A DNA stretch of 64,000 nt from Escherichia phage vB_EcoM_KAW3E185, in sequence record MK373782.1; one strand, given 5' to 3'. Below the pieces are notes generated by a model that saw only the letters and a list, made by a program, of their open reading frames with translations, made no database searches and was not told the origin of the DNA. Below, piece after piece: positions 1 through 64,000 of the stretch (within the stretch, counting starts at the first letter, position 1; the number at the start of each line of letters is the position of its first letter). Made by a program: the position numbers and the translations under genes.

Positions 1-1563
1 GTCAAAACGATAATCAACATCTAATGGTTCGTCAACAGAAAGATTAGGATTATGCAATGCCTCTTTAATTATTTCACCATTACGTTGAGCTGCAAGCATA
101 TAACCTTTATGTTCTTTACGTTGATTAAAGACCTTAGTGATTTCAGTTGGAACTACACCATCACGGTCTTTATAATACATCATGCCGTTAGGAGAACAAC
201 TGTACACATCTGAAGGACGTTCAGCGATTGCGTTAATATAATCATGCAATGGAGCTACTTTAAACGTTCCTGCTATTGTTTCCGGGCTAATATTCACTTG
301 GCGAATAATACTTGGATACAGAGATGTAAGGTCGAAACTCATTACATATTTGTATCGATTTGGAATAGGTTCCTTAACAAAAGCGCCAGGATAAGGTTGA
401 ACCGGGTGAGAACGACCTTGTGGAATCACCTTGTTTTGTTCTTTAAGGCTATTAAAAATAATAGCATCCCAAGTTTTAATTGGACTGAACACAGATTGAA
501 TCTGAATTTTAGCATAATAACCCATGTCCAAACTCAAGTTGATGAACTGACGCTTAGCATCAATTTGCAATACACGATACACGTCGATAATGTTATAAGA
601 AATATATCGTTGGTGATTGCTTTCACGAAGCTTAGAAATAGGGCCGTCATATTTCAGTTTACCAACGTTCAATTCAAATTCTGAAATGTAATCCAGAGAA
701 TACGACGGTTGGTTCGTGAAAGAGAACTTTTTGTAAAGGTCAATGTAATCAAGAACAGAGATACCGAACAATGTAATGATTTCACGAGAACCATACATGT
801 TTTCGATAACTTTAACACGAGTTTTACGATGTGGTGATAAACGTTTCGCAGTAGATTCGCCAAAAATATTCTTGATTCGGTTATACACATATGGAATATC
901 AAATGACTCAACGTTCCATCCAGTCAAAATGACAGGAGTTTTCTGTTGCCAGAAGTTGAGATATTCCATCAACAATTCTTTTTCGTTATCGAACGGCATA
1001 TAAATGATTTTATCGATAATTTCGGATGGAACTTCATCACCACCTTGTTCTTGAAGCTTAGCCGCAATTTCGATAGACCATTCTTCTACATTACCATATG
1101 GAGAATTCAATAGATCAAATACGTAGAACCTGTCGTCAATTGAGTCATAATGGGTGATAGCATCAATCGGATGTTTTGCTTGTGACGGCTCAGGGAACCC
1201 ATCCGGAGATGTTACTTCGATGTCGAAGTTAGCCACACGAATTTTTGTATGGTCGTATTTGATTTCATAGTTATAAGTGTCAGACAAATACGCCAATTTG
1301 AAATCGTCCATGCCAAGTGCTTCAAGTCCGATATCTTCCATGCGTTTAATCCATTGGGAGGCATCACGCATATTAGCGAACAACTTACGAGTACACGGCT
1401 TACCGTAGATATCGAAATATTTCGTAGCCTGACTTTCTGGACAATGAGCAAACAGTGATGGTTTATATTCTACTTCACGAGTACGTTCACGGCCATTAGA
1501 ATCGATGTAACGTTCAAAAATTGAATCACCAATCTGTTCAACCGTTAAGTAAAATTCTTTCAT
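1..1563 (-). CDS. 43: DNA polymerase gp43, N-terminal 521 codons (gene runs off the window edge)
   Basis: ATG at 1563-1561; translation begins MKEFYLTVEQIGDSIFERYID, matching my recollection of T4 gp43 (MKEFYISIETVGNNIVERYID); in frame to position 1; lies downstream of regA as in T4. Confidence 0.9.
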   Translation of the reverse strand, partial: MKEFYLTVEQIGDSIFERYIDSNGRERTREVEYKPSLFAHCPESQATKYFDIYGKPCTRKLFANMRDASQWIKRMEDIGLEALGMDDFKLAYLSDTYNYEIKYDHTKIRVANFDIEVTSPDGFPEPSQAKHPIDAITHYDSIDDRFYVFDLLNSPYGNVEEWSIEIAAKLQEQGGDEVPSEIIDKIIYMPFDNEKELLMEYLNFWQQKTPVILTGWNVESFDIPYVYNRIKNIFGESTAKRLSPHRKTRVKVIENMYGSREIITLFGISVLDYIDLYKKFSFTNQPSYSLDYISEFELNVGKLKYDGPISKLRESNHQRYISYNIIDVYRVLQIDAKRQFINLSLDMGYYAKIQIQSVFSPIKTWDAIIFNSLKEQNKVIPQGRSHPVQPYPGAFVKEPIPNRYKYVMSFDLTSLYPSIIRQVNISPETIAGTFKVAPLHDYINAIAERPSDVYSCSPNGMMYYKDRDGVVPTEITKVFNQRKEHKGYMLAAQRNGEIIKEALHNPNLSVDEPLDVDYRFD

Positions 1564-1644
1564 TTAATTTCCTTTAGACGAGTTATTGTCTTTTGTTTGT
1601 TGATGAACTTATTATACTCCAAATGGGACCGAAGTCCCATTGCT

Positions 1645-2013
1645 TTAATTACCAATTGTATATTTTGCTTTCAAAGTCCAGTCATCTTTCTGTTTAAAAG
1701 AGATAACACGGAAGTTATTAGTCAGGCCAAACAGATCTTCACGAGCAGAGTCTTCAATAACAATCAATCCCCAGTCTTCAAGCAACTGGGCAATCGAATC
1801 ACGTCGCTGATAGTCTTCACCGTTAATATCAACCTGACGTCCATCCATACGCAACATTTCTTTAAAGTGGACGATGTAGTATTTACCTTGCTTTTGGAGG
1901 ATATGACAGGACTGATAAAGAACTTTATCCTTGTTATTAGCGATGCCCATACGGGTCAAAGTCTCTTTGACTTTCAGAAAATCTTCGGGGTTCTTCAATT
2001 TAATTTCAATCAT
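1645..2013 (-). CDS. regA: translational repressor RegA (122 aa)
   Basis: ORF 1645..2022; ATG at 2013 gives MIEIKLKNPEDFLKVKETLTRMGIANNKDKVLYQSCHILQ..., near-identical to recalled T4 RegA and of the same length. Confidence 0.9.
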   Translation of the reverse strand: MIEIKLKNPEDFLKVKETLTRMGIANNKDKVLYQSCHILQKQGKYYIVHFKEMLRMDGRQVDINGEDYQRRDSIAQLLEDWGLIVIEDSAREDLFGLTNNFRVISFKQKDDWTLKAKYTIGN

Positions 2014-2015
2014 TT

Positions 2016-2579
2016 TTACCATTCCAATGCTAATTTTTTAAATTGTTTTTGTTCTTTTACATTTTTTGTAACTTCTTTGAGAAACTCATCAGTGACCATG
2101 GCCTTCAGTTCTTTAAGGACTATTGGCAACTTGTTATTTTTTTCAAGGAGCCGCTTATACTCGGTAGCATCATTCATGTTGATTGTGTAACGTTTCATCA
2201 ACAGTTTGATAACTAGTAACTCTGAAGTGTCTTCGACTAGTTTAGCCCATTTAGAGAATCGACGACCACGTGGAATTGCCGCCATCATATAGTTGAAGTG
2301 CGCTTCATCACTTAATTCAGAACCGACTAAGTTCATCATGTAAACAGCTGGCATACATTCCGGGAACTGGGATAATGAGTTCTCAACCATAAATTTTGAG
2401 TAGTCGACCTGAGCAATTGACATAGATTTCTTTTCATTAATAGCATTAATGATTTTAAAGAATTCATTCTCAGGTTTTTCTTTAAACATGTCAGCACATT
2501 TTTGAATCGCATCAGCGTCATTAGACTTCCATGCAATTTGGTGCTCGTTAAGTTGGACGTCATCATCAAATAAGTTCAT
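2016..2579 (-). CDS. 62: clamp loader small subunit gp62 (187 aa)
   Basis: ATG start; length and position between regA and 44 match T4 gp62. Confidence 0.85.
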
Positions 2580-2580
2580 A

Positions 2581-3543
2581 TTATTTCCAAGACAGTTCGC
2601 AGGTCAGTTGAAGAAGCATATACATAACATGTAATTCAATATTACTTGCTAATCCATGAAACTTATTATTTTCGCCTGCAATTTCATAAAGCGAAATAAT
2701 ACTTTTACCTGGCGCAACTTTGTCATAACACTCAGAAACTAATTTATCGATGAACCATGAATAATCTGCGGCATATTTTGGAGCTAATGCACGAAGCTGT
2801 TTGATATCTTTGTTCTTCATTGCTTCGATAACATCATCTACCGTGCCACGATCATTGGTTACAATCGACAAAATACCTGCATCAAGAACACCTTTAGACG
2901 AGTACTGGTCTAATTGACCAATTGTACGTCGAAAGTCTGGGAAGTTCTTTTTAACCAGAGCTGCAACAACTTTCATATCAGCGATTTCGATATTTTCGTT
3001 CTTACAGATTTCAACCATGCGATGAATCATTTTCTTCATCATTGAGATTTTATCTTCTTCGGTTGGACGTCCGAATTCGATAACTCGACAACGACTACGT
3101 AACGGTTCGATAATTCCATCGATGTTGTTGGCAGTAATAATAATAGAACAGTTACTAGAGAATTCTTCCATGAATGTACGAAGGTGACGTTGTGATTCAG
3201 CGAGGCCACTACGGTCAAATTCATCAATAACAATAACTTTAGGCTTGCCTTCCATTGAGACTGAACGAGCGAATGCAGTTAATGGACCACGCACAAAATC
3301 AATCTTACAATCAGAACCGTTGACGAACATCATTTCGGCATTGATATCATTACATAATGCTTTTGCTACGGTTGTTTTACCGGTACCAGGAGATGGAGAG
3401 TGTAAAATAATATGAGGAAGTTTTCCTTTAGATACTAAAGACTTGAATGTTTCATGGTCATACGCAGGCAGAATACATTCGTCAATGGAAGAAGGACGAT
3501 ATTTCTGTTCTAGAATGTGTTCTTTGGAATTGATAGTAATCAT
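2581..3543 (-). CDS. 44: clamp loader ATPase gp44 (320 aa)
   Basis: Walker A motif [15 protein letters not shown]; AAA+ clamp-loader layout; directly upstream of 62 as in T4. Confidence 0.9.
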
Positions 3544-3618
3544 GTAATTTTCCTCATTATCATTAAACTGGAGGATTTCTCCTCCATAATCGTATCACAA
3601 TAAACGTAAAGCTTTGAC

Positions 3619-4305
3619 TTAGAAGTCGTGAGTAGAATCGGCTTCCATCGCAATAACATAACTTACTTGAGAGCTTTCAAACTTGGCTGCAACTTTATCA
3701 CCAGCTCCCCACAACATTACTTTATAGTTACCTGGCTGGATTTTCATATTAGCCATATTGATTACGAAGTTAAAGTTGTTAGAACCATCATAATCGGTAA
3801 GAGTCAAAGAATACTTAGGACGAGTTAGTCCGGAATCTTCAACTTTATTATAGCCATTGATAACAATTTTACCATCTTTATTTGTAATAGCAATTGTATC
3901 AATCTGAAGACCACGTGAAACTCGAAGCAATTGTTGAAGGTCTTCAGCTTTAATTTCAGTAATCACAGAAGCCACTGGGAATTGAATTGGCTTATTAGGA
4001 AAAACAATGGTGCTCTTGTCGGCAGCAGGCCAATAAACTGTGGAACGTGTATCTGCAATTTTAATATTGCCATCAGTATGCATTGAAATTTCGGCATCAT
4101 CAGACACTAGACTCAAAATGCTTAAGAAGCTATTCAAATCATAAAGTGCTACGTCAAAATCAATTTCATCAGAGATATTTGCTTCCGCATAAGTGGTGCC
4201 ATTAACTGCACGAGTCATAATAAATTTACCTTGACTCAGCAGAATGCCAGAGTTAATAGAGGCAAAGTTTTTCAGAATAGCGATAGTATCTTTAGACAGT
4301 TTCAT
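3619..4305 (-). CDS. 45: sliding clamp gp45 (228 aa)
   Basis: ATG at 4305 gives MKLSKDTIAILKNFASINSGI..., matching recalled T4 gp45 start and length; the ORF track extends 5 codons further upstream. Confidence 0.9.
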   Translation of the reverse strand: MKLSKDTIAILKNFASINSGILLSQGKFIMTRAVNGTTYAEANISDEIDFDVALYDLNSFLSILSLVSDDAEISMHTDGNIKIADTRSTVYWPAADKSTIVFPNKPIQFPVASVITEIKAEDLQQLLRVSRGLQIDTIAITNKDGKIVINGYNKVEDSGLTRPKYSLTLTDYDGSNNFNFVINMANMKIQPGNYKVMLWGAGDKVAAKFESSQVSYVIAMEADSTHDF

Positions 4306-4347
4306 TTTATTTCCTTTCAAGACAATTCAAAGTTTATAACAAATTTA

Positions 4348-4764
4348 TTATGCAGCAACCATCTGCTTTTTAATAGCTTCAGGCAGTGATTCAATATATT
4401 CTGGAATTTTAGAAGCAACAATTTCGCCAGCTGCAATTAGTTGTTCGTCGGCATCAACACAGTAAAAATCTTCAAGGCGTTCAGAACCGTCTTTATCAAG
4501 AACGATTTTAGCACCTGCTTCGATAGAATCTTTATAGTGCTTACGCATCAAATGAATCCACATATCAGACACATCGTTATCAATAAAACCATAAATCATA
4601 AAACGAGTTTCTTGTGGCAAAGATTGGAGTTTTTTAGCACTTGCGTCATCACAATGCAGGACCCATGCTTTACGAACACGATTATGGTTATGCGGGTTAG
4701 CGTCAGTACGGATAGAAGTAACTTTCAGATCAGCAGCGGTAAAACCTTTAGCAGTAGTAAACAT
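4348..4764 (-). CDS. rpbA: RNA polymerase-binding protein RpbA-like (138 aa)
   Basis: Assigned by position between 45 and 46 as in T4; ATG start; sequence identity not verified. Confidence 0.5.
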   Translation of the reverse strand: MFTTAKGFTAADLKVTSIRTDANPHNHNRVRKAWVLHCDDASAKKLQSLPQETRFMIYGFIDNDVSDMWIHLMRKHYKDSIEAGAKIVLDKDGSERLEDFYCVDADEQLIAAGEIVASKIPEYIESLPEAIKKQMVAA

Positions 4765-4776
4765 ATTATTTCTCTC

Positions 4777-4965
4777 TTATTCGTAGAAGTCGGTAACTGT
4801 CCATGCGGAATTGCGATTAGACATTATTTTATTATACTCATCTTTAAAAGCAGATTTGAGCATTTGTTCAGTGACAATATGTTCTTCACCTGAAAACGTA
4901 TTGGTCAAAACATATTTTTTAATTTCAGGGACAACGAGAAGATGTTGTCCAGTTGAATACTCCAT
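4777..4965 (-). CDS. hypothetical protein, 45.2 position (62 aa)
   Basis: ORF 4777..4977; internal ATG at 4965 with GGAGA upstream gives 62 aa, the size of T4 45.2. Confidence 0.45.
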   Translation of the reverse strand: MEYSTGQHLLVVPEIKKYVLTNTFSGEEHIVTEQMLKSAFKDEYNKIMSNRNSAWTVTDFYE

Positions 4966-5019
4966 GTTGTTCTCCATTTAATTTGATGTGGTCATTATAA
5001 CCACATCGTGTTAAAGCGT

Positions 5020-6708
5020 TTATGAAACAGTCATTACCGTAAATCGTCCAACTTTGCTCATTTGAAGATGTTGTCCATAAGCTTGTGGGTCATGGTCTCT
5101 GTGACTAATTATAAACACGTTTGCATCGGTTAGAGAGTTAAGAATTGTTGAAATGGCTTTAATACCTTCGGAATCAGTCGCGGAATCCATGACTTCGTCC
5201 ATAATTAATGTATTGATTCTAACACCAGAGACCTTTTCAGCAATATCTCGCCATGTAAACAACAATGCGATATCGATACGTGCCTTTTCACCTTGACTAA
5301 ATGAAGCATAACTGAACTCTTCACGACCGCGTGATTTTATAGATTCATTGAATTCTTCGTCAATAGAAAACACGTAATCAGCTTCCATGATTTTAAGATA
5401 ATGGTTAATCTGCTTGTTGAACAGAGGCACATATTTTTTAATGATAGCACCTTTAATACCAGAATCTTTTAACATATCTGTGATAATACCACGATGGTAT
5501 TTTTCAAGAACGATATCTGATTTTGTTTTAATGATTTTATCAAGTTCTTTTTGAAGCAAAGCTATCTCATCGGCATGGTCGATAAATTCTGCTGAGGCTT
5601 GCTCTATTGCAGCTTTAACTTTCTTAGCTTTATCAATAGTGGCAATCATTGCTTGTTTCTTGGTACGAATATCAGATGCAAGGTCCTGTTTAGTCTTAAC
5701 ATTAGCTCTATATTCATCAACTAGGACACTCAGATTATCTCTGTGACAGGTAAGTTGCTCGAATGAGTGATTACATTCATGAAGCTTATCGGTAATCTTA
5801 GAGACAATAGGGTCACCCTGGTGCAATTGTGATGCACAAGTAGGACATGTGCCACCGTCATGATACATCTTAATAACTTTGTTATATGAGTCGATTTTAG
5901 ATTTAATCAAGAATGCTTCTTGTCCTATCTTGTTGAATGCCTCAGTAGGGTCTTCATCAAGAACGATATTAAGTAGTCGCTCATTAGCTTCTTCGATTTC
6001 TGCTTTTAATGAACGAGCTTCTTTGGCTAGGTCGTCATACATATTCTGTAGACGCGCTACATTATCACCAGATAATTTCTTTTGACGTTCGATATTCTCA
6101 TTATAAATCTTAATTTGTTGGATAACACCATCTTTCTTGGCATCGAGAACTTGTCCCTGGGAATTAAGTTCTCGAACTTGAGACTTATTGATTTTATCCA
6201 TTTCAGCGAGTGTGCCGACTTCTAAAAGGTCTTCGACAAGTTTTCTACGAGCAGGGGTGCTAAGAGCCATGAAAGGGGTATACCCTGCCGTCCCAAGCAC
6301 AACGATCTGTTTAAAAGACGCGTATGACATTCCGATGCTACGTTCAAATTCTTCTTGGAAGTCACGACTGCTGGCAGATTCATCGAGACGAACACCGTCA
6401 ACGGAGATTTCGAAAATATTGGGCTTTTGGCCGCGTCTAATGAAGTATTTTTTATCATCGAATTCCATCCAAAGCTCAACTAAGAGCTCTTTCTTGTTCG
6501 TGCTATTAATGATTTGTCCTTTCTTAACATCACGAAATGGTTTACCGAAAAGTCCGAAAGTAATGGCTTCTAACATCGTAGATTTACCACCGCCATTTTT
6601 ACCAGTGATTAATGTCTTTTGGACTTTATCTAATTGGATATCAATAGGATTCCCACCTACCGACATGATGTTTTGATAACGAACACGATTTAATTTAAAT
6701 GATTTCAT
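5020..6708 (-). CDS. 46: recombination endonuclease subunit gp46 (SbcC/Rad50-like ATPase, 562 aa)
   Basis: N-terminal Walker A GKNGGGKST; long coiled-coil middle; central CPTC zinc hook; C-terminal ABC signature region; length matches T4 gp46. Confidence 0.9.
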   Translation of the reverse strand: MKSFKLNRVRYQNIMSVGGNPIDIQLDKVQKTLITGKNGGGKSTMLEAITFGLFGKPFRDVKKGQIINSTNKKELLVELWMEFDDKKYFIRRGQKPNIFEISVDGVRLDESASSRDFQEEFERSIGMSYASFKQIVVLGTAGYTPFMALSTPARRKLVEDLLEVGTLAEMDKINKSQVRELNSQGQVLDAKKDGVIQQIKIYNENIERQKKLSGDNVARLQNMYDDLAKEARSLKAEIEEANERLLNIVLDEDPTEAFNKIGQEAFLIKSKIDSYNKVIKMYHDGGTCPTCASQLHQGDPIVSKITDKLHECNHSFEQLTCHRDNLSVLVDEYRANVKTKQDLASDIRTKKQAMIATIDKAKKVKAAIEQASAEFIDHADEIALLQKELDKIIKTKSDIVLEKYHRGIITDMLKDSGIKGAIIKKYVPLFNKQINHYLKIMEADYVFSIDEEFNESIKSRGREEFSYASFSQGEKARIDIALLFTWRDIAEKVSGVRINTLIMDEVMDSATDSEGIKAISTILNSLTDANVFIISHRDHDPQAYGQHLQMSKVGRFTVMTVS

Positions 6709-6953
6709 ATGTATTCTCTTCGAATGAAGTCCTCTACATATTTTAACATGTCATCTCTATCAGCAAAATATTCATCTAGTTCCGCATACATAACAACACC
6801 TGGTGCATACTCGCAAGTAACATACATTGTTCCAAAGAAACGAGGAGTTGATTCCTCGTAATTCTCAGTCCATTCAACGATGCCAATATAACCGTCACCA
6901 ATACTAAATTCATGACGATGGATTTCATAATCAGTCTTCGTCATTATACGCAT
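6705..6953 (-). CDS. hypothetical protein, 46.1 position
   Basis: Small ORF between 47 and 46; ORF-track start is TTG, first ATG at 6953. Confidence 0.45.
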   Translation of the reverse strand: MRIMTKTDYEIHRHEFSIGDGYIGIVEWTENYEESTPRFFGTMYVTCEYAPGVVMYAELDEYFADRDDMLKYVEDFIRREYI

Positions 6954-7188
6954 CCTCAATACACGCTTCAGCCATTTTAAGAATAGAGCCGGGAGTATCG
7001 TTGTCCATTATATTAAAGCTAAATTCAATAGCCCAGTCGGTGCAGACATGAACTGCTTTAACTTCATTGCCTTCAACGCGTAATGGCTCAATCCAATACT
7101 TGATAGTGTTCTCGAATCCATCATCGTCTTTAACGTCCATTTCAACTTCAAGTCCAAGCCCAGCATTATTAAATTCATCTAAAGTCAT
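6931..7188 (-). CDS. hypothetical protein, 46.2 position (85 aa)
   Basis: ATG start; overlaps stop of gene 47 (ATGA-type junction). Confidence 0.5.
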   Translation of the reverse strand: MTLDEFNNAGLGLEVEMDVKDDDGFENTIKYWIEPLRVEGNEVKAVHVCTDWAIEFSFNIMDNDTPGSILKMAEACIEDAYNDED

Positions 7189-8204
7189 TGTGTTGCCTCA
7201 ATATAAAGTTCGTTGGAATATTTGACCAGCGCTTCTCTGTCTTCGTCTGAGATATCTGGAATCGCGTCAATATATTCTTTAATGATATCTTGAAGTGATT
7301 TAATCTCGATTTCCTGGTCATCATCAGATTCAACACTGTTATCAACTTTAGAAACCATACGAAGAGAGTGAACTACTTTTTCAAGTTCAGATTCAAACTT
7401 AGTCAACTCTGAATCAATTTCTGATACTATAACACGTACGGCTAGATTAGTATAATCAGAATAATTGATTTTGCCTTTAAACGGATAAGTGATTCGTCGA
7501 TGCCATGTTGTTTCATTAGGAATAAATTCCATACGTTCAACATCAGTGTCAAATACCCAGAATCCGCGCGGGTCGTTCTCATCGCCTGCAGTAAGGGTCC
7601 ATGGTGTCCCAATATATTTGACGTTAGCAGCTTCAGAGATTGTGTGGAAGTGGCCGGACCAGACTTGTTTATAGGTCTTTAAGAAATCAGGTTCAAGCCC
7701 ATGAGACTTCATTCCTTTATAGAAATAAAAGCCATTCAGTTCCCAGTGCCCAACACAATACGCTGCGGAAGAAGTCTTGATGTGCTCTAAGATTTCACCT
7801 GTATTTTCTTCACACATCCATGGAACGATATCAATCAGACATCCGTCAAAATCTACAGTAGTTGGATGTTCGTAAATAGTAAAGTTTTCAAATTGAGTTA
7901 ACAATTCAGAAACAGTGTTAGGTGTTATTGTATTCTTAAACGCCATGTCATGGTTTCCTATCGTGACATGAACGTGAATGCCTGCTTTAGAAATCATATC
8001 AACGATTTCACGATTGAATTCCATTGTACGATGTGTTATTGCTTTACGGACGTCAAACCAATCACCATACTGAATCCAAGTTTTAATCCCGTGTTTCTTA
8101 GAGTATTCAATTGCTTGACGAATACCATCACGTTGAATATCTTGAACCCATGGGTCGTCTTGTTTGACTCCGATATGGAAGTCGCCTAAGTGCAAAATTT
8201 TCAT
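7185..8204 (-). CDS. 47: recombination endonuclease subunit gp47 (SbcD/Mre11-like, 339 aa)
   Basis: Calcineurin-like phosphoesterase motifs (LHLGDFH near N-terminus, GNHD, GHWE, GHFH); length matches T4 gp47. Confidence 0.9.
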   Translation of the reverse strand: MKILHLGDFHIGVKQDDPWVQDIQRDGIRQAIEYSKKHGIKTWIQYGDWFDVRKAITHRTMEFNREIVDMISKAGIHVHVTIGNHDMAFKNTITPNTVSELLTQFENFTIYEHPTTVDFDGCLIDIVPWMCEENTGEILEHIKTSSAAYCVGHWELNGFYFYKGMKSHGLEPDFLKTYKQVWSGHFHTISEAANVKYIGTPWTLTAGDENDPRGFWVFDTDVERMEFIPNETTWHRRITYPFKGKINYSDYTNLAVRVIVSEIDSELTKFESELEKVVHSLRMVSKVDNSVESDDDQEIEIKSLQDIIKEYIDAIPDISDEDREALVKYSNELYIEATQ

Positions 8205-8250
8205 ATTATTTCCTCATTAGTTAATTCATTTTATCATCCGTTTATAAAGC

Positions 8251-8274
8251 AAAAAAGGAACTCCGAAGAGTTCC
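8251..8274 (-). terminator. rho-independent terminator (minus-strand RNA)
   Basis: Hairpin GGAACTC-ttcg-GAGTTCC followed on the minus-strand RNA by a run of six U (plus-strand A-run 8251-8256). Confidence 0.5.
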
Positions 8275-8447
8275 TATCCACATAGTACACCGTACAGAGG
8301 CTCATTTGAACTTTTAAATCGAATGGGCTTGTATGTAATAGTTCCTTCGGCTTTAGCTTTATCATAAGACTCTTTAAAACGTCTCATTCTTTCTGCTTTG
8401 CCTTTACGGATTTTATCGAAATTTTCAGAAGTCGGGATGTTCGTCAT
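8274..8447 (-). CDS. hypothetical protein (57 aa), 47.1 position
   Basis: ATG at 8447 preceded by GAGAGGTG; below the 60-aa ORF-track threshold; stop codon abuts the terminator hairpin. Confidence 0.4.
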   Translation of the reverse strand: MTNIPTSENFDKIRKGKAERMRRFKESYDKAKAEGTITYKPIRFKSSNEPLYGVLCG

Positions 8448-8486
8448 GCATAAGCACCTCTCAGAAAATGCCTAAATCAATTTCTC

Positions 8487-8693
8487 TCATCGTTTCCACC
8501 ATTTCTTAACTTGAAATGAATCGACCCACACGAGTTGTTTTGGGTCTGCCTTTACAATAGGCGGACAAATTTCTGTAATAGAACCGTCGTGATATTCCTT
8601 TTCAGAAATTTTAACACAAAGAGGACCTCCCAATTTAAGGGTGAACCCTGCGTTCAGCTTCAGACGTTTAAACTTTGTTTGAACTAGCGCCAT
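8487..8693 (-). CDS. hypothetical protein (68 aa)
   Basis: ORF 8487..8708 starts at TTG; first ATG at 8693. Confidence 0.4.
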   Translation of the reverse strand: MALVQTKFKRLKLNAGFTLKLGGPLCVKISEKEYHDGSITEICPPIVKADPKQLVWVDSFQVKKWWKR

Positions 8694-8991
8694 TAATGAT
8701 GTCCTCAATAGCCTGACGAGTAGTAACCCACTGGATTTTAATTAACTTGTCATTATATGGTTGTCGTAGAATATCCCGAGATTTCTTAATAGCATATTCG
8801 TAAGCTTCGAAGTTGTTTTGAATTGCTGCTTCTTGAGCATGAGCATAAAGGCGGTTTAGTTCAAAACGATTCTTTTTAAGAATCTTTTCGGATTTTTTAC
8901 GTGCTTCAGCTTCATTTTTCTTTTGGATTTCTTGTAGCATTTTAGCTACTGCATCTTCTGTTTCTTTATTTTCAATAATCTCGGTAGTCAT
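8668..8991 (-). CDS. hypothetical protein (107 aa), charged and helical
   Basis: ATG start; sits where T4 carries alpha-gt and its flanking small ORFs. Confidence 0.5.
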   Translation of the reverse strand: MTTEIIENKETEDAVAKMLQEIQKKNEAEARKKSEKILKKNRFELNRLYAHAQEAAIQNNFEAYEYAIKKSRDILRQPYNDKLIKIQWVTTRQAIEDIINGASSNKV

Positions 8992-8992
8992 A

Positions 8993-9208
8993 TTATCTCA
9001 TTAAATTAAAATAAAAACGTCCATCCTCTTCAATACAGAACTCATACTCAACCGGAGTCCCATTTATCGAAAATGACACGTCATGTGGGTTCAAAGGGTC
9101 GATGTCAAAATTAATTTTAAATTCACGACCCAACAGTTTTACTAAATAAGGGATTGCTTCGTCAAAAGGTTCTTCTAAGTAGTTAGAGATGTCAATTGTC
9201 ATCCTCAT
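8993..9208 (-). CDS. hypothetical protein (about 71 aa)
   Basis: ORF 8993..9286 overlaps the end of gene 55; internal ATG at 9208 chosen. Confidence 0.4.
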
Positions 9209-9749
9209 ATAAAAAATCCAAACTAGGCGAATCGCTAACAACTTCCTTCTTTTCAGCCCCAGGAGCTTTATAAGCGGATTCTTCATAATGCGTCATTTTA
9301 TCGTAGATGTCTTGAATAAACGTTTCATCTACCAACGCTACCATATCATCGTCATGACTGTCGTAGACATTATGAACGAAGTAACTATATTTCTTTGCAA
9401 CTTCCTTACGTTCTTTTTTGATACGTTGGACAAAAGCATTAAAACAAGCTCGAGTTATGTATGCATGTGGGTTATTGTACTTAGTTTCGTCGAAATTATG
9501 AAGTCCCTTAATAGAGGCTTCAATCCCATCTGCAATCATCTCCTGCTTCCAAGACTGGGTATATCCTGAAAAGTTGAAACGTTTAGACAGGCCTTCGGCA
9601 ATAAGCATAATTGCTAAACCGATGGTATCATTCTGACGAATAATTTTGTTTGGGTCTTTATTATTTAAGAGCTCCTTTTTCCACTCGATTATAGCGGCGA
9701 GAAGCTCTTTATTATTCACATAGTTATTTTTAGGTTTTTGTTCAGTCAT
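9192..9749 (-). CDS. 55: late-transcription sigma factor gp55 (185 aa)
   Basis: ATG at 9749 preceded by GAGG; translation [35 protein letters not shown]... matches recalled T4 gp55 and its length; ORF-track start at 9767 is TTG. Confidence 0.9.
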
Positions 9750-9821
9750 AAGTACCTCTTGGCTCAATTCATAGGTCTATTATATCATAATATTTAGAGA
9801 CCTATCTTAAAGCACGAGATA

Positions 9822-10091
9822 CTATCGGAGCAAACAATAAGCCTGAAACACCTTTTTCATTAAACGTTTGAACTCATAGATATCGATATAAAGCTCAGTA
9901 AGACCGGCGTTATAAAGAAAATCTAAAAAGTTCTCATGCGTTTCGTTATAGTCGCCTTCATTTAATTGAGATACATGAGTTTCCCAAAAACCAACACCTT
10001 TAACGAATGGAAAATACGTGACTTTCATGTATTCGTCAACATAAAATTCGCCCAGATTTTCTTCAGTTATACTGATTCGAGTTAATTTCAT
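9822..10091 (-). CDS. hypothetical protein (89 aa)
   Basis: ATG start; part of the small-ORF block between 55 and nrdH. Confidence 0.5.
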   Translation of the reverse strand: MKLTRISITEENLGEFYVDEYMKVTYFPFVKGVGFWETHVSQLNEGDYNETHENFLDFLYNAGLTELYIDIYEFKRLMKKVFQAYCLLR

Positions 10092-10315
10092 TCTAGTTCC
10101 TTTGCTGCTTCAAGAGCAGCATCCAGTGAATCAAATTGGTCAACGAAATCAATATTCAACGCATCGTCAGCCGTAGCATATAACCACCATTGTTTGAATT
10201 CGTATTCTAGGATAAATCCGGGCCCTTCAATCTGAGGAAGACCTAGGCTATTTGTACCAACTTCGTAACCAGCTAGACGCAGATCATTAATCAAAGTTTC
10301 TGTTAATACGCTCAT
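10088..10315 (-). CDS. hypothetical protein (75 aa), acidic
   Basis: ATG start; 4-nt overlap with the downstream gene. Confidence 0.5.
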   Translation of the reverse strand: MSVLTETLINDLRLAGYEVGTNSLGLPQIEGPGFILEYEFKQWWLYATADDALNIDFVDQFDSLDAALEAAKELE

Positions 10316-10644
10316 TTTACCGCCTTAACAATTTTTAAGTCAACGAATTTTTTCTTACGTTGATTTTTCATACGACGGATAGTCTTTTCAGAGATTTCAT
10401 GTTTCTGATAAGCTTTAGATTCAACACCAAATGCAGCAACGTCAAATTCAGAAAGAATATATTGTACTAGAATTTCACGAATAGAATTACGTCCAATTTT
10501 CTGGTCGTGTTTTTGCATGATTTCATAAAGACGGAATTCCAACGCATCAAGAACTTGAGGAGTAACAATATTGCCAGATTCCAGAAGAGCAACAACTTTA
10601 TCGAAAGCGAAAGAATTAACTACGTTTTTGATTTTAGTAGACAT
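10312..10644 (-). CDS. hypothetical protein (110 aa)
   Basis: ORF-track start at 10674 is TTG; ATG at 10644 is preceded by GAGGAA. Confidence 0.5.
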   Translation of the reverse strand: MSTKIKNVVNSFAFDKVVALLESGNIVTPQVLDALEFRLYEIMQKHDQKIGRNSIREILVQYILSEFDVAAFGVESKAYQKHEISEKTIRRMKNQRKKKFVDLKIVKAVK

Positions 10645-10675
10645 ATTATTTTCCTCGGTTATTTTATTATCCAAC

Positions 10676-10711
10676 GAGAGAATTATACTCTGCTCTCAAG
10701 AGTTTGTATAC
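10676..10711 (-). promoter_or_regulatory. sigma70-type early promoter (minus strand), -10 TATAAT
   Basis: Minus strand reads GTATAC-18nt-TATAAT; the 35-bp core is repeated at 39018..39052. Confidence 0.5.
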
Positions 10712-10950
10712 TATTTTTTAAGCATGAAAAGCAAGTAATTTGTATCGCGTGGAGTAATATCAACACCCATATCAAAGATGCCTTTATAGATTGGGTATTT
10801 GTTTTCGGTTGTATCGAAGCTGAAACTATTTCCATCACAACTAACAGTAATAGCATCTGTTAAAATGTCATACTCAATCCTAACAATTGAATCCCCAATT
10901 TTAACGTCGAGGTGTTTTTTGAATTTGATAAAATCTAATTCTTGGGCCAT
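10711..10950 (-). CDS. hypothetical protein (79 aa)
   Basis: ATG start. Confidence 0.5.
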   Translation of the reverse strand: MAQELDFIKFKKHLDVKIGDSIVRIEYDILTDAITVSCDGNSFSFDTTENKYPIYKGIFDMGVDITPRDTNYLLFMLKK

Positions 10951-10970
10951 GATATTTTCCTCATTTTAAG

Positions 10971-11010
10971 ACGATAGGAAGATAATAACATGTCTTCCTA
11001 TCGTTGTACA
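10971..11010 (-). promoter_or_regulatory. early promoter with 12-bp inverted repeat flanking the -10 (minus strand)
   Basis: Minus strand reads TGTACA-ACGATAGGAAGA-catgtTATTAT-TCTTCCTATCGT, then a Shine-Dalgarno sequence and ATG. Confidence 0.5.
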
Positions 11011-11013
11011 TTA

Positions 11014-11214
11014 TTAACCGAACTTTTTAGCGCCTTTCCAGCCTTCGTACATAACTGCACAAGTCAGTAGTACAGCGTGCTGGCATTCTTTGTATTTGTA
11101 AATCCAGAACCAGCGTAAGAAGTCTTCATCCTCAACGCCGTTGAGTTTCATATTGGCAAAGAATTCGGCACGTTCTTCACGAAGCTTTTGCGATAACATA
11201 GATTCAGGATTCAT
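11014..11214 (-). CDS. hypothetical protein (66 aa)
   Basis: ATG start. Confidence 0.5.
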   Translation of the reverse strand: MNPESMLSQKLREERAEFFANMKLNGVEDEDFLRWFWIYKYKECQHAVLLTCAVMYEGWKGAKKFG

Positions 11215-11345
11215 TTTGTGTTCCAGGCCCCATTTTCATCGATGAACTTAATCCAGTCATTTACAGACCATTTAGTTGTATCACCCTTTGGATTAACATT
11301 TAAAGTATATAATCCCTGCTTAAAAAGCATTCGTTTGATATTCAT
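11211..11345 (-). CDS. hypothetical small protein (about 44 aa; start uncertain)
   Basis: ORF 11211..11438 overlaps the upstream gene; ATG at 11345 follows GAGGAAA and the upstream stop. Confidence 0.3.
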   Translation of the reverse strand: MNIKRMLFKQGLYTLNVNPKGDTTKWSVNDWIKFIDENGAWNTK

Positions 11346-11352
11346 AATTTCC

Positions 11353-11646
11353 TCAACTGTAACGATAACATTCGTTAGCTTTACGTTTGGCTTCAGTATG
11401 AGAAGTATTATAATCATACTCTTCTTTACTGTAAACATCTTTTTTCAACTTACGAACTTCTTTGCGGAGTTGTCGATTCATTTCATTCTTGACTTCAGAA
11501 TCAACGCCTTTCATACGTTTCCATTTATCTGAGCGGAAGATGTTTTCAACCATGTCTTTGTGGCTAACACCGTCAGGAGCTTTACGCTTACCAAAATAGT
11601 CGTAATCGCGAACTTTCAAATCTTTACGACGATACGTTTTACCCAT
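11353..11646 (-). CDS. hypothetical basic protein (about 97 aa)
   Basis: ORF-track start is TTG; ATG at 11646; Lys/Arg-rich. Confidence 0.4.
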   Translation of the reverse strand: MGKTYRRKDLKVRDYDYFGKRKAPDGVSHKDMVENIFRSDKWKRMKGVDSEVKNEMNRQLRKEVRKLKKDVYSKEEYDYNTSHTEAKRKANECYRYS

Positions 11647-11653
11647 AAGTACC

Positions 11654-11902
11654 TCAGAGGTTGATTGATACAACGCGTTTGATAAAATTCACTTCACTTA
11701 CTGAAAGGTCTTTAAGACCGATTGATTCTAAACGCTGAGTAAGCGTCAACATCGGGATATAATCCCAATGAGTTTTAGTTGCTTGATAAGTACGAACTCC
11801 ATTAGCAATTTCAACGTTCAAATCGGAAATGGTAATGAATATCGGACGCTCGTCATTAACTTTAAGGGTTAGAACAACTTTCTTTGAATCTAAACTAATC
11901 AT
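11654..11902 (-). CDS. hypothetical protein (82 aa)
   Basis: ORF from the six-frame track, tiling with its neighbours. Confidence 0.45.
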   Translation of the reverse strand: MISLDSKKVVLTLKVNDERPIFITISDLNVEIANGVRTYQATKTHWDYIPMLTLTQRLESIGLKDLSVSEVNFIKRVVSINL

Positions 11903-12081
11903 GACTTAATTTCCTTCGCAATTGAACAGAAGATACCACGGTCACAAAGCATTTCACCAATTTCTGGATATTTGATTGAATGGTACCAAACATCCAGGCT
12001 TGAAACTCTGGTTATCTGTACTGCATTACCGTTGACAGAATAGTACTGGTCAACCTTAATTTCTTTATCTTCAATTGTCAT
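11899..12081 (-). CDS. hypothetical protein (60 aa)
   Basis: ORF 11899..12243 includes intergenic sequence; ATG at 12081 preceded by AGAGGAAAA; a GTTTAC-type promoter-like sequence lies upstream (about 12110..12143). Confidence 0.4.
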   Translation of the reverse strand: MTIEDKEIKVDQYYSVNGNAVQITRVSSLDVWYHSIKYPEIGEMLCDRGIFCSIAKEIKS

Positions 12082-12217
12082 TTTATTTTCCTCTATAGTA
12101 GATGGTTTAATCTTAACACATTTATTGAGGATGTAAACTGTTTTATGAAAATATTTTTTGATTTGAGAGGGGCACAAGGAGATAGTGAAGTGAAGATTCC
12201 AATGGATTATATTAGAA

Positions 12218-12249
12218 ATGAGATAAAGAAGACCAGGCGGCACCTGGTC
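12218..12249 (-). terminator. rho-independent terminator (minus strand)
   Basis: Hairpin GACCAGG-tgccg-CCTGGTC followed on the minus-strand RNA by a U-rich tract; overlaps the nrdH-like stop. Confidence 0.45.
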
Positions 12250-12571
12250 AATCTTCTATGATATCAGAGTCATATCCTAATGAAATCAAGGACTTTTTAA
12301 ACTCTGCAATATTCTTTTGTTTCTTATCATTTAAAAATATGACAGGATAACGAATATTAAGTGAAGTGAATCCTGCACGTTTAGCAAGAGATACGATTAA
12401 AGGACGGTCATATTCAATCTTACCATTATTAGTGAGGACTTTATAAAATGTATAAGGAGCATTGAGCTCCTTTAAAAGTTTTGTAACAGTATAACATCCT
12501 GGACAACGTCCAACTTCTTCAGGGATGCCATAAATTTCAATCTTGTTCTTTAAGTTCGAGTTTTGTTCCAC
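12248..12571 (-). CDS. nrdH: glutaredoxin/NrdH-like redoxin (about 107 aa)
   Basis: CPGC active-site motif (IYGIPEEVGRCPGCY); probable GTG start at 12571 with AAGGAA upstream; no in-frame ATG. Confidence 0.5.
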   Translation of the reverse strand: MEQNSNLKNKIEIYGIPEEVGRCPGCYTVTKLLKELNAPYTFYKVLTNNGKIEYDRPLIVSLAKRAGFTSLNIRYPVIFLNDKKQKNIAEFKKSLISLGYDSDIIED

Positions 12572-12854
12572 GAGAAATAATTCCTTGGTAAGCCCAATAA
12601 GGAGGATTAACAGAATCCTCACCAGAGTTTTCTTCAGGAAAATAAACCTGGATAACGAAGCCGGATTCATCAAAGGTAAAATAAACCGTAGGCAATTCAC
12701 CTAACAATTCGGCACGAGCATTAATTTCTTCTAGATCTCGTTCACGTCCAGCCCAAAAACTAGGATTTAGATTACATTCGTAAAAATAATAGTCATTACC
12801 GAACATATCAAAACCCTTCCAACTCTCTACCACATACCGCTCAAAACTAATCAT
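12537..12854 (-). CDS. hypothetical protein (105 aa)
   Basis: ATG start. Confidence 0.45.
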   Translation of the reverse strand: MISFERYVVESWKGFDMFGNDYYFYECNLNPSFWAGRERDLEEINARAELLGELPTVYFTFDESGFVIQVYFPEENSGEDSVNPPYWAYQGIISRGTKLELKEQD

Positions 12855-12856
12855 AA

Positions 12857-13072
12857 TTAAGCCTTTTTATCAAGAACAGAATTCAGTTTATTAGTAATTT
12901 TGTCCAAACGTTCATTGAATTCGCTGGAGGATAAACCCTTTTCTGGAGAAATTAAACTAATCACGAAAAATACACCAGTAAAAGGAATAAGAAAAATAGC
13001 TCCAACTGCCATAAACAGAAAGAATGTTACAGTTGTAAGAAAATCAGCTAAACCTTTACGAAATTTATACAT
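12857..13072 (-). CDS. hypothetical small membrane protein (71 aa)
   Basis: Hydrophobic stretch FLFMAVGAIFLIPFTGVFFVISLI; ATG start. Confidence 0.45.
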   Translation of the reverse strand: MYKFRKGLADFLTTVTFFLFMAVGAIFLIPFTGVFFVISLISPEKGLSSSEFNERLDKITNKLNSVLDKKA

Positions 13073-13190
13073 TTACATTTACCTTTAATTGATTAACCAA
13101 GCATTGATAATCATTAAACTATATTGCGAATAAAATTCTGGACCAAAACGAAAAATCATATCATTTATAGTATCCATAATGTAATTCAAT

Positions 13191-13661
13191 TTAATCATGT
13201 TTCCACACCCCATCGGTATTTGACCAAAGTCGCTGATTATCTGATCCTCGCCACAGCTTTTTAGTCGGAAGATTTTTCTCATACTTCCCATCAATAATAA
13301 CATCAACATATTTAAGCATTTCTAGTTGTTTAATATCTTCAAACTTATATCCTGTCCACAACCAAATGCTTTTATTGGGATAAAGATTTTTTACTGTTTG
13401 AGCAATGCGATGAATAACATCTCGGTTATCAGGATAGAGAGGGTCTCCTCCGGTTATAGTTAATCCTTCTATATAATCATTATTCAAACATTCAATCAAT
13501 TGTTCTAGTGTCTCTCCAGTGAATGGAATACCATTTCTAGCATTCCATGTTGATTTATTATAACACCCTTCACATTTATGCAAACAACCTGTAACGAAAA
13601 GAACGACCCTGCATCCAGGGCCATTCACAAAGCAGCACGGGTATATTCTGTCATAATTCAT
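13191..13661 (-). CDS. nrdG: anaerobic ribonucleotide reductase activating protein NrdG (156 aa)
   Basis: Radical-SAM-type cysteine cluster CLHKCEGC; ATG at 13661 gives MNYDRIYPCCFVNGPGCRVV and the T4 NrdG length; start overlaps the upstream stop (ATGA). Confidence 0.9.
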   Translation of the reverse strand: MNYDRIYPCCFVNGPGCRVVLFVTGCLHKCEGCYNKSTWNARNGIPFTGETLEQLIECLNNDYIEGLTITGGDPLYPDNRDVIHRIAQTVKNLYPNKSIWLWTGYKFEDIKQLEMLKYVDVIIDGKYEKNLPTKKLWRGSDNQRLWSNTDGVWKHD

Positions 13662-14488
13662 AATAATATCCAATTTTTCCAAGCTTCATCAGTAGAATTA
13701 CAGCGTTTTAGTATAAGATGTCTAGAAACTTTTATGGCATTTGAGCACTTTTTAATTGAATCATACTTAATACCGTCAACTGAAACGGTTTTGCTAGTTG
13801 GAGAAATTTTTCCATACATTGGATTTTTTGAACCAACTTGAAGTCCTTTTAAAGCTTTTGAAAGCTTTTGTCTAGATTCCAATGACATGGGAGAATTCTT
13901 TTTACCTTCAATAATTCGCTTGCGATGAAGTTCGCGTTCTTCTTCACTCAAAGAATTGTAATATTTTTTAACACCGTTTGATATAGATAATTTATCTTTC
14001 TCAGACCGCTCTCCAGCTAATTTACTTCTAACATCTTTTCGCTTCATAGCTATGCTTACGGCTTTATTTAAATTTGCTTGATGCTCTGGCGTACGTTTAT
14101 ATTTCTTTAAAGCACGTGAAATAGCTATTTTAGTTTCTTCTGTTCTCTTTTTACCTTTATTTGCTAAACTATTTTTGCGGCGATGTTCAAGTGTCTGTTC
14201 ATAGGCAGTTCCACCTTTTCCACCAGGTTTAATATTATATGTATTTTCTTTTAGACAATACTCTTCGGTTACGAGTTCAGCTTCTTTATCATACATTTGC
14301 TTTTCATTATCAAAAACATATAAAATTTCTTTATAAAAATTTTTTCTACCATATTTTAATAAAGCAGCACGAATCAATGTTCCTGATCCCATATAACCGT
14401 CATTTATGTTATCGGTGCTATGCGCACCGATATATTCCTTTGAATTAATTATATTTGTTATTTTATAAATTATATAATACCTATGCAT
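13658..14488 (-). CDS. free-standing GIY-YIG homing endonuclease (276 aa)
   Basis: N-terminal motif YYIIYKITNIINSKEYIGAHS (GIY...YIG); basic C-terminal repeats typical of Seg/I-TevI DNA-binding regions. Confidence 0.8.
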   Translation of the reverse strand: MHRYYIIYKITNIINSKEYIGAHSTDNINDGYMGSGTLIRAALLKYGRKNFYKEILYVFDNEKQMYDKEAELVTEEYCLKENTYNIKPGGKGGTAYEQTLEHRRKNSLANKGKKRTEETKIAISRALKKYKRTPEHQANLNKAVSIAMKRKDVRSKLAGERSEKDKLSISNGVKKYYNSLSEEERELHRKRIIEGKKNSPMSLESRQKLSKALKGLQVGSKNPMYGKISPTSKTVSVDGIKYDSIKKCSNAIKVSRHLILKRCNSTDEAWKNWILL

Positions 14489-15760
14489 GTTTTACTCGTT
14501 TTACCATTTCTTTCATTTTACCTAAATTCCATGGGACAACGCTAGGAGTTCCAAGATATCCGCATGTTCTTCTTATGGTATTCATCTTTTTAGGATCAGT
14601 TTCTCCACAAATAGAACAAACAAATCCGTTTTCAGTAGGAGTCATTTCATGGGTACTTCCACATGTAAAACATTTATCCACTGGCATATTAACACCAAAA
14701 TAATCTAAATGTTGTGCAGCATAATCCCAGACGGCCTCAAGCCCCTTTAAATTGTTTTTCATATCTGGAAGTTCAACATAAGAAATGTGACCGCCTGTCG
14801 CAATGAAATGATATGGGGCTTCGCGAGAAATCTTTTCAAACGGAGTGATATTTTCTTCTACTGAAACATGGAAACTGTTAGTGTACCATCCTTTATCGGT
14901 AACATCTTTTACACTTCCATATTTTTCAGTATCAAGTTTACAGAAGCGATAGCAAAGGTTTTCAGCAGGAGTAGAATACAAGCTAAAAGCAAAACCGGTT
15001 CTTTCGGTCCACTGCTTAAGACGAGCATTCATTTTAGTTAAAATTTCTTGTCCAATATCACGACCGACAAGAATATTCAATTCGTGAATACCGATGTATC
15101 CTAGGGACACTGAACTTCTACCGTTTTTAAATAACTCAATTATATCATCATCAGGTTTAAGACGGACCCCAAATGCACCTTCTTGGTAAAGAATAGGAGC
15201 AACAGTAGCTTTAACTCCTTTTAAGGAACTAATTCTACACATCAAGGCTTCAAAGCACAGATCCATTCGTTCATTAAATAACTCAACAAATTTCTGTTCA
15301 TTGAACTGTGTTCCAATATAAGAATCTAACGCGATGCGAGGAAGATTCAGTGTTACAACGCCAAGATTATTACGTCCATCAAGAATTTCATTACCAGTCG
15401 AATCTTTCCATACACTCAAGAAACTACGGCAGCCCATTGGAGAAACAGGAACTGAAGAACCGGTAATAGCTTTATTATTCTTAACCGAAATAATGTCAGG
15501 ATACATTCTTTTGCTTGCACATTCTAACGCAAGTTGTTTAATATCATAGTTCGGATCATCTTTATAAAGATTAACACCTTCTTCAACAAACATAACAAGT
15601 TTAGGAAAAATAGGAGTTATTCCATCACGACCAAGACCTTTAATGCGGTTTTTAAGAATTGCCTTCTGAATCATTCGTTCAGTCCAGTCAGTTCCCGTAC
15701 CAAATGTAATTGTTACAAAAGGCGTTTGTCCGTTTGAACTAAAGAGAGTATTTACTTCAT
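14481..15760 (-). CDS. nrdD: anaerobic ribonucleotide reductase NrdD, exon 2
   Basis: Encodes EVNTLFSSNGQ... to the C-terminal glycyl-radical motif RRTCGYLG; joining to exon 1 at the inferred splice sites gives 605 codons, the T4 NrdD length. Confidence 0.85.
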
Positions 15761-16805
15761 CATTATATTCAGCATGAGTCGCAAATTCATGCTCGTTTAT
15801 ATGAAACAACAAAATTTGGATAGTCCATAGATATGCAACGTTCTTTTATAGTGCTAGGATGAAAATTTAGCGCTTTAGCTGCTTCTATATAAGACGTATA
15901 CTTAATACCGTCAACAACCACATATTCAGGAACTTTATGAATAGTAGTCTTAATACTCAAAACAAGAGGATGAGTTTCGACTTCACTTTCAGTGCAATTT
16001 AAATATTCCGCTGCTTTTTTAAAACTTCTAAAAGTTTTATTTTTAAGCTTTATCGATACTTGTTTTTTACTTTTTCGACTATTGATATTATTTTGCACAT
16101 GTTCCTTAGATCTTCCGTTTTTAGCATAATATTCAGCTACAGAAGATTTTATATTGTTTTTATGAGATTCGGATAACACTTTACCCTTATGAGCATCTCT
16201 TAATTTTTGAATATGTTCTTCAGTATCCGGATGCTTATAAAACTTTTTACCGCCTATGGATTTATTTAAACATTTTTTGCTATAAAAATATTTACGTATG
16301 ACCTCTTCTTCATGTTTTAATGCATCTTTATAACTATCAAATGTTTTTAAAATTATCCATTTAGTAGGTGTATCAGTTTTTAAGCGTTCATTTATATACT
16401 TAGATGACGTTGTGTAAGTTTTCCAGTTTGTGGGCTTATTTTTAATTGTTCTAAATTTTTTATAACCGATATAAATGTCGCCATTAGAAAACTTAACTAA
16501 GTATGTAAATGCGTCTTTATCTTTTATTTTAGTACAACGTCTTTTTATCCATTTCATTGTTTCACCTCGTATTCATAAGATAATCTTATTTATACAAGAT
16601 GACTGCTGCATGTCGCCATGCAGATTAGACTATATCTTCATCTTTCGATGCCGGCCGTTTCGAATAGCATTAGCTTCTATTCTACACCGCTACATTCATC
16701 ACGGTTAGTCGTTAGGCATTTAGTTCAAAAGAACATTTAGCACGGGATTGTCTACTAGAGAGGTTCCCCGTTTAGACCGGTTTTACATGAGCCTGAATTA
16801 AATTA
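15761..16805 (-). mobile_element. group I self-splicing intron in nrdD (1045 bp)
   Basis: Minus-strand core CTAAACGGGGAACCTCTCTAGTAGACAATCCCGTGCTAAAT at 16735..16775, which I recall from T4 group I introns; 5' exon ends in U, intron ends in G; in-frame stop follows exon 1. Confidence 0.8.
15787..16557 (-). CDS. intron-encoded homing-endonuclease-like protein (256 aa)
   Basis: ATG start inside the intron's 3' extension; degenerate GIY-YIG-like N-terminus (FTYLVKFSNGDIYIGYKKF); Lys-rich with a helix-turn-helix-like C-terminus; no HNH cysteine pairs. Confidence 0.65.
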   Translation of the reverse strand: MKWIKRRCTKIKDKDAFTYLVKFSNGDIYIGYKKFRTIKNKPTNWKTYTTSSKYINERLKTDTPTKWIILKTFDSYKDALKHEEEVIRKYFYSKKCLNKSIGGKKFYKHPDTEEHIQKLRDAHKGKVLSESHKNNIKSSVAEYYAKNGRSKEHVQNNINSRKSKKQVSIKLKNKTFRSFKKAAEYLNCTESEVETHPLVLSIKTTIHKVPEYVVVDGIKYTSYIEAAKALNFHPSTIKERCISMDYPNFVVSYKRA

Positions 16806-17343
16806 ACTCATACGCCTGGAATGCGTCATAGACATCTTTTTCTGTTTTAGATTGAGCATAATTCAACGCATCAGCGATTTGCCATTTTTCTGCATCCTCA
16901 ATATGTTTTGCATAGGTGCGTTTAACATAAGGAGAAAGTACTTTATCTACATTAGCAAAAGTCGTTCCGCCGTATTGATGGGAAGCAACTTGTGCAGTAA
17001 TTTGTGCCATAATTGCAGTAGCAACACCAATAGATTTAGGCGTTTCAATTTGAGCATTGCCTAATTTAAATCCATTCTCAAGCATCCCCTTTAAATCGAC
17101 TAAACAGCAATTGGTAAACGGAAGAGCAGGAGAATAATCAATATCATGCATGTGAATGATTCCGCGTTCATGCGCATTCATAATAAAAGACGGGACCATA
17201 TTTTTGGCAATGTGTTTAGACACAATACCAGCCATAAGGTCCCGTTGAGTTGGAAAAACACGAGAATCTTTATTAGCATTCTCGTTCAAAAGATCTTTAT
17301 TAGTTTTATAAATTAATCCTTCAATTTCTTTTTCAATTTTCAT
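16806..17343 (-). CDS. nrdD: anaerobic ribonucleotide reductase NrdD, exon 1
   Basis: MKIEKEIEGLIYKTNKDLLNENANKDSRVFPTQRDLMAGIV... matches the recalled T4 NrdD N-terminus up to ...DAFQAYE. Confidence 0.85.
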
Positions 17344-17813
17344 TTTAAACTCTTTCTAAGCTGCTTTTTGAATGAAGCTATTAATTGTGTTTTAGTATCG
17401 GATTCATTATATTCAAATCCTCTTTGAAGCATCTCGGACATCATTTCCTCTTTACCTAGTCTTGAGAACTCTTTAGTTTTGTCTGGAACAAAATTAGGAT
17501 GGATATTATTATCAGAATAATCTTGTTTCAAATAAGCAAGAAGAGATTCAAGCCATTCGAGGTAATCAACGTTTTGACCTTTAAGACCAGAACGGTTGAA
17601 CTTATGCTTCATTTGACCTTCTGCTGTGTTGCACAGATTACAGAGTAACCCACGAACTCTACCGGCTTTTGGCCCGTTTAATTCGTGGTCGTGGTCAAGA
17701 TGGTTACCTTGAACATCAGGGTCTAATTCACGGTGGCAAATAGGACACTTACCGTTCTGTGCATCATAAAATTTTTGTTTTTCTTCTTTATATTTTGCGC
17801 CTGATAATAACAT
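17340..17813 (-). CDS. 49: endonuclease VII, Holliday-junction resolvase gp49 (157 aa)
   Basis: Zinc and catalytic motifs CPIC...HLDHDH...CNLCN; length matches T4 gp49. Confidence 0.9.
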   Translation of the reverse strand: MLLSGAKYKEEKQKFYDAQNGKCPICHRELDPDVQGNHLDHDHELNGPKAGRVRGLLCNLCNTAEGQMKHKFNRSGLKGQNVDYLEWLESLLAYLKQDYSDNNIHPNFVPDKTKEFSRLGKEEMMSEMLQRGFEYNESDTKTQLIASFKKQLRKSLK

Positions 17814-17848
17814 GATAAACCCTTACCTTAAATAGATAAGGGTATTTA

Positions 17849-18274
17849 TTAACTTAAACGTCTTTCTAAATATTCAATGTATTCTGCGGCTGCTTGCATC
17901 AGGTTACCTTCATAGCCGTCGTTATTTTCTTGTCCGGCTAATTTAGCTAATGCATAAGAAATTCGTTCACCTTCGAATTCGCCAAGTTTACTACCTAGCA
18001 CATCCGCAATATCAGCCGAATCAATTTCTTCGAGTTCATCTATTGAATGTGATTCCCAGAAGCACCAAAGAGAAGTATCACGGTCATAGATGCAAAGTTT
18101 CTCACCAGTGTTCAACATCACTTCAATAATGCCATGGTCGCCATAACCATCTTCGGTCGTAGTACCAATTACCTTGATGATTGTTCCTTTCTTTAATTCA
18201 GGAAACTTGACTTGTAGTTCTTCATCTTCTTTAACAATCTTGAACCATTTACCACGTGTGTCAGAAATATTCAT
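17849..18274 (-). CDS. hypothetical protein (141 aa), acidic
   Basis: ATG start. Confidence 0.5.
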   Translation of the reverse strand: MNISDTRGKWFKIVKEDEELQVKFPELKKGTIIKVIGTTTEDGYGDHGIIEVMLNTGEKLCIYDRDTSLWCFWESHSIDELEEIDSADIADVLGSKLGEFEGERISYALAKLAGQENNDGYEGNLMQAAAEYIEYLERRLS

Positions 18275-18275
18275 A

Positions 18276-18446
18276 TCAATATCCTCTATAAAAGTTGCGA
18301 TGCGTGCGTTTCGCTTTGCGAAGCTGACGTTTAGTTGGTCGAACCGTAAATGGTCGTCCGGAGAAAAAATTTGGTTCAGTTTTAATCAACACATACCAAT
18401 CGTGTTCGCCACTTTTTAATAAACGGTATAACAATTTAACTTGCAT
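18276..18446 (-). CDS. hypothetical basic protein (about 56 aa)
   Basis: ORF-track start is TTG; ATG at 18446 preceded by GGGAAGAG. Confidence 0.35.
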   Translation of the reverse strand: MQVKLLYRLLKSGEHDWYVLIKTEPNFFSGRPFTVRPTKRQLRKAKRTHRNFYRGY

Positions 18447-18574
18447 AATAATCTCTTCCCATTTCCAAATCAATCATATCGTTTACTGTAGGTTCATCAT
18501 AACACGTTTCTTCGTCGTTGTAAACTGTTTCGACGTCTGGCTCGACAGTTTCCCATCGAGCCGAATACCATGGC

Positions 18575-18931
18575 TTAACCCCGGAGTTTATTGAGCTCTT
18601 CATAATCAATCCAGGATTCTAGCCCTGACGGCAGGTCACATTCAATGTTCCACAGAAGCTCTTCAATGGCTTGCAGGCGATTATATTCTTCAACGGTAAT
18701 GGTAACCATTGGTGCAACCGGTTCTGCCTTTTTAACCATCATGTCGTTCATCAGGACGTAAAGGTCATCACGAACGACAGTGTCGTTCCAACCCCATGAT
18801 TTGGCTTCGTAAGCTAATGATGAAGGGAGCACATTTAAAACTTCAATAATAGTTGGAGCATCAGGACCAAGTTCATTGGCACAAACTTCGTATACATCTT
18901 GGAAATCTTTAAGATTTAATGAATATGTCAT
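18575..18931 (-). CDS. hypothetical protein (118 aa)
   Basis: ATG start overlapping the nrdC stop. Confidence 0.5.
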   Translation of the reverse strand: MTYSLNLKDFQDVYEVCANELGPDAPTIIEVLNVLPSSLAYEAKSWGWNDTVVRDDLYVLMNDMMVKKAEPVAPMVTITVEEYNRLQAIEELLWNIECDLPSGLESWIDYEELNKLRG

Positions 18932-19191
18932 TTAAAATATTCTCGCAGTTGGTCAAATCCACCAATATGACTTCCATCAGGAGCAAATACCTGAGGCATA
19001 GTCAATCCAACTTGTGATTCACGTCCTAGTTTATTCAGAAGCTCGTCAATTTTTTCTTCATCAAATACACCTTTCTCTGGCATCACGTTAATGAATTCGA
19101 ACGGCTGTTTCTTAACAGTCAGCAATCGTTTCGCATTATCACAATAAATGCATTTATGAATAGTAGAGTCATACCCGTACACTTTAAACAT
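18928..19191 (-). CDS. nrdC: phage thioredoxin/glutaredoxin NrdC (87 aa)
   Basis: ATG at 19191 gives MFKVYGYDSTIHKCIYCDNAKRLL...HIGGFDQLREYFK, near-identical to recalled T4 NrdC with its CxxC site. Confidence 0.9.
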   Translation of the reverse strand: MFKVYGYDSTIHKCIYCDNAKRLLTVKKQPFEFINVMPEKGVFDEEKIDELLNKLGRESQVGLTMPQVFAPDGSHIGGFDQLREYFK

Positions 19192-19597
19192 TATTTTTCC
19201 TTTCATCAATTAAATATGCAATGCCAAATACAATACATGTAATAAAACCTGTGATACAGATAGAAACCAACAACACTGTACCAAAGAACCAAATCAAGTT
19301 ATCTTTAGTAGTTTGTTTGATATCCATCTCACGAATTTCTATAGCTATCGTATCACCTTTATTCAGAAGCGTATAAAACGATGGCGATACACGCCTGTCA
19401 AAAACTCGTCCTTGCTCATCTTTATAGACTGCAATAAATTCTAATTTAGAATATTTTCCTGTAGATTGACCTGAGATTAGCTCTACTACCTCCACAGGAA
19501 TTACTTTAGTTTCCATGTAAGTATTTTGGCTGTTCCAAATGAATGGAATAATAGCAAAAACTAAAGCTGCGATAAAACAACGAAGGCTATATCTCAT
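19184..19597 (-). CDS. hypothetical membrane protein (137 aa)
   Basis: Hydrophobic segments at both ends; ATG start. Confidence 0.5.
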   Translation of the reverse strand: MRYSLRCFIAALVFAIIPFIWNSQNTYMETKVIPVEVVELISGQSTGKYSKLEFIAVYKDEQGRVFDRRVSPSFYTLLNKGDTIAIEIREMDIKQTTKDNLIWFFGTVLLVSICITGFITCIVFGIAYLIDERKNNV

Positions 19598-19902
19598 TAT
19601 AATGTTCTCTCAAATTTGTGGAAGCATTTACGGCATTTCAATTTCAAGTTATCAGTGGTCCAGTTAACCAGTTGGACTTGGATAGTTCCACATTCCGGGC
19701 ATGGATGTTTTGCTGCCGATTTGGCAGCATTTTCACGTCGTTCAACCATTTTCATTATTTCGTTCCATGCCGGAGGAACGAACTCTTCTTCACCGTGGAT
19801 TTTATCTCGCTGAACAAATTCAATCTTTGAACTATCGTCAATAAACTTAACCAAGCGGTGATTAGTGCTCATATCAATATCCTCTAAAAGGCGTAGTTTC
19901 AT
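19597..19902 (-). CDS. hypothetical zinc-ribbon protein (101 aa)
   Basis: CPECG...CRKC cysteine pairs near the C-terminus. Confidence 0.5.
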   Translation of the reverse strand: MKLRLLEDIDMSTNHRLVKFIDDSSKIEFVQRDKIHGEEEFVPPAWNEIMKMVERRENAAKSAAKHPCPECGTIQVQLVNWTTDNLKLKCRKCFHKFERTL

Positions 19903-20852
19903 TATAACACCTCAATGGCATTTCGTAAACCATCCGCTTTCGCATTCAGAGCTTTTAACGATTTAGTTTGTTCTGCAATCTGGGCTTCGACTTCTTTCAG
20001 ACGAGATTTGAGATATTCGCGTTCTTCTCTTAAGTTATCAACTTTTTCTGCTTTAGGCTCTTTAATAGACTTAGGCTTATACTCGTTAGGGTTCTTCAAC
20101 TTAATTTGAATGCGAGAACTGTATAACATTGAACCATTATCTTCGGTTTCATCATACATTTCTACCACGTCCATGATTCTTAACATCATGCGAAGTTTAT
20201 AAGACAGCGAACGAATGGTTTTATTGTGCTTCTTAATTTCTTCAACTTTCATGGTGCCGAGATTACGTGAGTAATAATAAGGAACCTGAATATCAATTGA
20301 TAATGATGCGGTACCATTACCGGTTGGTTTGAACACTGCAGTAACCCAATCTTTAGCATGAACTGTATTTGTACGATCATCGCCGCCTGTGAATAATTTA
20401 CGAGAATGTTTAAAAAGCATATTCACTTGGTTATTGAATTCACAAGCAAATTTATCAGCAAATTTAGTTTCAGGAATGGTAGTTAACCAATCAGCCAAAT
20501 GAGTCTTTTTAACATCATTAACAATAGTGAATTCAACCAAATCGGTTTTAGATGTCACAGATTTAATAAAGCTCGGCTTCATAAAGTTTTTAATGTTATC
20601 GCGAGCTACAGTAGAAGATAATAAACGAGAACGTTTGAACCATTGAAGCAGTGTCCCTAATGAATGAGAATATGCATTTTGAGTATCTTTACAGATATGA
20701 TTTTCTTGGCCTATGTATGTACCAAAATCTCGAAGAATACCACTTACTACATCTCGGTGTGGAACATCAAATCCTAGTACACCAGAAGCACGTTGGGCAT
20801 GAACGTTAGCGATAAGACCTGCAAAGTATTCAATGTAATGTGAACGTGTCAT
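19902..20852 (-). CDS. hypothetical protein with C-terminal coiled coil (316 aa)
   Basis: ATG start; heptad-like C-terminal 60 aa; promoter cassette immediately upstream. Confidence 0.55.
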   Translation of the reverse strand: MTRSHYIEYFAGLIANVHAQRASGVLGFDVPHRDVVSGILRDFGTYIGQENHICKDTQNAYSHSLGTLLQWFKRSRLLSSTVARDNIKNFMKPSFIKSVTSKTDLVEFTIVNDVKKTHLADWLTTIPETKFADKFACEFNNQVNMLFKHSRKLFTGGDDRTNTVHAKDWVTAVFKPTGNGTASLSIDIQVPYYYSRNLGTMKVEEIKKHNKTIRSLSYKLRMMLRIMDVVEMYDETEDNGSMLYSSRIQIKLKNPNEYKPKSIKEPKAEKVDNLREEREYLKSRLKEVEAQIAEQTKSLKALNAKADGLRNAIEVL

Positions 20853-20880
20853 AATATTTTCCTCTCGTTAAGATAAATTC

Positions 20881-20910
20881 ATTATACTCCAACCATCCTT
20901 GGTTGTAAAC
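20881..20910 (-). promoter_or_regulatory. early promoter cassette with spacer hairpin (minus strand)
   Basis: Minus strand reads GTTTAC-aCAACCAaggaTGGTTGgag-TATAAT; the 26-bp core is identical at 21901..21926. Confidence 0.55.
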
Positions 20911-20914
20911 TGAT

Positions 20915-21874
20915 TTATGATTTTAACGCATTCATTGCGTTAAAAAGTTTAGAATACTGCAACTGGAGATTCGTTACAACACTTTGAGCATCACGAAGCT
21001 TAGCTTGTGCTTTGTCAAGTTCAACAGACAGTTGGTCCATAGTGGCCTTGATTTGATTGTAATGGTAATCTTCGGCCGGAAGAAGGTCATTAGAAACATT
21101 TAGTTTTACTGCAGACAGTTTGCACACATTTGGCAAACCTTTAAACATTGATTTACCCGAAGTAGAATAAGCACTTAGGACTTCGGCCTGTTCAATTGGG
21201 GTCCCAGTAAGCGATGCTTCAAACAATGCATTTTCCTTTTTAAGATTTTGATAGTATTCAGAGTCTTTGTGCCACCATGGCGCAGGAACCTTTTTACCAA
21301 TAGATACACGAGCCTGGATAGCGATATTGCCCTTATTCTTGATAGGGTCGATAATATTAAGCTCACGAGAATAAATTGCTTTAATCTGGTGAATATTATC
21401 ACCTAACACTTCCAACGCTTGGTGGAATACACGAGCAACGTTATCATTCTTAGGTTTATACGTAAGAGTGAACTCGTTCTCACTGATAACCATGATTTCC
21501 AACTTATCGTAAGTATATTTCAAATGTTTCATGTTAATTGCTTGAGGACGAATACGAGAAGCAATGGCCATCAGATTGTTAAGGTTATTCCGGAACTGCT
21601 TAGCGAAATATTGTCCTTCACCGCCAATACAAAAATTACGAAGTTTCTGTTTGGCCAATAAACGGCTGAACTCGCCATTTTTAATGAACTCTTTAACGGG
21701 TGTGTTAGTAACGCATTCAAATTGAGTAAACTTACGAGAATTAATCCCATAATACGAACAGATTTCCTCAATCTCTTCAGGAGTCTTTACAGGCATACGG
21801 ATAGGATTAGGTCCTGGAGTATATGCGTTCGAGGTAAATTCTTTGATAAGTTCTCTACGTGTAATAAAAGCCAT
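20915..21874 (-). CDS. hypothetical protein with C-terminal coiled coil (319 aa)
   Basis: ATG start; same promoter cassette upstream. Confidence 0.55.
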   Translation of the reverse strand: MAFITRRELIKEFTSNAYTPGPNPIRMPVKTPEEIEEICSYYGINSRKFTQFECVTNTPVKEFIKNGEFSRLLAKQKLRNFCIGGEGQYFAKQFRNNLNNLMAIASRIRPQAINMKHLKYTYDKLEIMVISENEFTLTYKPKNDNVARVFHQALEVLGDNIHQIKAIYSRELNIIDPIKNKGNIAIQARVSIGKKVPAPWWHKDSEYYQNLKKENALFEASLTGTPIEQAEVLSAYSTSGKSMFKGLPNVCKLSAVKLNVSNDLLPAEDYHYNQIKATMDQLSVELDKAQAKLRDAQSVVTNLQLQYSKLFNAMNALKS

Positions 21875-21900
21875 TTTATATTCCTCATGTTGAAAAATTT

Positions 21901-21930
21901 ATTATACTCCAACCATCCTTGGTTGTACAT
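21901..21930 (-). promoter_or_regulatory. early promoter cassette with spacer hairpin (minus strand), second copy
   Basis: TGTACA-aCCAAGGATGGTTGgag-TATAAT; duplicate of the 20881 cassette. Confidence 0.55.
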
Positions 21931-22925
21931 CATTCCTTAAGAAGTTTTACTACTTGAATAAGATTAGCTCGTTCTGTTTTATTTTTACCGTTTAAGCCTG
22001 CTAATCGTGAGATTTCATCGTCAGTCTGTTGAATAGTTACATTAAGTTCGTTAATCAAAGCTTCAAAGTATTTGATTTGCTCAGCATGTTTTGATTCAAA
22101 TTTCTGAACCGGAATAACGTCTTGGTTCAGTTCATCAATAAGGTCTTTAAGAGCATCTTCTTGGTTGATATCATATTCAACTTCTTTTATTTCTTCAACG
22201 AGCTCGTCTTTATATCTAACGTCTTTTAGTCCTGGAGCTGGTCCTGAAATCTCTTCTTTAAGAGTACAAACATACCCAATACGGTATCCAACGCCGTCTC
22301 GCTTGATATCAACTTCGTCGATAAATCCACAATGTTTAAGTCCAGAGCCGATTATGTCAAAATATCCTTGACGTCGTCCTTCAAACGTTACACGAACTAC
22401 TAAGACGGTTTTGCCACCGACCTTTTGAAGCTCACATTTATAAAAGTTTGTTGAACCTGAATAACATGGATGAGTTTTAAAGTTCATCTGACGATCTAGG
22501 CCCATTTGTAAACGTGCTGTTACGGCCATAAAACGTGTTTGGTTCTCGTTAAGATGAGCAACAATCCATTTCAAAGGCATTTTACCCTGTTCACGGCCGA
22601 ACAAATCAGTACGTCCTAGATTACGCAGGATGTTGTTAGAGTTAATCATCGACAGAACGTTAAGTTTATTCAGCGCGCTGAAGATTCCATCAGCCATTGA
22701 TTTTCCATAACCTTTACACGCTTTAATAAGTGCTCGCGGCAGATTAGTATAGATTTCAGACGGCATATGAAAATCAAATTTACTAACCAGTAATTGATGA
22801 ACTTGGATAGCAATTTGTTCATAATTAAGTGCTCTGCGATCGTTATGGTCTTTAAACCACACTTTAATCTGTGAAGCACATAAACCGTTAATTTCATGTT
22901 TTACCGCATCAGATGTAATGCTCAT
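21930..22925 (-). CDS. hypothetical protein with C-terminal coiled coil (331 aa)
   Basis: ATG start; upstream carries a GCTTTA box 13 nt from TATAAT (middle-promoter-like, weak). Confidence 0.55.
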   Translation of the reverse strand: MSITSDAVKHEINGLCASQIKVWFKDHNDRRALNYEQIAIQVHQLLVSKFDFHMPSEIYTNLPRALIKACKGYGKSMADGIFSALNKLNVLSMINSNNILRNLGRTDLFGREQGKMPLKWIVAHLNENQTRFMAVTARLQMGLDRQMNFKTHPCYSGSTNFYKCELQKVGGKTVLVVRVTFEGRRQGYFDIIGSGLKHCGFIDEVDIKRDGVGYRIGYVCTLKEEISGPAPGLKDVRYKDELVEEIKEVEYDINQEDALKDLIDELNQDVIPVQKFESKHAEQIKYFEALINELNVTIQQTDDEISRLAGLNGKNKTERANLIQVVKLLKE

Positions 22926-22987
22926 AACTATTTCCTCAGATTGAATTGGAACTCAAAACCATTATAACCCGTCCTTGGGTAAAGCGT

Positions 22988-23515
22988 TTATGCGTGAACC
23001 GTCTTTAAACGTTCTTCAAATTTCCGAAGAGTACTAATACGTTCTGCTTTCTGTTTTGTATAGTTTGCAATACGTTCTGAAGTGAGAGCGTATCGTTCGT
23101 TTACTGATTCTTTCATGAAGTCAGGGATTTCACGAGAAGCTTTAATTTCATCAAACTTATCGAGTACTGCCTGGTCTTCAGCGATTAAATTTTCGTACAT
23201 CTCGATATCTTTCTTGATAAACTCGATATCTTCCTGGGTTACTTTGGATAAACGAGATGCTTTATCCTTTTTGTACTGCTCGTTAGTTTCACGAGACCAG
23301 AATAATGTACGTTTTTTGTTAGTGTTTTTGTAGACTTCCACAATTCCAACTGAATCGATGATAACAATCCAATTCCAGCGAGATTTGAAAATCTGACCTC
23401 CGTCCACGGTAATCTCGTTACCATAAGCAACGTCATTAAAGAACTTGCTTTGTGCTTCAGATTTAAATTTACCGTCGTTATAATTTACCAGGTTGAAAAT
23501 ATCTTTAGCGTTCAT
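22988..23515 (-). CDS. hypothetical protein (175 aa)
   Basis: ATG start; GGAGG upstream. Confidence 0.5.
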   Translation of the reverse strand: MNAKDIFNLVNYNDGKFKSEAQSKFFNDVAYGNEITVDGGQIFKSRWNWIVIIDSVGIVEVYKNTNKKRTLFWSRETNEQYKKDKASRLSKVTQEDIEFIKKDIEMYENLIAEDQAVLDKFDEIKASREIPDFMKESVNERYALTSERIANYTKQKAERISTLRKFEERLKTVHA

Positions 23516-23534
23516 GTTTTACCTCCAGTAGTTG

Positions 23535-23571
23535 ATAGGTCTATAATAACATAACCATAGACCTTGTAAAC
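23535..23571 (-). promoter_or_regulatory. early promoter with inverted repeat around the -10 (minus strand)
   Basis: GTTTAC-17nt-TATTAT flanked by AGGTCTAT...ATAGACCT. Confidence 0.5.
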
Positions 23572-23573
23572 AA

Positions 23574-23861
23574 CTAAAAGAAACTTTTTTCGGTATTTTT
23601 TCCACTGAACCAAACAGACTTCGGGATTTTTTGTAATTTTTCAGATTTAAGTTTCTCTTCCTGTTCTTTCTTATATACACCCTTGTCGTACTGGAGCACC
23701 TCTATGGCATTCTTTTGCAAACGATCTAAGGTAATTAAGGCTTTAGTTTTTCCTTTCAAGGAAGAGTCCTGGCGAACCTCCTCGCTATATTGCATTGTAG
23801 AACTAACCATACGATGAGCATACAGTTCTACTGCGGCTTTAATTTTTTGCATAAAATCCAT
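23574..23861 (-). CDS. hypothetical protein (95 aa)
   Basis: ATG start. Confidence 0.45.
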   Translation of the reverse strand: MDFMQKIKAAVELYAHRMVSSTMQYSEEVRQDSSLKGKTKALITLDRLQKNAIEVLQYDKGVYKKEQEEKLKSEKLQKIPKSVWFSGKNTEKSFF

Positions 23862-24000
23862 AACATATCCTCTTTGATTTGTACATCATTATTTTTAAAT
23901 ATTTCTATGCCCTCAGTAGGTTCCTGGTGTCCTTCTTTGAGGTAAGCCATATGATTATTCATCTTTATAGCTTTTGTTACCTCAGAACTTCCTATAAAGC

Positions 24001-24468
24001 TTATTTCAGTAAAGTAACTTCCGAGATTTCTTCCCAACCATCTTTATCAGTTGAAATAAAATCTGCTACATAAAGAGCCGTACGTAATGATACATTGCGA
24101 AGACGAGATACGTTAGCCTTCATCCAGGACAATGCTTTATACGTTTCTGCATCAGTCAGACCACGTTTCTGCATCATGTCAGTAGATAATATTACATCTT
24201 CAACTCGAACCATAATCTCTTCATTAGAGTGTACTCCAAGGTCGAGATACACTGAACGAGATACTAAAGCTTGAAGGTGTGGAGCAAGTTTAGAACCGCG
24301 TTCTAACTCTTTATCGATATCAACGTTTGTAATGAAAACGATAGTACCTTCAAACTCAAATTCTTTATCAATACCCTTATCCTCGAGATAAGATGACGCA
24401 GTGCTCCAACAAACTTTGCGTTTATCGCCGGTATCTAATGCTGCTTTAAGAAGGTTCAAGATGTCCAT
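24001..24468 (-). CDS. hypothetical protein (155 aa from first ATG; reading frame stays open upstream to 24573)
   Basis: ATG at 24468; same frame has no stop for 35 further codons upstream, and a 56-aa ATG ORF (24495..24665) in another frame overlaps that stretch. Confidence 0.4.
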   Translation of the reverse strand: MDILNLLKAALDTGDKRKVCWSTASSYLEDKGIDKEFEFEGTIVFITNVDIDKELERGSKLAPHLQALVSRSVYLDLGVHSNEEIMVRVEDVILSTDMMQKRGLTDAETYKALSWMKANVSRLRNVSLRTALYVADFISTDKDGWEEISEVTLLK

Positions 24469-24684
24469 ATCTGAGAATACGTCAACGTCGTCGATTAAGA
24501 GAACGCTGTCTGCATCACGGTTGAGCCAAAGTTGTTCGTAAAGGCCAATACCGGAGATTTTACCATACTCGCTTCAATAAGATTCACTATGCCGTTTACC
24601 ATGTTATAGGTAAACATCGGATAATTGTATTGTACTACAACATAAGCGATAAGCAAAAGTTTCATTTTGTTCTCCGTTCGTTTT

Positions 24685-24723
24685 GATAGGACTACTATAA
24701 TATAGTCCTACCAAGATGTAAAC
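24685..24723 (-). promoter_or_regulatory. early promoter with inverted repeat GATAGGACTA/TAGTCCTA around the -10 (minus strand)
   Basis: GTTTAC-18nt-TATAGT, then AAAAC, GGAG and ATG. Confidence 0.5.
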
Positions 24724-24956
24724 TACCGATTGTGTTTTAAATGTTGATAAAGTTCTTCAACTTGTTTAGGGTCCAAAACAATTAAGTCATTTTCTTGACG
24801 AAGATAAATCCATCCCTTATCCCCAGGGCCATTTTTACAAAACATCACCACCATATCATCATCTTCAGCGCTTTCAGGTAAAAGTTCAAGTACACCGTCT
24901 TCAGATTTTCCAGTATAATCGTAAAGCATAATGTCCTCACATAATCTCGTTAACAT
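24723..24956 (-). CDS. hypothetical protein (77 aa)
   Basis: ATG start. Confidence 0.45.
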   Translation of the reverse strand: MLTRLCEDIMLYDYTGKSEDGVLELLPESAEDDDMVVMFCKNGPGDKGWIYLRQENDLIVLDPKQVEELYQHLKHNR

Positions 24957-25116
24957 ACATTTGCAATTCGGTGTGGGCTTCGGCCATCTTTTTCATAGCT
25001 CTGTTAATGTCGATGTCTCCATCTTCGCAACCATGAGCATTTTCCCAATCGGATACCGCATTAGCGTACTCTTCAATCAAAAACATCAACTTAGAAATCT
25101 TTTCTTTACGTGACAT
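24937..25116 (-). CDS. hypothetical protein (about 59 aa)
   Basis: ORF 24937..25185; ATG at 25116 preceded by AGAGGAG. Confidence 0.35.
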   Translation of the reverse strand: MSRKEKISKLMFLIEEYANAVSDWENAHGCEDGDIDINRAMKKMAEAHTELQMYVNEIM

Positions 25117-25143
25117 AACGTTCTCCTCTAGTAAGTAAGGTTT

Positions 25144-25172
25144 ACTATAACACAACCTGAGGAGAAGTAAAC
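25144..25172 (-). promoter_or_regulatory. early promoter GTTTAC-17-TATAGT (minus strand)
   Basis: Spacer sequence closely resembles the regB promoter at 28780..28825. Confidence 0.5.
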
Positions 25173-25183
25173 TGATAGATGCC

Positions 25184-25211
25184 AAAAAGCCCCAACCTTT
25201 CGGAAGGGGCT
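25184..25211 (-). terminator. rho-independent terminator (minus strand)
   Basis: GCCCC...GGGGC hairpin followed by UUUUU on the minus-strand RNA; same module as at 39955 and 40498. Confidence 0.55.
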
Positions 25212-25217
25212 AGTAAA

Positions 25218-25520
25218 TTAGATAGATGTAGGCTCTAATTTTATTTTCATGAACTCGGCAAATTGTCTGGCAGTTTTTATGCCTTGTTCATGACATTCAA
25301 ATGCATCATCACAGGGACTATTTTTGTAATGCTTTGCCATATACTTATAGAATTTTTCAGAATTCTCGACATTTTGAATTTCAAACAAAGTATATACGTT
25401 TTTAATCCCTGATTCCATAAAGTTATCAAAATATGGGTCGATATGTGCAGTACCAACGATAGGAGTTGTTGCTGCAAAAAACCCCAGCATCGCTATGACA
25501 GCTATCGCTCTTAAGGCCAT
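25218..25520 (-). CDS. hypothetical secreted/periplasmic protein (100 aa)
   Basis: N-terminal signal-peptide-like segment MALRAIAVIAMLGFFAATTPIVGTA. Confidence 0.5.
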   Translation of the reverse strand: MALRAIAVIAMLGFFAATTPIVGTAHIDPYFDNFMESGIKNVYTLFEIQNVENSEKFYKYMAKHYKNSPCDDAFECHEQGIKTARQFAEFMKIKLEPTSI

Positions 25521-25532
25521 ATAGGCCTCCTG

Positions 25533-25745
25533 TTAATTTTGGCCAGTATTTATTTTTCGCCTTTGGACGGCCTTAACATCTGCGAGGTATTTTTCCAGCT
25601 TGCGCTTGCGTGTATAATCAGCTTTAGAACCAGTTTGACGGATATCCTCGTTTAAATGAGAAATAGAATGTCCTAATTCTCTTCGGATTTCATCCAATTG
25701 GGTTACAGTAAGATTACGAAGTTGTCTTTCGTTTAATTGCTGCAT
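25533..25745 (-). CDS. hypothetical protein (70 aa)
   Basis: ATG start. Confidence 0.45.
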
Positions 25746-25772
25746 ATATACCTCTTGGTTAGATATTAGTAT

Positions 25773-26354
25773 TTATAACAACCCTGTCAAATCATTCCAA
25801 TGCTTCCGGCATAATGACACGTATCTATCGGTATCACCAATTTCAATTTGACTGCCATCTGTAATTGGAAGTCCGTCTTCCGTGACTCTAGCTACCATTG
25901 TGGCCTTTTTACCACAATGACAGACACCTTTAAGTTCAACAAGCTTATCGGCAATAGCCATTAATGCTTGAGAACCTTCAAATAGATTACCTTTAAAATC
26001 TGTTCGTAGTCCATATGCCATTACCGGCACATTGTACACGTCAACAATACGACTAAGTTGATACACCTTTTCAGTAGTTAAGAACTGAGCTTCGTCAACA
26101 AATACGCAGTGAATATCCTTTTGTGCTGCAGCCCATTTATAAAATTCAAAGATATCCATGTCTTTTGTAATTATATTGGCGTCCTGACGAATACCAATAC
26201 GAGAGACTATTTCACCTTTTGAATCGCGAGTATCAATAGCCGGTTTAAGAACTAATACACCCATGCCACGTTCTTTATAGTTATGTGCGGCAGTAAGTAA
26301 TGAAGCAGACTTACCAGCGTTCATAGCGGCATAGGTAAAAATTAAACTAGCCAT
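25773..26354 (-). CDS. tk: thymidine kinase (193 aa)
   Basis: P-loop AAMNAGKSASLL; C-terminal zinc-ribbon cysteines; length matches T4 Tk. Confidence 0.9.
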   Translation of the reverse strand: MASLIFTYAAMNAGKSASLLTAAHNYKERGMGVLVLKPAIDTRDSKGEIVSRIGIRQDANIITKDMDIFEFYKWAAAQKDIHCVFVDEAQFLTTEKVYQLSRIVDVYNVPVMAYGLRTDFKGNLFEGSQALMAIADKLVELKGVCHCGKKATMVARVTEDGLPITDGSQIEIGDTDRYVSLCRKHWNDLTGLL

Positions 26355-26363
26355 AAGAGTCCC

Positions 26364-26546
26364 TTATAGTGAATTCACGTAGTCAATGAGTTCTTGTTCT
26401 TTCCTGTCAAATGATTCCAACAATGCTTGATATTCTTCGTCCGTCAAAGGAGCATATTCATCATACGCATTGGTGGCTGCTTGCTCATCCAATAGGTCAT
26501 GGATAAGTTCGAACAGTTTAGCTTTCTCTTCTTTAGTTAATTTCAT
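26364..26546 (-). CDS. hypothetical acidic protein (60 aa)
   Basis: ATG start. Confidence 0.4.
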   Translation of the reverse strand: MKLTKEEKAKLFELIHDLLDEQAATNAYDEYAPLTDEEYQALLESFDRKEQELIDYVNSL

Positions 26547-26749
26547 TTAGGTTCACCTTCTTTAACGAAATCTGGGTAAGGGTAAAATCCTGAGTAAAAC
26601 CCTTCACCTTTATGATTGCTACAACCTTTGTTCGAACAGTAACACCAATAATCAAAATCACAAGCCATTTCGTCATTGCATAAAGCAAAAACTACAGGCC
26701 ATTCGCATTTTTCGCATTTAGCACCTGTAAGAATTTTTGTTTGACTCAT
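26543..26749 (-). CDS. hypothetical Cys-rich small protein (about 68 aa)
   Basis: ATG at 26749 overlaps the upstream stop (ATGA); about 10 cysteines. Confidence 0.45.
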   Translation of the reverse strand: MSQTKILTGAKCEKCEWPVVFALCNDEMACDFDYWCYCSNKGCSNHKGEGFYSGFYPYPDFVKEGEPK

Positions 26750-26958
26750 AGCCATGTCACCTTTAAGCAATATTCTTCTACATGTTGTTTACGGCCTTTC
26801 TTATCAATAAAGGTATATTCAACGAATGTTCCGATGTAGTCTTTATCTACATCATGTGGACTATTAATTGGACATTTGGTACGGCAAATGCGTTCCCATT
26901 GACGAATAATTACTGCCTTATTCTTTGGGTCATATGGATGTGGATAATGTATATTCAT
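26746..26958 (-). CDS. hypothetical protein (about 70 aa)
   Basis: ATG at 26958 overlaps the upstream stop. Confidence 0.45.
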   Translation of the reverse strand: MNIHYPHPYDPKNKAVIIRQWERICRTKCPINSPHDVDKDYIGTFVEYTFIDKKGRKQHVEEYCLKVTWL

Positions 26959-27452
26959 AATAACGGTTCCCAATCAACAATCACAATTTCTAGTTTAGTA
27001 GAATACGTATCTAAAATCTCTTCGATGACATCCCAGTTTCCACCACCAATACCTGCACCAATTCTTGGCATATAAATTACAGGCTTTATTATCTTATTCT
27101 TTCCGAATTCATTTAATTCTATTATACAATTCATTAAAGCAGAGTACTCAAAATTAGGTCCCGGCTCAAACTGTGTATAAAGATTAAAGCAATAAGCTTT
27201 ATGGGTCTTAAAATATTTTTCATAAACCGAATAAGTCCCGAGTTTAGACTCGTCTCCGAATTCGGTTTGAAGTTTATCGGCTTCCAGAATTTTTGGATAA
27301 GCCTTTGCTAATTGGCCTGCTACACCGGCGCCCATTGTATGAAAACAATTACACCCATGAGCAATATTATTACCTTTAGAAAACAGGGCGACAATATCGC
27401 CCTTGATATAGTTTTTAATCACTTGCTGCAAGTCCTCTATTATAAGAGTCAA
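26955..27452 (-). CDS. macro-domain-like protein (putative ADP-ribose binding/hydrolase, 165 aa)
   Basis: IAHGCNCFHTMGAGVAGQL aligns with the macro NAAN...GGGV motif and PRIGAGIGGGNW with the second glycine-rich motif. Confidence 0.55.
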   Translation of the reverse strand: MTLIIEDLQQVIKNYIKGDIVALFSKGNNIAHGCNCFHTMGAGVAGQLAKAYPKILEADKLQTEFGDESKLGTYSVYEKYFKTHKAYCFNLYTQFEPGPNFEYSALMNCIIELNEFGKNKIIKPVIYMPRIGAGIGGGNWDVIEEILDTYSTKLEIVIVDWEPLL

Positions 27453-27762
27453 CTAGACGGTCCACCATAGAATTGCATGCTGCCTTATCTTTAGGTTCCG
27501 CCACCGAGCATTCTAATATTTGCCATTTTTTATAGTATCTTTTAATTAAGGTAGACGCCTTGAACCTACTAGACGCCCCGTCTTTTTCTCCGTCTTTATA
27601 CGCATATAACAATTTTTGTGAAAAATCTACTTTACACTCTTGACTTTTACCACAGTAATCAGACGCCGTTCTGTTTGTATACTCCGTTACATCAGTATAT
27701 GTAGTATTAGCAAGAGCGTTAAATGAAACCAAGCCAACTATTAAAGCCAACATTTTGGTCAT
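27415..27762 (-). CDS. hypothetical secreted Cys-containing protein (115 aa); positional candidate for T4 vs
   Basis: Signal-peptide-like N-terminus MTKMLALIVGLVSFNALA; sits in the vs position at the T4 vs length, but identity is unverified. Confidence 0.45.
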   Translation of the reverse strand: MTKMLALIVGLVSFNALANTTYTDVTEYTNRTASDYCGKSQECKVDFSQKLLYAYKDGEKDGASSRFKASTLIKRYYKKWQILECSVAEPKDKAACNSMVDRLVDSYNRGLAASD

Positions 27763-28301
27763 TCTTTTATTTCCAGTAGTTTATTTGATTTAAGGTAATT
27801 AGCCTTTTCTAGGACTTCAGAAGCATATTTACTTCCGGCACTTGTCTTCCATCCCGCATTATATGAGGATATAGCTTTTCTTATATCCCCGTTATGTATA
27901 TTTAACCAATAAGAAAATTCGATATAAGCCCATCTGGCTGAATTAGACCGCTTAGATAGCATTTTCTTAATTTGGGCATCAGTCATATTATAACCAAGCT
28001 GGTTAATTCTTGCCCTCATTGTCGGTAGATAATTTTGGAACATTCCATACGCATGGTGACCTTTCTTATCTTTAAGATTAATACCGGCAGATGATTCCTG
28101 CCATAGTATTGCGGCCATTATGTATCCAAGTCCTTTCTTATGCATATTTTCATGCGTTTTAAATTTTCCATCCTTAGAAAACTGTTCCCCAAACTGATAA
28201 GCATAATTCAAGTTATCGAGTTGGACATTACTAAAAGTATGCTCGGAGCTATGTGCTGATAACGAAAGAGCAAATAGACCAGCGAGTAGTGCTTTTCTCA
28301 T
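27759..28301 (-). CDS. secreted lytic-transglycosylase-like protein (SLT motif, 180 aa)
   Basis: Signal peptide MRKALLAGLFALSLSAHS; ILWQESSAG...YGMFQ resembles the SLT catalytic Glu-Ser and GLMQ motifs. Confidence 0.55.
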   Translation of the reverse strand: MRKALLAGLFALSLSAHSSEHTFSNVQLDNLNYAYQFGEQFSKDGKFKTHENMHKKGLGYIMAAILWQESSAGINLKDKKGHHAYGMFQNYLPTMRARINQLGYNMTDAQIKKMLSKRSNSARWAYIEFSYWLNIHNGDIRKAISSYNAGWKTSAGSKYASEVLEKANYLKSNKLLEIKE

Positions 28302-28309
28302 GTTTACCT

Positions 28310-28768
28310 CTAGATTTTAATCACTGCTTTAGAAGCTTTTCCTGGTAGTCGTTTACTGTTAATAATAGCCATTCTGCATTGAAGAGTCTTCATTTTGAAT
28401 GCTGGATTTTCGCGACAAACTGTAAGTCCTAACCAAAGATTTCCGTCAGTTATTTCTAAACGGCCTGGGCGATATTCGACACCTTCGACAAAATCTTCAT
28501 CAACATCTGGACGGGCCGGCATTGATAAAAATTCTGCAACTTCTTTAACATGATTTTTTACTTTATGAAATAATTCAAAAACGTAATTCTCATCTATTTC
28601 TCTCTGGATGGCACGATCTAAGAGATGTTGAGAATACTTGATATGAAAGCCTGGTAGTCCAAGAGACTTTGCAGCATCTTTTATACCGGCATTTATTTTG
28701 CGGAACTCCGTTTCAAAGATTCGACGGAGTTTATTACGGCGGATAAAAACGTCTGAATTGATAGTCAT
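28310..28768 (-). CDS. regB: endoribonuclease RegB (152 aa)
   Basis: MTINSDVFIRRNKLRR...QCRMAIINSKRLPGKASKAVIKI, near-identical to recalled T4 RegB. Confidence 0.9.
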   Translation of the reverse strand: MTINSDVFIRRNKLRRIFETEFRKINAGIKDAAKSLGLPGFHIKYSQHLLDRAIQREIDENYVFELFHKVKNHVKEVAEFLSMPARPDVDEDFVEGVEYRPGRLEITDGNLWLGLTVCRENPAFKMKTLQCRMAIINSKRLPGKASKAVIKI

Positions 28769-28779
28769 TTTGATTTCTC

Positions 28780-28825
28780 CTCTAGTTGACAGGTCTATAG
28801 TAACACAACTAGAGGAGAAGTAAAC
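28780..28825 (-). promoter_or_regulatory. early promoter of regB with 9-bp inverted repeat around the -10 (minus strand)
   Basis: GTTTAC-17nt-TACTAT flanked by CTCTAGTTG...CAACTAGAG. Confidence 0.5.
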
Positions 28826-28829
28826 TACT

Positions 28830-29045
28830 TTATTGATAAAATGGAGTTAAAGCCCAAGATTCTTTAGATACCATATTGGCGAAATGCCTCATCTCTTCGA
28901 TTTGGCGTCGACGCTGGTCAGCATAGTCTTCTTCGCCTTCTTCCTTACAATCTTCAAGGTCTTCTTCAAGATACTTTAAGTATTCACTACAAATTTTGTT
29001 GACCTTTTCTTGAAAGTCCAATAACCCAGTAATAGTAGAAGCCAT
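28830..29045 (-). CDS. hypothetical acidic protein (71 aa)
   Basis: ATG start; vs.3 position. Confidence 0.45.
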   Translation of the reverse strand: MASTITGLLDFQEKVNKICSEYLKYLEEDLEDCKEEGEEDYADQRRRQIEEMRHFANMVSKESWALTPFYQ

Positions 29046-29311
29046 TAGTATTTTTCCTCAGGTCGAAATACTGCACGACACGCCCACATGCTGGCTTCTT
29101 TTAGATGTTGCTTAGCATACTTAAGAGCCTGCACTGCATCCATATCTTCTTTGGTTTGTTGCTCTGTTTCATTTTCTTTCAAGATATATGCTTCTTCAAT
29201 CAGAGCATCAAACAACAATCCAAGACGGACTTCTGCATCTTTAATAGCGTTCACTTTACCGATTTTATCATCGGTATGCGGCTTGTAGCCTTTGATGTCT
29301 TCAATCGACAT
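29045..29311 (-). CDS. hypothetical protein (88 aa); positional candidate for vs.4 (Acb2 anti-CBASS sponge)
   Basis: ATG at 29311 preceded by GAGGAAA; size and position relative to regB fit T4 vs.4, but the sequence match is not verified. Confidence 0.4.
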   Translation of the reverse strand: MSIEDIKGYKPHTDDKIGKVNAIKDAEVRLGLLFDALIEEAYILKENETEQQTKEDMDAVQALKYAKQHLKEASMWACRAVFRPEEKY

Positions 29312-29525
29312 AAGGAATTTCCTCATCAGTGGCAAGGTCATATTCGACCAATTGGATAGGCTCATTAATACCATATCCACGTACAGTGATATCAGTTGTC
29401 GGATAGTTTCCGGTAATATCACCCATTCTAAATGCTTCAGTGAATGATTGCTCGCCTGAGCAACTAAACCAGGCGGCAAAACATTTTAAAACATCTTCAG
29501 ACCCTTCTATAATCAATTTAGCCAT
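29301..29525 (-). CDS. hypothetical protein (74 aa)
   Basis: ATG start. Confidence 0.4.
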   Translation of the reverse strand: MAKLIIEGSEDVLKCFAAWFSCSGEQSFTEAFRMGDITGNYPTTDITVRGYGINEPIQLVEYDLATDEEIPYVD

Positions 29526-29887
29526 TATAGACTCTCAGTAAAGGTGCGAGCGATAACGTCGCGCTGCTGTTCCGGAGTCAGGGAGTTAAAGCGAACTGCA
29601 TAACCAGATACACGGATGGTCAGCTGCGGATATTTTTCTGGATGCTTAACTGCATCTTCTAGAGTTTCACGACGCAGAACGTTAACGTTCAGATGTTGAC
29701 CACCTTCAATTTTAACTTTAGGGTAATGTTCAATTTCAATTTCACGGGCATGCAAACCGTAGAAAATTTCCGGGTCTACAATAGCGTCTTCTTTAAAAGT
29801 CTTAGAGACAATAATCCGGGCTTGAGTACCGTCTTCAAAATAAATAGTGCCTTTGTGTGTGCCTTCAAGAATTTGATATGCTTTCAT
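29525..29887 (-). CDS. autonomous glycyl-radical cofactor (GrcA/YfiD-like, 120 aa)
   Basis: C-terminal 60 aa ([60 protein letters not shown]) match what I recall of E. coli GrcA, including the RVSGY glycyl-radical motif. Confidence 0.85.
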
Positions 29888-29893
29888 ATAACC

Positions 29894-30202
29894 TCAATTA
29901 GAAAATAAATTTATCCAAGTTTTTTCTTTAATCAAAAATGGGTCGGAATTAAACGCCATTAAACTTTGAGTGATTAATCCCTTAAATGGCCCGTCAATAA
30001 ATTCCATTTTGAAATGTGGAATACTAGTCATCAACCGTGCATTAGGAGCAGTACAAAGAACCTGCTGCCCTGCGAACGGGCCTTTAGTCAAACGGTATCG
30101 TTTAGGTTTAAAATGGTAAATCTCGTAATTTTCTACAAGGGCCCTTTTATTGCATACTGGGCTGTTATAACAATATTCAAAAACTTCAATAGTGGTCATC
30201 AT
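29894..30202 (-). CDS. hypothetical protein (102 aa)
   Basis: ATG start. Confidence 0.45.
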   Translation of the reverse strand: MMTTIEVFEYCYNSPVCNKRALVENYEIYHFKPKRYRLTKGPFAGQQVLCTAPNARLMTSIPHFKMEFIDGPFKGLITQSLMAFNSDPFLIKEKTWINLFSN

Positions 30203-30738
30203 TGCATTCCAATCACAAAAAATTGAGGACGAGCATTACCGCCGATGCAATATTTGCTTTTGCAACAGTGTTGGACTGTTTTAATATGTACATTGTAAAT
30301 CTTATCCATATCAGGAGCTTTAATAGGCTCGTCAATTATATACAGAATACGAGAAAGCGTTAATCCACGGAATTTAGAACCTTCATTGCCAATAAAACTA
30401 CGAACAGAATCAGTAAATAAACGGAATCGAATATCGTCGCTAGAATAACGAGAAAATTCTTTTTCAATGTTGCCAGCAGAAATTTTAGCATAAGCTGAAG
30501 TATTAGAAAGAACAATAACCGTTCCACCATCATACAGCCAATTAGCAGCAAAGTTAGTCACAGCAATTGATTTACCTGATTGTCGGCCGCCGTCTAAACG
30601 AAGTGTACAGTACTGCTTGAGTACGTCTTCAAATGGTGGGACATAACCGTTCTTACAAATTTCTTCTACTCTAGCATCAGAATGGTGTGTAAAAGCATTC
30701 ATCAGGGATAGATAAGGTCCAGTTAAAAATGTTCTCAT
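30199..30738 (-). CDS. hypothetical P-loop protein (about 179 aa)
   Basis: Walker-A-like LDGGRQSGKSIA; ATG at 30738 preceded by AAGAGAAA; ORF track extends to 30774. Confidence 0.5.
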   Translation of the reverse strand: MRTFLTGPYLSLMNAFTHHSDARVEEICKNGYVPPFEDVLKQYCTLRLDGGRQSGKSIAVTNFAANWLYDGGTVIVLSNTSAYAKISAGNIEKEFSRYSSDDIRFRLFTDSVRSFIGNEGSKFRGLTLSRILYIIDEPIKAPDMDKIYNVHIKTVQHCCKSKYCIGGNARPQFFVIGMQ

Positions 30739-30914
30739 ATTATTTCTCTTAAGGTTTGGGCCATTCCGTGGCACATGTTAGGTCCTTCGACTCGCTATGT
30801 AAACCCATTACCGCATTGCGCTCGACCTTATTACAGGTTGGAAAAGGTACATCACTCAGAGGACTCGACGTTCATAAGGAGAGGTTGCGTTTCCCTTTAT
30901 TAGACAGGAATTAT

Positions 30915-31175
30915 TTAAGCTTTACCACCAGAAACAATTCCAAAGTTATCAAAATCGTATTCAATATCATCAACATCCACTTTAGGTCCCGCTACGATGT
31001 ATGCGATTTCGCGGCGCTTTGCATAGGTATTGATTTCTTTACCGTCACCACCTAAGAAAGAATATCCATTACGTTTTAATGAGCCAAAGTCTTCAGCATC
31101 ACCTGCGAATGCTTTAACTTTAAATTTAGGGCCTTTAACGACTGCTTCTGTGATAAATTCTTGATACGTTTTCAT
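30915..31175 (-). CDS. internal-protein-like gene with capsid-targeting leader (about 86 aa)
   Basis: Starts MKTYQEFITEA, the T4 internal-protein targeting sequence with the LxE-type prohead-protease site. Confidence 0.6.
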   Translation of the reverse strand: MKTYQEFITEAVVKGPKFKVKAFAGDAEDFGSLKRNGYSFLGGDGKEINTYAKRREIAYIVAGPKVDVDDIEYDFDNFGIVSGGKA

Positions 31176-31190
31176 TTTTATGTCCATTAG

Positions 31191-31604
31191 TTAGTAAATT
31201 GATTTGCCATAATATTTGTACCAAGACGGCCGTTGAGCAATTTTTTCATCTAAGCGTGCTTGACTTATCGCAATGGACGCTTCGGACGGGTCATAATTAT
31301 TACGAAATTCGGCAGGGATGTCGGAAATATCCTGGACTGTCGTGTCCTTGATTTTGAAACCACGTTTCAAGCATTCAGCGATTAGCTCGATTTGACGTAA
31401 ACGTAAAAATTCGAGTTTGTCGTAAAAGAATGTTACGTGACCTGTGCCTAAGATAAATGTTGGAGAGATTTTAAAATCCTTTACACGTTTACCGTTTTGA
31501 ACATGTTTACGGACTGCACCAAATACGCGTGGTAATTCACGATACTCAGCCATAAGATGTTGGTCGGCCAGTTCAGAAACAAGTGTTAAATTGATACGAG
31601 TCAT
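31191..31604 (-). CDS. denV: endonuclease V, pyrimidine-dimer DNA glycosylase DenV (137 aa)
   Basis: ATG at 31604 gives [34 protein letters not shown]..., near-identical to recalled T4 endonuclease V. Confidence 0.9.
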
Positions 31605-31624
31605 AATTTCCTCCAAGTAGTTGA

Positions 31625-31661
31625 TGAATGTATAGTATCAAAGTCCTTGGAGGAAGTAAAC
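31625..31661 (-). promoter_or_regulatory. early promoter of denV, GTTTAC-18-TACTAT (minus strand)
   Basis: Spacer contains the recurring CCAAGGA core; followed by GGAGG and the denV ATG. Confidence 0.5.
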
Positions 31662-31662
31662 A

Positions 31663-31944
31663 CTATTTTTCTGAAGCGCCTGAAATATATTTTTCAAGAC
31701 GTTGTTTCATTAGCGAGCCGTTCTTAGCGATTTCTTCCGGTTTATCGCACATACGTAACAAGGCTTCAAGCTTAGCGATATCGCTGGTACGTTCAAATTT
31801 GCGAGTATCTATCTTACTAGCAAGTTCAGAAATACGTGCTAATAGACTTTCGGCTTCAACCAAAGCTGCACCTAGCTTAGTTGCAAATGTGTCAGTAGCT
31901 TCGTTAAGAATAGATTCTGATAAAAATTCACTATATGTTTTCAT
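31663..31944 (-). CDS. internal-protein-like gene with capsid-targeting leader (about 93 aa)
   Basis: ATG at 31944 overlaps the e stop (ATGA); starts [11 protein letters not shown]. Confidence 0.6.
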
Positions 31945-32429
31945 ATATACGCTTTCCAAGTTCCTGTTTTAAATGTTGAGATTACGCGTTTCGCGCGATT
32001 AGGTGTCTGACGATACCATTTAGATTGGGCTAGATTTACTGCCGCTTCATCCCAACGTTTCTGTTGAAGCATACGAAGAGAATTAGTAAAACCGGCGACG
32101 CCTGATATACCCATTTGGAAGACCATATTGACCAATGCACACCGACGAACCGCATCTAAAGAATCATATACCGGTTTAAGTTTAGCATTACCCAAGATTC
32201 CGCGAACGGCTTTATCAACGTCTTCATTAAATAGCTTTTCAGCCTCATCAAGAGTAATTGTACCGTTGCATTTACGTCCGATCATTCTGTCAAGTTCAGC
32301 TTTAGCTACGGCTAAAGACGGGTTCTTTGTTACTAAATGGCCTATGCCAATAGTCCAAAAGCCTTCGGTGTCTTTGTATAAAGTCAGTCTAAGACCTTCG
32401 TCATTACGAAGCATTTCAAATATATTCAT
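31941..32429 (-). CDS. e: lysozyme (endolysin) e (162 aa)
   Basis: ATG at 32429 preceded by GGAGGTAT gives [31 protein letters not shown]..., matching recalled T4 lysozyme with the catalytic Glu-8x-Asp-5x-Thr triad; ORF-track start at 32441 is GTG. Confidence 0.95.
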
Positions 32430-32463
32430 AATACCTCCCACGTTTATAGGAGGTATTTATTAC

Positions 32464-32919
32464 TTATAGGAGTGTAGTGAGCACCTTATATAATGATTTG
32501 CCCATTACATATTCCCATTGAGAAGGTTTAATTAAAGCGAATGCATCAAATTCAGGAATCTGTCGTCCGTCTGGGAATGTATGATAGGAATTACAAACAC
32601 TGTTTCTGAATTGCTCGTGCTCTACAGGGATGGTATATAGGAACAGATGAATATTCTTATTGTCTGAGTAATGATGTTCACCTAGGTCTTTCAGGAAGGC
32701 AGGGTCATATTGTGTAAACCCAGTTTCTTCTTCGCATTCACGAATAGCGGCTTCAATAGGAGATTCACCCGGCTCGACACGTCCTTTAGGAATATCCCAC
32801 CGATGAGCTAAAGAACCTTTAGGACGAGAACCAGTTACACGCCCCATGAATAATTCTTTATCTTCGGTAAGGAAAATAATACCGGCTGATAGTTCTTTCA
32901 CTTTATTTTTCTTACTCAT
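32464..32919 (-). CDS. nudE: Nudix hydrolase NudE (151 aa)
   Basis: Nudix box GRVEPGESPIEAAIRECEEETG; immediately upstream of e as T4 e.1/nudE. Confidence 0.85.
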   Translation of the reverse strand: MSKKNKVKELSAGIIFLTEDKELFMGRVTGSRPKGSLAHRWDIPKGRVEPGESPIEAAIRECEEETGFTQYDPAFLKDLGEHHYSDNKNIHLFLYTIPVEHEQFRNSVCNSYHTFPDGRQIPEFDAFALIKPSQWEYVMGKSLYKVLTTLL

Positions 32920-33148
32920 CATCTCGGTCCCATGATTTGGCCATTAATCCGGACATAAATTCTTCAATGCGCGTTTCTTTAGATGGACTTTCACTATTAG
33001 AGACCGCAAGTTTGTAATCTGCAATAGGACAGAACATATCAAGGTCCATATTAAGGTCGTCTTTGATTTTTTCTTCTGACACATCTTTATCGTATGTGTA
33101 CAGATAACTATCACATGATTCTGATTTAATGTAAATTGCTATACTCAT
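32912..33148 (-). CDS. hypothetical protein (about 78 aa)
   Basis: ATG at 33148 preceded by AGGAA inside the recurring junction cassette. Confidence 0.45.
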   Translation of the reverse strand: MSIAIYIKSESCDSYLYTYDKDVSEEKIKDDLNMDLDMFCPIADYKLAVSNSESPSKETRIEEFMSGLMAKSWDRDDE

Positions 33149-33624
33149 CTCAAATTCCTGCATTCGGTAATAAAACGTTCAACTTCATTATTCTTGGCTT
33201 TTATCTTGTCTTTATGTTCTTGTAAACTACTTTTAATAAGATTAATAATGATAGCGACAGTGCCGCCGCCAATGATGCCACCAATAATACTTACGATAGT
33301 AGATGCTAATAAGATAGCAATAATATCAACAAAACCGAAAGAACTCACCTTAGTACTAAAAAACCATACCGATGGTACAAATATAATCCATCCTGCTATC
33401 CATTGGCACTTATTGAAAAACTTTTCAAGATCAGCTTGAGTTGTTCGTATTACTTCATCGATAGGTTGATAACCGTTAATGTATCTGTTCACGATAATAC
33501 CTGCTGGCTGGTCGATTTTAAATTCTTGGCAAATACGTTTAACTAAGTAGGATGGACATCCTGTCCAATCTACTGAATAGTATGAAATACCTTTATTGCC
33601 GTCGTCTATATTATTGTTAATCAT
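33145..33624 (-). CDS. hypothetical membrane protein (159 aa)
   Basis: Two or three hydrophobic segments; C-terminus ERFITECRNLR. Confidence 0.5.
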   Translation of the reverse strand: MINNNIDDGNKGISYYSVDWTGCPSYLVKRICQEFKIDQPAGIIVNRYINGYQPIDEVIRTTQADLEKFFNKCQWIAGWIIFVPSVWFFSTKVSSFGFVDIIAILLASTIVSIIGGIIGGGTVAIIINLIKSSLQEHKDKIKAKNNEVERFITECRNLR

Positions 33625-34310
33625 TACCAGCCTTCCATAGGGAATTCCAGATAAACTTGAGCGTTGACACGAATTTCATTGGTAATCTTTTTAACTCGGT
33701 CTGTATTACGAGATACACGTCCGAACCAACGCCATCCATTACTAATTGCACGAGAACCAGTGTGCCATGTTTGCCAATCAAACTGAAGAAGAGTACGGTC
33801 TGGAGCTTCCCATTTCTCTAGTTCACCTTTTTCAATTTTTTCGAGGACTTCTTTGTGCCACTGGCGATAGATAAGTTCGCCATCAGGAATCTGACTGAAC
33901 TCTGCAGTTCCTGTTGCAAAATGAGTAGGACACACATCAGCGTTAACAAGACCAAGAATATGTTCAGAATGGTAACGAGGGTTGTCATAGTCAGGTTGTC
34001 CTGCAGTAATAAAGTGTTGACCAACTGGAATATCAGGGCGAGGAACATCGTCATGGTGGTATCCAGGGATAGCAGGATACCACCCAGGCATCAGCATATG
34101 AACCCGAGAATCAAATACAACATGTTGATTAGTCCAATCAATTGGGAGATTGGCAATAAAGCTACGAGTGATTGAGCCACCATTATCCCAAGCAAAACCC
34201 AAATCACAATTAAAGAACATTGGTTCATTTTTGATTCGGTCATTTTGTACGTTATGTGCAAAACTACCAACTGCACGAGCTTGACTATTAAAAGTTTTAG
34301 AACTATTCAT
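33624..34310 (-). CDS. hypothetical protein (228 aa)
   Basis: ATG start; His/Asp/Trp-rich. Confidence 0.5.
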   Translation of the reverse strand: MNSSKTFNSQARAVGSFAHNVQNDRIKNEPMFFNCDLGFAWDNGGSITRSFIANLPIDWTNQHVVFDSRVHMLMPGWYPAIPGYHHDDVPRPDIPVGQHFITAGQPDYDNPRYHSEHILGLVNADVCPTHFATGTAEFSQIPDGELIYRQWHKEVLEKIEKGELEKWEAPDRTLLQFDWQTWHTGSRAISNGWRWFGRVSRNTDRVKKITNEIRVNAQVYLEFPMEGW

Positions 34311-34311
34311 A

Positions 34312-34617
34312 TTATTTTCCTCGACATTCTTTAATGAAATTTTCTAGATTGGTAGATTCAATAGCTTTTTTACGAGCTTCTGCGTGTTCTTCTTCAGACA
34401 ATTTACATTTATAATTGACCCAGACGTTATGGTCGAAACTAGTCGTGGCATATAATAACAATGCTCCAACGAATAGCAAAAACGGCGATAAGAATACAAA
34501 ACCAGGAACACCATCCATACTGTAAGCCTTTTGTAATACTGCAACAGAAAGAGCTGCGTAAAAAAGTGATACAAATATTGTTAAAAGACCAATTCGGTTG
34601 GTTTCGCCTAATTTCAT
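34312..34617 (-). CDS. hypothetical membrane protein (101 aa)
   Basis: Hydrophobic N-terminal half; C-terminus NLENFIKECRGK. Confidence 0.5.
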   Translation of the reverse strand: MKLGETNRIGLLTIFVSLFYAALSVAVLQKAYSMDGVPGFVFLSPFLLFVGALLLYATTSFDHNVWVNYKCKLSEEEHAEARKKAIESTNLENFIKECRGK

Positions 34618-34636
34618 AATATTCTCCTCATGTTTT

Positions 34637-34676
34637 AATAGGACTACTATAACATAGTCCTATCAGTTTGTACACT
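34637..34676 (-). promoter_or_regulatory. early promoter with inverted repeat TAGGACTA/TAGTCCTA around the -10 (minus strand)
   Basis: TGTACA-spacer-TATAGT, then AAAAC, GAGGAGAA and ATG. Confidence 0.5.
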
Positions 34677-34876
34677 TATTTTGACATTTCTTCGATGTCA
34701 CGACGATACCCATCACGAACTTCACGAAGAGCTTCAAGGCCACACATAGGCTCGATACCAGTAATGTGAACTTGATTAATCTGATACTCTACATCTTCTA
34801 ACTGAGCGAAAACATAACGACGTTCTGCTGCACAACCAGGTTTAGCTTTACCGAAACGTTTATTCAAAGTAGTCAT
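34676..34876 (-). CDS. hypothetical protein (about 66 aa)
   Basis: ORF-track start is GTG; ATG at 34876 preceded by GGAG. Confidence 0.45.
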   Translation of the reverse strand: MTTLNKRFGKAKPGCAAERRYVFAQLEDVEYQINQVHITGIEPMCGLEALREVRDGYRRDIEEMSK

Positions 34877-34904
34877 TTTTATATCTCCATTCACTCATTT
34901 GTTT

Positions 34905-34944
34905 TGATAGGTCTATAGTATCAACAACTACAGACCTTGTAAAC
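34905..34944 (-). promoter_or_regulatory. early promoter cassette with inverted repeat AGGTCT/AGACCT (minus strand)
   Basis: GTTTAC at 34944..34939 with TATAGA/TATAGT-like -10 inside the repeat. Confidence 0.45.
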
Positions 34945-34956
34945 TGTTTTGTGAAA

Positions 34957-35913
34957 TTATTTGAAAGGTTTTACCATATGAAAGTTTTGTTTGAAACGCT
35001 TGACGTAATCGTCGTGTCCTAAGCTTTGGTACATACTTACTACTTTGCTATAATTTTCCCAAGCGAACTCACGGAACCATCCTGATGTGATTGATGTACA
35101 GACCTTTTCAAGGGCCATCATAAAACTATCACGTGGATGGATTTCAAAGTTATTAGGAATCTGAGAACGTTCTAACGCTAGTACACATGATTCTTCGTAT
35201 ACGCCGGCCAATTTGACCATTTCTGGTAATGATTCGAACTTCTCGCGTGAGGTCATGACTTCAGAACCATCTTTCATATAAAATGTATACGCTGGACGGT
35301 CTGTTAGTGCAATGGCTTCGTGAATAGTATCATGATCGTATGTGTAGATGTCATCTTTAAAGAATGCGCTTTTAGAAGTGTCAAGAACCGGGTGAGCATA
35401 ATTCAAAGTTTCTTTCTGGCGTTTCAGCATAATTTCAGTAAGTTCATCGTTCAGTGTAACACCTTTACCACGAAGATACTGAATATGGTTCATAGTCTTT
35501 AAAAAGAATGGATTATTTTTCTTGAAACGATGAGACATCTTAATTGCAAGACATATCTCAGGAGTTGCCCAGTAAAACCCGTTCAAACGGTCTTTAGTCA
35601 AATTTTTCTTGGCGTATTTTAAAAGGTCATAAGAAGACGTGAAATCTTCAGGAGTGAGTTCACCGACTAATTCACGGACATTAGTGATTGCCGGAACAAT
35701 ATATGCTTCAAAATGAGTTTCGCGTCCATTATGGAAGCATTTGAAAACTTGGACATCAGGGTTATCTTGGTGAACATATACACCCATCATTTGATTTTTG
35801 AATGCATTCCAAGAACCTTGGTCCGCAATAAAGTCCCAATCACTATTTTTAATAGCGCTAGAATCAATAAGACCGTGATAGTGAAGTGCACGAGAACCAA
35901 TAACTAACATCAT
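34957..35913 (-). CDS. hypothetical protein (318 aa)
   Basis: ATG start; N-terminal IGSRALHYHG...SDWDF loosely resembles a GS...DxD nucleotidyltransferase motif (weak). Confidence 0.55.
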   Translation of the reverse strand: MMLVIGSRALHYHGLIDSSAIKNSDWDFIADQGSWNAFKNQMMGVYVHQDNPDVQVFKCFHNGRETHFEAYIVPAITNVRELVGELTPEDFTSSYDLLKYAKKNLTKDRLNGFYWATPEICLAIKMSHRFKKNNPFFLKTMNHIQYLRGKGVTLNDELTEIMLKRQKETLNYAHPVLDTSKSAFFKDDIYTYDHDTIHEAIALTDRPAYTFYMKDGSEVMTSREKFESLPEMVKLAGVYEESCVLALERSQIPNNFEIHPRDSFMMALEKVCTSITSGWFREFAWENYSKVVSMYQSLGHDDYVKRFKQNFHMVKPFK

Positions 35914-35941
35914 AATATTTTCCTCGGATTAATTCATTAAC

Positions 35942-36193
35942 TTAAATTTCACGACATGCGATATTATATTCATCCCAGAGGTCATCATGTGAAGCCTCTA
36001 CCAATGGAACGATTGTACCGTTTATGTCTTCATTATAAGGGCAAATTGTACAGTGCGCATCTTCGAATCGGATGCCTTTGTGTTCAGATTTTTTATAACG
36101 CATATCGAATATCTTTGCAAACTTTTCACGAGTAATGGTTTTAGCAACCACTTTAGTTCCGATACTTTCGTAATAAATCATTGTGGACTCCAT
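35942..36193 (-). CDS. hypothetical protein (83 aa)
   Basis: ATG start. Confidence 0.5.
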   Translation of the reverse strand: MESTMIYYESIGTKVVAKTITREKFAKIFDMRYKKSEHKGIRFEDAHCTICPYNEDINGTIVPLVEASHDDLWDEYNIACREI

Positions 36194-36200
36194 TTGTTTT

Positions 36201-36239
36201 GATAGGACTACTATAACATAGCCCTATCTTGTTGTAAAC
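36201..36239 (-). promoter_or_regulatory. early promoter with inverted repeat GATAGGACTA/TAGCCCTATC (minus strand)
   Basis: GTTTAC-spacer-TATAGT cassette of the same family as at 24685 and 43145. Confidence 0.5.
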
Positions 36240-36243
36240 TGTT

Positions 36244-36441
36244 TTAGCAAGAATAACTAGATGATACCCAGCCTTGAACAGTGATACTATTGTGGGATAA
36301 TGAGATCGCGTCCTGGAGATTCAGACCTGCGTTATCTTCAATCCATAATGTAACTTCTTCGCGTTCTTCTGTTGCAATTTGGAACAGGTTTTCCAGAGCA
36401 GCTACTGCCGTACGTACAGCACAATCTAATTCACGAGACAT
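36244..36441 (-). CDS. hypothetical protein with conserved C-terminal tail (65 aa)
   Basis: Ends ...ITVQGWVSSSYSC; one of three tandem genes sharing the tail. Confidence 0.5.
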   Translation of the reverse strand: MSRELDCAVRTAVAALENLFQIATEEREEVTLWIEDNAGLNLQDAISLSHNSITVQGWVSSSYSC

Positions 36442-36450
36442 ATTGTTTCC

Positions 36451-36723
36451 TTAGCAAGTGTGAGAAGATGCGACCCAACCACCGGTTTCGAGGCTCAGGT
36501 TGTAGTCGTATTGGTAAACGTCAGCCCATTCAGCATAGCCGTTTTTTGCACAACGTTCAAGATCGGCTTTAAGATGTCCGGGTGAATGATAGGTTCCACC
36601 CATACCATAAGCTGGGTACAAGTTGAATGTTGTGTTTTGTTTATCAGCAATTTCTTTGGCAGCCTCAATAGCTGCATAGATTTTTGCTACAGCTTCAGCC
36701 AGTTCGGTTTGTTCTTTAGACAT
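36451..36723 (-). CDS. hypothetical protein with conserved C-terminal tail (90 aa)
   Basis: Ends ...LETGGWVASSHTC. Confidence 0.5.
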   Translation of the reverse strand: MSKEQTELAEAVAKIYAAIEAAKEIADKQNTTFNLYPAYGMGGTYHSPGHLKADLERCAKNGYAEWADVYQYDYNLSLETGGWVASSHTC

Positions 36724-36732
36724 AATGATTCC

Positions 36733-37038
36733 TTAGCACAACGCAGAAGACGAAACCCAAGCACCTTCAGTAATAACGTATCCATTACCTTCACGCTTAA
36801 CATCGCCGCCATTATTTTCAATTTCATCTTTCATCCACTGGGATACGATTTCACCCTTAGGATAATAAGTACGACCGCTACCATAATCACCTACAGAAAA
36901 TGATACGGCATATTGGTCTGCGATCTTTGTTGCTTCTTCTTCGATACGTTCAGCTTGATTCAGAAGTTTATAAATTGCATCTGAAGCGGATTTGGCATCA
37001 TTAAACTCTGGTACTTTAATTTCAATAATCTTACTCAT
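36733..37038 (-). CDS. hypothetical protein with conserved C-terminal tail (101 aa)
   Basis: Ends ...ITEGAWVSSSALC. Confidence 0.5.
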   Translation of the reverse strand: MSKIIEIKVPEFNDAKSASDAIYKLLNQAERIEEEATKIADQYAVSFSVGDYGSGRTYYPKGEIVSQWMKDEIENNGGDVKREGNGYVITEGAWVSSSALC

Positions 37039-37394
37039 TTTCTACATTCCTTAATAAAGTTTTCGATTGTTTCATTTTCACGTTTAGCTAGAAGTTCATT
37101 ATAACTAATCATTTGAGAAGCGTAAATCTTTTTATTTTTCTTGTTATGGTTTATAAAATCGTAGTAAAAATAGACTACAGTACAAAATGATGCGATGGAT
37201 GCAAAGGCTTGGGTATACCGTAAGTCCTGCCATTGGTCTGTGAATCCACCAGTGTTCCCTATAAATCCTAACACAACGCCGTCAATAAGAAATCCAACTA
37301 ATCCAAAGGCAAATCCCATGCCAATACTCATAATAAAAATTAGAATGTTCTCACCAAGAGAAGGCCATACGGTTAAGAGTTGAGGCTTTTGCAT
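37035..37394 (-). CDS. hypothetical membrane protein (119 aa)
   Basis: Glycine-rich hydrophobic N-terminal half; C-terminus IENFIKECRK. Confidence 0.5.
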   Translation of the reverse strand: MQKPQLLTVWPSLGENILIFIMSIGMGFAFGLVGFLIDGVVLGFIGNTGGFTDQWQDLRYTQAFASIASFCTVVYFYYDFINHNKKNKKIYASQMISYNELLAKRENETIENFIKECRK

Positions 37395-37768
37395 CTTATT
37401 TCCTTAACGAATTCCATAGCTTCTTCATATTCATACTTTTTAACAGCCTCGTCATATTGGGCTCTTGCTTTTGCACATTGAATTTTCCATTCACGTACTC
37501 GAGCTCTATAATGACGTCCTTGGTACCAATATCCCACCCAATTAATAGGCATTAATAAAAATGGCACAATAAACGACCCGGCTATAATAAGTAAAAACAC
37601 TGCATCAGACGATATAACTTCACTAGAATCTAAAACAGCTCCTATAATCATAAAGATTAAAAATGCTAAAGCTAAAATAGGGCCAAATAGTACTTCATTT
37701 GGGATTAATTTACGCTTGTATTCATACGCCCAGGGCTTACTTGGTATGTATAGGGTTGGCTTTGACAT
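37373..37768 (-). CDS. hypothetical membrane protein (about 131 aa)
   Basis: ATG at 37768 within the junction cassette; two hydrophobic segments. Confidence 0.5.
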   Translation of the reverse strand: MSKPTLYIPSKPWAYEYKRKLIPNEVLFGPILALAFLIFMIIGAVLDSSEVISSDAVFLLIIAGSFIVPFLLMPINWVGYWYQGRHYRARVREWKIQCAKARAQYDEAVKKYEYEEAMEFVKEIRCKSLNS

Positions 37769-38339
37769 ATTCTCTACATTCCATAATAAATTGCTCAAGG
37801 ATTAAATTGTTAGTGAAATTAGGACTAACAACCATGGTTTCATAAAGCGCATCAATAGCACTTAAAGCATCAACTCTTTTAAGCAAAGGCTTGCCTTCAT
37901 ACATAGTTTCAGAATCGACGATTAACGTAAAGTAATATTTTTTATTATCGACTAGAACTTCTGTATCGATATAAAACATATTAGACCTCAGAAGCTTATC
38001 TCTAAAACCATAATAATCTTCTGAACGTTCACTGATATATTCCCATTCAGTGTTTAAACAACAAACAGACCATGTAGGAGCAACGAAATCAGTGAATCTA
38101 ATATCATGGTCTGCAACTAGTTTAGCAATAGCTCCGATATCATGAATCATAATACCTGGGGCTAATAAAGATTTTCTGCTATGGCTAGCCGTTTTCTCAG
38201 TAGTCTCATAAGAAGACGACCAGTACCATTTACGTCCGGTTGCAACATATCGTAATGAATCAACTAAAGACGTAGGTGGATTTACCTTATCTCGGAACTC
38301 TTCGAACATTGAGTCAATATCATTATTTTGGTTTCGCAT
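37737..38339 (-). CDS. hypothetical protein (about 200 aa)
   Basis: ORF-track start is TTG; ATG at 38339 preceded by GGAG. Confidence 0.5.
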   Translation of the reverse strand: MRNQNNDIDSMFEEFRDKVNPPTSLVDSLRYVATGRKWYWSSSYETTEKTASHSRKSLLAPGIMIHDIGAIAKLVADHDIRFTDFVAPTWSVCCLNTEWEYISERSEDYYGFRDKLLRSNMFYIDTEVLVDNKKYYFTLIVDSETMYEGKPLLKRVDALSAIDALYETMVVSPNFTNNLILEQFIMECREYVKANPIHTK

Positions 38340-38356
38340 GTTAACTCCTTTATTAT

Positions 38357-38380
38357 CCAAAAGGAGGACCGGAGTCCTCC
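38357..38380 (-). terminator. rho-independent terminator (minus strand)
   Basis: GGAGGAC...GTCCTCC hairpin followed by UUUUGG on the minus-strand RNA. Confidence 0.45.
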
Positions 38381-38388
38381 GTATTATT

Positions 38389-38982
38389 TTATTTCAAAGA
38401 GTTAATATATTCTTGTACATCAGCAGAAGTGGTTTCGACACCGGCTGGAGTGCCATTGAACGTTTCAACACGAGTCAGAGTGTCTTCGATATCAACCTTA
38501 GTCAGTGCAGCGATTTCAATTACATCATCAGCCGTAGAGATACCAAGGGCATTGGCTGCTCGAGTTTCACGAATGTATTCGAGTTTGATTGCCAGGTTCT
38601 GACGAGCATCGTCAAGTTCAACCACCTTACGAGCAATTTCAATTCGCATAGCGGCATACCCGTCAGCTTTTGTATTAAGTTGTTCGGCAGTTCGACGATA
38701 CAGAAGACCAAGCTTAGCATGCATGGTAACATCTTGTCCTTCGGCCAAGAGCTTACGAATTTCACGTTCCTTAGAAGCGGCTTGCTTATTCTTTTCAATA
38801 ACAAGTTCGCGAATACGTTTTTCTTCATTAATAGATTTAACAGAAGCCGTTTTTAGTTCTTTGATTTGGGTAATCAACTTATCTGCAGCTGCGTTATACT
38901 GTTCTTCGACAGTCAGATTTTTAGCCATAGCAGTACCCAGTTTAGTGCGGATGAATTCAACAAGTTTCTTCAGTGTGTTCAT
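38389..38982 (-). CDS. coiled-coil protein, PspA/IM30-like (about 197 aa)
   Basis: ATG at 38982; long amphipathic coiled-coil sequence throughout; family assignment from pattern only. Confidence 0.45.
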
Positions 38983-39017
38983 ATTATTACCTTTCAATTG
39001 GTGGTCTATTATCCAAT

Positions 39018-39052
39018 GAGAGCATTATACTCTGCTCTCAAGAGTTTGTAAA
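39018..39052 (-). promoter_or_regulatory. early promoter TTTACA-17-TATAAT (minus strand)
   Basis: Core TATACTCTGCTCTCAAGAGTTTGTA is identical to the copy at 10676..10711. Confidence 0.5.
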
Positions 39053-39280
39053 TTATTTTTTAATCAAATTGACATAAAACTCGGCGTCTTCTGGGTGCAT
39101 GCCTTCACAGTATTCTTCAACCATGAACTTCTTAACAGCTTCATAAGGACCACTCAGATTAAGCTCAGTTGTCCAGAACTTGGAATCTTGGACCGAATCG
39201 ATACGAACGTCAGGGTGACGGTTGCGAATAACTTCTTCAGTATATTCATAATCAACGACATCAATACTAACTTTAGCCAT
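39053..39280 (-). CDS. hypothetical acidic protein (75 aa)
   Basis: ATG start. Confidence 0.5.
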   Translation of the reverse strand: MAKVSIDVVDYEYTEEVIRNRHPDVRIDSVQDSKFWTTELNLSGPYEAVKKFMVEEYCEGMHPEDAEFYVNLIKK

Positions 39281-39308
39281 TTTGTTTTCCTCTTGATTTG
39301 ATGTGATT

Positions 39309-39338
39309 ACTATAACATAAACTTACTTAGATGTAAAT
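39309..39338 (-). promoter_or_regulatory. early-promoter-like sequence TTTACA-17-TATAGT (minus strand)
   Basis: Sequence pattern only. Confidence 0.35.
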
Positions 39339-39490
39339 TATTTCAACGTCACCTTTAGCGGCTTTATAACCTTCAGCCCAAGATACAACAGAGTTTTTAT
39401 CTGAGGATTCAAATTCAGGCATTGGACTTTCACCAATATTCACACAGTATGTTTCTTCATTTTCATCGAACCAAATAATTAAAGTAGTCA
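39326..39490 (-). CDS. hypothetical small protein (54 aa)
   Basis: ATG at 39490 preceded by GAGGAG; below the ORF-track threshold. Confidence 0.3.
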
Positions 39491-39510
39491 TTTTGTTTAC
39501 TCCTCTGTAG

Positions 39511-39550
39511 TTGATAAGTCTATAGTATCACCATCCTTGGTGCTTGTACA
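39511..39550 (-). promoter_or_regulatory. early promoter cassette with spacer hairpin CACCAaggaTGGTG (minus strand)
   Basis: TGTACA at the -35 position; same CCAAGGATGG core as the 20881 cassette. Confidence 0.45.
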
Positions 39551-39559
39551 TCATTATTT

Positions 39560-39865
39560 TTAATTTTTCCAACTTAACAACTTGTAGTGGCCTTCATTCA
39601 TACGTGGTTTATCCCAAGAAATACTAATATATGATTCACTGTCAATAGAAGTCGCCGGGTTTTTCTCTACCGTAAGACCTTCACTTTCCAGCCATTCAAT
39701 AGTATTTGCACATAAATCAGAAGAACACCTAATCGGAAACCGGCAAGATTTTTCACCTTTAGCTGCAGCGTTATACATCTTTTCTAAAATACGCTTTTGC
39801 ACGTTTTTAAAAATAGTTTCAGCAGATTCTTCGGATTTTTTATTCAGTTCAGTATAAAGACTCAT
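39560..39865 (-). CDS. hypothetical protein (101 aa)
   Basis: ATG start. Confidence 0.5.
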   Translation of the reverse strand: MSLYTELNKKSEESAETIFKNVQKRILEKMYNAAAKGEKSCRFPIRCSSDLCANTIEWLESEGLTVEKNPATSIDSESYISISWDKPRMNEGHYKLLSWKN

Positions 39866-39884
39866 AACATTTTCCTCTGCGGTT

Positions 39885-39922
39885 GATAAGTCTATAGTAT
39901 CATGTCCTTAGAAGAAGTAAAC
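39885..39922 (-). promoter_or_regulatory. early promoter GTTTAC-17-TACTAT (minus strand)
   Basis: Followed by GAGGAAAA and ATG. Confidence 0.5.
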
Positions 39923-39954
39923 ATCTTTATGAAATATTTTTATGCCCTAGATAC

Positions 39955-39982
39955 CAAAAAGCCCCAACCGTAAGGAAGGGGC
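39955..39982 (-). terminator. rho-independent terminator (minus strand)
   Basis: GCCCCttccttacggttGGGGC hairpin followed by UUUUU; near-identical to the copy at 40498. Confidence 0.55.
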
Positions 39983-39988
39983 ATTCTA

Positions 39989-40453
39989 TTATTTAATTTG
40001 TTTAGCAGACCAGATACGGTCTTTAATAAGTTTTTGGATATCTTCAACATACTCAAGGCTATGAGCGTGAGGATTATCTTTGAAACTACGTGCTCGTGCC
40101 AGTTTCTGGCCTTCTGTTTTGATTACTAAAAGCTCTTTAAGAATTGCTTCATACTTAGAAATAATTCCTTTAACGATATTTTTTTCTTGAGCTGTTTTAG
40201 GGTCAGTTTTTGGCGCAGGTGCTTTACCTGTAGCTTTCTGGAACAATTCACCTGATGCAGCTAGGCTTTTAAAAACTCGGCTAACAGTATTAGCATTAGT
40301 AAAACCTTCGGCTTTAAAATCTCTAATAAAACGGAAACGTTCTTCATCGGAGGCGTCTTTGTAAGAATATTTACCTGCTTGAATTGCTGCAATCGCAGCG
40401 GCTTTTACATCTGAACTAGATTGTTCAGTCAAAAATTCAGCGTATGATTTCAT
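39989..40453 (-). CDS. internal-protein-like gene with capsid-targeting-like leader (154 aa)
   Basis: Starts MKSYAEFLTEQ (variant of MKTYQEFI...E); Ala/Lys-rich. Confidence 0.5.
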   Translation of the reverse strand: MKSYAEFLTEQSSSDVKAAAIAAIQAGKYSYKDASDEERFRFIRDFKAEGFTNANTVSRVFKSLAASGELFQKATGKAPAPKTDPKTAQEKNIVKGIISKYEAILKELLVIKTEGQKLARARSFKDNPHAHSLEYVEDIQKLIKDRIWSAKQIK

Positions 40454-40497
40454 GTTGCTTTTCCTAAGTTAATTAACTTATCTATTTATTATTATGC

Positions 40498-40526
40498 CAA
40501 AAAGCCCCAACCGTAAGGAAGGGGCT
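40498..40526 (-). terminator. rho-independent terminator (minus strand)
   Basis: Same hairpin module followed by UUUUU; lies just downstream of the tRNA-like RNA. Confidence 0.55.
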
Positions 40527-40565
40527 AAGCCTTGCGGCAACCTTGTCGGGGTTCCACCTGCTAAG

Positions 40566-40722
40566 GCAAGTGTTTGTACGAAACGCCGGGATTCGAACCC
40601 GGTTATTAAGCAGTTGACGCTACTCAATATTTTTAAAAGGCCATATCTCGACCATATCCGAACGTTCCGTCAAAAACGCTACTCGGCTTACGGCAAAGAT
40701 ATTTCCTCGAATCGATAATTCG
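40566..40722 (-). ncRNA. tRNA-like structured RNA (about 155 nt; possibly a species-1/2-type stable RNA)
   Basis: Minus-strand RNA has 5' GAAACGGCG pairing with 3' CGGCGUUUCG (one mismatch) and a canonical T-arm CCGGGUUCGAAUCCCGG; boundaries approximate. Confidence 0.4.
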
Positions 40723-40832
40723 GTGCGCCGTTTCTGTTGTGATAGTAAAGAATCAGAACACAGTAAAACTGTGGGAGAAACTATACTCCAGGGAACATCA
40801 GTCCGACGACTTACCGGTAGCGACCCGGTTTC

Positions 40833-41177
40833 TCATTTTGGCATATCATCAATTTGCTCTCGACGCCGACGCCATAGATTAATCGCTTCATTAACACATT
40901 CGGCGTTTGGTATATGACGGCAATAATATAATGATTCGCGTTTCTGGAACCGATGTTGCAACGGGATTTCGTTTAAAAGATCTTTACGATCAAAGTATTC
41001 AAAACTAGTTAACCCTGAACGGTTTTTAATGAACTTCCAATGGCCGAATTCATTTTGAACATAGATGTAATCGGCATGCTGATAAAGTGAATTAATCAAT
41101 CGATGAGAAATAACTGTATCATATTCATTAAAATAAAACGTTAAATCATGAACTACCAAATAAATATTGCCTTTCAT
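40833..41177 (-). CDS. hypothetical protein (about 114 aa)
   Basis: ATG at 41177 preceded by GAGGA, just downstream of tRNA-Arg; the ORF track extends into the tRNA. Confidence 0.45.
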   Translation of the reverse strand: MKGNIYLVVHDLTFYFNEYDTVISHRLINSLYQHADYIYVQNEFGHWKFIKNRSGLTSFEYFDRKDLLNEIPLQHRFQKRESLYYCRHIPNAECVNEAINLWRRRREQIDDMPK

Positions 41178-41195
41178 ATTTTCCTCACTTATAAT

Positions 41196-41272
<77 letters not shown>

Positions 41273-41275
41273 GAT

Positions 41276-41352
41276 TGGTGACCCAGACCAGATTCGAACT
41301 GGTAACCTTTCCCTTATGAGGGGACTGCTGCTAACCGTTGAGCTACAGGGCC
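41276..41352 (-). tRNA. tRNA-Ile (anticodon CAU, Ile2-type)
   Basis: Minus-strand GGCCCTGTAGCTCAACGGTTAGCAGCAGTCCCCTCATAAGGG...TTCGAATC...CACCA; anticodon loop CUCAUAA; called Ile rather than Met from the T4 tRNA set. Confidence 0.75.
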
Positions 41353-41431
41353 TAAATAACTTTCTATTATGAAAGGCACTTTAGAGCACCTTTGGTAATA
41401 GAGGGTATGAATTAATAATAACACATAATTC

Positions 41432-41947
41432 TTAAAGCAAATCAATCATTTTAACAGTTGGCAAAACGATTTCTTCTTCAATATAAGCAAATTCAACACA
41501 TTCAACTACACACAAGAAATCATAATCATAATATTCAGAAGCATGTCCAAGAATACCAACGAGACCTTCTGATACTAAATATCCATTCTCACAGAACAGG
41601 TCGAATACACGCGATTCGTCTTCTTCAGATTTATTACCAAGGTCGACTTCAATATCAAAGACCTTTTTAATGAATTCTGGATAAAGATGGTCTGAGAACA
41701 GTCCTTCAACCAGATATTCGTAGATAATAAGCGAGCAATCACTGAATGGTGTATTACCACAGTAACGTTCAGCTTTAGTGCTAGAATGACGACTCTTAAA
41801 TTTCTTCAAGAGATATTTAAACTGTTGGAGCTCATGCTCTTCTACACCAAATAATGTTTTGGTTTTATAGTTGTCGCCGTCATTTTCCGAAGTAGTGACA
41901 TCAATTACGTAACCTTTAGGGATTGTACTGCCTAAACAAATATTCAT
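41432..41947 (-). CDS. hypothetical acidic protein (171 aa)
   Basis: ATG start. Confidence 0.5.
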   Translation of the reverse strand: MNICLGSTIPKGYVIDVTTSENDGDNYKTKTLFGVEEHELQQFKYLLKKFKSRHSSTKAERYCGNTPFSDCSLIIYEYLVEGLFSDHLYPEFIKKVFDIEVDLGNKSEEDESRVFDLFCENGYLVSEGLVGILGHASEYYDYDFLCVVECVEFAYIEEEIVLPTVKMIDLL

Positions 41948-41951
41948 TTAC

Positions 41952-42242
41952 TCACCGTACCATATTAATGTAATTATATTCAATGCAACGTAATTTCAAA
42001 GTGTTCTTGAAAATATCGTATTCAAGAGGGCCTGATTCAGTTTCAATAAAGAAATCAAAATTAACTGTGTTAAATTTATTGTCTTCACAGAGTAATTTAA
42101 CCTGTGAAGATGAACGGTCGATATAAACCTTTTCAACCTCAAAGTTAGTCAGAATACCGTAGTCATCGACTAGTGCTTTAGCTGCACGTTGGTCGCTTTC
42201 ATATCCATTCTCAACGGATTTTACCTTAGCATAAAGAATCAT
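41952..42242 (-). CDS. hypothetical protein (96 aa)
   Basis: ATG start. Confidence 0.5.
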   Translation of the reverse strand: MILYAKVKSVENGYESDQRAAKALVDDYGILTNFEVEKVYIDRSSSQVKLLCEDNKFNTVNFDFFIETESGPLEYDIFKNTLKLRCIEYNYINMVR

Positions 42243-42601
42243 GAATGTTCCACCACTTCAAAGGTATGAGCATCAACAATATGATACCAGTCAAAATTTT
42301 CTTCTGAGTTTTTATAAATTTCGCGAAGAGCTTCAACAGTTTTTCCTGTAGCAACAAGATCATCAATACCACCAAGAGGATAACAGTCATAACCAGCAAA
42401 CAGAAGGAAATTAATAGTTTCTGTAGGTTCTGGATGCAGAACACCGTTATCGTCTACCACTTCAAAGAAAGTGTAAGAAGGAGTACAAGTTTTAATCCAA
42501 GCCCAGGCTTGAGCTGCTGAATCAAATGGTCCGCGTATCAAACGACAATCAGGGTCTTTAGAAGGATTTGCTTCAAAATCTGCATATACATGATATTTCA
42601 T
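42239..42601 (-). CDS. hypothetical protein (about 120 aa)
   Basis: ORF-track start is TTG; ATG at 42601 preceded by AAAGGTGA. Confidence 0.5.
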   Translation of the reverse strand: MKYHVYADFEANPSKDPDCRLIRGPFDSAAQAWAWIKTCTPSYTFFEVVDDNGVLHPEPTETINFLLFAGYDCYPLGGIDDLVATGKTVEALREIYKNSEENFDWYHIVDAHTFEVVEHS

Positions 42602-42602
42602 T

Positions 42603-42788
42603 TTACTCACCTTTTGCAATTTTATCCATAACGATAGCGATTAAGCCGATTAGAAATGCTACTACCAATGAGATAGAATTTTCTGTTGTTGTCAGTAGTC
42701 CACAAATGAATCCTACAAACATCGAAAAACTAAAAGCCATTGAAGCAATTACTACAGCAACATTACGAATCAGTTCAGCGCGTTTCAT
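42603..42788 (-). CDS. hypothetical small membrane protein (about 61 aa)
   Basis: ATG at 42788 preceded by GGAG; single hydrophobic helix. Confidence 0.45.
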   Translation of the reverse strand: MKRAELIRNVAVVIASMAFSFSMFVGFICGLLTTTENSISLVVAFLIGLIAIVMDKIAKGE

Positions 42789-42814
42789 TTTATTTCTCCA
42801 TTTACTCATTTGTT

Positions 42815-42855
42815 TTGATAGGACTACTATATCATATCCCTATAGGCTTGTATAC
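42815..42855 (-). promoter_or_regulatory. early promoter cassette, GATAGGACTA family (minus strand)
   Basis: GTATAC-spacer-TATAG with TAGGACTA... repeat, then AAAAC. Confidence 0.45.
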
Positions 42856-42857
42856 CT

Positions 42858-43121
42858 TTATTTCAAATATATTGCGTATTTTTTATAGCCACCAGGCTCG
42901 TGTCGAAGACCTTTATCATTTGCAAAACGTTGAATGTTATTGAACTGATTTTCATCAAGTTCAGACGTGTCAAATATGAAAAAGTTTCGTTTGTTACCAA
43001 GCGTGATATGCGGAGTTAAGTCAATGTTATACAAATTAAGAATATCAACAATAACCTGATTGACCGCTTTGTTAATTTTCACACCAGACGATTCTGAGAT
43101 GAATTCGTTGAAAGTTTTCAT
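42858..43121 (-). CDS. internal-protein-like gene with capsid-targeting leader (about 87 aa)
   Basis: Starts MKTFNEFISES. Confidence 0.55.
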   Translation of the reverse strand: MKTFNEFISESSGVKINKAVNQVIVDILNLYNIDLTPHITLGNKRNFFIFDTSELDENQFNNIQRFANDKGLRHEPGGYKKYAIYLK

Positions 43122-43144
43122 TTTAGGTTCCATTTGGTTGTTTT

Positions 43145-43183
43145 GATAGGACTACTATAACATAGTCCTATCAGCATGTAAAC
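43145..43183 (-). promoter_or_regulatory. early promoter with inverted repeat GATAGGACTA/TAGTCCTATC around the -10 (minus strand)
   Basis: GTTTAC-18nt-TATAGT, then AAAAC. Confidence 0.5.
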
Positions 43184-43186
43184 TAC

Positions 43187-43474
43187 TTACAGAAGAGTTT
43201 TTGCAATAATTTTAAGCTGAGCTACAGAAATATGCTTAGCTTTAAACAGTGCAGTCTCTTCAGCCGGAGAGATAACAATAGTAGCGCCATCTTTCTTAGC
43301 AGACCATCCATCCCCTAAGTAAACAGTACCTTTTACTTCTTCACCATCAACCAGACTAATCATTGGTTTACCCTCACGTCCTTTATTTGTTTTAATAACT
43401 TCAGAAGTAAGGGATGCTTCGGTCAGAGTAGAAACGTTAGCAACAGGTGATATAAATTCTTTATAGGTTTTCAT
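43187..43474 (-). CDS. internal-protein-like gene with capsid-targeting leader (95 aa)
   Basis: Starts MKTYKEFIS...TE; ATG start; own promoter upstream. Confidence 0.55.
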   Translation of the reverse strand: MKTYKEFISPVANVSTLTEASLTSEVIKTNKGREGKPMISLVDGEEVKGTVYLGDGWSAKKDGATIVISPAEETALFKAKHISVAQLKIIAKTLL

Positions 43475-43501
43475 TTTATTTCCTTGAGGTTGTTTATTTG
43501 A

Positions 43502-43538
43502 TAGGATGATAGTAACACACCATCATCCTTATGTAAAC
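43502..43538 (-). promoter_or_regulatory. early promoter with 9-bp inverted repeat AGGATGATG/CATCATCCT around the -10 (minus strand)
   Basis: GTTTAC-18nt-TACTAT. Confidence 0.5.
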
Positions 43539-43551
43539 TGTTTTGTGAAAA

Positions 43552-44237
<686 letters not shown>

Positions 44238-44241
44238 TTTA

Positions 44242-44976
44242 TTACCTTAAGATTGTTTCAATTTTAGAATAAAGCTCTTCTAAAGAGCCGTCGTTTGTAA
44301 TAACTAAATCGCCTTCTTCAATAGGCAACCCAGCTTCTGTAATATGTTTATCGGTGGATTCCGTACCAGAGCGAACCACATGAATAACTGTAGCACCCAT
44401 CGCTCTAGCGGTTTCCATTTCATGGACTTGGCGTGTATCGGTCACAACATAGTAATCGAAATCACTTCCAATATAATCCGTATAGTTTAATGCAAAAAGT
44501 TTAACCCAATACATACGGTCAAATAAATTAACGACAACATCCGTACCGAGGGCTTGCATAAGACGGCGGATTGACCATGTGTCGTTGATATTATTTATAG
44601 CTTCACGCAGGGCTTCATATGGTTTAATATCTAGATACGAATATCCACCTTCTAACGATGATAATACTTTAACATTATTAATCGGTAAATATTGACTTTG
44701 CAAATAAATTAGCGCTTCTTCCAATAATTCAATAACATCCAACTTATTGAGATTTAATGGTGTTTCACGGTCGTATCCAATGCCTTCAAAGTATTCGTAT
44801 TTCAACTCTGTGAATACATCAGGATTTTCAGCATGCCTACGTCCCCAGGCTATTGCTAGAGCGTCTTTAATTGGATATGCTAATTGGTATTTTACGGATT
44901 TAAAGTTTGAATTGATGTAATCAGCAGTGGTGTCTTTACCACTACGTTTGATGCCACTTAAAAAGATTAGCTCCAT
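44242..44976 (-). CDS. 1: dNMP kinase gp1 (244 aa)
   Basis: MELIFLSGIKRSGKDTTADYI... and ...WSIRRLMQALGTD...MGATVIHVVR... match recalled T4 gp1. Confidence 0.9.
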   Translation of the reverse strand: MELIFLSGIKRSGKDTTADYINSNFKSVKYQLAYPIKDALAIAWGRRHAENPDVFTELKYEYFEGIGYDRETPLNLNKLDVIELLEEALIYLQSQYLPINNVKVLSSLEGGYSYLDIKPYEALREAINNINDTWSIRRLMQALGTDVVVNLFDRMYWVKLFALNYTDYIGSDFDYYVVTDTRQVHEMETARAMGATVIHVVRSGTESTDKHITEAGLPIEEGDLVITNDGSLEELYSKIETILR

Positions 44977-45029
44977 AGGTTTTCCTCATATAATTTATGA
45001 GTGATTATAACATACGGAGCTAGAAGCGA

Positions 45030-45614
45030 TTAACGCAAGGAAGGGTGTCTAGAAATGGATTTAGATTCGACTGCTTGACGTGGTTGTTGAGATACAATGA
45101 CTTCACCATCCTTTTCTATCGTCATGTACGCATAGTGAATAGTTGCTACGCACGTAACGGCAGGGTCAGAGTCTTCGGTGTAACTAAATTCAATTTCACT
45201 CAAATCAGAAATCCATGGTTTATAGAAATTCGCCGTCAAAACTACTTCAGTCTTATTGTTGTTTAAAATGTGCAAAGTAACAAACTCAGGACCATCGGAG
45301 TGGGCCGTATTATGTCCGGTTATATAGTTATTAGTGCTGAGCATCCATTTATACATGTTCATCCAGGACGTCATGTCTTCATCAACTATAAATCGTACAA
45401 CAAAAGGGTCGTATTCAAATGTGGTGCCTGCACGCATTGCACGTCCTAACCCCATCGTGCCTGTCACAGTTTCAACAACAGGAATTCTCACACCTGGCAA
45501 TGGAGCCGTTTGGGCATTGAGCACAAAACCTGAAGTTCGTGTACTATCTGGGATATCCACAACAAAGTTTGTTATATTTGTTTGGTTAAAAATCTGTCTC
45601 GTTGGACGAGTCAT
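45030..45614 (-). CDS. 3: tail completion/sheath stabilizer gp3 (about 194 aa)
   Basis: Position between genes 1 and 2; ATG at 45614 (ORF-track start at 45620 is GTG). Confidence 0.8.
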   Translation of the reverse strand: MTRPTRQIFNQTNITNFVVDIPDSTRTSGFVLNAQTAPLPGVRIPVVETVTGTMGLGRAMRAGTTFEYDPFVVRFIVDEDMTSWMNMYKWMLSTNNYITGHNTAHSDGPEFVTLHILNNNKTEVVLTANFYKPWISDLSEIEFSYTEDSDPAVTCVATIHYAYMTIEKDGEVIVSQQPRQAVESKSISRHPSLR

Positions 45615-45716
45615 AAGCACCTCAAAAACGCTTTAATAAAAATGCAGTATAATGGTTTTAGGTCTCTTCCATTAATCCGGTTCAACAGAATATCAGAAGA
45701 ACGGAAGAGAATAGAA

Positions 45717-46538
45717 TTAAGATTTCCAAACAGTATTCGCAGAGAAACGTTTTCCTTTTGACATAAACTGCTGAGTAGGTAACATGATTATGTTAGCCCA
45801 GTCTTTAGGAGCTATTTCTGTTATTGTTCCTCTAATGTGGCCTGGCAGGTATGCTTTAATCATTTTGTCAGCACCTTGAAATCCTTTCACCTTGCTCCAG
45901 TCTATCTTCAACTTTGTGTTATTAGTAATAGTAGTTGTGCTAGCATATTGCTTCAGCAATTCTTCAAGAAACTGTTGTCGTGCTTTAGGTGGGATATAGT
46001 GCAAGTTTAACCCGTACATCAAATTATGTTTACCTAATCCTAAATAAATAATCAAAGGATATCGGTCCCAGTATGGCAGAGTATCTTTATGTTTAGCATC
46101 ATACACGTAAGTATAAATTTTGCCTGGCGTAGGCTTGACTACTTTATGACCTTTTACACTTTTTTTAATTGTTTCAACAAACCACTTAGATGATTTGTTG
46201 TTTACTGCTGCGCCTTCATTTCTAATCTTTTCTCGTATTGAACTGCGAAACGAGTTTATCATCAGAAGTTGACGTTCTTGCTTATTGAGTTTATTTTTAG
46301 GTTTAGATTCAAGCGTTTCAATTTTCTGTGCAGTCTTAATAGATGATGCATATCTAGACATTGCAGATGTAAACGACGAGTATTTTATTCCTTTTGATTC
46401 TGCAAATGCTTTTGCAGTGATTCCTTTCTCTTTAGCTTTCTTGTATTCTAATCCTATCTCAATCCATTTTCTTTCATTCATAGACTGAGCAATCTTAGGG
46501 GCTTGTACGCCTTCAGATATAATTTGGAATATGCTCAT
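45717..46538 (-). CDS. 2: DNA end-protector protein gp2 (273 aa)
   Basis: Length and position match T4 gp2. Confidence 0.85.
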
Positions 46539-46540
46539 AA

Positions 46541-46990
46541 TTACCCCTTGTATCCGAGTTTTCTAAGACCATCTTCGGTTAGAACTCGAAATTTTATATT
46601 TCTCTTTTCAGCAACAGCTGAGGCAGCTTTCCATTTGTCGCAGTTCACAGACCAGGTATATATTTCATTCATATAACGTTTCTTAGCCGCAGTTGTAAGA
46701 TTCACCGGTTTAATAGGTGGCTGAGTTTCTTTCTTTGGTTTTATTTCTACAAAGAACTCTTGACCTGATGCATCTTTCATCCATATGTCCATGTAGTATC
46801 GACGTTTCTTGCCTTCAGCATTACAAAAATATGGAATTACTGCTGTTTCACTACCCCATGCAATAATTTCTGGATTTTTATCCAACCATTCGAAAAAGAA
46901 TTTTTCCCAGTTTGAACGATACGTTATTTTGGTATGGTCTCCACGGTATTTTTTTAAATTTTTTGGGACCCATTTACCAGAGTAGGCCAT
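46541..46990 (-). CDS. 4: head completion protein gp4 (149 aa)
   Basis: ATG at 46990 preceded by GGAGG gives [14 protein letters not shown]..., about the T4 gp4 length; ORF track extends 48 codons upstream. Confidence 0.8.
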
Positions 46991-47001
46991 GTTGTCCTCC
47001 T

Positions 47002-47009
47002 TATAAATA
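47002..47009 (+). promoter_or_regulatory. late promoter TATAAATA (plus strand) upstream of gene 53
   Basis: Exact T4 late-promoter consensus 43 nt upstream of the gene 53 start. Confidence 0.6.
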
Positions 47010-47016
47010 GTATTAT

Positions 47017-47024
47017 TATTTATA
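47017..47024 (-). promoter_or_regulatory. late promoter TATAAATA (minus strand) upstream of gene 4
   Basis: Plus-strand TATTTATA is the reverse complement of TATAAATA, about 30 nt upstream of the gene 4 ATG. Confidence 0.55.
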
Positions 47025-47051
47025 CCAATTTCATATTGGAAGGAGACTATC

Positions 47052-47627
47052 TTGTTATTTACATTCTTCGACCCAATAGGATATAGTGCTAAAACAGTTG
47101 ATAAGAATGCACCTACTATTCCTATGACAGACATATTTCGTAACTATAAAGAGTACTTTAAGCGTGTTGCTGCCAATTATAGATTACGTTCTTATTATAT
47201 TAAAGGCTCTCCGCGTCCTGAAGAACTAGCGAATATCATTTATGGCAACCCTCAATTATACTGGGTTCTTTTGATGTGTAATGACAACTACGACCCGTAT
47301 TATGGTTGGATTACATCTCAGGAAGCAGCGTATCAAGCTTCTATTCAGAAATATGCTAATGCAGGCGGCGACCAAATTCTTTATCATATTAACGAGAACC
47401 GTGAGAAATTTTACAATTTAGTTTCATATCCTGACGAGCCTTTAGTGTGGTACGATAAAGGTGATGAAGCTCGTAAGTATCCGCAATATAAAGGACCTTT
47501 AGCTGCAGTAGATATTTATGAAGCGGCTGTATTAGATAACGAAAAACTTCGTAAAATAAAAATTGTTGCAAAAGAAGATATAAACTCGTTTATTACTGAT
47601 TTGATTCGTGAGATGGAGATTGCATAA
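47052..47627 (+). CDS. 53: baseplate wedge protein gp53 (191 aa)
   Basis: TTG start 6 nt after AGGAG; MLFTFFDPIGYSAKTVDKNAPTIPMTDIFRNYKEYFKR... resembles recalled T4 gp53. Confidence 0.8.
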   Translation: MLFTFFDPIGYSAKTVDKNAPTIPMTDIFRNYKEYFKRVAANYRLRSYYIKGSPRPEELANIIYGNPQLYWVLLMCNDNYDPYYGWITSQEAAYQASIQKYANAGGDQILYHINENREKFYNLVSYPDEPLVWYDKGDEARKYPQYKGPLAAVDIYEAAVLDNEKLRKIKIVAKEDINSFITDLIREMEIA

Positions 47628-49360
47628 TGGAAATGATTAGCAGTAGCCTTAATTGGTTCGTGGGTGTTGTCGAGGACAGAATGGACCCATTAAAACAAGG
47701 GCGAGTTCGAGTTCGAGTCGTTGGTCTTCATCCAGCACAGAGAGCACAAGGTGATGTACAAGGTATTCCTACAGAAAAACTTCCATGGATGACTGTTATT
47801 CAACCTATTACGTCTGCATCAATGTCAGGTATTGGTGGTTCTGTTACAGGTCCTGTTGAAGGAACTCGAGTATATGGTCATTTCTTAGACAAATGGAAAA
47901 CAAACGGGATTGTACTTGGTACATACGGTGGAATCGTACGTGAAAAGCCTAATAGACTTGAAGGTTTTTCAGACCCGACAGGCCAGTATCCACGACGTTT
48001 AGGTAATGATACGAACGTATTAAACCAAGGTGGTGAAGCTGGTTATTATTCAAACTCTAACGTAATTCAAGATAACAACTTGGATTATGGTATAAACCCA
48101 GATGATACAGATTTAGCAAATATTCCAGAAGATGATGACCCTAATTTTACAATAACAGAAATGTTACGTCGTGACGAAGGTCTTCGTGATAAAGTGTATT
48201 GGGACCATCTCGGATATCCTACCGTAGGTATTGGACACCTTATCGTAATGGAAAAGACCCGAGATATGTCTCGAATTAATAAATTGTTATCCGATCAAGT
48301 AGGGCGTGAAGTAACAGGAAATCCGGGAACTATTACATTAGAAGAAGCAACAGCGTTATTTGAGAAAGACCTTGCTAAGATGCAGAAAGACATTCGTTCT
48401 AATTCTAAAGTAGGTCCTGTTTATGCTAAAATGAACAGGTCTCGTCAAATGGCATTAGAAAACATGTGTTTCCAAATGGGCGTTGGTGGTGTAGCAAAAT
48501 TCAATACTATGCTTAAAGCAATGGCCGCAGGCGATTGGAAAACTGCATACAAATCTGGACGCGATTCATTATGGTTCCAACAGACTAAAGGACGCGCTTC
48601 ACGTGTAACAACAATTATTTTAACCGGTAACATGGAATCATATGGTGTTCCTGTTAAAACGCCGCCTTCACCAGGAGTTGGTGCCGATTTAGTTACTAGA
48701 AATACCGATCCAGAAGACCCAGCTGGTCCTCCTGTTCCATTAGATTCACGCATCCTTTTTAAAGAACCGGAATCAAGTTATCGTGGTGAGTATCCATACG
48801 TTCATGCTATGGAAACAGAAAGCGGTCATATCCAAGAATTTGACGATACTCCAGGTAATGAACGTTATCGCTTAGTTCATCCAACAGGGTCATATGAGGA
48901 AGTTTCTCCGTCTGGGCGTCGTACTCGTAAAACTGTAGAAGACCTTTTTGACATCACTAATGGCGATGGGAACTTTTTGATTTCTGGCGATAAGCTTGTT
49001 AACGTTGGTGCTAATGAAATATATTATAACATGGCAGACCGCCTCCATCAAATAGACGGCAATGACACAATCTTTATTCGTGGTAATCAATCTAAAACTG
49101 TTGAAGGCGATGGAACTCTTTACGTTAAGGGTAATATCAAAATAGTTGTTGACGGAAATGCAGATATTCTTGTTAAAGGTGATGCAAAAACTCAGGTCGA
49201 AGGGAATCATGATTACACCGTCAACGGAAACGTTAAATGGACTGTTAATGGTAATGTTGATATGACTGTTGCCGGGGATTGGGCAGAAACAATGTCTACA
49301 ATGAGCTCAGTAGCTTCAGGACAATACACTGTTGACGGATCTCGTATTGATATTGGGTAA
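47627..49360 (+). CDS. 5: baseplate hub/tail lysozyme gp5 (577 aa)
   Basis: MEMISSSLNWFVGVVEDRMDP...; central lysozyme domain (...DEGLRDKVYWDHLGYPTVGIGHL...); C-terminal VxGxxxxx beta-helix repeats. Confidence 0.95.
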   Translation: MEMISSSLNWFVGVVEDRMDPLKQGRVRVRVVGLHPAQRAQGDVQGIPTEKLPWMTVIQPITSASMSGIGGSVTGPVEGTRVYGHFLDKWKTNGIVLGTYGGIVREKPNRLEGFSDPTGQYPRRLGNDTNVLNQGGEAGYYSNSNVIQDNNLDYGINPDDTDLANIPEDDDPNFTITEMLRRDEGLRDKVYWDHLGYPTVGIGHLIVMEKTRDMSRINKLLSDQVGREVTGNPGTITLEEATALFEKDLAKMQKDIRSNSKVGPVYAKMNRSRQMALENMCFQMGVGGVAKFNTMLKAMAAGDWKTAYKSGRDSLWFQQTKGRASRVTTIILTGNMESYGVPVKTPPSPGVGADLVTRNTDPEDPAGPPVPLDSRILFKEPESSYRGEYPYVHAMETESGHIQEFDDTPGNERYRLVHPTGSYEEVSPSGRRTRKTVEDLFDITNGDGNFLISGDKLVNVGANEIYYNMADRLHQIDGNDTIFIRGNQSKTVEGDGTLYVKGNIKIVVDGNADILVKGDAKTQVEGNHDYTVNGNVKWTVNGNVDMTVAGDWAETMSTMSSVASGQYTVDGSRIDIG

Positions 49361-49363
49361 TAT

Positions 49364-49879
49364 ATGGCACAAATACTTCCTTTAAATACCGACTTAGGAG
49401 AAGACATGGAAGGGGCGTCAATAGACGCCCTTTTTACTCCACAGTTAGAAACAACCGAAACTTTAGTGTCAATAAATATAACAGATTATGAACCGACACA
49501 AGGCATTACGGTAGATGGTAATCGTTTATATGGAACATATGAAAGTGTGTTTAGCTTTTCTTCGGACGCATTGAAATACCGATTAAATGATGATTTTGAA
49601 ACCGCATCTTCATGGGATGATTTACCAAAAGATGAGTCCACACAGTTATATTTGTGGAGAGCTCCTCAGAATCTTCGTAAAGTGTTTAGTTATACGGTTG
49701 AAATGATTTATAACTACCAAGAAGAAAGTTCATCAGGCGGTTCTAGAAGTGACTCTGGTACAGAACCTCCACCGGCTCCAGTACAAAAAACTCTTACTAA
49801 GGTTTATACAAAAACTATAGTAGGAAATTGGAGCAAATGGGCTCATCAATTACGAAACTATGTTTATGTGAGGCCGTGA
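49364..49879 (+). CDS. hypothetical protein, 5.1 position (171 aa)
   Basis: ATG start; between genes 5 and 5.4. Confidence 0.55.
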
Positions 49880-49881
49880 AA

Positions 49882-50175
49882 ATGTCTGGCTTAAGTTACG
49901 ACAAGTGCGTTACAACAGGTCATGAAGCATGGCCTCCTACTGTAATAAATGCTTCCCAATCTAAAGTGTTCACCGGCGGTATTCCTGTTCTTGTGGCAGG
50001 AGACCAAATAACACCTCATACAGAAATTAAAAAACCATACGAGACTCATGGAGGTGTTACTGAACCTCGTACATCTAAAGTATACGTCACCGGTAAAAAG
50101 GCCGTTCAAATGGCTGACCCAATTTCATGCGGGGATACTGTTTCTCAGGCCTCGTCAAAAGTCTTTATAAAATAG
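49882..50175 (+). CDS. 5.4: PAAR-repeat spike-tip protein gp5.4 (97 aa)
   Basis: ATG at 49882 gives 97 aa, the T4 gp5.4 length; PAAR-like sequence (...[15 protein letters not shown]...). Confidence 0.7.
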
Positions 50176-50183
50176 GAATTAAA

Positions 50184-52157
50184 ATGGCAAACACTCCTGT
50201 AAATTATCAATTAACCCGAACAGCGAATGCTATTCCCGAGATTTTTATCGGGGGCACATTTGCCGAAATCAAACAGAACATTATCGAATGGCTCAATGGA
50301 CAGAATGAATTTCTTGATTATGATTTTGAAGGTTCACGCTTAAACGTATTGTGCGACCTTTTAGCATATAACACTCTTTACATCCAACAGTTCAGTAATA
50401 GTGCAGTGTATGAAAGTTTTATGCGTACTGCAAACTTGCGTAGTTCTGTTGTACAAGCGGCTCAAGATAACGGATATCTGCCTTCATCTAAATCAGCAGC
50501 ACAAACAGAAATTATGCTCACATGTACAGATGCATTAAATAGAAACTATATCACCATTCCACGTGGCACTCGTTTCTTAGCATACGCTAAAGATACTTCT
50601 GTTAACCCGTATAACTTTGTTTCTACTGAAGATGTCATTGTAGTTAAAGACAAAAATAACCAATATTTTCCACGTCTTCGATTAGCTCAAGGACGTATTG
50701 TTCGCACTGAATTAACATTTGATAGATTAAAACCTATCATTATTCGTGATAAGAATATTGACCGTAATTTGGTTAAGTTGTATGTTGACGGAGCAGAATG
50801 GATTAACTGGACTCGTAAGTCGATGGTTCACGCTGGTTCTACGTCAACAATCTATTATATGCGTGAAACAGTTGATGGGAACACCGAATTTTATTTTGGT
50901 GAAGGCGAAATCTCTATTAACACGTCAGAAGGTGCGTTAACATCTAACTATATTGGTGGCCTTAAACCTGTTCAGGGTTCTAAAATCGTAATTGAGTATA
51001 TTTCTACTAATGGCGCAGATGCTAACGGTGCTGTAGGATTTTCTTATGCTGATACATTAGCTAATATCACGGTAATAGATATTAATGAGAACCCTAGCAA
51101 TAACCCAGACTTTGTTGGGGCCGACGGCGGTGGTGACCCTGAAGATATTGAACGTATCCGCGAATTAGGCACAATTAAACGCGAAACTCAACAACGTTGT
51201 GTAACCGCTTCCGACTATGACACATTCGTTTCTGAGCGGTTTGGTTCTATTATTCAGGCGGTTCAAACATTCACAGATTCATCTAAACCAGGGTACGCAT
51301 ATATTGCTGCTAAGCCTAAATCTGGATTGTATTTGACTTCTGTCCAACGTGATGATATCAAAAACTATTTGAATGATTATAACTTAGGGACTATTACACC
51401 TGTTGTTATTTCGCCTGATTATTTGTTTATCAAAATGAATATCAAAGTTACATACGCGTTGAATAAACTTCAAGAATCAGAGCAATATCTTGAAGGGCAA
51501 ATTATTAATAAAATTGACCGATATTATATTGAAGATGTAGAAATTTTTAACTCATCGTTTGCAAAATCTAAAATGCTAACTTATGTCGATGATGCAGATA
51601 TTTCTATTATTGGTTCTTCAGCTACTATTCAAATGGTTCGCGAAGTACAAAACTTCTATAAAACGCCTGAGGCCGGTATTAAATACAATAATCAGATTAA
51701 AGATAGATCGATGGAATCTAATATATTCTCGTTTGATTCGCACAGACCTAATCCAGAAAATGCAAACGAAACTATTAAATATGGTGTTCGCATAGTATCT
51801 TCTGACCGTAATGACCGTGGCATAGGTCAAGTTATTATTGGTCCATTTGCGGACGGTGATGTTGTTGAAAACGAAAATATACAACCTTATACAGGTAATG
51901 ATTTTAATAAACTTACTGTTACTGACGGACGAAACAAATACTATTCAATTGGTGAAGTGAATTATCCTGCCGATTCGATTTATTGGAACATTGCTAAAAT
52001 TGACCTCACTTCAGACCGTTTTGAAGTTCAAACAATTGAACTTTATTCCGACCCTGCAGATGATATTATTTTTACAAAGGATGGTTCTTTAATCGTATTC
52101 GAAAATGACTTACGTCCTCAGTACTTAACTATAGATTTGGAGCCTATTTCACAATGA
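50184..52157 (+). CDS. 6: baseplate wedge protein gp6 (657 aa)
   Basis: ATG at 50184 (MANTPVNYQLT...); stop overlaps the gene 7 start (ATGA). Confidence 0.9.
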   Translation: MANTPVNYQLTRTANAIPEIFIGGTFAEIKQNIIEWLNGQNEFLDYDFEGSRLNVLCDLLAYNTLYIQQFSNSAVYESFMRTANLRSSVVQAAQDNGYLPSSKSAAQTEIMLTCTDALNRNYITIPRGTRFLAYAKDTSVNPYNFVSTEDVIVVKDKNNQYFPRLRLAQGRIVRTELTFDRLKPIIIRDKNIDRNLVKLYVDGAEWINWTRKSMVHAGSTSTIYYMRETVDGNTEFYFGEGEISINTSEGALTSNYIGGLKPVQGSKIVIEYISTNGADANGAVGFSYADTLANITVIDINENPSNNPDFVGADGGGDPEDIERIRELGTIKRETQQRCVTASDYDTFVSERFGSIIQAVQTFTDSSKPGYAYIAAKPKSGLYLTSVQRDDIKNYLNDYNLGTITPVVISPDYLFIKMNIKVTYALNKLQESEQYLEGQIINKIDRYYIEDVEIFNSSFAKSKMLTYVDDADISIIGSSATIQMVREVQNFYKTPEAGIKYNNQIKDRSMESNIFSFDSHRPNPENANETIKYGVRIVSSDRNDRGIGQVIIGPFADGDVVENENIQPYTGNDFNKLTVTDGRNKYYSIGEVNYPADSIYWNIAKIDLTSDRFEVQTIELYSDPADDIIFTKDGSLIVFENDLRPQYLTIDLEPISQ

Positions 52158-55100
52158 CAGTAAAAGCGCCAGCAGTCACAAGTCTCAGAATATCCAAGTT
52201 GTCCGCTAACCAAGTTCAAATACGCTGGGATGACGTTGGTGCTAATTTCTACTATTTCGTAGAAATCGCTGAGACTAAAACGGCAGACGGGGAAATAATT
52301 CCCCCTGCCAGCTACAGATGGATAAATTTAGGATATACTCCTAATAGCAACTGGTTCGAAAGTAGCTTAGACCCATTAACTTCTTATATTATTCGTGTAT
52401 CAACTGCCGCCGAAGGCTTCGAGAGATCTGATTGGGTATATACCGAAATATTTGAATCATTTCAGACTAACGCGTATACATTTCAACATATGATTGAAAT
52501 GCAATTGGCTAACACTTTTATTAGAGAAAAATTTACAAATAACAACATGTCTTATGTCGATTTTAATAACGACACTATAATGGCAGCTCTAATGAATGAA
52601 TCGTTCCAATTTAGCCCTGCTTATGCGGATATTTCATCTATTAAAAATTTCATTATTGGCGAAAATGAGTATCATGAAATTCAAGGTTCGATTCAACAGG
52701 TGTGTCATGATATAAACCGTGTTTATTTGATGGAATCCGAAGGAATTCTTTATTTGTTTGAACGATATCAGCCTGTGGTTAAAGTCTCTAATGATAAGGG
52801 ACAAACCTGGAAATCGGTTAAATTGTTTAATGACCGTGTAGGGTACCCTGTATCAAGAACAGTGTATTACCAGACAGGTTATACCACGTATGTTCTTGGG
52901 TATGATAAATTATTTTACGGCCGTAAATCAACTGACGTTCGTTGGTCTGCTGATGATGTGAGATTTAGTTCTCAAGATATAACATTTGCTAAAATTGGTG
53001 ACCAGTTAAATTTAGGATTTGATGTAGAAATATTTGGTAACTACGCATCATTACCTGCTAACGTATCACGTATTGCAGAAGCTATCGTTTGCAACGACGA
53101 TTATGTATACGTTGCTGCTCGAGATAAAGTTCGTTTTATTAAAACTAGTAATGCCCCTATTGATTCAGACCCGTTATCTCCGACATATTCCGAACGTTTG
53201 TTTGAACAAGAAACATTTAACATCACAGGTAACCCTAAGGCAGTTTGCTATAAAATGGATTCTGTTGGCGGTAAAATATTTGCACTGATTATCGGCGAAG
53301 TTGTTAATCTTAATGACGACCCGAGGACCACTCCTATTGTTGATTCTGCTGATAAGGGCGTTTACGTTCTAGACCATGATGCTGGCACATTTAAACGTGT
53401 GTTTGGTAATACTGAAGAAGAACGCCGTCGTATTGAACCTGGGTACACCAGTATGTCTACTGATGGTGTTGAGTTATCTATTTCATCTAGTAATTTTAAA
53501 TTTCTAGAATCGGATATTGTTGATGACCCAAAAACACAAATCAAGTACGGTTTAATCGGTGCTGTTAAATATGAGTATCCTCGCGAATGGTTGGCTGATA
53601 AACATTATCATATGATGGCATTTATTTCAACTGAAGACTCTCAATGGGAATCGTTCACTCCTCAACCGATGGAATACTATGCTGAGCCATTCTTTAGTTA
53701 TTCTAGAAAGTCCGGTACTCGATGTTGGATTAATAACTCAGACAAGGCTGTTGTAATTTATTCTGATTTACTTTACACTAAGGTTATTGAGAATCATCCA
53801 CTTAGTTCTTCAGACCGTGAAGTTCATGAATATTGGAAGGACGGTGACTGTACAATAGTGATGCCTAACGTAGATTTCACCGGATTTAAAAAATATGCAT
53901 CCGGCATGATTTTCTATAAATCATCAGGTGAGATTATTTCTTATTATGATTTTAGTTATCGTGTTAGAGATAATGTTTCTATAATTTGGAAGCCTACTAA
54001 TATATTCTTAACAGCATCGTTACAAAACCAAGAAAAAGATACCACATGGACTCCTGTAGAAGAGAATGGTATTGCAGACCCAGATTTACGACCATTGCTC
54101 ACTACAATGATGCCGGAGTCTTATCTTTTAGATAATACAAACTTCGAAGCATTCTGCGAGGCTTATATTCAGTATCTTTCTGACGGTTATGGGACCCATT
54201 ATAACAACCTTTTGAATCTTATTAAAAATCAATATCCGCGCGAAGAACATGCGTGGGAATACTTATGGTCTGAGATTTATAAACGAAACATTTACTTAAA
54301 CGCCGAAAAACGCGATTTAGTGTCTCGTTTCTTTGAATCAAGAAGTTATGACTTCTATTCAACTAAAGGAACTGAAGCGTCATATAAATTCTTGTTTAAA
54401 GTGCTTTATAACGAAGATGTTGAAATTGAAATTGAATCTAGTTCCGGGACAGAATATGATATCATCATTGAATCTGATTCGTTGACAGAAGATTTGGTCG
54501 GACAAACCATATACACCGCTACAGGACGTTGTAATGTGACGTATATCGAGAGAAGTTACTCTAAAGGTAAATTACAATGGACTGTAACAATTCACAACCT
54601 CTTAGGTCGTTTAATCCAAGGACAGGAAGTTAAAGCTGAAAGACTCCCTGGGTTTGAAGGTGAAATTGTTCGTGGTATTAAAGGTAAAGAGCTTTCTCAG
54701 AACAACATCGATTACATAAATCGTGGTAGAGCATACTACGTAATGAAGATTAAATCTAAACTTCCATCATCTCGTTGGAAATCAGACGTATTACGTTTTG
54801 TTCATCCGGTTGGATTTGGATTTATCGCAATTACCCTTCTCACAATGTTTATTAACACCGGATTAACACTTAAACATGTTGAAACCATTATTAATAAATA
54901 TAAAAACTATAAGTGGGATTCTGGATTACCGACTAAATATGCAGACCGAGTGGCTAAATTAGACCCACAAGGAAATGTTGAGTTTGACCCTATTACAGAT
55001 AAAGCGATATATGAAATAGGCCCTATGGCTGGTCAAGATTATCCATTGCCTGAAGATTATAACGCTGAAAACAATAACTCCATATTTCAAGGTCAACTTC

Positions 55101-55252
55101 CATCGGAACGACGTAAACTGATGAGCCCATTATTTGATGCGTCCGGAACAACATTCTCTAGATTTAGAGATTTGGTTGAACAACGGTTAATCGATAATGT
55201 AGGAAATCCAAGAGACCCCGTGAATCCACCACAGGTTAAATTAGATGAATGA
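52154..55252 (+). CDS. 7: baseplate wedge protein gp7 (1032 aa)
   Basis: Length identical to T4 gp7; located between 6 and 8. Confidence 0.9.
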   Translation: MTVKAPAVTSLRISKLSANQVQIRWDDVGANFYYFVEIAETKTADGEIIPPASYRWINLGYTPNSNWFESSLDPLTSYIIRVSTAAEGFERSDWVYTEIFESFQTNAYTFQHMIEMQLANTFIREKFTNNNMSYVDFNNDTIMAALMNESFQFSPAYADISSIKNFIIGENEYHEIQGSIQQVCHDINRVYLMESEGILYLFERYQPVVKVSNDKGQTWKSVKLFNDRVGYPVSRTVYYQTGYTTYVLGYDKLFYGRKSTDVRWSADDVRFSSQDITFAKIGDQLNLGFDVEIFGNYASLPANVSRIAEAIVCNDDYVYVAARDKVRFIKTSNAPIDSDPLSPTYSERLFEQETFNITGNPKAVCYKMDSVGGKIFALIIGEVVNLNDDPRTTPIVDSADKGVYVLDHDAGTFKRVFGNTEEERRRIEPGYTSMSTDGVELSISSSNFKFLESDIVDDPKTQIKYGLIGAVKYEYPREWLADKHYHMMAFISTEDSQWESFTPQPMEYYAEPFFSYSRKSGTRCWINNSDKAVVIYSDLLYTKVIENHPLSSSDREVHEYWKDGDCTIVMPNVDFTGFKKYASGMIFYKSSGEIISYYDFSYRVRDNVSIIWKPTNIFLTASLQNQEKDTTWTPVEENGIADPDLRPLLTTMMPESYLLDNTNFEAFCEAYIQYLSDGYGTHYNNLLNLIKNQYPREEHAWEYLWSEIYKRNIYLNAEKRDLVSRFFESRSYDFYSTKGTEASYKFLFKVLYNEDVEIEIESSSGTEYDIIIESDSLTEDLVGQTIYTATGRCNVTYIERSYSKGKLQWTVTIHNLLGRLIQGQEVKAERLPGFEGEIVRGIKGKELSQNNIDYINRGRAYYVMKIKSKLPSSRWKSDVLRFVHPVGFGFIAITLLTMFINTGLTLKHVETIINKYKNYKWDSGLPTKYADRVAKLDPQGNVEFDPITDKAIYEIGPMAGQDYPLPEDYNAENNNSIFQGQLPSERRKLMSPLFDASGTTFSRFRDLVEQRLIDNVGNPRDPVNPPQVKLDE

Positions 55253-56249
55253 TTCAAGTGTTATCTATCGTGCAATAGTTACATCAAAATTTAGAACAGA
55301 GAAAATGCTGAATTTTTATAATTCAGTTGGGGATGGAGACGATAAGAACTCCATTTATATTACGTTTGGACGTTCAGAGCCTTGGGCGTCAAATGAAAAT
55401 GAGGTGGGCTTCGCCCCACCTTATCCTACAGATTCTGTTCTTGGTGTTACTGATATGTGGACCCATATGATGGGTACCGTTAAAGTTTTACCTTCAATGT
55501 TAGATTCTGTTATTCCTAGACGTGATTGGGGAGATGTGAGATATCCAGACCCTTACACGTTTAGAATTAACGATATAGTCGCATGTAATACTGCTCCGTA
55601 CAACGCGACAGAAGTTGGAGCTGGTTGGTTAATTTACCGTTGTTTAGATGTCCCTGACGTAGGGCTCTGTTCAATAGAATCTTTAGATAATAAAGATGAA
55701 TGTCTTAAATTGGGTGGTAAATGGACTCCGTCTGTTCGTTCTATGTCTCCTCCTGAAGGCAGAGGCGATGCTAATGGGATTATCGAAACCGGTGATGGAT
55801 ATATTTGGGAATATCTTTATGAGATTCCTGCCGATGTGTCAATTAACCGTTGCACTAACGAATATCTTGTAGTTCCATGGCCGGAAGAAATTAAAGAAGA
55901 CCCCACCCGTTGGGGATATGAAAATAACTTAACTTGGCAACAAGATGACTACGGTTTGATTTACCGTGTTAAAGCTAATACGATGCGGTTTAAAGCATAT
56001 TTTGATTCTGTTTATTTCCCTGAGGCAGCTTTGCCTGGTAACAAGGGTTTTAGACAGATATCAATTATCGCAAACCCGTTAGAAGCTAAGAAAAATCCAA
56101 ATGACCCTAATGTTAAAGCAGAAAAGGATTATTACGACCCTAGAGACCTGCAACGTCATTCTGGTGAAATGATTTATATGGAAAACCGCCCACCTGTTAT
56201 TATGGCAATGGACCAAACAGAAGAAATTAACATTTTGTTTATGTTTTAA
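55245..56249 (+). CDS. 8: baseplate wedge protein gp8 (334 aa)
   Basis: MNDSSVIYRAIVTSKFRTEKMLNFYNS... matches recalled T4 gp8. Confidence 0.95.
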   Translation: MNDSSVIYRAIVTSKFRTEKMLNFYNSVGDGDDKNSIYITFGRSEPWASNENEVGFAPPYPTDSVLGVTDMWTHMMGTVKVLPSMLDSVIPRRDWGDVRYPDPYTFRINDIVACNTAPYNATEVGAGWLIYRCLDVPDVGLCSIESLDNKDECLKLGGKWTPSVRSMSPPEGRGDANGIIETGDGYIWEYLYEIPADVSINRCTNEYLVVPWPEEIKEDPTRWGYENNLTWQQDDYGLIYRVKANTMRFKAYFDSVYFPEAALPGNKGFRQISIIANPLEAKKNPNDPNVKAEKDYYDPRDLQRHSGEMIYMENRPPVIMAMDQTEEINILFMF

Positions 56250-56252
56250 TTA

Positions 56253-56277
56253 GGGAGCCTTCGGGCTCCCATTTTTG
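56253..56277 (+). terminator. rho-independent terminator (plus strand) after gene 8
   Basis: GGGAGCC-ttcg-GGCTCCC hairpin followed by ATTTTTG. Confidence 0.6.
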
Positions 56278-56281
56278 TATC

Positions 56282-56289
56282 TATAAATA
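56282..56289 (+). promoter_or_regulatory. late promoter TATAAATA upstream of gene 9
   Basis: Exact consensus 33 nt upstream of the gene 9 ATG. Confidence 0.6.
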
Positions 56290-56321
56290 GAATATAATAT
56301 CGGACAACAAAAGGCAGAATT

Positions 56322-57194
56322 ATGGCATTTTTTAAGCAAACTCCTAAACAATTAATCGATACCGGCGAAATTGGTAATGCCTCAACAGGTGATATCTTAT
56401 TCGACGGTGGTAATAAAATAAATGACGATATCAACGCTATTTACAATGCATTTGGCGATCAACGTAAAATGGCCGTAGCAGATGGAACCGGACCTACAGG
56501 TCAAACTATTCATGCCACAGGTTATTATCAAAAAGGAAAGGCGATCGATTATCAAACTCCTATTAAACCCGGCACCATGCATGATATTGATGCTTCTGAT
56601 GGCGGTGTGATTGTTATTATTGACCGTCCTGAATTAGGTGATTCTGTAGAATTCATAAACTCTAATGGGTCTATTTCTGTTAACAATCCTTTAAGTATCC
56701 AAGTAACCGATGGTTCAATTAAAGGTGTTCTTAATAATCTTGTTATTTCCACCCCTTATACCCATGTTGTTCTTCGTTGTGTTGAACTTAACGGGCCAAC
56801 TTCAGTATGGAATTATTCTACTGATAGCATGTTTGGGCAGAAAGAATCTCCTGTCGATGGGACTTGGAGTCTTACAGGAAACTCAGTTTCTATTCCTCTG
56901 TTTTATCGCACAGATTATAACATGGCTAAATTGCTTGTTACATGCCAATCCGCCGACGGTAGAAAAATAAAAACATGCGAAATAAATATTCTAATAGATA
57001 CAATTAACTCAGAAGTTCTTTCTACCGAATTTGCAGTAATGCGAGTTGGTAATGTAGATGAAACCGACGAGATTGCTAATATTAGCTTTAGTATTATTAA
57101 CAACTTTGCTACTATGACGATTACATCCGATATTATTGGATTACGTTCAGCAGTTAAAATTATCTCAACTCAGAAAATTGGGGTCGCTCAATAA
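56322..57194 (+). CDS. 9: baseplate protein gp9, long-tail-fiber socket (290 aa)
   Basis: Length and position match T4 gp9. Confidence 0.9.
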   Translation: MAFFKQTPKQLIDTGEIGNASTGDILFDGGNKINDDINAIYNAFGDQRKMAVADGTGPTGQTIHATGYYQKGKAIDYQTPIKPGTMHDIDASDGGVIVIIDRPELGDSVEFINSNGSISVNNPLSIQVTDGSIKGVLNNLVISTPYTHVVLRCVELNGPTSVWNYSTDSMFGQKESPVDGTWSLTGNSVSIPLFYRTDYNMAKLLVTCQSADGRKIKTCEINILIDTINSEVLSTEFAVMRVGNVDETDEIANISFSIINNFATMTITSDIIGLRSAVKIISTQKIGVAQ

Positions 57195-58999
57195 TGAAAC
57201 AAAATATTAAAATTGGTAACGTCGTTGATGACGGACAAGGCGATTACCTTCGTCGAGGTGGTGAAAAAATAAATGAGAACTTTGACGAAATCTATTATGA
57301 ATTAGGTGATGGTGAAGTTCCTTATGCCGCTGGCGCATGGAAGACTTATGATGCGGCTGATGGTCTTAATCTTAAGGCTGCTTGGGGTAAATCTTATGCA
57401 ATTAATACTACTTCTGGACGAGTTTCGGTAAATCTTCCTAAAGGGACAATTGCAGACTATAATAAAGTTATTCGTGCTCGTGACGTATTTGCAACTTGGA
57501 ACATTAACCCTGTTACTTTAATTCCGGCAAACGGGGACACGATTAAAGGTTCTTCATCTCCGGTAGAAATTAACGTTCAGTTCTCTGATTTAGAATTAGT
57601 TTATTGTGCTCCTGGACGTTGGGAATACATCAAGAACAAACAAATTGATAAAATAGTTAGCTCTGACATTAGTAATGTTGCTCGTAGAGAATATCTGGTT
57701 GAAACCCAAGGTCAGACCGATTTCATGGATGTTTTTAACGGGACCTCTTATAACGTTAACAACATTCGCGTAAAACATCGTGGCAACGAATTGTATTATG
57801 GTGATGTATTCAGTGATAATAGTGATTTTGGTTCTCCAGGCGCTAATCCTGGTGAACTGGTTGCACTTGATGGATTTAATATTAGATTACGCCAACCATG
57901 TAATGTTGGGGACACTGTACAAATTGAGACATTCCTAGACGGTGTTTCTCAGTGGCGTAGTTCATATACTCGTCGCCAAGTTCGCATTTTAGATAGTAAA
58001 TTAACTGCTAAAAAGTCTATTGATGGAAGTATTTACGTTACTGATTTGAGTACATTCAGGTCTATTCCATTTACAGCATTTGGTATTAATCCTACAGAAC
58101 CACCTAACCCGAATTCATTAGAAGTTCGCTTCAATGGTATTCTCCAAGAATTAGCTGGTACTGTTGGAACTCCTATTTTCCGTTGTGAAGGTGTGGATGC
58201 TGATTCTGAAGAGTCATGCGCTAATCTCGGTGGGACATGGACTCAATCGTATACAGATTATGCGATTGAATATACTGATAATATCCCTAGCGCAATTCTG
58301 TTTGACCGTCAATTTGAAGACCAAGACATTATTACCATCACATGGTTTAATAACGATTTAGGAACTCTTCTTGAAATGGAAGAAATTCTTGATGTCGCTG
58401 ATGAGAAATATGTTTCTCAAGGGTCTAACATTGAAATTACTGGTGACGTTGCATTAACCGATTTCGATAAAATTGGATGGCCTAATGTAGAACCTGTTCC
58501 TAAGTATGAACGTGAATTCTCGACTATCTCAGCAATATTTGATACAATTTATCCTGTCGGGACTATTTACGAAAATGCGGTTAACCCTAATAATCCGGCC
58601 ACTTATTTAGGTTTTGGTTCATGGAAAATTTGGGGACAAGGCAAAGTATTAGCAGGTTGGAATGACGACGCGTCGGATCCTAATTTTGCATTAAATAATA
58701 ATGACCTTGACGTCAATGGTAACCCTACTCATACTGCAGGTGGTACCGTTGGTGTAACAACCATCACATTAGAAAATGCTGATTTACCAGCTACACAAAC
58801 CGATGAAAAGGTTCTTATTTCTGATGATAATGGTACAGTAATTATAGGCGGTTGCCAATACGACCCGGATGAAGAAGGTCCTATTTACACTAAATATCGT
58901 GAAGACCATGCAAAGACTAATGAATCTCATGTTCCAGCGCGTTCTATAACTAATATTCAGCCATCTATAACTGTATACCGTTGGGTAAGGATTGCATAA
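57194..58999 (+). CDS. 10: baseplate wedge/short-tail-fiber attachment protein gp10 (601 aa)
   Basis: Length and position match T4 gp10. Confidence 0.9.
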
Positions 59000-59658
59000 T
59001 GACTGTACTTAATACAAAGGCGGGAGTTATTTCCCGCCATGCTGATTTTTTGAATTACAGAAAAAATCCAGCTCAAATTGATGTTTTAAACAACCAAGCT
59101 GTAGGTTCCGTGACTATTTCTCAGTTAGCTCGCGGTTTTTATGATGCTAACGTAGAATCTGCAATAAATGATGTCCATAATATGGCACGAGCTGATATTG
59201 GTACTGTTGTCACAAACACTTCAGGCATATCGCCTGAAGGTACAGCACAAGTTGATTATTGGACTTTTTCTGGTGATGTTCTCGACGATACTTTGGCCCC
59301 TGGAACGCCGGTCGTTATTAACGTATTTGGACTTGCTGTTAAAGCAACAATTGGTATGACTGATAACGAATTAACGGCACAAGTTCGTATAGCTTTACAA
59401 GAAGCCATTGCTAATCAAATCGCTATTTCTTCTTATAAAGACCATCCGTCTGAAGGTAATAAACTTCAGGTGACATATTTAGATAACCAACGTCATGTGT
59501 TGCCAACATATGCTTCGTTTGGTGTAACAATTTCGCAAGAAATTTTGTCTGAAGCAAAATCCGGATACGGAACATGGAATTTATTGGGTGCCCAAACGGT
59601 TACTCTTGATAACCATGATACTCCTACCGTTTTCTACCACTTTGTGAGAGCCTCATGA
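58999..59658 (+). CDS. 11: baseplate wedge protein gp11 (219 aa)
   Basis: ATG at 58999 overlapping the gp10 stop (TAATG); [18 protein letters not shown]... matches recalled T4 gp11 and its length. Confidence 0.9.
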
Positions 59659-61238
59659 GTAATAACAATACATACCAACACGTTTCAAATGAATCTATTT
59701 ACGTTGAATTCGACCCTACGGGGTCGAATTTTCCAGACACAGTCACTAATGTCCAAGCCGCATTAGCTGCCATTTCTCCTTCAGGTGTTAATGGCGTACC
59801 GGAAGCAACAACTACTACACCTGGAATTATTCAAATAGCTACTCCACAAGAAGTTATTGATGGATTAGATAATAGTAAAGCTGTTACTCCGGCAACACTG
59901 AATGCTCGTCTACAATATCCTAATGCAACCGAAACTCAATATGGCTTAACTCGTTATGCTACTGAAGATGAAGCAGTAACAGGAACTATTGACGATGCAT
60001 CAATTACTCCGCTTAAATTGAATCAAAAAATAGACAATGTATTTCAGACAAAAGTGTCAACAGAAGCAACAAATGGTGTAATTAAAATTTCAACTTCTGC
60101 TGCGGCATTAGCTGGTTCTGACGATACAACGGCAATGACCCCGTTAAAAACACAACAATTAGCAATTAAACTTATTTCACAAATTGCTCCAAATAATGGT
60201 GACGCCACCGAATCTATTACCGGTGTTGTTCGTTTGGCTACAGTTGCTCAAGCACAACAAGGCACCCTGCGTGAAGGCTATGCAATTTCACCTTATACCT
60301 TTATGAATTCAGTAGCATCAGAAACTAATAAAGGTGTCGTTAAACTAGGGACACAGACTGAAGTAAATAGTAACAACTCTTCGGTTGTAGTGACCGGCGC
60401 AACATTAAACGGGCGTGGTGCTACAACTTCTTTACGTGGAGTTGTTCGTTTAACTACACAAGCGGGTAGCCAATCAGGTGGTGATGGTTCTTCTGCCCTT
60501 GCTTGGAATGCTGATGTTATCCACCAACGAGGCGGACAAACTATTAATGGCACACTTCGCATTAATAATACGTTGACGGTTGGTTCTGGTGGCGCTAATA
60601 TAACGGGTAATGTCAATATGACCGGCGGTTATATTCAAGGCAATCGTATTGTGACTCAAAATGAATTAGACCGAATTCTTCCAGTTGGCGCTATTACAAT
60701 GTGGGCTGCAGATAGTTTACCGAGTTCTGACTGGCGCTTCTGCCACGGTGGGACCGTTTCTGCTTCAGAATGTCCGGTATATGCTTCCAGAATTGGGACA
60801 CGATATGGTGGTAGTTCTTCTAACCCAGGCTTGCCTGATATGCGTGGATTATTTGTTCGCGGCTCAGGTCGTGGTAACCATTTAACTAACCCTAATGTTA
60901 ATGGTAATGACCAATTCGGTAAGCCTCGTCTGGCGGTAGGTTGTACCGGTGGATATGTCGGTGAAGTGCAAAAACAACAGATGTCGTATCATAAGCATGC
61001 TGGTGGTTTTGGCGAACATGACGATTCCGGTGCATTTGGTAATACTCGTCGTTCAAACTTTGTTGGTACTCGTAAAGGACTTGACTGGGATAACCGTTCA
61101 TATTTTACTAACGAAGGATATGAAATTGATCCAGCGTCTCAGCGTAACTCTAAATATACCATGAATCGCCCAGAATTAATTGGAAATGAAACTCGTCCAT
61201 GGAATATTTCTTTAAACTATATCATTAAGGTAAAATAA
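59655..61238 (+). CDS. 12: short tail fiber protein gp12 (527 aa)
   Basis: Length identical to T4 gp12; Gly/Thr-rich repeats and a C-terminal receptor-binding region. Confidence 0.9.
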
Positions 61239-62686
61239 TGGCTGATATAACTCTGGTAGATTTACCATATGTTGACGGCCCGCCAGACGCGGGTCAGAGT
61301 CGTATTGAATGGATTAAAAACGATGAAGAAATAACAGGTGCTGACACAAAATACGGTTCTGAAGGTGTAATGAACCGTCCTATTGTTGAAGTTCAACGTA
61401 ACGTAGAAGCGTTAGATGTTAATATTAAAACTATAGCATCTTCTTTGAATACGGCCAATGAAGATATCAAAGTTATTCAAGGTATTTTAGATGTTTCTGG
61501 GGATGTTGATGCTCTTGCACAGATAGGCCAGAACACCCAAGATATCGATGTCATTAAAGTCACAGTTCAAACCCATGCTAGTGAATTGAATGATTTGAAT
61601 GAACATATTGATGCGAATACTGATGATATTGGTGTTTATAATCAGGAAACAGATTCAGTTTATAGAACGGTTCGTAATGACCTGCTTTGGATTAAAAATG
61701 AATTAGGACAATATACTGGTCAAGATATTAATGGGGTTCCTACTCCAGGAAATGATAGCACTGGTATGAAACGCCGTATTATGACTAATAGCTCCGTAAT
61801 TGTTGACCATGGTGTTCGATTAACTGATTTAGAAACTAAATTTGCTGATTCTGACGTCGGCTCTTTAACTATTGAAGTCGAACACTTGCGCGAAGAAATG
61901 GGGCCTCGTACTTCTTTCACTACTCCAGTGTTTAGTCGTCTTTCCGGTATTGATTTAACTTTGTCGCGTCAAAATGCTGACTTGGATGGCATTAAACAGT
62001 CTATTGGGTATCCTAATACGACTTCTATTATTACTACCACTAATGCAAATAGTTCAGCAATAAATGACATTAATCTTGAGCTCAATCAATCAGGTGGTAT
62101 TAAACCTCGTTTGACTACGGTAGAAACTGCCATTGGCGCTGATGATTTGCCTACTACAATCCAAGGACGTATTAAACTCAATACTGATGCTATCGGAGCA
62201 TTGAACACTGTTGTCGGCTCTGATTCTTCGTCAGGACTGCGTTTTAATGTGTCATGGTTAAATAACGTAGTCGGTGTTGACGCTTCAGGTGGGAAACCGG
62301 AACCAGACGGCTCTTTGCTTTATCGTACTCGAGAGCTTGAAGGAACTATCGGTGGGATGAGTAATGACATTCAGAACATTCAAACTGATGTTGGGACTAA
62401 TTCCACAGGAATTAAGGGTTCTGTAAACACATTAAATACTCTTATAAATGGCACCAACCCAAATGGTTCGACTGTTGAAGAACGCGGTATATTGCCTACA
62501 GTTAAAAGTCATGATATGACAATTAATGGTTTAACTTCTAGAATTGCTACTCTTGAAACTGATTTGGCCGCTGCAGAAGCTGAAATCCAAACTCTTAAGG
62601 ACGCTGGATATATTGAAGATGCTCCTTCAGACGGTAAATTCTATGTTCGCAAAGATGGCGCATGGGTTGAACTTCCTACAGCTTAA
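61238..62686 (+). CDS. wac: fibritin, neck whiskers (482 aa)
   Basis: Long segmented coiled coil; C-terminal foldon-like sequence GYIEDAPSDGKFYVRKDGAWVELPTA. Confidence 0.9.
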   Translation: MADITLVDLPYVDGPPDAGQSRIEWIKNDEEITGADTKYGSEGVMNRPIVEVQRNVEALDVNIKTIASSLNTANEDIKVIQGILDVSGDVDALAQIGQNTQDIDVIKVTVQTHASELNDLNEHIDANTDDIGVYNQETDSVYRTVRNDLLWIKNELGQYTGQDINGVPTPGNDSTGMKRRIMTNSSVIVDHGVRLTDLETKFADSDVGSLTIEVEHLREEMGPRTSFTTPVFSRLSGIDLTLSRQNADLDGIKQSIGYPNTTSIITTTNANSSAINDINLELNQSGGIKPRLTTVETAIGADDLPTTIQGRIKLNTDAIGALNTVVGSDSSSGLRFNVSWLNNVVGVDASGGKPEPDGSLLYRTRELEGTIGGMSNDIQNIQTDVGTNSTGIKGSVNTLNTLINGTNPNGSTVEERGILPTVKSHDMTINGLTSRIATLETDLAAAEAEIQTLKDAGYIEDAPSDGKFYVRKDGAWVELPTA

Positions 62687-62691
62687 TGAAA

Positions 62692-62712
62692 AGGGCCTTC
62701 GGGCCCTAAAGG
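62692..62712 (+). terminator. possible terminator/RNA hairpin after wac (weak)
   Basis: AGGGCC-ttcg-GGCCCT hairpin; downstream tract is only moderately T-rich. Confidence 0.3.
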
Positions 62713-62718
62713 ATTTAT

Positions 62719-64000
<1,282 letters not shown>

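Follow-up and report, generated by a model that had tools for sequence, protein, structure and literature searches.

Evidence that the phage T4 early gene e.6 and its orthologue in Escherichia phage vB_EcoM_KAW3E185 encode a remote relative of PspA and Vipp1

In Escherichia phage vB_EcoM_KAW3E185 (sequence record MK373782.1), a stretch of 64,000 nucleotides, hereafter called the window, carries on its minus strand an open reading frame of 197 codons that starts with an ATG at positions 38982-38980 and ends with a TAA stop codon at 38391-38389. The features of this locus, including the predicted segments of the encoded protein, are as follows.

38389..38982, minus strand: coding sequence, 197 amino acids plus stop codon; T4 e.6 orthologue (phrog_1203) and remote homologue of PspA/Vipp1 (ESCRT-III superfamily)
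38917..38979, minus strand: residues 2-22, predicted basic N-terminal helix and counterpart of helix a0 (AlphaFold2; aligned from Met1 with a0 of Vipp1/PspA)
38743..38910, minus strand: residues 25-80, predicted helix a1, first arm of the hairpin (pLDDT 73-96; aligned to a1 of PspA/Vipp1)
38548..38727, minus strand: residues 86-145, predicted helix a2/a3, second arm of the hairpin (tip at residues 81-85, with a conserved Gly)
38392..38547, minus strand: residues 146-197, acidic C-terminal module (net charge -7), predicted as two short helices after a segment of low confidence (pLDDT 47-62 at residues 150-180)
39024..39052, minus strand: promoter TTTACA-17-TATAAT of sigma70 type (T4 early class), with an A-rich tract on its 5' side (11/12 match to the consensus)
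38990..38995, minus strand: Shine-Dalgarno-like GAAAGG, 7 nucleotides 5' of the ATG (AAGG kept in T4)
38363..38380, minus strand: hairpin GGAGGAC-UCCG-GUCCUCC with a 3' UUUU run, resembling an intrinsic terminator and placed directly after the stop codon

A preliminary description of this DNA, made from the letters of the window, had placed a 197-amino-acid open reading frame at these positions; this is borne out, and the strand, which had been left unstated, is the minus strand. An alternative in-frame TTG, five codons 5' of the ATG, would yield a product of 202 amino acids. It is rejected in favour of the ATG, because the alignment with the T4 protein e.6 is conserved from the ATG on and because AAGG lies 7 nucleotides upstream of that codon. 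The product is a charged protein (32% charged residues, with 32 K+R and 31 D+E) that contains one proline and neither cysteine nor tryptophan. Comparison with T4 e.6 yields a dN/dS of 0.07 at a dS of about 1.15, indicative of purifying selection; the open reading frame is real and under strong constraint.

The same description had located the gene directly downstream of a promoter cassette, in agreement with the sigma70-type element found on the minus strand (39052-39024); this element begins 1 nucleotide past the stop codon of the preceding gene. An equivalent promoter element, GTTTACA-17-TATTAT, is present in the upstream region of T4 e.6. At the other end of the gene, the terminator-like hairpin has a GC-rich stem of 7 bp with a folding energy of -14.4 kcal/mol (z = -2.55). 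The equivalent 3' site of T4 e.6 contains a different stem, GGGGC-UUCG-GCCCC, which is a predicted terminator in the list of PMC5931544. Hence, comparing the window with T4, the predicted function of the flanking promoter and terminator is conserved, while their sequence is not. The window gene is an independently transcribed early unit with its own sigma70-type promoter and terminator hairpin. For T4 e.6 (P39224), the supplementary files of a time-resolved T4 omics study (PMC9697503) give the RNA class as "early" and the protein class as "middle", and report detection by mass spectrometry, from which it follows that the T4 protein is made.

The identity of the gene is clear from several lines of comparison. 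The window protein shares 88% identity with T4 e.6 (NP_049742.1, UniProt P39224, T4 coordinates 69312-69905), both proteins being 197 amino acids long and aligned without a single gap. In the PHROGs collection, it matches phrog_1203, a family annotated as "unknown function", with an E-value of 1.7e-86, residues 1-197 falling on positions 1-199 of the 200 profile positions. By these alignments, the open reading frame is assigned as the orthologue of the T4 early gene e.6, a member of family phrog_1203. The preliminary description knew of no such gene in T4; T4 does have it, as e.6.

The surroundings of the gene are those of the T4 locus in large part. On the 3' side, an orthologue of e.5 (47% identity to T4 e.5) is followed by two small hydrophobic open reading frames at the positions of e.4 and e.3, and on the 5' side, there is a homologue of T4 rnaC/rnaD (89% identity) together with tRNA genes. 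While this gene order, with e.5, e.4 and e.3 downstream and rnaC/rnaD and tRNAs upstream, is common to both phages, the window lacks counterparts of e.7 and e.8 and carries there an FRD3-family gene and two small open reading frames instead. A group of T4-like coliphages, among them O157 typing phage 3, APCEc01 and JK45, matches the window at about 97% identity.

Beyond these close relatives, a tblastn search recovered an e.6-type protein in 1,101 phage records. The hosts seen for the family are those of Straboviridae infecting Enterobacterales and Aeromonas, and the name e.6 is also used in the record of Aeromonas phage 65; Ackermannviridae contribute a divergent branch, with Kuttervirus kage_131 (phrog_1203, E 1e-66) as an example. 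Within the data examined, the e.6 family is restricted to phages. T4-like phages, Aeromonas phage 65 and Ackermannviridae do not share the same genes around e.6, which would fit an autonomous function; in Aeromonas phage 65 and in Kuttervirus, the gene is set among replication and early genes. A two-gene module of e.6 and e.5 was considered and rejected, given that e.5 of the window is conserved with its T4 counterpart, but not with the open reading frames that follow e.6 in Kuttervirus kage or in Aeromonas phage 65.

Position and expression of the gene bear on one possible role, namely that of a lysis-timing factor which would modulate holin T, antiholin RI or the late state of the membrane and, thereby, lysis inhibition or timing. 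The preliminary description had suggested lysis timing, or else membrane protection, as what the protein might serve. PspA-type proteins, with which e.6 is compared below, counteract loss of the proton-motive force, which is the trigger of the holin. In T4, some 2.3 kb separate e.6 from the endolysin gene e, and coiled-coil matches to Rz-like spanin/LysB profiles are obtained, which are weak and non-significant (E 0.04-0.4). These matches are far below significance and cover a short coiled-coil stretch only; moreover, the early promoter, the monocistronic-looking unit and the early RNA class set e.6 apart from the late lysis genes, with which it is not transcribed, and no linkage to t, rI or spanin genes is found. 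Because of the early expression and the missing linkage to lysis genes, this role is disfavoured, and we regard it as quite unlikely.

The likeness of e.6 to PspA is correct, yet it is already known from two papers. For Klebsiella phage Metamorpho, gp163 was described as a homologue of T4 e.6 with an HHpred match of 99.9% to E. coli PspA (4WHE_A) (PMC7862958, 2021). In a study of Salmonella phages (2022, PMC9409062), phrog_1203, represented by Gp_125 of Kuttervirus SeF3a, was reported to be homologous to PspA, and an anti-abortive-infection role via a preserved proton-motive force was hypothesized. In the literature on e.6, we found no functional study, no phenotype and no membrane-binding or assembly data; in the T4 omics (PMC9697503) and DksA papers, the body text does not mention the gene, which appears in the omics supplements only. 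Phage-encoded members go unmentioned in a 2025 review that treats the ESCRT-III-like systems of bacteria and archaea.

Routine annotation does not recover this relation. A Pfam hmmscan of the window protein (E<=10) returned neither PF04012 (PspA_IM30) nor Snf7, an NCBIfam search gave no PspA match, and for 24 close relatives, PF04012 was absent from the best 25 of 60 matched Pfam families, which amounted to scattered coiled-coil noise. With a shallow profile built from close relatives (profile A1), hmmsearch of 1.84 billion representative proteins retrieved 45 clusters, all of them e.6-like proteins of about 195-205 amino acids, with no bridge to PspA; against the PDB, this profile found Vipp1 chains at E-values of 1.4-2.8 only, yet collinear from the N-terminus. 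Judged by these profiles, e.6 falls outside PF04012 sensu stricto. Among the GenBank and UniRef matches listed, the names given to the protein are "hypothetical" and "host specificity protein", and none is called PspA. The label "host specificity protein" was rejected for lack of domain support in Pfam, PHROGs and NCBIfam.

The picture changes with a deeper profile (A2) of 48 e.6-family sequences, which include divergent representatives, down to 17% identity, from the search of 1.84 billion proteins. When 177,635 PDB sequences were searched with it, the best eight were all Vipp1 or PspA chains, with E-values from 3.8e-5 to 1.7e-3 (8qfv, 3.8e-5; 9eom and 8qhv, 1.2e-4; 7o3w, 2.1e-4; 6zvr, 1.7e-3). 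In the alignment with Vipp1, e.6 residues 1-146 fall on Vipp1 residues 1-147, with one indel of 3-4 residues at the hairpin tip. For profile-profile comparison, a PspA+Vipp1 reference profile was assembled from 44 sequences, all of which carry PF04012, the Vipp1 seed being taken from the alignment of the PDB search. HHalign of the deep e.6 profile against this reference gave 95.2% in local mode (P 2.7e-8, score 58.6), covering 136 columns from Met1 at about 10% identity, and 96.9% in global mode. As a yardstick, the PspA and Vipp1 profiles compared with each other reach 99.8% (P 3e-29, score 188).

Another reading of the data is that e.6 is a generic coiled coil with an unrelated role, as a scaffold, an adaptor or a "host specificity protein", whose resemblance to PspA/Vipp1 is convergent or functionally meaningless. 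The negative Pfam and NCBIfam results for PspA, the label carried by some GenBank and UniRef records and the simplicity of the hairpin as a fold would all agree with it. The controls, however, point the other way. Reversing one profile, whichever of the two, lowered the HHalign score to 13.7-15.5; 40 heptad-block shuffles gave 16.5 +/- 2.6 with a maximum of 22.6, the real score lying about 16 SD higher; and shuffles of 21-column blocks, in which real local blocks are kept, gave 28 +/- 4 with a maximum of 43, whereas with both profiles reversed, the score returned to 52.8. Since the reversed and shuffled controls score far lower than the real comparison, the match is not a product of coiled-coil composition bias. 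The similarity is, furthermore, collinear from Met1 over its 136 columns, and Vipp1/PspA chains rank ahead of every other coiled coil in the PDB search. The "host specificity" label has no domain match in Pfam, PHROGs or NCBIfam, and e.6 is not known to be a component of the T4 virion. In light of the reversed and shuffled HHalign controls, a generic coiled coil is disfavoured and, in our estimation, very unlikely.

The preferred interpretation, a remote homology to PspA/Vipp1, depends on the breadth of the family. When the family is split into halves, HHalign gives 17% for the T4/RB69-like half and 95.6% for the divergent half, so that the link of the window protein itself to PspA/Vipp1 is transitive, the signal coming through divergent family members. 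These bridging relatives are unambiguous members of the e.6 family, with E-values down to 1e-18 and below in the search with the shallow profile. The reciprocal search with a PspA/Vipp1 HMM against single e.6 sequences was not significant, with 17.8 bits for the best sequence, decoys reaching up to 10.3 bits, and the window protein unlisted. On the strength of the profile comparisons, homology to the PspA/Vipp1 helices a0-a3 is established for e.6 residues 1 to approximately 145, the two being in register from Met1 on.

The preliminary description had assigned the protein to the PspA/Vipp1/ESCRT-III family by pattern and had named the lack of any PspA/IM30 profile similarity as the finding that would speak against it. 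The assignment by pattern holds as a remote homology that covers helices a0-a3 only, as indicated by the search of the PDB with the deep profile, by HHalign and by Foldseek. The outcome of the proposed HMM comparison depends on the tool, being positive with the deep family profile and HHalign, and negative with Pfam PF04012 and NCBIfam; because PF04012 misses the e.6 family, routine tools would lead to a wrongful rejection of the relation.

Structure prediction is in line with the profile evidence. Two AlphaFold2 runs, with alignments of 24 and 48 sequences, returned the same topology, in which helices span residues 2-22, 25-80, 86-145, 166-175 and 186-196 and nothing but helix is predicted; together with the share of charged residues given above, this upholds the earlier view of an all-helical, charged protein. 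The long helical hairpin of a1 and a2-a3 is predicted as would be expected for the family. The mean pLDDT is 78, rising above 90 in the core of the hairpin and being low at residues 1-20 and 150-180. Foldseek comparison with the PDB likewise places Vipp1 first: it takes all of the best eight places, with E-values of 1e-3 to 1.5e-2 and a probability of 1.0, and the archaeal ESCRT-III protein CdvB2 comes next. Among the viral structures of BFVD, members of the family and one unnamed entry are followed by a giant-virus "Snf7 family protein" and by a "PspA/IM30 family protein" of Acinetobacter phage ME3.

Segment by segment, the N-terminal helix (residues 2-22) is predicted with a pLDDT of about 50 and is in register with a0 of PspA and Vipp1. 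It carries a net charge of +4, which is also the median of the e.6 family, and its hydrophobic moment (muH) amounts to 0.35-0.43, not a significant excess over shuffles (0.35 for the window protein, a value which 18% of shuffles reach; 0.40 for PspA and 0.50 for Vipp1). At the tip of the hairpin, the motif G-(E/D)-E-x-LAR-E-AL can be compared, with 'geevvkthakLaLlykr' aligned to 'NGE---ENLAREALARKK'; the Gly and the hydrophobic pattern match, and there is a 3-residue indel, while the polar residues differ.

The C-terminal module (residues 146-197) is as conserved across the e.6 family as the helices are. It stands apart from known proteins by the comparisons made, since HHalign of these 52 residues with a4-a5 of PspA falls short of significance, with P 0.038 over 17 columns, the only likeness being DVxxYLxSLK to VxDELAxLKA, and the module alone has no similarity in the PDB and Pfam. 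In PspA and Vipp1, the a4-a5 region provides polymer contacts; because this region is shorter in e.6 and is without significant similarity, polymerization of e.6 is not assured. The charge of the protein is split, with family medians of +5 for the N-terminal part and -7 for the C-terminal part, and approximately +8 and -7 in the window protein. A probable role of this acidic module is to regulate assembly or to make contact with adjacent subunits or with a partner. Acidic C-terminal parts are also found in Vipp1 and ESCRT-III, which is the analogy behind this proposed role.

Set beside known systems, Vipp1/IM30 (Synechocystis sll0617, PDB 7O3W/8QFV; Nostoc Vipp1, 6ZVR) is the closest match of e.6 by both sequence profile and Foldseek. 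The two are alike in a0, a1 and a2/a3, whose alignment extends from residue 1 to about residue 146, in a Gly that aligns at the hairpin tip and in the split of charge, which is +5 and -10 to -12 in Vipp1 and thus resembles that of the e.6 family. They differ in that identity is limited to about 10-17%, and in that e.6 is 60-70 residues shorter, with a shortened a4-a5 region and without the Vipp1-specific C-terminal extension; moreover, e.6 is encoded by a virulent phage, whereas Vipp1 is encoded by a cyanobacterium or a plastid.

The match to E. coli PspA (4WHE; PF04012), which is both effector and regulator of the phage-shock response, is weaker than that to Vipp1. HHalign of the deep e.6 profile gives 94.4% against Vipp1 alone (P 8.8e-8) and 42-47% against enterobacterial PspA only (P 2e-4), a profile that is too shallow (Neff 1.3), and in the PDB search, 4whe has an E-value of 3.7. 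The charge split of E. coli PspA (-2 and -4) is unlike that of e.6. Unlike E. coli PspA, e.6 is without psp operon context and has no PspB, PspC or PspF neighbours; in the window, no Pfam similarity to PspB/PspC was found in e.5, e.4, e.3 and the FRD3-family gene, including the small membrane proteins e.3/e.4, and there is no PspF-like neighbour. The difference between 94% for Vipp1 and 47% for enterobacterial PspA suggests that e.6 is a deep or fast-evolving outlier rather than a recent capture of host pspA.

With eukaryotic and archaeal ESCRT-III proteins (Snf7, CHMP1B, CdvB2), kinship is at the level of the superfamily only and lacks sequence-level significance here, and these proteins, unlike e.6, are without a PspA-type a0 at Met1. 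The PspA/IM30 protein of Acinetobacter phage vB_AbaM_ME3 (A0A172Q0S7) is phage-borne, belongs to the same superfamily and is a structural neighbour of e.6 (BFVD, E 4.6e-3); however, it has a normal length of 229 amino acids and is annotated as PspA/IM30, whereas e.6 forms a separate and far more diverged family. Taken as a whole, the profile and structure comparisons support the placement of e.6 as a very distant, compact relative within the PspA/Vipp1(IM30)/ESCRT-III superfamily.

The hairpin region of PspA (residues 1-144) contacts PspF. This raises the option that e.6 acts as a regulatory mimic or decoy, which would keep the hairpin surface of PspA, bind to PspF, PspB/C or PspA and, in this way, silence, hijack or poison the envelope-stress response of the host instead of protecting the membrane. 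The homology spans the a1-a3 hairpin, that is, the region crystallised as PspA(1-144) (4WHE); no recognisable conservation is seen in a4-a5, on which PspA/Vipp1 polymers depend, and e.6 is expressed early, all of which would be compatible with a decoy. A mimic of a host protein should, however, resemble the PspA of the host, whereas e.6 is nearer to the Vipp1 profile than to enterobacterial PspA by the values given above, and in the aligned region, its identity to PspA/Vipp1 is only about 10%. A basic helix a0 of putative membrane type is, in addition, kept throughout the family, and repression via PspF would add little, because T4 shuts off host transcription anyway. A decoy is, for these reasons, disfavoured, and we rate it as unlikely.

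We lean, by a modest preference and by analogy with the characterised relatives, towards e.6 being a diverged member of PspA/Vipp1 that would bind to the inner membrane early in infection, self-assemble and protect the membrane and the proton-motive force. In this proposal, e.6 would attach, early in infection, to the cytoplasmic side of the host's inner membrane via its basic helix a0, and would self-assemble through its hairpin, as PspA and Vipp1 do. The assembled protein would then stabilise or repair the membrane and keep the proton-motive force during phage replication, thereby standing in for a Psp response of the host that would be uninducible after the shut-off of transcription by T4. 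A more specific version, which corresponds to the published hypothesis (PMC9409062), is that e.6 may blunt abortive-infection systems that kill by depolarisation of the membrane.

The physiology of infection offers a rationale for a phage-borne copy. T4-type phages shut off host transcription, and induction of the host pspA gene is dependent on sigma54 and PspF; since a host with silenced transcription cannot induce its own pspA, a copy brought along by the phage makes sense. Viable T4 deletions across the e-to-tRNA region suggest that e.6 is presumably dispensable in the laboratory, and a dispensable e.6 would fit a conditional role related to stress or defence.

A bolder form of the proposal, which is tentative and in our view rather doubtful, would make e.6 a minimal autonomous ESCRT-III-superfamily polymer of virulent T4-like and Vi1-like (Ackermannviridae) phages, sealing and holding the inner membrane within minutes of infection and replacing the silenced Psp response. 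As such, e.6 might explain the "resealing" known from T-even phages and/or neutralise depolarising abortive-infection effectors, with the C-terminal module as a new element for the control of assembly or for the binding of a partner.

For annotation, it is of consequence that the routine procedures of Pfam, NCBIfam and PGAP overlook the relation between e.6 and PspA/Vipp1, and that the "host specificity protein" label on some records is misleading. T4 is the best-studied virulent phage, and about half of its genes are without an assigned role. With more than 1,100 phage genomes of Straboviridae and some Ackermannviridae carrying it, e.6 is among the more widely conserved of these role-less T4 genes. 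If e.6 is indeed a phage-made protein of the PspA/Vipp1 type, lytic phages would actively maintain the integrity of the host membrane and the proton-motive force, which would have a bearing on phage energetics, superinfection, the control of lysis and the escape from membrane-depolarising defences.

The stretch directly upstream of e.6, the remote PspA/Vipp1 homologue, is a hotspot of gene replacement, while e.6 itself is the fixed element, because an FRD3-family gene and two small ORFs stand in place of T4 e.7/e.8, the DNA of which has no match when compared with the whole window.

Features around e.6 in the window, and the e.6-family member of a Kuttervirus
37035-37394 and 37373-37798, (-) strand: e.3/e.4-position ORFs (phrog_2330, phrog_2604)
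37737-38339, (-) strand: e.5 orthologue (phrog_2607)
39053-39280, 39327-39491 and 39560-39865, (-) strand: FRD3-family gene and two small ORFs (PF05798, E 3e-38; phrog_5461, phrog_18312)
39989-40453, (-) strand: 154-aa ORF (phrog_2280)
40569-40838, (-) strand: homologue of T4 rnaC/rnaD (89% identity)
Salmonella phage kage (stretch L003) 3501-4109: e.6-family member

Farther upstream, the phrog_2280 ORF starts with MKSYAEFLTEQ, which we take to resemble the N-terminal leader of the T4 internal proteins IPII/IPIII that the prohead protease cleaves; the ORF is possibly a gene of the internal-protein type, placed elsewhere than in T4. Upstream of this ORF lies the homologue of rnaC/rnaD, the small stable RNAs of T4 (species 1 and 2 RNAs), adjoined by tRNA-Arg and tRNA-Met (41196-41352). 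No Rfam 15 family reaches its gathering score at this locus, so Rfam apparently lacks a curated family for these conserved phage RNAs.

On the downstream side, the e.5 orthologue has no match in Pfam. The ORF immediately 3' of e.6 in Aeromonas phage 65 (stretch L002, 4628-5359) looks unrelated to e.5, and no similarity between the two was found by BLASTP; both match phrog_13418 weakly (E 6.6e-4 for e.5 and 1.6e-4 for the Aeromonas phage ORF), and this common match hints at a very distant downstream neighbour common to e.6 of the window and of Aeromonas phage 65. In Kuttervirus, another membrane protein occupies the position downstream of e.6. The e.3/e.4-position ORFs lie downstream of the PspA-like gene at a distance of about 0.6-1.3 kb, past its terminator-like hairpin, and overlap one another and also e.5; both have long, transmembrane-like hydrophobic stretches and look like small membrane proteins.

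Some of the GenBank and UniRef entries for e.6 homologues carry the name "host specificity protein". This name finds no support in any library searched and appears to be a propagated annotation error. The family is also present in Ackermannviridae, where its distribution is patchy; among Kuttervirus genomes, 4 of 15 carry an e.6-family gene (PMC9409062). By HMM score, the divergent Ackermannviridae copies P0180 and P0182 are nearest to PspA/Vipp1 (17.8 bits), and such divergent copies are the bridge through which the PspA/Vipp1 homology of e.6 becomes detectable.
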